Virus record (IMG/VR): IMGVR_UViG_3300030372_004711
Span: 1 to 27,413 of that record
Source: a virus
Taxonomy: Duplodnaviria > Caudoviricetes
DNA: 27,413 nucleotides
Direction: 5' to 3' (one strand)
The notes below the pieces were generated by a model. The model was given only the letters and a program-made list of their open reading frames with translations, ran no database searches and was not told the origin of the DNA. Position numbers and translations under genes: made by a program. Every line of letters starts with the position of its first letter. Position 1 is the first letter of the stretch. Positions 1 to 27,413 of the stretch are shown here, in pieces.

Positions 1-2168
1 CGTGCAACACTTGAGGAGATTTGCCCACTCCTCGGAACGACCATTTCCCCCTCATGGAGCATTGCTAATCCACGATTAGACCCAGTAAAACGCAAACCAC
101 CTTGACCGCTCAACATGCGCCCGCCGCCCATCATGGATCCAGCATCCTGAAACGGTTGGGTAAAGAAGTCAAAGATTCTTTTGATGGCATCAAATATCGC
201 ATCGATGATGGAACCAAGGAAGCCAAGCGGATCCGTAAAGATACCACCGATCGCCTTGAATGCCTGTACAAGACCTTTGCCGATTACAGAAAGGAGTTGT
301 ATCGGCAACCTCAAGATTGCGTCAACAATCACAAGCGCGGCATCAAAGAGGATTGGCGGCAACGCCTCAATCAACAACGGCACCAAGATCTTGATCCCTT
401 GTGCAATACCCTCAAACGTTGCACGAAACTCTTCTTTTATTTCTTCGGGATCCTTTTGTCCAAGATCGGATAACGCTTGCACAACGCCACCAATCGCGGA
501 TCCTATAGGCCCAAACGCACCGGCAACCGCACCGATAAGAGCAGTTGGATCGGATGCGGCACCGATTGCAGTTTGTGCGATTCCGATTTGGCCCGCGATC
601 TGACGCTGTTGTAACGCCCTTCTTTCTCTTTCCGCGCGCTCTTGTACCGCCTTTTTTGCGGCATCGGTGTTGATACCTTCTTGCATCCCAATGAGGATGA
701 GTTTATCAAGGCGCTCTTGCTCTAATCGGTTGATCTTCTCAAGTTCGGTGATCTGATCGGATCCGGCATCTTTGATGATGTCACGCACCTCTTTGATTGC
801 CGCAAGGCGCTTCTTGTTTTCGTTGGCGAGTATTTTCAACAATTGCGCTTGTTTTTTCAGTCTCGCCAATCGTGCTTTTTCTGCGCGCTGTTGTTCCTTC
901 TTTGCGTCGGTGTTGTCTTTGGTATCTTTGGTATCTTTCTTGGTTGCTTTGTTGAGTTGACCCAGCACACCCTCAACAAGTTTGTAATCTCTTGCTAGTT
1001 GTGCCGCTGTTTTCGATGCACCATCTTTGGTGCTTGTGTTCTCGTTGAGGATCTCAAGTTCTTTTCTGTACGCCGCAATCCCATCATCAACCGCATCATT
1101 GAGATCAAAGGTATTGAGCGTGAGATCACCGATCGTCTTTGCAAGGTTGCCAAATATACTTTGTCCGGTCACTTGCTCAGATAGCATATTCAGAAGATCA
1201 AATGTTGGCTTCATGCCTTGTAATACAAGTTTTTTAAAACCCTCAAACAGTTGCCGCAACACGAGATTGACGAGCAACAAACCCGCTTGACCCAGTTGTT
1301 TTAGTCCTTCCGCACCGGATTGCAAGAATACATTGAGTGCAGTGACCGCAGCAACAACATTTTTCAACCCAACCTCAAAAAGGCGTAATACGCCGGTATT
1401 TTCAACAAAACTTTGCTTTGCTCTTTTGGTTACAAGATCCAACAACGCAAGATTTTTTTGAAACTGTGCCGCGCTCTTGCTCGCTTCCGGTCCCGCTCTT
1501 GTGCCGTATCGCTCAACCGCATCCGTAAACGCCTCAAACTTATCCGCACCAAGCGCTTGCACAACGCCGGATGCTTGACGGCCAAACAAGGCCATTGCCG
1601 TCCTTGCTTTTTGGGTTTGATCGTCAATGCCTTGCACCGCATGGATCATTTCAATAAAAACTTGATCCGCTGATTTTGCATTGCCCGCCGCATCACGCAA
1701 AGACAACCCCAGCCCACGAAACACCTTTGATGCATCGCTTGTTTCGTTGGATAGCTGATTCATGATCCTTGGGAACATCTTGAGGATCGTGTTGGCACTA
1801 TCCGCACTTTGACCGGATGCAACAAATGCCGTCCTCAATGCCTCAATGTTTTGCGCTGAGATACCGGATACCGTGCTTAGGTCATTGAGATCGTTGATGT
1901 TATCGACAACGGATGTTGTTAGCTCAAACATCGCTTGTGCGGCCTTGATCGCTGTGTTGGCCAATGCACCCACGGCATTTGCCGCAATACCCGCCGCCGC
2001 ACCAATTCCAGTAAACGCAGCACCAAGCGCACCCGCCGCCGCCAATCCGCTCATCTTGGTATCATTGAGCGATTTGCCAACCTTATCGGTTTTTTTCGCG
2101 GTATCACCAAGTGCTTTTGTTGCCTTGCCGGTTTTTACATCAAGAATATATTCAACAGTTGTACTCAT
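1..2168 (-). CDS. Tail tape measure protein (3'-truncated by window edge)
   Basis: Absent from the ORF track; hand-translated from ATG at 2168 (overlaps upstream TGA as ATGA): MSTTVEYILDVKTGKATKALGDTAKK... Open to position 1, Ala/Gly-rich helical with coiled-coil stretch, late MLHEGEMVVPR motif, directly after tail chaperones. Confidence 0.9.
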   Translation of the reverse strand, partial: MSTTVEYILDVKTGKATKALGDTAKKTDKVGKSLNDTKMSGLAAAGALGAAFTGIGAAAGIAANAVGALANTAIKAAQAMFELTTSVVDNINDLNDLSTVSGISAQNIEALRTAFVASGQSADSANTILKMFPRIMNQLSNETSDASKVFRGLGLSLRDAAGNAKSADQVFIEMIHAVQGIDDQTQKARTAMALFGRQASGVVQALGADKFEAFTDAVERYGTRAGPEASKSAAQFQKNLALLDLVTKRAKQSFVENTGVLRLFEVGLKNVVAAVTALNVFLQSGAEGLKQLGQAGLLLVNLVLRQLFEGFKKLVLQGMKPTFDLLNMLSEQVTGQSIFGNLAKTIGDLTLNTFDLNDAVDDGIAAYRKELEILNENTSTKDGASKTAAQLARDYKLVEGVLGQLNKATKKDTKDTKDNTDAKKEQQRAEKARLARLKKQAQLLKILANENKKRLAAIKEVRDIIKDAGSDQITELEKINRLEQERLDKLILIGMQEGINTDAAKKAVQERAERERRALQQRQIAGQIGIAQTAIGAASDPTALIGAVAGAFGPIGSAIGGVVQALSDLGQKDPEEIKEEFRATFEGIAQGIKILVPLLIEALPPILFDAALVIVDAILRLPIQLLSVIGKGLVQAFKAIGGIFTDPLGFLGSIIDAIFDAIKRIFDFFTQPFQDAGSMMGGGRMLSGQGGLRFTGSNRGLAMLHEGEMVVPRSGQISSSVA

Positions 2169-2419
2169 AATAGATCCGCAAGGTCAATGATTGATATGTT
2201 CGGAAACACTGTACTCTTTTTGCGCTTGTTGGTTTTGAGAATACGCTTGACGCGATCGCCTCTTGCCCGTACACATTGCACACAAACCAAAAGATCCGCC
2301 CATTGTAGTTTTGCAACATCGGAAGGGAGGACACCATATGTGCGGCCTATTATATCATACATGTGTACAAGATCCTCATCAACAGCGAAAGGTTTGCAAC
2401 CGTTCGGTTGCCTCCTCAT
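2165..2419 (-). CDS. Second tail assembly chaperone ORF (lambda gpT-like position); start uncertain, possibly expressed by frameshift
   Basis: Overlaps the 3' end of 2379..2894 in the +1 frame and abuts the tape measure start; short helical motif IGRTYGVLPSDVAKL. Confidence 0.7.
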   Translation of the reverse strand: MRRQPNGCKPFAVDEDLVHMYDIIGRTYGVLPSDVAKLQWADLLVCVQCVRARGDRVKRILKTNKRKKSTVFPNISIIDLADLL

Positions 2420-2894
2420 GTCCTTTCATGGCTTTATCAAGGATCGCTCTTCGATCCTCACTTTTCAGCATGCCAACCCACAAGCGATTTTGTTTTGCAT
2501 TTTGCTGATCAATCGCAGTGACAAGGTGCAACGGCTCCCATGTTTTGCCGCCGTCCTTCGAGCATCGACGTACACACTTTTGCAACAACCGATCCTCTCT
2601 TTCCGCGATTTGCTCAAGTTGTTCCGGCTTGATTGCACTTGCCATCTGTAAAAGTTCTTCGATGTCGTCTATATCGCCACTTCCGACTTTTTCCGCAAGC
2701 TCTTGCGTTTTGATAATCTGATCTTTACTTTGTGACTTAAACAGAGCATGAGCAAGCATCGCGCTTGCCAACCCTGCTGATTCTACTTCGCTAGGAGATA
2801 GGATCCGCCCTTCGATTTTAATCATGCCATCAAACACGTCAATCTCAAATGATGCGGATGCAATGATCTCCTCAAGGATATTTTTATCCATCAT
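2379..2894 (-). CDS. Tail assembly chaperone (lambda gpG-like position)
   Basis: 171 aa, between tail tube and tape measure; GAGG RBS. Confidence 0.7.
   Translation of the reverse strand: MMDKNILEEIIASASFEIDVFDGMIKIEGRILSPSEVESAGLASAMLAHALFKSQSKDQIIKTQELAEKVGSGDIDDIEELLQMASAIKPEQLEQIAEREDRLLQKCVRRCSKDGGKTWEPLHLVTAIDQQNAKQNRLWVGMLKSEDRRAILDKAMKGHEEATERLQTFRC
2385..2393 (-). other. Candidate +1 programmed frameshift site ACC-TTT-CGC
   Basis: Ends one codon before the G stop; UUU to UUC re-pairing enters the T frame. Confidence 0.4.
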
Positions 2895-2914
2895 TACACC
2901 TCGTTGGTTATTTA

Positions 2915-3856
2915 TTAGTTACTGGTTGCATTTGCTGCATCGTTCACCATTGTGATTTTGAATGCGGTTTCCGGTATGCTGAGATCGGCCAATCCAAAGA
3001 ATGTTACCGATCGCTCAACACGCCCAAAACTGTTTACATCGTCGCTATACTCGGTGATCTTGGCGTTGCGCAAAAGAAATGTCATTGTATCCGCACCCGC
3101 TGTAAACACAAGACTTACATCGGATTGAGTGCCGGCAAGTTGTGCATTGTACAGATTGTTATCAGAAAGATCAAGTGTTGCGGTTATGGTTACTTCTCGC
3201 ACATCACTAATTTGTGGTTGGCCCGTAAGTTTTGATCCAAGATTGTTGATGCGCTCAAGTTTGTTATCAATAGAGAACTCAAAAGATCGCACCGTGTAAT
3301 TGACGCCGTTAAAATCCAGTGTACCCGCTTGATGATGGAACATTTGCGCACCATCACCAAAAGATGGCGTGATCGCTGTTGTTCGTGCCGCTGCTGTTTC
3401 CGCAAGGATCTCAAAAGATGCGCTTGCTTCCGCGCCCGCCTCACAAGATATGCTCATTGATGTAACCATTGCACCCTCAAAAGTCTCAACGGATCCCGTT
3501 CCTCTTTGAAAGTCAATGGTCAAAGATGGCAGTACGGTTGTCGGTTCAAAGACGTGCGTATATGGGCCGGATCCGGTTGTTGCAGGTGTTCCACCGACCG
3601 CCGCTTTGAGCAACTGACCCATACCCTTAAAAAATACCGGCATTTCGATTGTGCCGCCCGCAAGCTCAAACCCATCAAAGGTTGCGCCCGCAAACGCCGC
3701 GGAGCTTTGAGAGAGATGTGTTGTGCGCTCTCTTTCTTGTGATCGTGATAGTGAAACACTTGTCACGCGGTTTGATATAGTTGTTGTAACCGCTGTGCCG
3801 TATGTGGTTTCCTCGTCGTACTTGATGAATGCGGATCTTCCGAATTGCAAAGGCAT
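2915..3856 (-). CDS. Major tail (tube) protein
   Basis: 313 aa, Thr/Ser-rich beta protein with EETTYG start, GPYTHVF and FEFSIDNKLE motifs; upstream of chaperones; AGGAG RBS. Confidence 0.85.
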   Translation of the reverse strand: MPLQFGRSAFIKYDEETTYGTAVTTTISNRVTSVSLSRSQERERTTHLSQSSAAFAGATFDGFELAGGTIEMPVFFKGMGQLLKAAVGGTPATTGSGPYTHVFEPTTVLPSLTIDFQRGTGSVETFEGAMVTSMSISCEAGAEASASFEILAETAAARTTAITPSFGDGAQMFHHQAGTLDFNGVNYTVRSFEFSIDNKLERINNLGSKLTGQPQISDVREVTITATLDLSDNNLYNAQLAGTQSDVSLVFTAGADTMTFLLRNAKITEYSDDVNSFGRVERSVTFFGLADLSIPETAFKITMVNDAANATSN

Positions 3857-3866
3857 TTTTTATCTC

Positions 3867-4631
3867 CTAGGATGGTAATTGATCGCGGGTTTGTATCAAA
3901 CACCGTATATCTATTTGTTGAGTTTCAGTTGTGGTGATGCGGCAAACGAGCGCATAATCTGTATTGTTGGATCCCGCTCTTGCGCGCACCTTGACAAAAC
4001 CCTCAATAAATCTGGTTTTGGATTCATCGAATCGGGCATCGTCGTTGGATCCTGTATTATCAAAACTTTGTATGACAACATGCTCAAGGCCTTCCATGCC
4101 AAAACGTGAATTGTACGAAGAGGCACGCAAGCCAAAAAGGTTTGATACGGCAAAGTATATATCGATCTGATCTGTTGATGCCTTGACAAAAGAGGTTTGT
4201 GGCTCACTGGATGGCGGTCTTTGTAGTGGTTGCGTAACAAGCAAACCGGTTGGTCTTGATAGGTCAATATGTCCGGTCAATGCGCTCGATGGTGTGAACG
4301 TTGTTGCCAGATCACTCGATTCGGATGGGTTTTGAAAATACACATATATCAGTGCAACGGTTTGCGTTGTCAATCGATATGCATTGACCTCAAGGGTAAG
4401 CACACGATTTGCATAGCTTGCACCGGCGGCACGATCAAAAGTCAGCAGTTGTCCTTCGTTGTCCACAACAACCACATCGAAAAAATCCGATCGTATGTTC
4501 TCCCAAAACAGATCCCAATCCGACGGAATCTCTATTGTTATGTCAACCGGTGTAACCGCACCCGATCCGGTGGAACTTGCATCCACCGCGACCGGTTGCC
4601 GTTGTTTATATGATTCACTATACCAACTCAT
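3867..4631 (-). CDS. Virion protein with DUF2341-like N-terminal domain
   Basis: MSWY...YKQRQPVAV and FWENIRSDFFDVVVVDNEGQLL...IYVYFQNP resemble the DUF2341 pattern from memory; lies in neck/tail module. Confidence 0.5.
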   Translation of the reverse strand: MSWYSESYKQRQPVAVDASSTGSGAVTPVDITIEIPSDWDLFWENIRSDFFDVVVVDNEGQLLTFDRAAGASYANRVLTLEVNAYRLTTQTVALIYVYFQNPSESSDLATTFTPSSALTGHIDLSRPTGLLVTQPLQRPPSSEPQTSFVKASTDQIDIYFAVSNLFGLRASSYNSRFGMEGLEHVVIQSFDNTGSNDDARFDESKTRFIEGFVKVRARAGSNNTDYALVCRITTTETQQIDIRCLIQTRDQLPS

Positions 4632-5080
4632 TATATCCCCGTATCCGTTTGGCTGTATACTTGTACCTCAATGTAACCGATACCAACACCTTCAACACCA
4701 AAACGATCGCCATCCTCAGCAAGAAAGGCGCATTTTATATCATCAACGATGGAAGGTAAGGCGATCTGACGATCTGCAACCAATGCCTTGACCATATCCT
4801 CAACGAGATCCATCGCATTGACAGCGCGCTCACCAAGATCACCGCCGCCAACATATGCATATATCTCAAAGGTGTTGGTGATACGATAACGGCCTAAGGA
4901 TTGCCCAAATTCGCTTGTGGCTTGTGCAAAGTGTACACATGCAAACGGCACATATGGCGGATCAATCGTTGCACCGATTTGCACACGATTGGACATATTC
5001 AATCCAGATTCACCGCCTGAAAAATTTACAGCGATCAAGGATTTTAATTTTTCCGCTATTTGTCGTGTACGTGATGCCAT
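4631..5080 (-). CDS. Putative tail terminator/completion protein
   Basis: 149 aa, follows gp10-like gene, TAATG-coupled to next gene; size and position typical. Confidence 0.6.
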   Translation of the reverse strand: MASRTRQIAEKLKSLIAVNFSGGESGLNMSNRVQIGATIDPPYVPFACVHFAQATSEFGQSLGRYRITNTFEIYAYVGGGDLGERAVNAMDLVEDMVKALVADRQIALPSIVDDIKCAFLAEDGDRFGVEGVGIGYIEVQVYSQTDTGI

Positions 5081-5481
5081 TATTTTTCATCCAGTGATAA
5101 CGCAAGAAGGTTCTCGAGCTGTTTGGGTACATCGTCCTGCTTGATCTTTTGCACGGCCCTACCCATAAACAAACGAGGCTCCAATCCAATCGCAGGCGCA
5201 CCAAACTCCATAAATCGCGCATAATTTACAGGCGATCCGCCCGTGTTACCACCGGCACGAAGAACAACACGCGGATTGCCGTTCTTGGAATCAACAAGGC
5301 CGGTGATCGATGATCTCAATCTTCCGGTTCTTACTCTTGGGTATGTGGTTGCGTTTTTCTTGGCTTGCGCTTCCGCCTTGAGTGATAGCTTGAGCATTTG
5401 CTTAAACAGGTTTTTTATAAGCTCCCGATCTGCTTTTCTCATGCGTTGTTGAAATTGTGCCAATGTTATTTGCGTAGGCAT
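5080..5481 (-). CDS. HK97 gp10-like neck/tail-completion protein
   Basis: Basic protein with RTGRLRSSI, YARFMEFG and PRLFMGRA motifs. Confidence 0.85.
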   Translation of the reverse strand: MPTQITLAQFQQRMRKADRELIKNLFKQMLKLSLKAEAQAKKNATTYPRVRTGRLRSSITGLVDSKNGNPRVVLRAGGNTGGSPVNYARFMEFGAPAIGLEPRLFMGRAVQKIKQDDVPKQLENLLALSLDEK

Positions 5482-5489
5482 TGATCACC

Positions 5490-6104
5490 TCACAAGATTT
5501 GACGCGATTCGCGGAACGGCGCAAGGATCTCAGCGACTTCTTTGGGCATCGTCTTTGGTGATATAGAGATTGTTGCCGCGCGCTGTGTAATACTGTCTTT
5601 TCCTTGTGTCGCTTTGTTTCGATGCAGCTGGCTAGCCCATACACAGATCCCGTGCTCAAGATCTGCAGGCAATTGGTTATTTGCATAACCAGCCTCACAA
5701 ACCACTTTGATTGCACGATAACCACGCTCAAAGGTGTCTGTTGCAATAATCGGATCAAGGATAACTTGTCCAAGGTATTTATCAAGAGAATACGTTGTTG
5801 CATCGATCAACGTATCCGCGTTGTATTGCCGATCAACATCACTGTGTATGGATGCAACGCTTTGAATCGGTCTCATTGGTAGCTGTAAAACTTGCGGGTT
5901 TTCATGTGTTGGCCCGTCAAGAAAAAAGGTGTGCGTTGCGGAAAGCATGCGAGGTGACGCAAGATTATCGCTCTTGCGCCACCCCATATAGCGAGCGGTT
6001 GCGGCCTCCACGCGATCAAGCAGTGCCTCAAGGTCAGTATTGGCGGCATCGCCTGTGACCTCGGGCAAGTATTGCTTGAGCGTGGAAACCGTAACCATTG
6101 CCAT
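5490..6104 (-). CDS. Head-tail adaptor (HK97 gp6/SPP1 gp15-like, long form)
   Basis: VTVSTLKQYL...ATARYMG at N-terminus, AGY...LPADLEHGI, and MPKEVAEILAPFR at C-terminus. Confidence 0.85.
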   Translation of the reverse strand: MAMVTVSTLKQYLPEVTGDAANTDLEALLDRVEAATARYMGWRKSDNLASPRMLSATHTFFLDGPTHENPQVLQLPMRPIQSVASIHSDVDRQYNADTLIDATTYSLDKYLGQVILDPIIATDTFERGYRAIKVVCEAGYANNQLPADLEHGICVWASQLHRNKATQGKDSITQRAATISISPKTMPKEVAEILAPFRESRQIL

Positions 6105-6106
6105 AA

Positions 6107-6469
6107 CTAGAATTGTCTCGCAGTTTCAAAGACAAGAACAAGATCGCAATCAACAGCAAGGCCGGATGCTGAGAAATCATACTCAACCTTGAGGCATGTT
6201 GATGCGGTAACGTCTCCATTTGAAACGGTCAGCTCTTCCGGTGTCAATGCCGCAAGAGATACCGCGTTGAAGAGGCGAACCGCAAGCGTTGTGCTTCCGT
6301 TCTTGATTGCGATTTGACTATAGTTTGTACCATCGTGCGTGATACCGCCACGGCTTGCAATCATAACCTTTTTGAGTGTCGCATTGCGATCACAGGGAAT
6401 GGCATGCAATACCGTTGTTGCGGTGAGTGCGGATGTTTTTACTGCGGGTACGTGGATTCTATATTCCAT
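6107..6469 (-). CDS. Small beta-rich virion protein, possible capsid decoration protein
   Basis: Start moved to ATG 6469 (MEYRIH, AGGAG RBS); 120 aa directly after the major capsid gene. Confidence 0.5.
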   Translation of the reverse strand: MEYRIHVPAVKTSALTATTVLHAIPCDRNATLKKVMIASRGGITHDGTNYSQIAIKNGSTTLAVRLFNAVSLAALTPEELTVSNGDVTASTCLKVEYDFSASGLAVDCDLVLVFETARQF

Positions 6470-6479
6470 GATAATTCTC

Positions 6480-7955
6480 CTATGATGTTGCCATCTTGAA
6501 ACCGAACGCAACGTTTTTGGTTGCATCAAGATCAAGAGTGTCAAAATTGGTTCTCATTGTCGCGACAATTTCAGTGGCCCCGACATCAATTTTGCGATCG
6601 GATTCAACGAGGATACCGCGACGCTCAAAGATGTACCAAGATGGAGCGTGAGCCATCAAAAGACCTGTTTTGTCTGTGGTTACATTGTCGTACTTACCAG
6701 CGTTGTTGAGGTCTGCGCCCATAAAGCGTGTCATGATGATAGGCATACCCAACACGTTCGCGATCTGTCCGCTAACAATTGTTGCAGCGGGGCCAAACTT
6801 ATCGACGGTCAAAACCTGATCCAACCCAAGAAGGTTTGCAAGAATCGCCTCGGGTGATGCAAAGATTACAACATTTTGCATGGCTAACTCACCCATTTGC
6901 GCCTTGAGACCAAGAAGCTTTGCAAAGGTAAAGCCAGAAAGATCGGCGGTTGCACTACGATCAAACGCTTGCTTTCTCATCCCCTTAAACATGCGACGAT
7001 GATCGGAGGATCCACCAAGAGCGGGGGTTGTTCCCCATCTTCCACGCAGATTCCAGTCAGAAATTGCATCTTGATGGGTTCCGCTATCATCACCATTGAT
7101 AAGAGCATCCTCCATTGCGTCATTTAAATCCATAACAATTTGACGTTGCAAAGCAGGAATAACCGCGATCGCGCTGTCTTCTTGAGCTGCATCATCAATG
7201 AGGAATCGAGATGCCAAGCCTTTTACAGTGATGGATTTTTGTGAAGTTTTTACGCTTGAAGCGGTATAGGAGGCTGGATTGTCGCTTGAGATGCTTCCTT
7301 TTAGATAGGGACGGCCGCCGCGCTCAAGCCTAGGCACGAGGATGGTTGATCGTTCGACTTGTTGCTTTTGCAGGTTGTCGGCAACAACGCGCGGGATCTG
7401 GCTTTGCTCTTCGATGTTAAAATACAGGTTTGCGGCAAAACTATCGGGGATCCATTCGGCACCTTCTGAAGCGGCATCAGTAAAGGCGCGATTTATTGCA
7501 GGCTGCATAAAACGAGGTGCTTTTTGCAGGTGCTTCCAAAGCTTCAGATCGCTCTTTGGTGTATGTGGTGTGGACATAATCAATCGAGCAAGTGACCGTT
7601 CTTTGTTGATGTTGATAAGATCGGCATGCCATTGATTTACGGGTGTATCACTATCAAGCAATCCCTTTTCTTCGACGGTTACAGTACCACGGCCGGCAAT
7701 TTGTACATTGCGTTTTTGTGATGACCATTGTACACCGTTTTCGTGTACAAAGTTCTTGAGAAGGAACTCAGGCGCGTTTGCGTGTTCTTCTCTTGTGGTT
7801 GGGGTTGCTTGTGCTTCTTGGATCAGGCGTTGTGCGCGCTTGAGATCATCAAGTTGCTTTTCGAATTGAGAGAATTTCTCATTCGCTGTGTTCTGATGCG
7901 TTTTGATCCCATCAAGGATGCTTTTTGCCTCAGCTACGAGTTTTTGATCACTCAT
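6480..7955 (-). CDS. Major capsid protein, HK97 fold with N-terminal scaffold (delta-like) domain
   Basis: 491 aa after the protease; N-terminal coiled coil, EGAEWIP, EDALINGD and VLGMPII motifs. Confidence 0.92.
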   Translation of the reverse strand: MSDQKLVAEAKSILDGIKTHQNTANEKFSQFEKQLDDLKRAQRLIQEAQATPTTREEHANAPEFLLKNFVHENGVQWSSQKRNVQIAGRGTVTVEEKGLLDSDTPVNQWHADLININKERSLARLIMSTPHTPKSDLKLWKHLQKAPRFMQPAINRAFTDAASEGAEWIPDSFAANLYFNIEEQSQIPRVVADNLQKQQVERSTILVPRLERGGRPYLKGSISSDNPASYTASSVKTSQKSITVKGLASRFLIDDAAQEDSAIAVIPALQRQIVMDLNDAMEDALINGDDSGTHQDAISDWNLRGRWGTTPALGGSSDHRRMFKGMRKQAFDRSATADLSGFTFAKLLGLKAQMGELAMQNVVIFASPEAILANLLGLDQVLTVDKFGPAATIVSGQIANVLGMPIIMTRFMGADLNNAGKYDNVTTDKTGLLMAHAPSWYIFERRGILVESDRKIDVGATEIVATMRTNFDTLDLDATKNVAFGFKMATS

Positions 7956-8848
7956 TGGTTATCTCCATTTAGTAAAGACCGCAAAAAGTCGCGCTCTTGT
8001 GGGGTTAAAAAATTTTTTTCCTTGTCTTCTTCGCTGTCCTCATCATGATATTTCTCTTCATCATCATCATCTTTGGGCTTCATGGCGTCCTGCTCCATCT
8101 CTTCCTCTTCATCCATATCGCCCATTATGTCAGCTTTTAGCCTTGATGGATCGTGTTCTTCGATGATCTCAAAACGAAACGTAGAAGATGCACCTTCATG
8201 ATCAGCATCTTCGCCAACCATGAGAACCGGTCCGCCTTCGTAATCCATCCAATGATGCCCATCAGGTGCGGCAATCTCTATGGTGTCTTTTGATACCTGC
8301 TTAATTTGTCCCTGCATTGTCTTCTCCACACAAGATGCAATGTATTCCCTGATAATTGTCTCAATGTCAAGGTTTAACGATTTGGCGGCAACGGCATCAC
8401 CATTGGCGGGTATCGTAACGATTGAAACCTCTAGGAGCTCAGCACGATCAAAATACTGGCCGCTTTGTCCATGTGCGGGGTGCGATTTTTCAAGCATGGA
8501 TCTTGGTGTTGCATCAAGAGGATTGAAGCCAACACTTACAGCATTGAGGAATCCGGCTTTTGTTTTGCGCGCAACCTCAGCAGCTTGCGGATCACCCATG
8601 TCAAACTCAACGTCAACCATCAAACGACCATCGATAACCTCAACCTCACCCTTTCCGATTGGTAAAGCATTGGCATTGTGATTGAGTAAGATCACCGGAT
8701 TCGCTCGAAACTTATCCAATTCCCATGAATTTTGATTGATGATATCACCATAACGATCCTCATTTGCAGTACTCGCAACAAAGGATATGGCACCCTCTTT
8801 TTGCACGCCATCGCGCAGAATCTGGCATTGTAAATTTTTTACATACAT
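7952..8848 (-). CDS. HK97-family prohead protease with C-terminal extension
   Basis: DRYGDII, ILLNHN, AVSVGF and LLEVSIVTIPAN motifs; ATG 8848 with GAGG RBS. Confidence 0.93.
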   Translation of the reverse strand: MYVKNLQCQILRDGVQKEGAISFVASTANEDRYGDIINQNSWELDKFRANPVILLNHNANALPIGKGEVEVIDGRLMVDVEFDMGDPQAAEVARKTKAGFLNAVSVGFNPLDATPRSMLEKSHPAHGQSGQYFDRAELLEVSIVTIPANGDAVAAKSLNLDIETIIREYIASCVEKTMQGQIKQVSKDTIEIAAPDGHHWMDYEGGPVLMVGEDADHEGASSTFRFEIIEEHDPSRLKADIMGDMDEEEEMEQDAMKPKDDDDEEKYHDEDSEEDKEKNFLTPQERDFLRSLLNGDNQ

Positions 8849-8947
8849 ACGCACCTCATATATGTATATACATGATCATATAGGGTTTTGCAAGAATTAC
8901 AAGTATTGTAAAAAATACAAGAAAATAAAAATAATTAAAAATAATCC

Positions 8948-8975
8948 TTTACATTTCTTATGATTATATTATAAT
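8948..8975 (+). promoter_or_regulatory. Sigma70-like promoter with overlapping palindromic operator
   Basis: TTTACA-16 nt-TATAAT after an A-rich tract; ATGATTATATTATAAT at 8960-8975. Confidence 0.7.
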
Positions 8976-9017
8976 GAGTAATATAAACAACAACACAAAC
9001 AAAAAGAGGACAACAAA

Positions 9018-9275
9018 ATGAACCAAGACAACCTTATTACAAAACTTGAAAAAATGGGCTTTGAATTTTTCGATGAGTGTGACGATGGAGTTTGGGAAAT
9101 GACAATTTGCAACGGCAAACAGTCATACACCATCAACAGATGCATGGTCTATCAGCACGGAACCGGAATCACAAAAAAGATCGAATGGTACGAAACTGGA
9201 CTGCAGTGGATTATCGATATGGAAACAATGACAACAACCAAGCCCGCACAAGCGGGCACAACCCCCAACCAATAG
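9018..9275 (+). CDS. Hypothetical protein
   Basis: 85 aa, AGAGGA RBS, first gene after promoter; 3' end reads through repeat copy 1. Confidence 0.75.
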   Translation: MNQDNLITKLEKMGFEFFDECDDGVWEMTICNGKQSYTINRCMVYQHGTGITKKIEWYETGLQWIIDMETMTTTKPAQAGTTPNQ

Positions 9276-9288
9276 GACAACAACAATG
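9235..9288 (+). repeat. Hairpin-leader repeat, copy 1
   Basis: CAACCAAGCCCGCACAAGCGGGCACAACCCCCAACCAATAGGACAACAACAATG; stem GCCCGC/GCGGGC. Confidence 0.9.
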
Positions 9289-9444
9289 TACTACAATGAA
9301 TACCTGTACAAGAAATTACAAGAAATGCTTGATCAGCTTGACGCTTTGATCGAGCAATCGAACATCGACAACACGCACCAAGATGATCTCAATGAGATCT
9401 ATACCAAGATCGATCTTCTTCTCGAGAAGATCGAAAACAAGTAA
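9286..9444 (+). CDS. Small acidic helical hypothetical protein (52 aa)
   Basis: Hand-translated MYYNEYLYKKLQEMLDQLDALIEQ...KIENK; AGGA RBS; fills the gap between the two repeats exactly. Confidence 0.8.
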   Translation: MYYNEYLYKKLQEMLDQLDALIEQSNIDNTHQDDLNEIYTKIDLLLEKIENK

Positions 9445-9445
9445 C

Positions 9446-9498
9446 CAACCAAGCCCGCACAAGCGGGCATAACCCACAACCATAGGACAACAACAATG
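9446..9498 (+). repeat. Hairpin-leader repeat, copy 2
   Basis: CAACCAAGCCCGCACAAGCGGGCATAACCCACAACCATAGGACAACAACAATG; differs from copy 1 by 2 substitutions and 1 indel. Confidence 0.9.
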
Positions 9499-9792
9499 AA
9501 AACAATACTTATAGAATGGAAAAGCGGATTACGCCAAGTACACACCGACACAACAGAGAACCTTCTTGATCTCTTGGTTATGGAGATCGATCACATCGAG
9601 GAAGTGGAATACGTTGAACATATCGATAAAAGAAACGAAGTGAAAGTCATCAGAGACAGGCTAGGCCTCACACAACAACAATTTGCTGATAAGATTGGGG
9701 TTGCTCGTGAAACGGTTAGCAAGTGGGAAAACCACCATTTTATCATCTCAGAAGAGAACCAACAAAAGATCGAGGAACTGATCAATGCTTGA
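9496..9792 (+). CDS. XRE/Cro-C1 family HTH regulator
   Basis: C-terminal VKVIRDRLGLTQQQFADKIGVARETVSKWEN. Confidence 0.9.
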   Translation: MKTILIEWKSGLRQVHTDTTENLLDLLVMEIDHIEEVEYVEHIDKRNEVKVIRDRLGLTQQQFADKIGVARETVSKWENHHFIISEENQQKIEELINA

Positions 9793-10021
9793 CATACTCG
9801 CATCATTCGCACAAAACGAGTTCCGCACATTGCTGCACGTGCTTTGCTCAATACTCGCAACCGGCACATATTATTATTTCTTTTGCATCATCATAGGAGA
9901 TCCCATGCAACCAAAGCTCAACGAAAGAACAGTACGAAAGCTTATCGCTAGATTTGGCCGTAAAAGTACAGAAAAATATTTACAACAATACGGAAAAACG
10001 ATAAGCAATTATGAAAGATAA
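9785..10021 (+). CDS. Hypothetical protein (may instead start at internal MQPKL)
   Basis: Overlaps the HTH stop; hydrophobic N-half, basic C-half; internal AGGAG RBS before MQPKL. Confidence 0.55.
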   Translation: MLDILASFAQNEFRTLLHVLCSILATGTYYYFFCIIIGDPMQPKLNERTVRKLIARFGRKSTEKYLQQYGKTISNYER

Positions 10022-10033
10022 TTTTTCCTTGTG

Positions 10034-10069
10034 CCCGCTCTTCAACTGACTTGCAAGAGCGGGTTTTTT
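10034..10069 (+). terminator. Rho-independent terminator
   Basis: CCCGCTCTT...AAGAGCGGG followed by T6. Confidence 0.8.
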
Positions 10070-10089
10070 ATTTTCTTTGGATATGCAAA

Positions 10090-10782
10090 ATGAGACTAAG
10101 GCCTTTTTTTTCGTATTATGGAAGCAAATGGACGATTATTGACAAATACCCGAAACCAAACACGGATACGATCATAGAGCCTTTTGCCGGATCTGCACAA
10201 TATGCAACAAGATACCCATCAAAAAAAGTAATCTTATACGATCTTGATGAAAACATATATCAGATATGGAAATACTTAATATGTGTAAGTGAAAAAGAAA
10301 TAATGGGCATGGATTTAAATTTTGACCACATACAAGAATCAAGGCTCACGCAAGAACAAAAAATACTTGTTGGATTTTGGATCGCGCAAGGCGGTGCATC
10401 TCCCGCAAAGACAAGAACAAAAAGATCTATTGAAAACGGGATTCTGTGGAAAGAAAGAACATGCTGTCAACTGCAATATATAAGACATTGGGAGATCTAC
10501 AATACATCTTACGAGCAAATAGAGGATCATCATGCAACATGGTTTATTGATCCCCCATATCAAAACAAAGGGTATTGTTACAAAAAATCAAGTAAGCACA
10601 TAAACTATCCTCGCCTCTCTCAATGGTGTAAGGAAAGAAAAAAAGAATACATAGTCTGTGAAAATAATGGAGCTGATTGGATGCAATTTAAGGATCTATG
10701 TAGCCTTAAAAATATGAGGAATGCACAAACAAGAGAGGTTTATTGCACAAACATAATGGATAGACAATTGTATTTATGGTGA
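10090..10782 (+). CDS. DNA adenine methyltransferase, Dam/D12 (alpha) class
   Basis: FSYYGSKW, IEPFAGSA (SAM binding), YDLDE, FIDPPY (catalytic); start moved to ATG 10090. Confidence 0.88.
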   Translation: MRLRPFFSYYGSKWTIIDKYPKPNTDTIIEPFAGSAQYATRYPSKKVILYDLDENIYQIWKYLICVSEKEIMGMDLNFDHIQESRLTQEQKILVGFWIAQGGASPAKTRTKRSIENGILWKERTCCQLQYIRHWEIYNTSYEQIEDHHATWFIDPPYQNKGYCYKKSSKHINYPRLSQWCKERKKEYIVCENNGADWMQFKDLCSLKNMRNAQTREVYCTNIMDRQLYLW

Positions 10783-11175
10783 TCATTTTCGCTTGAAGAA
10801 CAGATCCTCACATGTTTCCTTCTTCTCGCCATCAAGATTTTTGCATGCATCTTGTATCTCTTTGGTGTTGGCAAGGTTACTGATTGATTCGCAATCGGTT
10901 TGTGAGGTTTGCGAATCGATGCCGCGCGTTTGCATCCGGCAAAACATCTCACGACACAAAAGAGCATCATGCTTCTCGATAAACTCTTTGCCGCATGGCT
11001 CAACCAATAGATCAAGATCGATCAGCTGCTTTTGTACTTCCACTTGCTCTTTGGCAACCTGATCGCCACCAACCGCAACAACCTGCACATCGCTCTTGTT
11101 GGCGTTTTGCACAACCACTGTGCCACCAATACCAACCGCAATGCCAATGATCGCGGCAACAATAATCTCTATCAT
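10783..11175 (-). CDS. Membrane-anchored Cys-rich hypothetical protein
   Basis: ATG 11175 with GAGG RBS; N-terminal hydrophobic helix IIVAAIIGIAVGIGGTVVV; six Cys in the C-half. Confidence 0.7.
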   Translation of the reverse strand: MIEIIVAAIIGIAVGIGGTVVVQNANKSDVQVVAVGGDQVAKEQVEVQKQLIDLDLLVEPCGKEFIEKHDALLCREMFCRMQTRGIDSQTSQTDCESISNLANTKEIQDACKNLDGEKKETCEDLFFKRK

Positions 11176-11177
11176 TT

Positions 11178-11297
11178 TCAACCTCTTGAAAGATACGTCA
11201 GGCAAAACATCACCGTACACAGAAATATTAAGATTGCAAGATCGCTGTCACTGATGGCAACCGGATCGCGATAGTGTGCCCAATATGGATATTTCAT
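11178..11297 (-). CDS. Small putative membrane protein (39 aa)
   Basis: Hand-translated MKYPYWAHYRDPVAISDSDLAILIFLCTVMFCLTYLSRG; GGAGG RBS; fills the gap after the portal stop. Confidence 0.6.
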   Translation of the reverse strand: MKYPYWAHYRDPVAISDSDLAILIFLCTVMFCLTYLSRG

Positions 11298-11298
11298 C

Positions 11299-14200
11299 TC
11301 AATCCTCCACAACCGCGATGATTGTACAGCGGCAATTTATATCCTCAGAAGCCTCACCAAATGCGGCGGGGCTTGGACCGGCGGCGCCCGTTGATCTTAC
11401 AACAAAATCCTCATTGACCCCAACCGTTTGACCGTCAAGTTCCGCATGTGTTTCTCGTACCTTGTCATCACGAGAAGATAACCATTCTTTGCGGATGTTG
11501 ATACCATTCGCGGCGGCGGTTTGATATGCCTGATCGGTTGCCATGTTCACAGCTTTTGTGCTTTCCGTTCGTGCAATGGTGCGCGATCTCTTGATGCCAA
11601 ACTTTGCATCACTCTTGATCTTGCCCGCAATCTCATCAACCGAATCACCTTCCAACAACCCATCCTCAACAATCTTTTTGATTTTGTCGGCGGTGGTTTG
11701 TGCAATCCTCATGGATGCACTATCGATAGCCTGCACAGCGGCGGTGCGTGAGCCAAAGACAAGATCAAGCGGTTTCGATTCTCCGGCCATCGCATACACA
11801 TCATCGAGCGCGTCCGTGCCCGATAAAGTCCACACTGATTCCCATGATCGACCCAAAGACCGTTGCAGCTCAAAGACTTCATCCGCAAAACCGATCAATT
11901 GTTGCCAATCGGTGACCGCCTTGATGATGTGATTGGATCCGCTTGTTTTGCGCTGCGTTATGTACGCCTCAACGCGTTCCACGTATCTCTTTTGTGCGTC
12001 ACGTAGATAAGCATATACAGCGCGCTGAATTTGCTGTTCTGCGGGCCTTTGTCTCTTCTCTAACCAATCATTCCAAAGAGCGGTGCGCTGCTCGCTTTTT
12101 TGTAGCCTCTTCTTTTCCTCCTCAATCAACTCTTTCATGTGGGTTTGCCCGCGCTCACCAACAACAAACCACTTGATTTGCGCAACCGTTCCCGCCAACC
12201 TAAAATCCTGCAAGTGACGTGCGGCCCATGCTTCTCTCTTACGGATCGCCATCTCCTCAGTATCGGTCTTTGGTGTTTTGTCTTGCCTGCTTACGATAGG
12301 CTCCAATCGTCGATACTGGTTATTGCCCTCGATGTTTCCGCCTCTTCTCCATATTTGCGGCCAATTTTCTTTCAAGTCTTTTGCATACTCAGCATCAAAA
12401 ACCCGATACTGTGTATTTGCAAGCGACACCTCTTTATCATCGCCGCGCGTTGGAAAGTTTGTTACGTCGCTGTTTTTCTCTTCGGGTTCCTCCCATGATG
12501 CAAGCGGTGCGGCCTCACCAAATCGATCGTACAGTTCTTTGATCTGTTCATACAACCGCTCTTTGTCTCTTTGCGTTGCTCCCGAAAGATTATAATAACC
12601 CGTGCCAAACTTAGGCTCACCACGTACAGAAGATCCCGCAGCAATCACGCCACGGAAAACGATCTTGAGTTCACCATTGATCATTTTGGCGATGGGCAAA
12701 CGATAGGCATTTGGCTCATCGGTTCCACCACGATTGACAAAGAGAAAGGCCTTCTTGTACAGGTCCATATCCTGATCATCACCAAGGATCTTTTGTGCCT
12801 CTCTTTTTGTAAAGCCCCAATCTTGATCCTTTGCGGCAAGCGGCAAATCTTTCCAACCATAGATCAGGTGCTTTTGCTCCTTCTCCTCTTCCGCATTGGA
12901 TAGCGGGTGATCTTTTGGCAAGAGGTCTGTATCATATGGGGATCGTCGATACTTGCCGGTGCGCAATGCATATAAGAGGCCATTGACGCGACCCATACTC
13001 CATTGGTTTGCGGATCCTACGCTGGGTCTAACTGAGGCAGGGTTTGAATAGTACGCGGCCAACCCACGATGATACGATGTTGCAAGATAGTTTACGTTTG
13101 TCAGTCTCTTCTTTGGGTTGTCGCCGTATTCCTCGTTGTGTTCTTTACCCTTTTTTTTTAAGGATTTTTGGGTTGCCTCACTCAAGGCATCCATTGCCTC
13201 TTTTGCGTTGCTCTTCAATCCATAATTTGTTTCCTGCTTTTGGATGGTCTTGAGTAGGATTTGCATGGCGCGCACGTTTTGGCCTTCCTCATCACCAACA
13301 TCTTGTGCCGGTGTTTCGCGCTCATCTTGTGGAATGATTGGTGCATCTTCCATACCCTCGAACTGATAAGCCTCAGCGGGATCCATGCCATTGAGGATAT
13401 GCTTGGTGATCCGATCTAGCTGTGCATTGCGTATATCCTGCAACGCCTCAACACCTGAGTAATCAATCTCAACGCGTAGATCCTTATCAAACCGCCTGGC
13501 AATCTGTGTGAGGATGTGTCCAATTCTCTTGCCGCGCTTGGTTTGTACTTCCCAATAGTTTTGCGCTTGTTGCCTTGATACCGCAAAGTTTGCACTGTTA
13601 TCACCAAGTACGGAAGGAGGAACACCAAAGACCGCGCTGATCGCTTGGCGGGTATAGTCTCGCACCGCTTGGAATTCAAGATCGCGCGGGGATACCTGTA
13701 AAGGCTCTATTTTTACTTGTCCACTCAGCACCATTGCACCGCCCTCACCACTCATGCCTTTGTACGCATCGAGGATGGCGCGCCTTTGCTCATAATCCCA
13801 TATATCAGCTTCATCAGCGGGCGATATGAGTATATCTGGCCGGCCTTTCTTTGCGGCATCACTTGCAAGCTTTTGCGCGCTAATATCTGCGCTTATTTCT
13901 CTTTGCAATGGTTGGATACCTCCAAGACCATACAACGCATTGACACCATCACCCCACGATGCCAATTGCGTATATACAACACGATCAACGGGATACTCAA
14001 CAACGTTGCCGGAATCCTCAAACTCAAAGCCTTTGATCCCGATTATTGGATCGGTCACGATCTTGGTTTGCTCTGGATGCAATCGGAAGACCGAAGCGGG
14101 CACATCTGTTGATCCGGCAAGAAGTGCATAACATCCACCGGTCAGCATGAGATCGACAACCAATTGCTCGCGAAAAGAGAAGCCATCAACATATGTGCTT

Positions 14201-14508
14201 GGTTGCTCCATGAGATCAAGAAACGGGTGTTCTTCGATAATTTGCGACCGCTCACCTTTGCCTTTAATAAGCTTGATTGGAAGTGCCGCAAGATCTTGTG
14301 ATGCTCTTGATACAGCGGCATACACATATGAATGAGAAGCAAACGCAGCCATTGAGATCTTTGCCGGATATGGATTCCTTGCGCCTTGTGCGCGCTCCCA
14401 ATCCGCACCATGTGCAGGCCTTTCAGGTTTATCCACTTGCTTTGCAAATGCCTTGGTTATACGTTGCCAAAATGTCAGTGGTTTTGCGGGCAAATCTTTA
14501 CTCATCAT
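11299..14508 (-). CDS. Portal protein (HK97 family) fused to internal domains and C-terminal MuF head morphogenesis domain
   Basis: N-terminal VYAAVSRASQDLAALP and ISAVFGVPPSVLG (portal); C-terminal RTIARTES, KEWLSSRDDKVRETH and INCRC (MuF); single 1069-aa ORF. Confidence 0.92.
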   Translation of the reverse strand: MMSKDLPAKPLTFWQRITKAFAKQVDKPERPAHGADWERAQGARNPYPAKISMAAFASHSYVYAAVSRASQDLAALPIKLIKGKGERSQIIEEHPFLDLMEQPSTYVDGFSFREQLVVDLMLTGGCYALLAGSTDVPASVFRLHPEQTKIVTDPIIGIKGFEFEDSGNVVEYPVDRVVYTQLASWGDGVNALYGLGGIQPLQREISADISAQKLASDAAKKGRPDILISPADEADIWDYEQRRAILDAYKGMSGEGGAMVLSGQVKIEPLQVSPRDLEFQAVRDYTRQAISAVFGVPPSVLGDNSANFAVSRQQAQNYWEVQTKRGKRIGHILTQIARRFDKDLRVEIDYSGVEALQDIRNAQLDRITKHILNGMDPAEAYQFEGMEDAPIIPQDERETPAQDVGDEEGQNVRAMQILLKTIQKQETNYGLKSNAKEAMDALSEATQKSLKKKGKEHNEEYGDNPKKRLTNVNYLATSYHRGLAAYYSNPASVRPSVGSANQWSMGRVNGLLYALRTGKYRRSPYDTDLLPKDHPLSNAEEEKEQKHLIYGWKDLPLAAKDQDWGFTKREAQKILGDDQDMDLYKKAFLFVNRGGTDEPNAYRLPIAKMINGELKIVFRGVIAAGSSVRGEPKFGTGYYNLSGATQRDKERLYEQIKELYDRFGEAAPLASWEEPEEKNSDVTNFPTRGDDKEVSLANTQYRVFDAEYAKDLKENWPQIWRRGGNIEGNNQYRRLEPIVSRQDKTPKTDTEEMAIRKREAWAARHLQDFRLAGTVAQIKWFVVGERGQTHMKELIEEEKKRLQKSEQRTALWNDWLEKRQRPAEQQIQRAVYAYLRDAQKRYVERVEAYITQRKTSGSNHIIKAVTDWQQLIGFADEVFELQRSLGRSWESVWTLSGTDALDDVYAMAGESKPLDLVFGSRTAAVQAIDSASMRIAQTTADKIKKIVEDGLLEGDSVDEIAGKIKSDAKFGIKRSRTIARTESTKAVNMATDQAYQTAAANGINIRKEWLSSRDDKVRETHAELDGQTVGVNEDFVVRSTGAAGPSPAAFGEASEDINCRCTIIAVVED

Positions 14509-14553
14509 GTCACCTCTCGATTGTACTATAGCACGATAACAAAGAGATTGCCC

Positions 14554-14584
14554 AAATACAACAATGGCCGCATTGCGCGGCCAT
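14554..14584 (-). terminator. Probable terminator hairpin after the 14604 gene
   Basis: ATGGCCGC-GCAAT-GCGGCCAT then a weak U-rich tail. Confidence 0.5.
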
Positions 14585-14603
14585 GTGCGGGCTTGGTTGG
14601 TTG
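14584..14603 (-). repeat. Partial third copy of hairpin-leader repeat
   Basis: CAACCAACCAAGCCCGCACA right after the stop codon; matches 9443-9461 over 19 nt. Confidence 0.75.
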
Positions 14604-14921
14604 TTATCGTGATAGTTGATCTCTGATCATTTGCTTAAAGCCTTGTGGCGTAAGGTCATACCCTTTTCTTTTTAGCTCTTTCTTGATGTGAGGTTGAATG
14701 TATCCGGTTTCCTCAACGATTTGCAAAGGAGCAAGGCCGGTGCTTTCTTTTGCAAAGTAATCCTCAGCTGTCCAGTTTTTGCGAAGGTGGGTCATAAATG
14801 TTGCGATCGATCCTTTTTGGTACTTGAATCTTGCAACGATCTTTCGATCTGTGTTTTCGCCTTGTTGGAAGATGATAAGATTGCCTTGTCTTGTTAGATT
14901 TTGCTTTGTAAATGGTGTCAT
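14604..14921 (-). CDS. Hypothetical protein
   Basis: 105 aa with its own promoter, GAGG RBS and downstream hairpin. Confidence 0.8.
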   Translation of the reverse strand: MTPFTKQNLTRQGNLIIFQQGENTDRKIVARFKYQKGSIATFMTHLRKNWTAEDYFAKESTGLAPLQIVEETGYIQPHIKKELKRKGYDLTPQGFKQMIRDQLSR

Positions 14922-14952
14922 GTTGACCTCGTTTGTTGTTGGTTACTTAGTT

Positions 14953-14981
14953 AGTATAGGATGATTATAATATAATGTCAA
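14953..14981 (-). promoter_or_regulatory. Sigma70-like promoter with operator in spacer
   Basis: TTGACA-17 nt-TATACT; plus-strand ATGATTATAATATAAT at 14961-14976. Confidence 0.85.
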
Positions 14982-15018
14982 TGGCTCAATCAAAAATAAA
15001 TAAAAAAAGATTGGTTTT

Positions 15019-15300
15019 TTACAACCAATCACCGTTTACCTTGCATGCAGTGATGCCAAACCATGCACCGAACAGATCAACAACGTCAAAAATATCGTTG
15101 TCAAAGTCCTCATATTCGGGCATGGTAAGAATGAAGTAACAAATATCATCATCATCAAAGAAGGATACTGTGTTCTTTGTTTTGTACTCTTGTTTGTTAA
15201 ATACTTCCGATTCATTCAGCTCCGATAGGATCGCATCAATGTCGCGATCCTCGAGGATAAAATTTCTTTTGCATTTTATGTTGTTTTTTCTTGTTGTCAT
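15019..15300 (-). CDS. Acidic hypothetical protein
   Basis: 93 aa with its own promoter and GAGG RBS. Confidence 0.8.
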   Translation of the reverse strand: MTTRKNNIKCKRNFILEDRDIDAILSELNESEVFNKQEYKTKNTVSFFDDDDICYFILTMPEYEDFDNDIFDVVDLFGAWFGITACKVNGDWL

Positions 15301-15331
15301 GTTGACCTCGATTGTTGTTGGTTACCTTCTT

Positions 15332-15360
15332 ATAATAAATGATTATAATATAATGTGCAA
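15332..15360 (-). promoter_or_regulatory. Sigma70-like promoter with operator in spacer
   Basis: TTGCAC-17 nt-TATTAT; plus-strand ATGATTATAATATAAT at 15339-15354; leader nearly identical to that of the 14921 gene. Confidence 0.75.
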
Positions 15361-15372
15361 ATAAATAAATGA

Positions 15373-15684
15373 TTATTTTTGCTTTTCTTTTTGGATCCTT
15401 GCAATCTCACGCTCAAAACCCGATCTATCAAGATCAAAAGCTACAAGTATTTCCTCAATTGGCAATGCATCATCTTGCACCATTGCATACAAAAGATCAT
15501 CATGCATGGCTTTTGGGTATTCGCTTTTGAACACCATAACCTCATTTCTCAACCGCGCCCGCAATCCCATGATTGTAACTTGTAGCTTGATCAATGCGTT
15601 GGTACCTCTATGCAGTAACCTCACAGTATCGAGCATTTGCATTTCAAGGCACTGCGGATCTATTTCGTTATCACTCATCGTCAT
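15373..15684 (-). CDS. Hypothetical protein
   Basis: 103 aa, GAGG RBS, overlaps upstream gene. Confidence 0.7.
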   Translation of the reverse strand: MTMSDNEIDPQCLEMQMLDTVRLLHRGTNALIKLQVTIMGLRARLRNEVMVFKSEYPKAMHDDLLYAMVQDDALPIEEILVAFDLDRSGFEREIARIQKEKQK

Positions 15685-15940
15685 ACCTCAACAAAGGCGG
15701 GTTATCAAAAACTGGTAACATGGTGATTGTATTGTAGTATATCCAATCAATTGCACCATAATAACACAAACCCCAATAACCAATCATTGATTGTATGAGC
15801 AAATCGATCGAATACACAAGGCGATTCTTGTTGCTGTCATAACCGACGATCGCAGGGTTAAAAACCTCTTGCGGTTCCAAGATTACACAATCATCTTGCA
15901 AATCATAACCGCAAATGTTTTTTACTCCCTCCATTTCCAT
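15671..15940 (-). CDS. Hypothetical protein
   Basis: 89 aa, AAGGAG RBS. Confidence 0.75.
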   Translation of the reverse strand: MEMEGVKNICGYDLQDDCVILEPQEVFNPAIVGYDSNKNRLVYSIDLLIQSMIGYWGLCYYGAIDWIYYNTITMLPVFDNPPLLRYDDE

Positions 15941-15970
15941 ATCTCCTTTTTTTAAATATAGATCGCTTAT

Positions 15971-16028
15971 CTAGGTACCCTTATCGGGAAAAATTGCAAT
16001 TTTTGCAATTTCTGATCGATTTACCTAG
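15971..16028. repeat. Nested imperfect inverted repeat downstream of terL
   Basis: CTAGGTA/TACCTAG outer arms, ATCG/CGAT, AAATTGCAA-TTT-TTGCAATTT core. Confidence 0.65.
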
Positions 16029-16064
16029 CAAACGAATCAGGAACAAAACTATTGTACTTTGTTA

Positions 16065-17513
16065 TCAAGATCTGTGCTTCTTGAATCTGTACAAAAAAGC
16101 AATCTCGTATCGCAACGCATCCAACCCATGATCGTGTTGTTTATCCGGTTTGTCTCTTCCTTTTGTCTTGCTCCATTTGTACTTACGAAACTCTTTGATC
16201 AACTCCTTGCATGATTGGAATACCATGAGCGCGGGCACGCCTTCCGCATTGAGCATCAACCGTTCTTTTACAAGATTGATTGTTTCGGATACGCCGTAAT
16301 GTTTTGGTGCAGGCTTGGTTTGCAATCCCAACTCACGAGCCAACAACAACCGGCCGTCCTTACTCTCTGGATCCGCAACAATCCAACGGAGATCGGGATC
16401 CTTTGCGCCAAGCGCAATGATCATGCGGCCATTTTCGAGAGTTGTTTTTTCGGTCTTGTAATACTCTCGATATACATACAAACAATCATTGTCTTGATCG
16501 TGTGCTATCCACAATGCCGCAAATGGGTTGCGTACACCAAAATCGATCGCGATGTCACGCGGCCAATGATCAGGAATCACAAACGGTTTGACCACATGCA
16601 CGGCCCGATCGAACTCTGGATACACCAACCCGCTTTGACTGGTAAACATACCAAAAAGGCGCGCGTTCTGGCTTGCCTCACTGAGGTGTGAAACGGCCCG
16701 CTTGAGCTTGTTGCTCGATATGTACGGGTTATCCAATCCACTCAAAGCATAACGATTGAATCCGCTTGGCGGGTTGTCCACAAAAAAGTCATACAAAAAA
16801 GACAAACCTTTGAGCGGTGTTGCTGTGATCAAGATCTTGCCTTTGGTATCCACAACGCGTAGCATACACTCTTCAAAAACCTCAACGCTTGGCTCTTCAT
16901 CAAGCCATACAAATTTCACTGATGCGCCTTGGAATTTTTCGCGGCCTGCTTCCACCGATAGTGATACGATTCGCCCACCATTGGGCAACCTCATTGAGGC
17001 ACGATCTTGTGCGCGCCATCTTGTATATTTTGTACCGCTTGGTGCGTATTGCTCAAGCTTTGGTCTTCCATACTCGAGTGCATCACCATAAGATAGCGCG
17101 GCATACCATACCGTTTGCGGCTTGCGCTGGATAAGATCTTTTGGTAGGTTGTTGATCTGTAACCATTCTTGCACATACCACTCATCACGACCGGCAGCGA
17201 TCGCAACGGCCAACTGCGCACCAAACTGCGTTTTGCCCGCACGGTTTCCACCGGTACACAAAAAAGCCTCATCGGTTGCAGTAAATCGAATTGCGGCTTC
17301 TCTTTGTGAGGTTCTTTTTTCCTCGATACCACATTGATCGCAACGATACACACCCAAACCGACCATATCCATTGCATTCCCACAACCGCGCGCTCTTTCG
17401 CTTTCCTTGCCTTTCCCGTCCCATCTATGACAATAAGGCACCCACAACCGCGACACCGCAAGAGGATAACTCTTGACGATGTTGATCAACTGGTTGCGGG
17501 CCTTGTATTGCAT
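16065..17513 (-). CDS. terL: Terminase large subunit
   Basis: Walker A GGNRAGKT, Walker B FVWLDEEP, TATP coupling motif, nuclease AIDFG and DHGLDALRY; start moved to TAATG-coupled ATG 17513. Confidence 0.95.
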   Translation of the reverse strand: MQYKARNQLINIVKSYPLAVSRLWVPYCHRWDGKGKESERARGCGNAMDMVGLGVYRCDQCGIEEKRTSQREAAIRFTATDEAFLCTGGNRAGKTQFGAQLAVAIAAGRDEWYVQEWLQINNLPKDLIQRKPQTVWYAALSYGDALEYGRPKLEQYAPSGTKYTRWRAQDRASMRLPNGGRIVSLSVEAGREKFQGASVKFVWLDEEPSVEVFEECMLRVVDTKGKILITATPLKGLSFLYDFFVDNPPSGFNRYALSGLDNPYISSNKLKRAVSHLSEASQNARLFGMFTSQSGLVYPEFDRAVHVVKPFVIPDHWPRDIAIDFGVRNPFAALWIAHDQDNDCLYVYREYYKTEKTTLENGRMIIALGAKDPDLRWIVADPESKDGRLLLARELGLQTKPAPKHYGVSETINLVKERLMLNAEGVPALMVFQSCKELIKEFRKYKWSKTKGRDKPDKQHDHGLDALRYEIAFLYRFKKHRS

Positions 17514-18229
17514 TACTGTTGCGCTCTTACATATGCGTCTTGTAGCGTAGCAACAACCGGCACACCATGCACAGTGATGTGATCGCACTCGATGGTCTGT
17601 ACAACCGGCATGCCTTTTTGCTTGATGGTTATTTTGATGGGCATTGCCTTTGTTGCGCTCATGGTGATAAACGTTGCCTCATCACCGGCATGTACAAGTG
17701 CAACCGGATCCGAAACACCATAGCCGGATAATGCTTCTTTGATGGGGTCCACAACATGTGCCATGCCGCCCGCATATCGGTTATCTAGCTCACGATCAAG
17801 TTTCAGTTTTTGCGCTCTTGCAATGAGTTTGGATAGCTCATCATTGGATAGTTCTTCGATGTTATCGCCAAAAAGAGACGGTTGATCGTTTTGCGTTTGG
17901 TACGTTGCGTATTGTGGACGGATCGCAACCTCCACATGATGATCCTTATGCCACAAGACAAAACGATTGCGCTTGTGCAGTTTCTTGAGATACGGGTGTT
18001 GCAGCCAATTGTGATACTGCCGATCAGCAAAACCAACCGCACCTTTTTCCGCAAGCGCATATGCCGCGCTGTAATATGCACCGCTTGTACTTTCGTAGTG
18101 TTCGAGGATGTCAATCATGGTGACGATCTTATCATTGTTTTGCTTTAGATACTGCAATATTTTTGCTTCTTTTGCCGGTGATGGGTTTGCGCGCAGTGCT
18201 AATTTTTCTTTGATTTTCTTTGTGAGCAT
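17513..18229 (-). CDS. Hypothetical protein between terS and terL
   Basis: 238 aa, AAGGAG RBS with CAA-rich leader. Confidence 0.8.
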   Translation of the reverse strand: MLTKKIKEKLALRANPSPAKEAKILQYLKQNNDKIVTMIDILEHYESTSGAYYSAAYALAEKGAVGFADRQYHNWLQHPYLKKLHKRNRFVLWHKDHHVEVAIRPQYATYQTQNDQPSLFGDNIEELSNDELSKLIARAQKLKLDRELDNRYAGGMAHVVDPIKEALSGYGVSDPVALVHAGDEATFITMSATKAMPIKITIKQKGMPVVQTIECDHITVHGVPVVATLQDAYVRAQQ

Positions 18230-18249
18230 GTTGTCTCCTTTGGTTGTTG

Positions 18250-18678
18250 TTAGTCCTCATCAAGATCGATGATTGGTTTTTCGATGATGGGTGCAATCTC
18301 TTTTCTGTACTCGCTGATCAGCTGTTGCACGTCAACCGATTCAGCATCAATCGTAATTTGTACGGGTGGCGGGCCGTCTCTCGAATACCCGAATCTTCTT
18401 TCAAGTAGCCATGCAGCGGCTTGCCAATTACCCTCACGTGCTTCTTTGTTTATGACCGCAAGAGATCCAACACACGCCATGCTTTCCGCTCTTTTGAATT
18501 CGTTCAAAAATGTTCGATATATTCCTTTATTTTGCTCCTCACCTTTGCGCATCCAGTAAAACAATGTTGTCCTTGATATGCCCGCAAAGTTTGCCGCGAT
18601 CTCATATGTGGATCCCGCCTGTATCGCTTGCAAGATCTTGCGCTGTACTTCCGCATTGAGTTTGGTACGTCTAGCCAT
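18250..18678 (-). CDS. terS: Terminase small subunit
   Basis: N-terminal HTH (YEIAANFAGISRTTLFYW), WQAAAWLLERR motif; upstream of terL. Confidence 0.8.
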   Translation of the reverse strand: MARRTKLNAEVQRKILQAIQAGSTYEIAANFAGISRTTLFYWMRKGEEQNKGIYRTFLNEFKRAESMACVGSLAVINKEAREGNWQAAAWLLERRFGYSRDGPPPVQITIDAESVDVQQLISEYRKEIAPIIEKPIIDLDED

Positions 18679-19855
18679 CAAGACCATCCCCAACATCATG
18701 ATTGTTTTCTTTGGCGTATTTGTACCATCTTTTGCGTATTACATCGCAGTAAGATCTCTCTATTTCAAAGCCAATGCATTTTTTCTTTATATGGGCGCAA
18801 GCAATTAAAGTTGTTCCACTCCCAAGATAAAAGTCTGCAATTACATTATGTTTTGAAAAATAATCATTGATAATTTGTGCAATCAATCCGACCGGTTTTT
18901 GTGTCGGATGAACTCTTTTACCTTCTAATTTTCTATCCCCCTTTTTTAATGCACCCATCCACATGTATCTATATATTTTCAGAGGACAATCATTAATAGT
19001 CCATGCTAATTCTGCATCGGAAAAATTATCATCCCAATCTTTTTCTTTCTTATCCCAGACAATCCATCCTTTCGTATCCTTTAGCTTTGAGCTATAGTAA
19101 TTTGCACCCCATAATATGCTGTTGGGTATTATTTCCAATAGTTCAGTAGGATCAAAAGGCTGATCGTCTTCATAGATTGGTTTATATTTATTTGCTTTAA
19201 CAATTCCACTACCTCCTATTGATCCATTACCTCCTATTGATCCATTTTTTACTACACTTATACCGTATGGCGGATCATGAATACCTGCCTCTGGATGCAA
19301 TCTTAAAAAAGCAGATTGTCTTAAAGTTTCGTCTCTCCAATCTCCGCAGACCAGAATATGATTCCCAAGTTCGTACACCTCACCCAATTTGCTTATTGGA
19401 TCGTCATCGCAAACCTCAATCACCTCATCTTCTTGGCCATCAAATACAGGCTCAAAAAGATTATCGAGGTCTGATGAATTCCAACCAAGATCCTCCATGT
19501 CTTCCGCACTCAGTGCAAGATCATTGATAATGCGATCTAGCTCATTATTATCCCAATCCGCAATCTCACCAATCTTATTGTCCGCAAGTGCGAGCATTTT
19601 TGCATCAGCGGGATCAAGATCAAGGTATCGCACAGGAACCGCATCAAGTCCCAGTTGTTTTGCCGCTTTAAGGCGCGTGTGGCCAGCAATAACCATCTTG
19701 TCCTCTCTTCTTGCTACGATGGGCGCACCAAAACCAAAACGCTTGATACTGTTGGCAACCTTATCCACTGAATGATCATTCAATCTTGGGTTTTGATCCC
19801 AAGGCACAAGGTTATCGATGCTTTCCCATACGGCCGCAACCTCTTCTTTTTTCAT
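18671..19855 (-). CDS. ParB N-terminal domain fused to N6/N4 DNA methyltransferase (beta class)
   Basis: NPR, SIKRFGFGAPIV, IAGHTRLKAA and LADNK (ParB); DPPY, HPTQKPV and DFYLGSGTT (MTase). Confidence 0.92.
   Translation of the reverse strand: MKKEEVAAVWESIDNLVPWDQNPRLNDHSVDKVANSIKRFGFGAPIVARREDKMVIAGHTRLKAAKQLGLDAVPVRYLDLDPADAKMLALADNKIGEIADWDNNELDRIINDLALSAEDMEDLGWNSSDLDNLFEPVFDGQEDEVIEVCDDDPISKLGEVYELGNHILVCGDWRDETLRQSAFLRLHPEAGIHDPPYGISVVKNGSIGGNGSIGGSGIVKANKYKPIYEDDQPFDPTELLEIIPNSILWGANYYSSKLKDTKGWIVWDKKEKDWDDNFSDAELAWTINDCPLKIYRYMWMGALKKGDRKLEGKRVHPTQKPVGLIAQIINDYFSKHNVIADFYLGSGTTLIACAHIKKKCIGFEIERSYCDVIRKRWYKYAKENNHDVGDGLDG
19211..19246. repeat. Perfect in-frame 18-bp tandem duplication
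   Basis: ACCTCCTATTGATCCATT x2, encoding NGSIGG-NGSIGG after DPPY. Confidence 0.9.
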
Positions 19856-20046
19856 TTGGCACCCCTTCTCAAATACTGATCACATGCAATACGCACAATC
19901 TCACCCGCACTCACACCTTGTGATTTTGCAATCTCGCGAATCATTGCCAGCATATCAGCGGGAAACACAACCGGCAACGCCGGTGATCGTGTGCCTTTGG
20001 TGCGTTTAGCATAGCCGCCCGCACTCAGTATCTTCTCATCTTTCAT
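19852..20046 (-). CDS. Ribbon-helix-helix (CopG-like) DNA-binding protein
   Basis: LPVVFPADMLAMIREIAKSQGVSAGEIVRIACDQYL; start moved to ATG 20046. Confidence 0.75.
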   Translation of the reverse strand: MKDEKILSAGGYAKRTKGTRSPALPVVFPADMLAMIREIAKSQGVSAGEIVRIACDQYLRRGAK

Positions 20047-20497
20047 TTGGTAGCTCCTCAAGGGCTGTCATGCCCGTGCCTGTGTAAAATCTCAATGCTC
20101 TTGCAACCGCTCTTGTCTCACTCATTCGAATATACGCAGCGGCAACCTTTTTGCCACATGTGATTTGGTCTGCATCACCGTATGCTTGATACTCGCCACG
20201 CTCACCAAACACGCGCGCCTTGACAAGGCAAAACCCCGTCTCACGATCATGCTCAATAATCGTTGTCTCAATGCTTTTGAGGCCGTTGCGATGAGCCAAC
20301 CAAAGCAAACCAGCAAAGAGGATATACTCTTTTCCTTGCAAGTTTGCGATGTGCTTATTGGATCTCAGCATATCAAGATCCGTGATGGGCTCACAAGAAT
20401 CGCCTTGTGTTGGGATATGGTCTTCACACACAAAGTACGTACGGCCATTGAGTGCAACCTTGTACTCTGCGACGTTTGAGCATTTGCAGCATTTCAT
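20036..20497 (-). CDS. Putative Rad52/Sak-like single-strand annealing protein with N-terminal Zn finger
   Basis: LQGKEYI, LVKARV, AYGDA and RMSETRAVARALR...GMTALEEL pattern; CxxC...CxxH N-terminus; family assigned from memory. Confidence 0.5.
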   Translation of the reverse strand: MKCCKCSNVAEYKVALNGRTYFVCEDHIPTQGDSCEPITDLDMLRSNKHIANLQGKEYILFAGLLWLAHRNGLKSIETTIIEHDRETGFCLVKARVFGERGEYQAYGDADQITCGKKVAAAYIRMSETRAVARALRFYTGTGMTALEELPNER

Positions 20498-20727
20498 TAC
20501 TCACCTCCTGCAAAGTATGCGGCCATTGCCTCAAGCTCTTGATCACTCATGTCTTGGTTTTGGGCTTGCGCTTGCTCATCAAACTCAATGCCCAAAATAA
20601 TAAAGCCGTTGTCAATCCATTGTGCGATCGCCTTTGCAAGATATACAGGATCATCGGTGTTGATGCTGTCAGTGATTACCTGATCAGTATTTGTGTTTTG
20701 AAATGTTATGTGGATCCAATTTTCCAT
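20497..20727 (-). CDS. Acidic hypothetical protein
   Basis: Start moved to ATG 20727 (MENWIH) with AGAGGA RBS. Confidence 0.75.
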   Translation of the reverse strand: MENWIHITFQNTNTDQVITDSINTDDPVYLAKAIAQWIDNGFIILGIEFDEQAQAQNQDMSDQELEAMAAYFAGGE

Positions 20728-20776
20728 GTCGTCCTCTTTTTGTTTGGGGTTGTTGTTGTGTATACATACTAATAAC

Positions 20777-20792
20777 ATGATTATACTATGAT
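20777..20792. promoter_or_regulatory. Degenerate copy of shared operator
   Basis: ATGATTATACTATGAT in the intergenic region upstream of the 20727 gene. Confidence 0.6.
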
Positions 20793-20795
20793 GTC

Positions 20796-21239
20796 TCACA
20801 AAATGGAGACTTTGCTAATTTTTTTTCTTTGCAGTCCTTTGGAGGATCTGATCATAATCTCCTCATGTGTGGAAGTGTTACCGCTTATGACCTTGACAAA
20901 CCATTTTCCGTTTTGCTTGACCCATCGACCCAAAGGCTGATCCGGCGTTGGTACCTCATATGAGTTTATTGTGATTGTCTCATTGCGGCACTGTGTGCAT
21001 TTATAAACAAAAATGTTTCTTTCCTCGGTTTGATTGTACCAAAACTCAAAATGGCTTCCACCGCATTTGCATTTATGATTTACAATCGCATCAACACCAA
21101 CCCATACGCCGTTTTCCTTCTTTGCCGCAACGTATCTTTGTTGGTGTGTATTTGGTCTCATACCCAAGCGCATATAGCGCGCGTATTCTCTGTTATAGCC
21201 TTTTTCGGTGTAGGTGCTTTGCAAGTAAACTGTCTTCAT
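20796..21239 (-). CDS. Hypothetical protein with Zn-ribbon-like motif
   Basis: 147 aa; CKC...CTQC; own promoter and AAGGA RBS. Confidence 0.75.
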   Translation of the reverse strand: MKTVYLQSTYTEKGYNREYARYMRLGMRPNTHQQRYVAAKKENGVWVGVDAIVNHKCKCGGSHFEFWYNQTEERNIFVYKCTQCRNETITINSYEVPTPDQPLGRWVKQNGKWFVKVISGNTSTHEEIMIRSSKGLQRKKISKVSIL

Positions 21240-21271
21240 TTTTGCTGTCCTTTGTTGTTGGTTACTCTAGT

Positions 21272-21301
21272 ATTATACACATGATTATATTATATTGTCA
21301 A
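21272..21301 (-). promoter_or_regulatory. Sigma70-like promoter with operator in spacer
   Basis: TTGACA-18 nt-TATAAT with TGTG before -10; plus-strand ATGATTATATTATATT at 21281-21296. Confidence 0.85.
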
Positions 21302-21321
21302 AAAAATAATCAAAAATAAAT

Positions 21322-21381
21322 AAAAAAGAGCGGAACACGGGAGAGGACAACATAACAACAACAACCAGATCCCGTGCCCGC
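21322..21381 (-). ncRNA. Terminator-like stem-loop with 27-nt loop antisense to early-gene RBS; candidate regulatory RNA
   Basis: GCGGGCACGGGA-[UCUGGUUGUUGUUGUUAUGUUGUCCUC]-UCCCGUGUUCCGC-UCUUUUUU; structure seen in sequence, RNA function inferred. Confidence 0.5.
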
Positions 21382-21387
21382 AAATTT

Positions 21388-21567
21388 TTACGGGTGCGAA
21401 TAATCCGCAATCATCCGCTTGATATACCTCTCTAATAAGCTATCTGCATCCATTTGGTGACGCTTGGCAATGAGGACAAGTTGATCATACTGCTCCTTAC
21501 TCAAGGTGATCCGTACTCGTGTGTCAGCTGACTTTTTATCTGTTTTGTACTCATACTTTTTTGGCAT
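21388..21567 (-). CDS. Small ribbon-helix-helix-like DNA-binding protein (59 aa)
   Basis: Hand-translated MPKKYEYKTDKKSADTRVRITLSKEQYDQLVLIAKRHQMDADSLLERYIKRMIADYSHP; AAGGA RBS. Confidence 0.7.
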   Translation of the reverse strand: MPKKYEYKTDKKSADTRVRITLSKEQYDQLVLIAKRHQMDADSLLERYIKRMIADYSHP

Positions 21568-21835
21568 CGGTAATCCTTTTTACTAGGTCATTTATATCAT
21601 ATTTTGGTAACGATTCAAAAATATCGTCAAGGCTGTCAGGTTTTGTCTCCCAACGCTTTTTCGTTTCTTCGGATGGCCTGAGGTCTGCAATCAATACTTG
21701 TGCATGCTCTTTGCCTTTGATGGGTACCGCAAATCGAACATGTGCAATCTTGCCTTGTAGCTTTTCGATGTGTGCAAAGACACTCAACCAAGATCCTTGC
21801 ATTTTGAAAATGCATGTGTCTCCAATCTCATACAT
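21551..21835 (-). CDS. Hypothetical protein
   Basis: 94 aa, overlaps both neighbours. Confidence 0.7.
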   Translation of the reverse strand: MYEIGDTCIFKMQGSWLSVFAHIEKLQGKIAHVRFAVPIKGKEHAQVLIADLRPSEETKKRWETKPDSLDDIFESLPKYDINDLVKRITDAKKV

Positions 21836-22898
21836 TGTACTTACTCCCCAAACTTACGTATATGTCAATCAAGGCATCAAAGATCTCAAGGTCATCGTGT
21901 CGCTTGATCTCTTGTTGCATATCAGGTGTGATTCTTCCATCATCAACCATTTCCACAATCTCTTTCTCAATTGCCTGATAATCCATGTTGTGACGCTTGC
22001 ACAATGCACCCCAAAGACCTCTAACACCGCCTTGATGCGCCAATGCCAGTGCTTGCGACCTCTCAACGCTTTTGATGGCTTCTTGACTTTCCTTTTCTGC
22101 GCTTGCATAATCAATCGTAAGCACAGATCTTGTATATCTTGCTTCTTTCGATTTCGATAATTTGCCAGTTGGCTCTCTTCCGATCCATGTTCTGAGGCCC
22201 TGCACCCACCCACGGCCGCGAAAGAGCTTATGCTTTTTTCCATCACGGATAAAAATATCAAGACTTTTACAACCGCGCTCAACAGCAATAATGCTGTATC
22301 CCTCTTTGATTGTCTCGATGTCTGCAATCATGTCGTTGGTGTTCCAACCCAACGACGTTGCATACTGTGACAAAAGAGATTCGATCCACAAGTTCCTTTT
22401 GTCCACCTCAAAAGATTTTGAGATTTCTTGTACATTGCTTTTTCTCTCTTTCTTTTTATCTATTTCTTTTTTATTTTTCTTATCTCTATTTAGGAGGATC
22501 ACTTTTTCCTCATCCATAGGATCACTTTTTCCGGTAGGGAGGTTCACTTTTTCCTCATGTACAGGTTCACTTTTTCCTCTTGGCATTTCAAAGAGGATCA
22601 CTTTTTCCTCATACTCCTCAACCTCAACAGATCCATTCTTGTATGTGTTTGTGGATCTCTTGTCAGCATCAACAATCAAAAGACCGTGATCCCTAAGTTG
22701 CGCAATCGCGTTGCGCACCGTTCTTGGTGTCATGTCAAGATTGTCCGCGATCGTTTGCTGTGATGGCCAGCACTCGATCTTGTCACCGATCATGTAAAAT
22801 TGTAGCTCAAGATATACATATACGGCAGCGCGTGAGATTCCTTTTTGGCGCATCGCCTTGAGTTGCTGCCTGTGCAGCTGTACAAATAGTTTGTCCAT
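21828..22898 (-). CDS. Replication initiator-like protein with N-terminal winged HTH
   Basis: CWPSQQTIADNLDMTPRTVRNAIAQL...STNTY, internal iterons, Lys-rich linker. Confidence 0.8.
   Translation of the reverse strand: MDKLFVQLHRQQLKAMRQKGISRAAVYVYLELQFYMIGDKIECWPSQQTIADNLDMTPRTVRNAIAQLRDHGLLIVDADKRSTNTYKNGSVEVEEYEEKVILFEMPRGKSEPVHEEKVNLPTGKSDPMDEEKVILLNRDKKNKKEIDKKKERKSNVQEISKSFEVDKRNLWIESLLSQYATSLGWNTNDMIADIETIKEGYSIIAVERGCKSLDIFIRDGKKHKLFRGRGWVQGLRTWIGREPTGKLSKSKEARYTRSVLTIDYASAEKESQEAIKSVERSQALALAHQGGVRGLWGALCKRHNMDYQAIEKEIVEMVDDGRITPDMQQEIKRHDDLEIFDALIDIYVSLGSKYNV
22438..22608. repeat. Putative replication origin: five iterons plus AT-rich tract
   Basis: AGG(A/T)TCACTTTTTCC at 22495, 22518, 22540, 22563 and 22594; T-rich tract 22438-22491. 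Confidence 0.8.
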
Positions 22899-22986
22899 TT
22901 TTTATCCTCGTTGTTGGTTGTGTTGTGTTGTATATATACAATAACCGAATACACAAATATTGTACAACATTTTTTATGGATCTTGC

Positions 22987-23577
22987 ATGTATGTAGTACT
23001 GGATACTGAAACAACCGGCCTTCATCCAAATAAAGGCCATGAGATTATTAGCTATGCAGGGATCAAACTTGATCGCAACCTCAACGAGATTGGGCGCTTG
23101 CATATCAGGATCCAAGCCAACATGCAAAATGCGGATCCAAAGGCTTTGCGGATCAATCGATACAAGGCAAAGATGTGGCATGGCGCATGTGAACCACGGC
23201 AGGCGGCAATAAAAATATCTGAGTTTATGAGAGACTGTATACCCGTTGCGCACAATTGGGATTTTGACCGCTCATTTATTCTCAAGCTTTTCTCGGACCA
23301 TGCACCGCATTGCAAAATCTTACGGCGTGGAATCGACACCATTGCACTAGCAAGTGCCGCGCTTATTCCGCTTGGGTATACCTCGATGTCAATGAGTAGT
23401 ATTTGCAAAATCTTTGGATGGCCAAAACAAACGCACGAGGCGCTTGATGACACGTTGATGTGTGCCGCGCTCTTTCGGTTGCTGTATCCTCACAATATAC
23501 AAAACGTTTTAAAGGTGCGTGTTATGATTTATCGTGCTAAGATTGGAATGTATTGCAATCCTCTATCACAAAAATAA
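22987..23577 (+). CDS. DEDDh 3'-5' exonuclease (DnaQ-like)
   Basis: LDTETTG, AHNWDFD and HEALDD motifs; start moved to ATG 22987. Confidence 0.92.
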   Translation: MYVVLDTETTGLHPNKGHEIISYAGIKLDRNLNEIGRLHIRIQANMQNADPKALRINRYKAKMWHGACEPRQAAIKISEFMRDCIPVAHNWDFDRSFILKLFSDHAPHCKILRRGIDTIALASAALIPLGYTSMSMSSICKIFGWPKQTHEALDDTLMCAALFRLLYPHNIQNVLKVRVMIYRAKIGMYCNPLSQK

Positions 23578-23578
23578 T

Positions 23579-23971
23579 ATGGCAACGTACGATCAAATGA
23601 TAAGCACGGCGGGCACGACCGGCATTGGTACCGCATATGATACCGGCAAAGCAGTGGCGTTGCAGTATACAAAATACGGAAAACAGCAAATCAATGTACA
23701 TGCCTCAATGCTTGAGGTACAGCTTACCAATATATCCAGTGCTACAAAGCTATATGCGACACTCTCAAGAGATTCAGCGGGCGATAACATACTGATGACC
23801 GAAACACGAAGTGACATACAAACCGGCATCACAACCAATACAAAAGGGTGCGCGTTGTACAGGATGGACGTAATCATTCGTGACATCCAAGACAAGACAC
23901 TGTATTTGCATGTGCGCACAAACTCCGGATCATGTGATGTTGATTCGGCCTCACTCACATATGCTTGCTAG
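23579..23971 (+). CDS. Hypothetical, probably virion protein
   Basis: Start moved to ATG 23579 (MATYDQ); Thr/Ser-rich beta protein; precedes fibre-like genes. Confidence 0.55.
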   Translation: MATYDQMISTAGTTGIGTAYDTGKAVALQYTKYGKQQINVHASMLEVQLTNISSATKLYATLSRDSAGDNILMTETRSDIQTGITTNTKGCALYRMDVIIRDIQDKTLYLHVRTNSGSCDVDSASLTYAC

Positions 23972-23983
23972 GGTTGTCCGGAT

Positions 23984-24271
23984 ATGCCTATAAAAAACGT
24001 GTTTAATGATGAAGGCGGCACCGGTCTTGAGGTTGGTGCGCAAAATGCCCAAACAACACAGATTGACGACTTTACATCACAAACGAATAATGAAAAAGTG
24101 CGATTTAACACCAGTAAAGACATGACAACAGGATCGCTCAATGTATACCTCAACGGATTGCGGCAACGCTCTTCACAGGTATCGATCATCGATGATCGTA
24201 ATTTTGAGTTCTCACAAGCACCGTCAACAGGTGACATCCTTGAGGCGGTTTACCTCACACCATCGGAGTAA
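23984..24271 (+). CDS. Small fibre-associated beta-domain virion protein
   Basis: LNVYLNGLRQ...FEFSQAPSTGDILEAVY motif, familiar from phage structural proteins. Confidence 0.6.
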   Translation: MPIKNVFNDEGGTGLEVGAQNAQTTQIDDFTSQTNNEKVRFNTSKDMTTGSLNVYLNGLRQRSSQVSIIDDRNFEFSQAPSTGDILEAVYLTPSE

Positions 24272-24276
24272 TCCAC

Positions 24277-25797
24277 ATGTCTGTACAAATTAGAGGCGGT
24301 CAGATTAAGAACGCCAGTATCACCGCGACGCAATTAGCGACCGGTATCATTAACAATTCAAACCTTCTTGGCGCTTCCGTCGTCGCAAGTTCGGCTCTTG
24401 CAAACGATTCGGTAGTCAGTGCCAAGATCGCGGATGGCGCTATTGATAGCAGCGCATATCTCGCAAATAACGTCGTCACAGCCGCAAAACTTGATCTTTC
24501 GGGATCGTTTACCTTTTCGGGATCGATCAGCGTACCCACGCCAACAGCGGATGCACACGCCGCCACAAAAGCGTACGTTGATAGCACTGCACAAGGGGTT
24601 CACTGGAAGGAAAGTGCGATTGCAGCCTCTACAGCCAATGTTGATATATCAAGCGCACCATCGGCAATCGATGGCGTGACCCTTTCCGCAAATGATCGTG
24701 TTGTCCTCAAGGACCAAAGCACAGCATCACAAAACGGAATCTACGTTTGGGCAAGTGCAGGCGCGGCTATGACCCGTTCGGATGATGCCAACACCGCTGC
24801 TGAGTTGGAAGGTGCGGCCGTATTCGTTCGCCAAGGATCAACACACGCAGATCAAGGGTTTATTGTTACAACCGACAATATCAATCTCGGAACAACTGCG
24901 ATCGTAATTACTCAGTTTACCGGACTTTCGAGTATCAGTACAGGCGACGGATTGAGTAAAGCGGGTTCCACTTTATCCGTCGATCTTTCATCCAATGCCG
25001 GTCTTGAATTTTCATCCGGTGAGCTTCAAGTTAAAGCAGGCAACGGCGTTGAATTGCAATCTGGATCTTTGCAGGTCAAACTCAACGGATCCACGCTTGC
25101 GGTCGGTGCTTCCGGTCTATCGGTTGGTACAATCACAGCATCTGAGTTGGGTGCAAACTCCGTTACGGGTGCAGCGATTGCGGATGGTTCTATTGGCGAT
25201 TCTGCGCTCTTTGGGGCGGGTGTTGTGGATGCGGCGGCTCTTGGTTCAAATTCCGTAACATCGGCCAAAATCAATAGCTCAGCCGTGAGCACCGCCAAGA
25301 TTGCAAGTGCGGCCGTTGACGAAAACAAATTGGCCTCATCCGTTGCCGGTGATGGTCTTGCGGGCGGTGCCGGATCTGCTTTGAGTGTCAATGTTGATGA
25401 CGCAACCATTGAGCTCAACAGCGATGCCTTGCGCCTCAAGGATGGCGGGATCTCAAATGCGAAGCTGGCAAGCGCATCAATTGCAACAAGTAACGTCCAA
25501 GACGATGCAATTACGGCCGCCAAGATTGGTGCGGCATTTTTCCAACAAGGATTTCAGATCTCAGGATCATCCACATCAACCATCGATCTTGCGCGTGCTG
25601 TTGACGCTGGGTTCTTGAATGGCATCTTGGTATTCAAAAACGGTCTTGCGATCCGCAACATGACAGCCTTCGGTGATTCAGCAGCCAACAACGATGAGTA
25701 TACCGTCGGGAATAATGGAGCGGGATCGGTGTGCAGGCTCAGTTTTGGTGGAAATTTGGACAACGGCGACGAGATAAGCTGCATTTACCTGACATAA
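24277..25797 (+). CDS. Fibre-like virion structural protein
   Basis: 506 aa, Ala/Ser/Gly-rich; repeated V[TV][AS]AK[IL] units, ATKAYVD, DRVVLKDQ...QNGIYV and GDGL motifs. Confidence 0.75.
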   Translation: MSVQIRGGQIKNASITATQLATGIINNSNLLGASVVASSALANDSVVSAKIADGAIDSSAYLANNVVTAAKLDLSGSFTFSGSISVPTPTADAHAATKAYVDSTAQGVHWKESAIAASTANVDISSAPSAIDGVTLSANDRVVLKDQSTASQNGIYVWASAGAAMTRSDDANTAAELEGAAVFVRQGSTHADQGFIVTTDNINLGTTAIVITQFTGLSSISTGDGLSKAGSTLSVDLSSNAGLEFSSGELQVKAGNGVELQSGSLQVKLNGSTLAVGASGLSVGTITASELGANSVTGAAIADGSIGDSALFGAGVVDAAALGSNSVTSAKINSSAVSTAKIASAAVDENKLASSVAGDGLAGGAGSALSVNVDDATIELNSDALRLKDGGISNAKLASASIATSNVQDDAITAAKIGAAFFQQGFQISGSSTSTIDLARAVDAGFLNGILVFKNGLAIRNMTAFGDSAANNDEYTVGNNGAGSVCRLSFGGNLDNGDEISCIYLT

Positions 25798-25828
25798 TCC
25801 AACGCAAACAAAAATCTCCTCTTTTTGT

Positions 25829-25853
25829 ACCCGCTTCCACAGCGGGTTTTTTT
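25829..25853 (+). terminator. Rho-independent terminator of the fibre cluster
   Basis: ACCCGCT-TCCAC-AGCGGGT followed by T-run. Confidence 0.85.
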
Positions 25854-25859
25854 GTGCAT

Positions 25860-25891
25860 AAAAAATGGGTATAGATAAAAACCTATACCCA
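25860..25891 (-). terminator. Rho-independent terminator of the lysis cassette
   Basis: Minus strand TGGGTATAG-8 nt-CTATACCCA-T6. Confidence 0.7.
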
Positions 25892-25939
25892 AAAATATCT
25901 TGACAAAACAATGCACAGAAGGTGCCCAATTATTATAAC

Positions 25940-26287
25940 CTATGTGTTACTCGTTAATTTCTCTTTTATCCGTATTTCCTGAATTTGCTCTTTCAATGGT
26001 TCCAAAATCGCGAATAATTTTTTTTGGCCTCTTTCGAGTGCATGAATCCTTGTGCTGAATCCGCTTACCAGTTGATCACGATCTTTGTTGAGTTCACTGA
26101 TTACTTTTTCGAACCGACCACGGATCGCCTCTTCTTGATCTTTTGCTTCCTTGCGGATCTCCTTCATCTCATCCCGTTGCTCTTTGTTTGTTTTGCGTTG
26201 ATCCCAATATTGATACAAGAGAAAGCCAACGAAAGGCGCATTGGTTGCAAGGTCTAACCATATTTGTGTAACTGTTGATTGATCCAT
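25940..26287 (-). CDS. Putative holin (single TM plus coiled coil, BhlA/UviB-like architecture)
   Basis: N-terminal hydrophobic segment then charged coiled coil; GGAGG RBS; directly after lysin. Confidence 0.6.
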   Translation of the reverse strand: MDQSTVTQIWLDLATNAPFVGFLLYQYWDQRKTNKEQRDEMKEIRKEAKDQEEAIRGRFEKVISELNKDRDQLVSGFSTRIHALERGQKKLFAILEPLKEQIQEIRIKEKLTSNT

Positions 26288-26289
26288 GT

Positions 26290-26898
26290 CTAATCCTCCA
26301 AAAGAGTGTAACTGAATGTATCACCAATGCCCGCACCCACTTGCATCTCACACAAGGCAATAAACCGCGCAAAATCAGCGGGATGCACGAAAACTTGGCA
26401 ACCAGCTGAATAATACCGCGTAGAGGTAGCAAGAGAGCCATTATGAGTGCTTGCGGCACGATGAACGTTGATTCCAAAATACCCAGTATCCTCTTTTGTA
26501 TCACCGCCTATATCGCTGATTTTATCGCCTGTTTGGTCACGATATACGGTTACCTCGCCTTTGCGTTGACACAAAGCTAGGTACGAATTGCGGTGCAAAT
26601 CAAGGCAGTATACACCTCTATACTGACCGGCCTTGAGGATGGCAACGCCTTTTGAGTTTGATGGATTGAGGTGCTGTTCTGCGCTTGGGTCGGTTGTTGC
26701 TTGGTATGTCTCGTGTATCCACTCACCGCGCTCTCGATACACACAATGGATCTCATCATCAAATTTGCCCGCAATCCGATTGGGTGAACGTACGCCAATA
26801 ATGTTGAGATCATAATCTTTCTTCGTAAAAATTGCATAACCAAGATCCGCACATCGTTGCAAAATCGACGGCATATCTTTTGACTTCTTGTATTTCAT
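26290..26898 (-). CDS. Putative endolysin with L,D-transpeptidase-like His/Cys motif
   Basis: LNIIGVR, FDD, TTDP and GINVHRA...YSAGCQV; adjacent to holin-like gene; start may be 26898 or 26910. Confidence 0.65.
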   Translation of the reverse strand: MKYKKSKDMPSILQRCADLGYAIFTKKDYDLNIIGVRSPNRIAGKFDDEIHCVYRERGEWIHETYQATTDPSAEQHLNPSNSKGVAILKAGQYRGVYCLDLHRNSYLALCQRKGEVTVYRDQTGDKISDIGGDTKEDTGYFGINVHRAASTHNGSLATSTRYYSAGCQVFVHPADFARFIALCEMQVGAGIGDTFSYTLLED

Positions 26899-26913
26899 TT
26901 CAGATTCCAAAAC

Positions 26914-27413
26914 CTAGAATTGAGGAGGCACGCCCAGCACAATATTGCATGTGCGATCATTTAGATTATACCCTATTTCCAACACCATTGCCGGCCTTGC
27001 TACATACGTTTCACCGACCTGCGTATAGCTATCTCTGATGTATTGCGACGACAAAAGCACAAAATCACCGGCACACAATACTGCAAAACGAAGAGAAACC
27101 CGTAAAGATATTTTTGCCCAATTGTAAAAATCCCATATCGCCATTCGATCACGATCACCGATCCCCATATTCAGCTCATTCATACCGGCATCATAATAAA
27201 ACCCAAACTCACGTTCTTTGACACCCGCAACCGGCAACGAGTTTGTGAGACTGTTGGATCGCGCTGTCTTTGTGCCGGCTACATTGTACGCCATATTTAC
27301 CGCAACAAATACCGCCTTGAGTGCAGGATCAAAGAAGTCAATACCGTTGATGGATACAATATGCACATCACGAATATGCGCGGATAGTGCCGGCTTGCTT
27401 CCAAATGTACCGG
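26914..27413 (-). CDS. C-terminal part of a gene truncated by the window edge, possibly a tail protein
   Basis: Frame is open to the window end; position upstream of the lysis genes. Confidence 0.55.
   Translation of the reverse strand, partial: GTFGSKPALSAHIRDVHIVSINGIDFFDPALKAVFVAVNMAYNVAGTKTARSNSLTNSLPVAGVKEREFGFYYDAGMNELNMGIGDRDRMAIWDFYNWAKISLRVSLRFAVLCAGDFVLLSSQYIRDSYTQVGETYVARPAMVLEIGYNLNDRTCNIVLGVPPQF

Follow-up and report, generated by a model that had tools for sequence, protein, structure and literature searches.

That antisense RNAs and sRNAs can control translation is well established. The seeds of well-studied Hfq sRNAs are usually single-stranded and located 5' of the terminator, not in its loop, and DapZ has a G/U-rich, GcvB-like seed. 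Few phage-encoded RNAs control gene classes of the phage itself, examples being P1 C4, P4 CI (a phage antisense RNA comparable to C4), P22 sar and lambda OOP. According to a section of PMC3879156, translation is enhanced by C/A-rich or ACA motifs, which the G/U-rich sRNA GcvB silences. Small RNAs derived from 3'UTRs, including one in phage PhiKZ, are described in part of PMC9438474, where DapZ is reported to arise at dapB. The passages of PMC3014915 on phage T4 describe early read-through RNAs of e, soc, 49 and I-TevI, in which the start region is sequestered by a sequence upstream of the late promoter, and the RegB endoribonuclease and RegA repressor, which inactivate an mRNA class through a shared start-region motif. 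A phage RNA that uses the loop of an operon terminator as its recognition element was not found in searches of open-access text. Here we describe such a candidate in a 27,413-nt stretch of viral DNA (hereafter the window). Judged from sequence, the loop of the terminator behind the replication operon is predicted to be an anti-leader RNA that acts in trans, likely by blocking 30S binding at the SD/AUG of genes with C/A-rich leaders; we put the probability of this reading at roughly 0.45.

The replication (Rep/RHH, Rep O-like) operon has the element at its 3' end, as an earlier note on the window had proposed, and the hairpin that the note had placed 6 nt after the RHH stop, with its oversized loop and U tract, was confirmed by sequence and fold. 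On the minus strand, AAATTT separates the stop TAA (21390-21388) of the RHH-like ORF from the hairpin, the loop of which (21343-21369) is also given as UCUGGUUGUUGUUGUUAUGUUGUCCUC and the 3' arm (21330..21342) as UCCCGUGUUCCGC, with TCTTTTTTATTTATTTTT following that arm. The predicted fold contains 12 pairs including one G-U, and one bulged U (dG = -24.8 kcal/mol, z = -3.9), no shuffle out of 200 folded as well, and the loop was essentially open. The hairpin, the U tract and the operon-end position are thus directly visible: the 12-bp stem has nine G-C pairs and is followed by UCUUUUUU, and the structure stands after the last Rep-operon gene and before a promoter, a layout that is kept in relatives. 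The scan tool defines terminators by loops of 3-8 nt, and because the loop far exceeds this size (27 nt here, 20-28 nt in relatives), the site is missing from the consensus terminator scan. Searching the window with Rfam 15 gave no match at the gathering threshold, relaxing the search to E up to 10 on 21150-21650 gave only snoU54, a chance match to the opposite strand, and a tRNA/tmRNA search found none. Two ORFs that cross the U tract and promoter, 21285-21410 on the minus strand and L028:5559-5733 in a relative, are not frame-conserved. The predicted promoter downstream of the hairpin is one copy of a cassette repeated across the phage group, with more sites in relatives. The features are listed in Table 1.

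Table 1. Positions of the hairpin, its gene context and the start regions matched by its loop (energies in kcal/mol; fractions are paired positions)
Feature	Position	Strand	Evidence or remark
Whole hairpin and U tract	21322-21381	-	12-bp stem, one bulge, 27-nt loop
5' arm of terminator stem, GCGGGCACGGGA	21370..21381	-	Fold; compensatory changes in relatives
G/U-rich 27-nt loop, TCTGGTTGTTGTTGTTATGTTGTCCTC	21343..21369	-	Predicted anti-leader/anti-SD/anti-AUG element; kept in relatives
3' arm of terminator stem, TCCCGTGTTCCGC	21330..21342	-	One bulged U; covariation in relatives
Terminator U tract	21311..21329	-	Runs into A/T-rich region upstream of next promoter
Predicted sigma-70 promoter, TTGACA-18-TATAAT	21272..21301	-	Promoter scan, 12/12
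59-aa RHH-like gene, last of Rep operon	21388..21567	-	ORF list; weak Pfam match
94-aa ORF of Rep operon	21551-21835	-	ORF list
Rep O-like gene	21828-22898	-	PHROG replication-initiation matches
Leader/SD/AUG of gene 15019-15300	15281..15320	-	Best window match, -27.6; 18/19
Leader/SD/AUG of plus-strand gene 9018-9275	8988..9037	+	-26.0; 11/11; behind promoter 8948-8975
Leader/SD/AUG of gene 17513-18229	18209..18255	-	-23.6; 9/9
Leader/SD/AUG of gene 14604-14921	14903..14944	-	-21.9; 16/18; behind promoter 14981-14953
Leader/SD/AUG of MENWIH... gene (start 20727, AGAGGACGACAUG)	20725..20760	-	-21.4; 13/13
Leaders/SD/AUG of genes 9286-9444 and 9496-9792, both AUAGGACAACAACAAUG	9256..9515	+	-19.6, -19.9
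C/A-rich leader/SD/AUG of Rep gene	22879..22928	-	-19.6; possible self-target
C/A-rich leader/SD/AUG of gene 20796-21239 (UAACCAACAACAAAGGACAGCAAAAAUG)	21237..21264	-	Weak match, -17.4; 9/9

Relatives were anchored on homologues of the RHH-like protein (53-100% identity) and analysed as stretches of +-2.5 kb or +-10 kb. Marine metagenomes and viral contigs supplied 26 related loci; the RHH-homologue loci comprised 16 from metagenomes, 10 from viral contigs (partly the same contigs) and 1 from a MAG contig. A G/U-rich stretch beside a U-tract terminator was present in every relative that reaches past the RHH stop (L014 ends at this stop), and in all of them but L021, where it lies between two hairpins, the stretch forms a hairpin loop of 20-28 nt with the U tract directly after the hairpin. 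The G+U content of the loops is 81-88%, the z-scores of the relatives' hairpins range from -5.1 to -6.9, and in lineages B, C and D the loop is fully unpaired in the minimum free energy (MFE) structure. Just one such large-loop terminator was found per contig, and the order of loop, U tract, promoter, and C/A leader with SD and AUG is constant in all lineages, the spacing from loop to AUG being 108-150 nt (270 nt in L029). The stem covaries in these divergent loci: 6 of 11 pairs have changed on both sides, 92.7% of cells are paired as against 34-51% in slid controls, and the covariation score was matched by 0/500 shuffles. The loop is also conserved above the level of synonymous sites, with mean pairwise identities of 0.941 in nine lineage-A loci, 0.949 in six lineage-B loci and 0.685 in 12 loci across all lineages, against 0.688, 0.816 and 0.534, respectively, for RHH third codon positions. 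The loose loop motif GTTGTTGT-N1-8-TTGTCCTY by itself is not diagnostic: it is common in viral contigs, at an estimated ~1400 stretches, and among the matches listed none of 120 motif loci combined a U tract with a stem of 7 bp or more, two having weak stems without a U tract. No second family with the hairpin-loop architecture was found in this sample of 120.

These comparisons bear on the idea, raised in the earlier note against its own proposal, that the loop is a functionless relic of a plus-strand gene leader (ATG to ATA) caught between the terminator arms. The reverse complement of the loop, GAGGACAACATAACAACAACAACCAGA, does resemble the SD, start and first codons of gene 15300 (M-T-T-R). 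The position of the ATG/ATA, however, varies among relatives (AATAAC in A2, ATG in B, TCG in Bp, ACG in C and none in D) and the loop lengths differ by non-multiples of three, while the loop persists in the covarying stem down to 53% RHH identity and is better conserved than synonymous sites; the promoter scan found no plus-strand promoter at the site, and no plus-strand ORF passing through the hairpin was seen either. Since the start-codon position is lost while the loop stays in its covarying stem, we discard the decayed leader as barely credible, and the loop proved to be kept in relatives as the note required.

The loop was then paired by RNAduplex with 39 start regions of the window, each taken from -30 to +20. 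The results showed that eight genes with C/A-rich leaders top the ranking, their energies of -27.6 to -19.6 kcal/mol comparing with a median of -12.3 over the full set of 39, and that these matches are clearly better than those to the late-gene RBSs, the 14 packaging and structural genes giving -8.1 to -18.6. The seven pairing counts of the earlier note (ungapped, G-U allowed) could all be reproduced, at 18/19, 16/18, 13/13, 11/11 and 9/9 for the rest, the starts at 9286 and 9496 having 9/9 each. Its claim that pairing exceeds shuffled controls also held, though modestly: the energy sum of the top eight was matched by 7/500 dinucleotide and 1/500 mononucleotide shuffles of the loop, and the number of sites at or below -19 by 25/500 dinucleotide shuffles, so the excess over G/U-rich shuffles in the window alone is modest. 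Gene 21239, which the note had listed as a target, kept its nine paired positions, but its energy was matched by 111/300 shuffles and is not significant. The best matches in the window sit 6 kb off (15300) or on the opposite strand (9018), and the latter could therefore be reached in trans only. Among the other predicted targets, gene 9496-9792 encodes an HTH regulator, and the MENWIH... gene is the first gene behind the promoter in relatives L025, L026 and L012.

Across lineages, a leader class was defined independently of the loop as ATG starts whose leader is 75% or more A+C and carries an SD-like motif, and every lineage has 6-10 such starts per contig. When each of six lineages' loops was paired with its own leader set, the z-scores against dinucleotide shuffles were -2.3, -1.4, -2.2, -2.7, -3.8 and -1.6, with 3, 29, 5, 0, 0 and 25 of 300 shuffles, respectively, matching the observed value. 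Whole-contig scans of both strands returned sense-strand starts as the top non-self sites (top five in L028, top five in L031 and top three in L033). The predicted duplexes cover about -16 to +15 relative to the AUG, and therefore include both the SD and the start codon. Of 11 representative loci, 7 had a start region adjacent to the hairpin that paired at -24.4 to -28.0 kcal/mol, values matched by 0-2 of 300 shuffles, and the own loop was the best of six loop types for 6 of 11 adjacent targets. In 14 loci, own loops fitted their adjacent starts better than all 20000 permutations did, a test that ignores shared ancestry, the effectively independent lineages numbering ~4-6.

The loop is thus matched to the SD/AUG regions of its own lineage, and the sequence variants show how. 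In lineage A, loops ending in CCUC pair with GAGGAC leaders; in lineages B-D, loops with CCUU or UUCUUUGU accompany AAAGGAC or AAAGAGC leaders, so that the anti-SD part of the loop shifts along with the lineage's SD type. GUCGAU loops match a CAGUCGACAAUG start region 5.8 kb off in L027 (-31.2), where this best target starts at 11394 and the contig ends 100 nt further on, and the lineage-D loop fits three GGACAAUGACAAUGAC start regions. Clear lineage matching came from the adjacent-target analysis only. When mean energies over whole leader sets were compared for own and foreign loops, the matrix gave no clean picture: most sets were paired best by the long lineage-A loops, and the lineage-D loop was worst on its own set.

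An alternative explanation would be that the loop is kept for binding a protein (Hfq-like, S1 or a phage protein) or for tuning the terminator, and that its complementarity is a by-product of G/U richness. Shuffled loops already pair fairly well with the leader sets (means of -13 to -16, against -16 to -21 observed), the window-level excess is modest and two of the six lineages were not significant in the whole-leader-set test (29/300 and 25/300). A by-product of composition, on the other hand, does not account for order-specific matches to SD and AUG at 7 of 11 adjacent starts, for lineage-specific loop variants that fit lineage-specific leader variants, or for an anti-SD part that changes with the SD type, and we regard this explanation as improbable. 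These sequence comparisons support a real and conserved antisense match between the loop and the SD/AUG of a class of C/A-leader phage genes.

A further alternative is a feature at the level of DNA. The loop and the adjacent start formally constitute an imperfect ~20-bp inverted repeat around the promoter, and the gene of an RHH-like regulator adjoins the loop, which might suggest an invertible promoter, or operators of one protein, such as the RHH-like one, in loop and leader; the regulator assignment itself is weak, its match to Pfam RHH_7 (E = 0.0052, 17.6 bits) lying under the 27-bit cut-off. However, the promoter has the same orientation relative to the RHH gene in every locus that reaches it, and scanning the 39 ORFs of the window revealed no recombinase family; neither both orientations nor a nearby recombinase, the hallmarks of invertons, turned up in the related loci or scanned ORFs. 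Stem covariation and the U tract point to an RNA terminator, and SD and AUG, to which the complementarity extends, are signals read on RNA. Mismatches lean to G-U compatibility on the sense RNA as well: transitions in identity-based alignments comprised 38 that are G-U compatible and 23 of the A-C type (p = 0.036), a weak bias; the alignment rows are not independent, and the same alignments contain 76 transversions. A DNA-level feature is consequently very improbable in our estimate.

A serious competitor is silencing in cis only, following the logic of T4 e, soc, 49 and I-TevI: read-through RNA would fold the loop onto the first downstream SD/AUG, while RNA from the internal promoter would lack the loop and be translated. 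The constant order of loop, U tract, promoter (as predicted) and leader/SD/AUG suits this mechanism, as do the strong and loop-specific adjacent pairs described above. Because the adjacent gene behind the promoter is among the best matches in most relatives, the cis mechanism competes with the trans model, and the best or near-best rank of the adjacent start fits both equally well. Nested MFE predictions for the read-through RNA of six of eight loci show an opened stem and 16-23 bases of the loop paired to the adjacent start, a fold that would also explain complementarity across the whole loop. The stem-closed state nevertheless lies within 0-6.5 kcal/mol of the open one (the row for L031 is not relied on, since its stem-enforced fold has the MFE energy and the constraint may not have bound). 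Given this closeness in energy and the fact that the terminator stem forms first, the rearrangement is not assured. The intervening promoter has a full sigma-70 consensus, so read-through RNA should be a small share of the downstream mRNA; silencing this minor share seems of little use unless the internal promoter is repressed at some stage, and an anti-TIR acting only in cis needs no terminator loop. Adjacent starts are also poor or ordinary matches in this window (-17.4), L009 (-16.8), L029 (-19.5) and L026 (-21.0), where distant ones match better. Ranked within contigs, the adjacent start is first in three of nine, and a distant start equals or beats it in six of nine. We consider cis-only silencing possible, if somewhat unlikely, and with distant and opposite-strand matches equal to or better than adjacent ones, action in trans is the best reading of the sequences.

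In the trans model, transcripts would end at the hairpin, and the 3'-terminal hairpin would accumulate as the replication operon is expressed, persisting either as part of the full-length mRNA or as a decay product that is stable. Among the listed sequencing runs that contain 20700-22900, none is recorded as RNA. Its loop would bind several leader-bearing mRNAs, including those from the other strand and from kilobases off, each target engaging about 10-13 bp of the loop. By pairing with the C/A-rich leader, SD and AUG common to promoter-proximal non-structural genes, it would block 30S binding, and the outcome would be translational repression, as feedback on or shut-off of the leader-bearing class, which the earlier note had taken for an early regulon; in the read-through fraction, the same loop would also sequester the adjacent downstream start region in cis. 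Three further points weigh on this model. Its seed would lie in a terminator loop, unlike the usual seeds of well-studied Hfq sRNAs. From helix geometry we infer that a duplex of 19-25 bp is impossible in a closed loop of 21-27 nt, and the full-length complementarity is thus unexplained by a trans model with a closed hairpin. Moreover, with one anti-leader made per Rep transcript, the RNA would need either a far greater stability or an excess over the mRNAs that several consensus promoters produce. The possibility that leader RNAs cause antitermination by pairing with the loop as it emerges was set aside as it appears kinetically unlikely.

Compared with GcvB and DapZ, the element shares a G/U-rich antisense sequence that faces C/A-rich (ACA/CAA) leaders near the SD in multiple targets: the loop is open and G/U-rich in the MFE structure, and its best sites genome-wide are the starts of C/A-leader genes. 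It shares with DapZ a position behind the coding genes of an operon, at the 3' end, and an intrinsic terminator as its own end. It differs in that it is phage-encoded and aimed at the phage's own genes, matches no Rfam family (GcvB included) at the gathering threshold or at E up to 10, covers SD and AUG and not just an upstream enhancer, and carries its seed mostly in an oversized terminator loop instead of a linear region; only L021, where the G/U stretch is single-stranded and immediately precedes the terminator hairpin on its 5' side, resembles the classical sRNA layout. The 3'UTR sRNA of PhiKZ, as mentioned in part of PMC9438474 (see also PMC8545117), likewise comes from the 3' end of a phage transcript and has a proposed sRNA role, but PhiKZ is an unrelated giant phage.

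The comparison of the earlier note with P1 C4 and P4 CI holds as a functional analogy. In the sections of PMC12197685 on P1/P7, C4 is a same-strand phage RNA that presents in loops a complement to ribosome-binding regions, and loop-presented complementarity to RBSs is found here in silico; the lineage-specific pairing is also reminiscent of the P1/P7 heteroimmunity covered there. The analogy does not extend to family or position, since no Rfam model is matched and the element follows the last gene of its operon as a terminator, whereas C4 and CI are processed from an operon leader; one large loop replaces two short ones, and many dispersed predicted targets replace one antirepressor operon. 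The likeness to T4 gene e, as far as the cited passages of PMC3014915 go, is geometric: a complement to SD/AUG is followed by a promoter and then by the SD/AUG, so that only upstream transcripts carry the inhibitory strand, and this arrangement recurs in all lineages. The complement, however, lies 108-150 nt away and is locked in a stable terminator hairpin, the promoter has a host sigma-70 consensus and is not a late promoter, and several distant start regions are fitted as well. With RegB and RegA the system would share the principle that a common TIR motif marks a phage mRNA class and one phage factor inactivates it, the factors there being proteins and the predicted effector here an RNA.

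If the trans reading is true, a small phage would mark a gene set by a common C/A-rich leader and control it with one 20-28-nt loop, and leader cassette and anti-leader hairpin would form a compact, portable pair, testable with reporters because the promoters have the sigma-70 consensus. Uncultured marine phages would then offer a natural series of co-varying loop/leader pairs for the study of how RNA-RNA specificity evolves. If cis silencing is true instead, the T4 gene e principle would be found in a phage group unrelated to T4, and in a form embedded in a terminator. A wider proposal, which we hold to be rather doubtful, is a two-class translation code in these ~30-kb marine phages, in which the non-structural genes would share a cassette of C/A-rich leader, SD and AUG behind repeated consensus promoters, and the loop of the replication terminator would shut off the whole class in trans as replication begins, as an RNA counterpart of T4 RegB/RegA. 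On this proposal, loop and leaders would co-evolve per lineage, and the pair could also set an immunity-like specificity between co-infecting relatives.

The phage group itself is distant from cultured phages: all TerL matches by tblastn were below 31% identity, which indicates that no close cultured relative exists, and positions 20700-22000 had no blastn match in the GenBank phage collection. The 147-aa downstream protein had no relatives among the viral contigs, and a search with the Rep protein yielded a single close relative. The only clue to the host is one Puniceispirillales (SAR116) MAG contig (n=1), which we take as a hint.

On the minus strand, 6 bases separate the stop codon of the 59-aa RHH-like gene (21390-21388) from a hairpin whose arms of 12 and 13 bases enclose a 27-base loop and which runs into a U tract; this is the terminator hairpin of the earlier note. 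RNA folding yielded 12 pairs and a single bulged U, with the loop essentially open, and the hairpin was stable at −24.8 kcal/mol (z = −3.9), a value equalled by 0 of 200 shuffles. The 27-nt loop exceeds the short-loop criterion of textbook intrinsic terminators, and an Rfam search placed the element in none of the curated RNA families. A predicted perfect promoter (TTGACA-18-TATAAT) is located directly behind the hairpin at 21301-21272 on the minus strand, which implied that the hairpin closes the Rep operon and that the next unit begins right behind it.

Features of the phage genome and copies of the promoter cassette
Feature	Position	Strand	Basis or remark
O-like replication initiator (Rep)	21828-22898	minus	PHROG/Pfam scans
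94-aa ORF		minus	grouped with Rep and the RHH-like ORF
59-aa RHH-like ORF	21388-21567	minus	Pfam RHH_7, E = 0.005, below cut-off
Series of small genes without assigned function		minus	
ParB N-terminal domain fused to N6/N4 DNA methylase	18671-19855	minus	directly upstream of small terminase
Small and large terminase, protease, capsid, connectors, tail genes		minus	PHROG/Pfam scans
Portal and head-morphogenesis domain fusion, 1069 aa	11299-14508	minus	
HTH regulator and methylase-like ORF (island)	9018-10782	plus	
Promoter cassette	21272-21313	minus	
Promoter cassette	14953-14993	minus	
Promoter cassette	8948-8975	plus	
Promoter cassette, relative L005	1501-1527		
Promoter cassette, relative L007	1501-1527		
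Ordinary short-loop terminator	14564-14584	minus	before portal gene
Ordinary short-loop terminator	15009-15030	minus	before 14921 promoter cassette

Analysis of the start regions of the 39 window ORFs revealed a recurrent C/A-rich leader, roughly UAACCAACAACAA, then (G)AGGACAACA, then AUG. It precedes the minus-strand genes 22898 (Rep), 21239, 20727, 18229, 15300 and 14921 and the plus-strand genes 9018, 9286 and 9496 (named by their start coordinates); the packaging and structural genes have ordinary SD sequences without it. CAA-rich words are nearly confined to the sense orientation at these leaders, and between genes they occur in antisense just once, in the hairpin loop. The common leader is the reason that many genes match the loop. 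All seven pairing counts of the earlier note were reproduced. When the loop was tested against the 39 start regions with RNAduplex, eight leader-bearing genes ranked top (−27.6 to −19.6; median of all 39, −12.3), ahead of the 14 packaging and structural genes (−8.1 to −18.6). Of 500 dinucleotide shuffles of the loop, 7 matched the energy sum of the top eight and 25 had as many sites at or below −19; one of 500 mononucleotide shuffles matched that sum, and 16 of 500 shuffles had a single site as good as the best. The pairing exceeds most shuffled controls, but the excess is modest; G/U-rich sequence of any order pairs with C/A-rich leaders, and the window by itself is suggestive of specific pairing, no more.

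Relatives were retrieved by alignment of the RHH-like protein, giving 16 metagenome loci, 10 viral-contig loci (several of them the same contigs as metagenome loci, with longer flank) and 1 MAG contig, at RHH identities from 100% down to 53%. One locus, L014, ends at the RHH stop. In every locus reaching past that stop, down to the lowest identity, a G/U-rich stretch adjoins a U-tract terminator, behind which lie a promoter-like region and then a C/A-rich leader. The stretch forms a 20-28-nt hairpin loop followed by the U tract in all loci except L021, where UUGUUGUUUGUUAGG has a first hairpin on one side and a short-loop terminator on the other. The loops fall into type A (UCUGGUUGUUGUUGUUAUGUUGUCCUC), A2 (A with one inserted U), B (UUUGUUGUUGUCAUUUGUUCUUUGU), Bp (GUCGAU replacing GUCAUU), C (UGUCGUUGUUGUUUUGUCCUU) and D (UUUGUUGUUGUCUUGUCCUUG), and that of L034, the MAG contig, is D-like with one additional U. 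Each contig carries one such G/U-rich large-loop terminator, and the loops of B, C and D are unpaired in MFE folds. Between lineages, the stems differ by compensatory changes: both sides changed in 6 of 11 pairs, 92.7% of cells are paired (slid controls, 34-51%), and the covariation score was reached by 0 of 500 shuffles. Conservation of the loop also exceeded that of synonymous sites in the neighbouring gene in lineage A (0.941 vs 0.688; 9 loci), in lineage B (0.949 vs 0.816; 6 loci) and across all lineages (0.685 vs 0.534; 12 loci). The possibility raised in the earlier note that the element is a decaying relic of a plus-strand leader is excluded by this covariation and conservation; moreover, the relatives do not preserve the ATA/ATG of the reverse complement, and their loops vary in length by steps that are not multiples of three. 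A relic is the least credible account. In one Bp-lineage phage, an A/T-rich insertion of ~150 nt with a possible hairpin (GTAAGATAGCAGAGATCTTAC) separates the terminator from the promoter cassette (L029:6960-7110, the same in L018).

To compare loops and leaders by lineage, the leader class was set independently of the loop (an ATG with an open frame of 40 or more codons, an A+C content of 75% or higher over the 30 bases before it, an SD-like triplet); in the six lineages, each contig yielded 6-10 members. Paired with its own class, the own loop of each lineage gave z = −2.3, −1.4, −2.2, −2.7, −3.8 and −1.6 against dinucleotide shuffles, consistent in sign although two lineages are not significant. 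A sharper signal came from the adjacent start region, the first behind terminator and promoter. Among 11 representative loci, 7 showed pairing of −24.4 to −28.0, which 0-2 of 300 shuffles equalled, and this duplex spans about −16 to +15 and engages almost the entire loop. For 6 of the 11 adjacent targets, the own loop was the best of six loop types. Weak adjacent matches were found in the window (−17.4), L009, L029 and L026. The window's poor match is explained by a 147-aa gene (20796-21239, minus strand) lying between the promoter and gene 20727 (MENWIH...), the first gene in relatives; gene 20727 retains AGAGGACGACAUG and pairs with the window loop at −21.4. The intervening gene, which has its own shorter C/A leader and no relatives in viral_contigs, looks like a moron-type insertion.

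Across 14 loci, the own-loop/adjacent-target energies were better than all 20000 permutations, a comparison that ignores kinship and in which about 4-6 lineages are effectively independent. CCUC loops pair off with GAGGAC leaders in lineage A, and CCUU and UUCUUUGU loops coincide with AAAGGAC and AAAGAGC leaders in lineages B-D. The GUCGAU of the Bp loop has a matching CAGUCGACAAUG start region 5.8 kb off (−31.2), and the D loop fits three GGACAAUGACAAUGAC start regions. In scans of whole contigs on both strands, the best non-self sites were sense-strand start regions (top five in L028 and L031, top three in L033); the window scan was noisier. The element is a conserved, covarying terminator hairpin at the operon end whose open G/U-rich loop has lineage-matched complementarity to the SD/AUG regions of the leader class, and the antisense relation put forward in the earlier note holds, as does its conservation. 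The note is thus supported in part, its multi-target shut-off of an early regulon being hypothetical. That the loop instead binds a protein or tunes the terminator, its complementarity to leaders being a by-product, appears improbable. In identity-based alignments, G-U-compatible transitions on the sense RNA outnumbered the others (38 vs 23, p = 0.036; 76 transversions), a lean in the correct direction that weakly hints at pairing at the RNA level; a DNA-level repeat or operator is highly improbable.

On these comparisons we favour, with a probability of about 0.45, a trans-acting anti-leader, because in 6 of 9 contigs the loop has a distant start region at least as good as its adjacent match, and some good matches (9018) lie on the opposite strand. 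L021, with its classical seed-terminator layout, points the same way, as does the established multi-target design of G/U-rich seeds on C/A-rich enhancers described for GcvB (PMC3879156); the likeness to GcvB and DapZ lies in a G/U seed set against C/A-rich start regions. Rep-operon transcripts would end at the hairpin, which would stay attached to the mRNA or persist as a stable 3'-terminal fragment, expose its loop to mRNAs that carry the leader and prevent initiation by pairing. The main rival, less likely but the strongest of the alternatives, is silencing in cis of transcripts that read through, the principle described for T4 e, soc, 49 and I-TevI (PMC3014915), under which the element would resemble that of T4 gene e. 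It is supported by the invariant order of complement, promoter and start region, by an adjacent target that ranks among the best, and by nested MFE folds of the read-through RNA, which for 6 of 8 loci have the stem open and 16-23 loop bases paired to the adjacent start region (stem-closed alternative, 0-6.5 kcal/mol worse). Trans and cis modes could coexist. By its geometry, a 19-25-bp helix should not fit inside a closed 21-27-nt loop; the closed hairpin would then engage only a portion of the loop with each target, and pairing along the whole loop would require stem opening.

The likeness to P1 C4 and P4 CI is limited to a phage RNA that presents an anti-RBS sequence in a loop (C4: PMC12197685), and a 3'UTR-derived sRNA has been reported for phage PhiKZ (PMC9438474). 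Searches of the open-access literature yielded no account of a phage anti-leader carried in a terminator loop. The conserved, co-varying loop/leader pair in this uncultured marine phage group was unexpected, and simple reporters could test it.

The promoter cassette is near-identical among its copies (T-rich upstream stretch, TTGACA, 17-18 nt, TATAAT); in L005 and L007 a stop codon immediately precedes it, with no hairpin in between. Its 27-base promoter sequence recurs at further sites in relatives, with a C/A-rich leader behind every copy, and the promoter-leader cassette looks like a modular unit where genes get exchanged. Units of terminator, promoter and leader appear to follow one another along one strand of the genome, and among them the large G/U-rich loop is limited to the Rep-operon terminator.

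The 27,413 bases are the entire record for this siphovirus-like phage (PHROG and Pfam scans; G+C 45%), and the majority of its genes lie on the minus strand. No close cultured relative was found; the related contigs come from marine metagenomes. The sole match in the species-genome collection, L034 (5985 nt), belongs to a Candidatus Puniceispirillales (SAR116) MAG, a weak hint at a SAR116 host, or merely a binned phage contig. The 1069-aa protein fuses two genes normally apart, with a portal domain at residues 13-460 and a C-terminal SPP1 gp7/Mu F-like minor-head domain at 793-1068. The plus-strand island is embedded in the minus-strand late region and ends with a TTG-started ORF (10051-10782), which matches the D12 adenine methylase profile over its first ~65 positions only and may be mis-started or a remnant.
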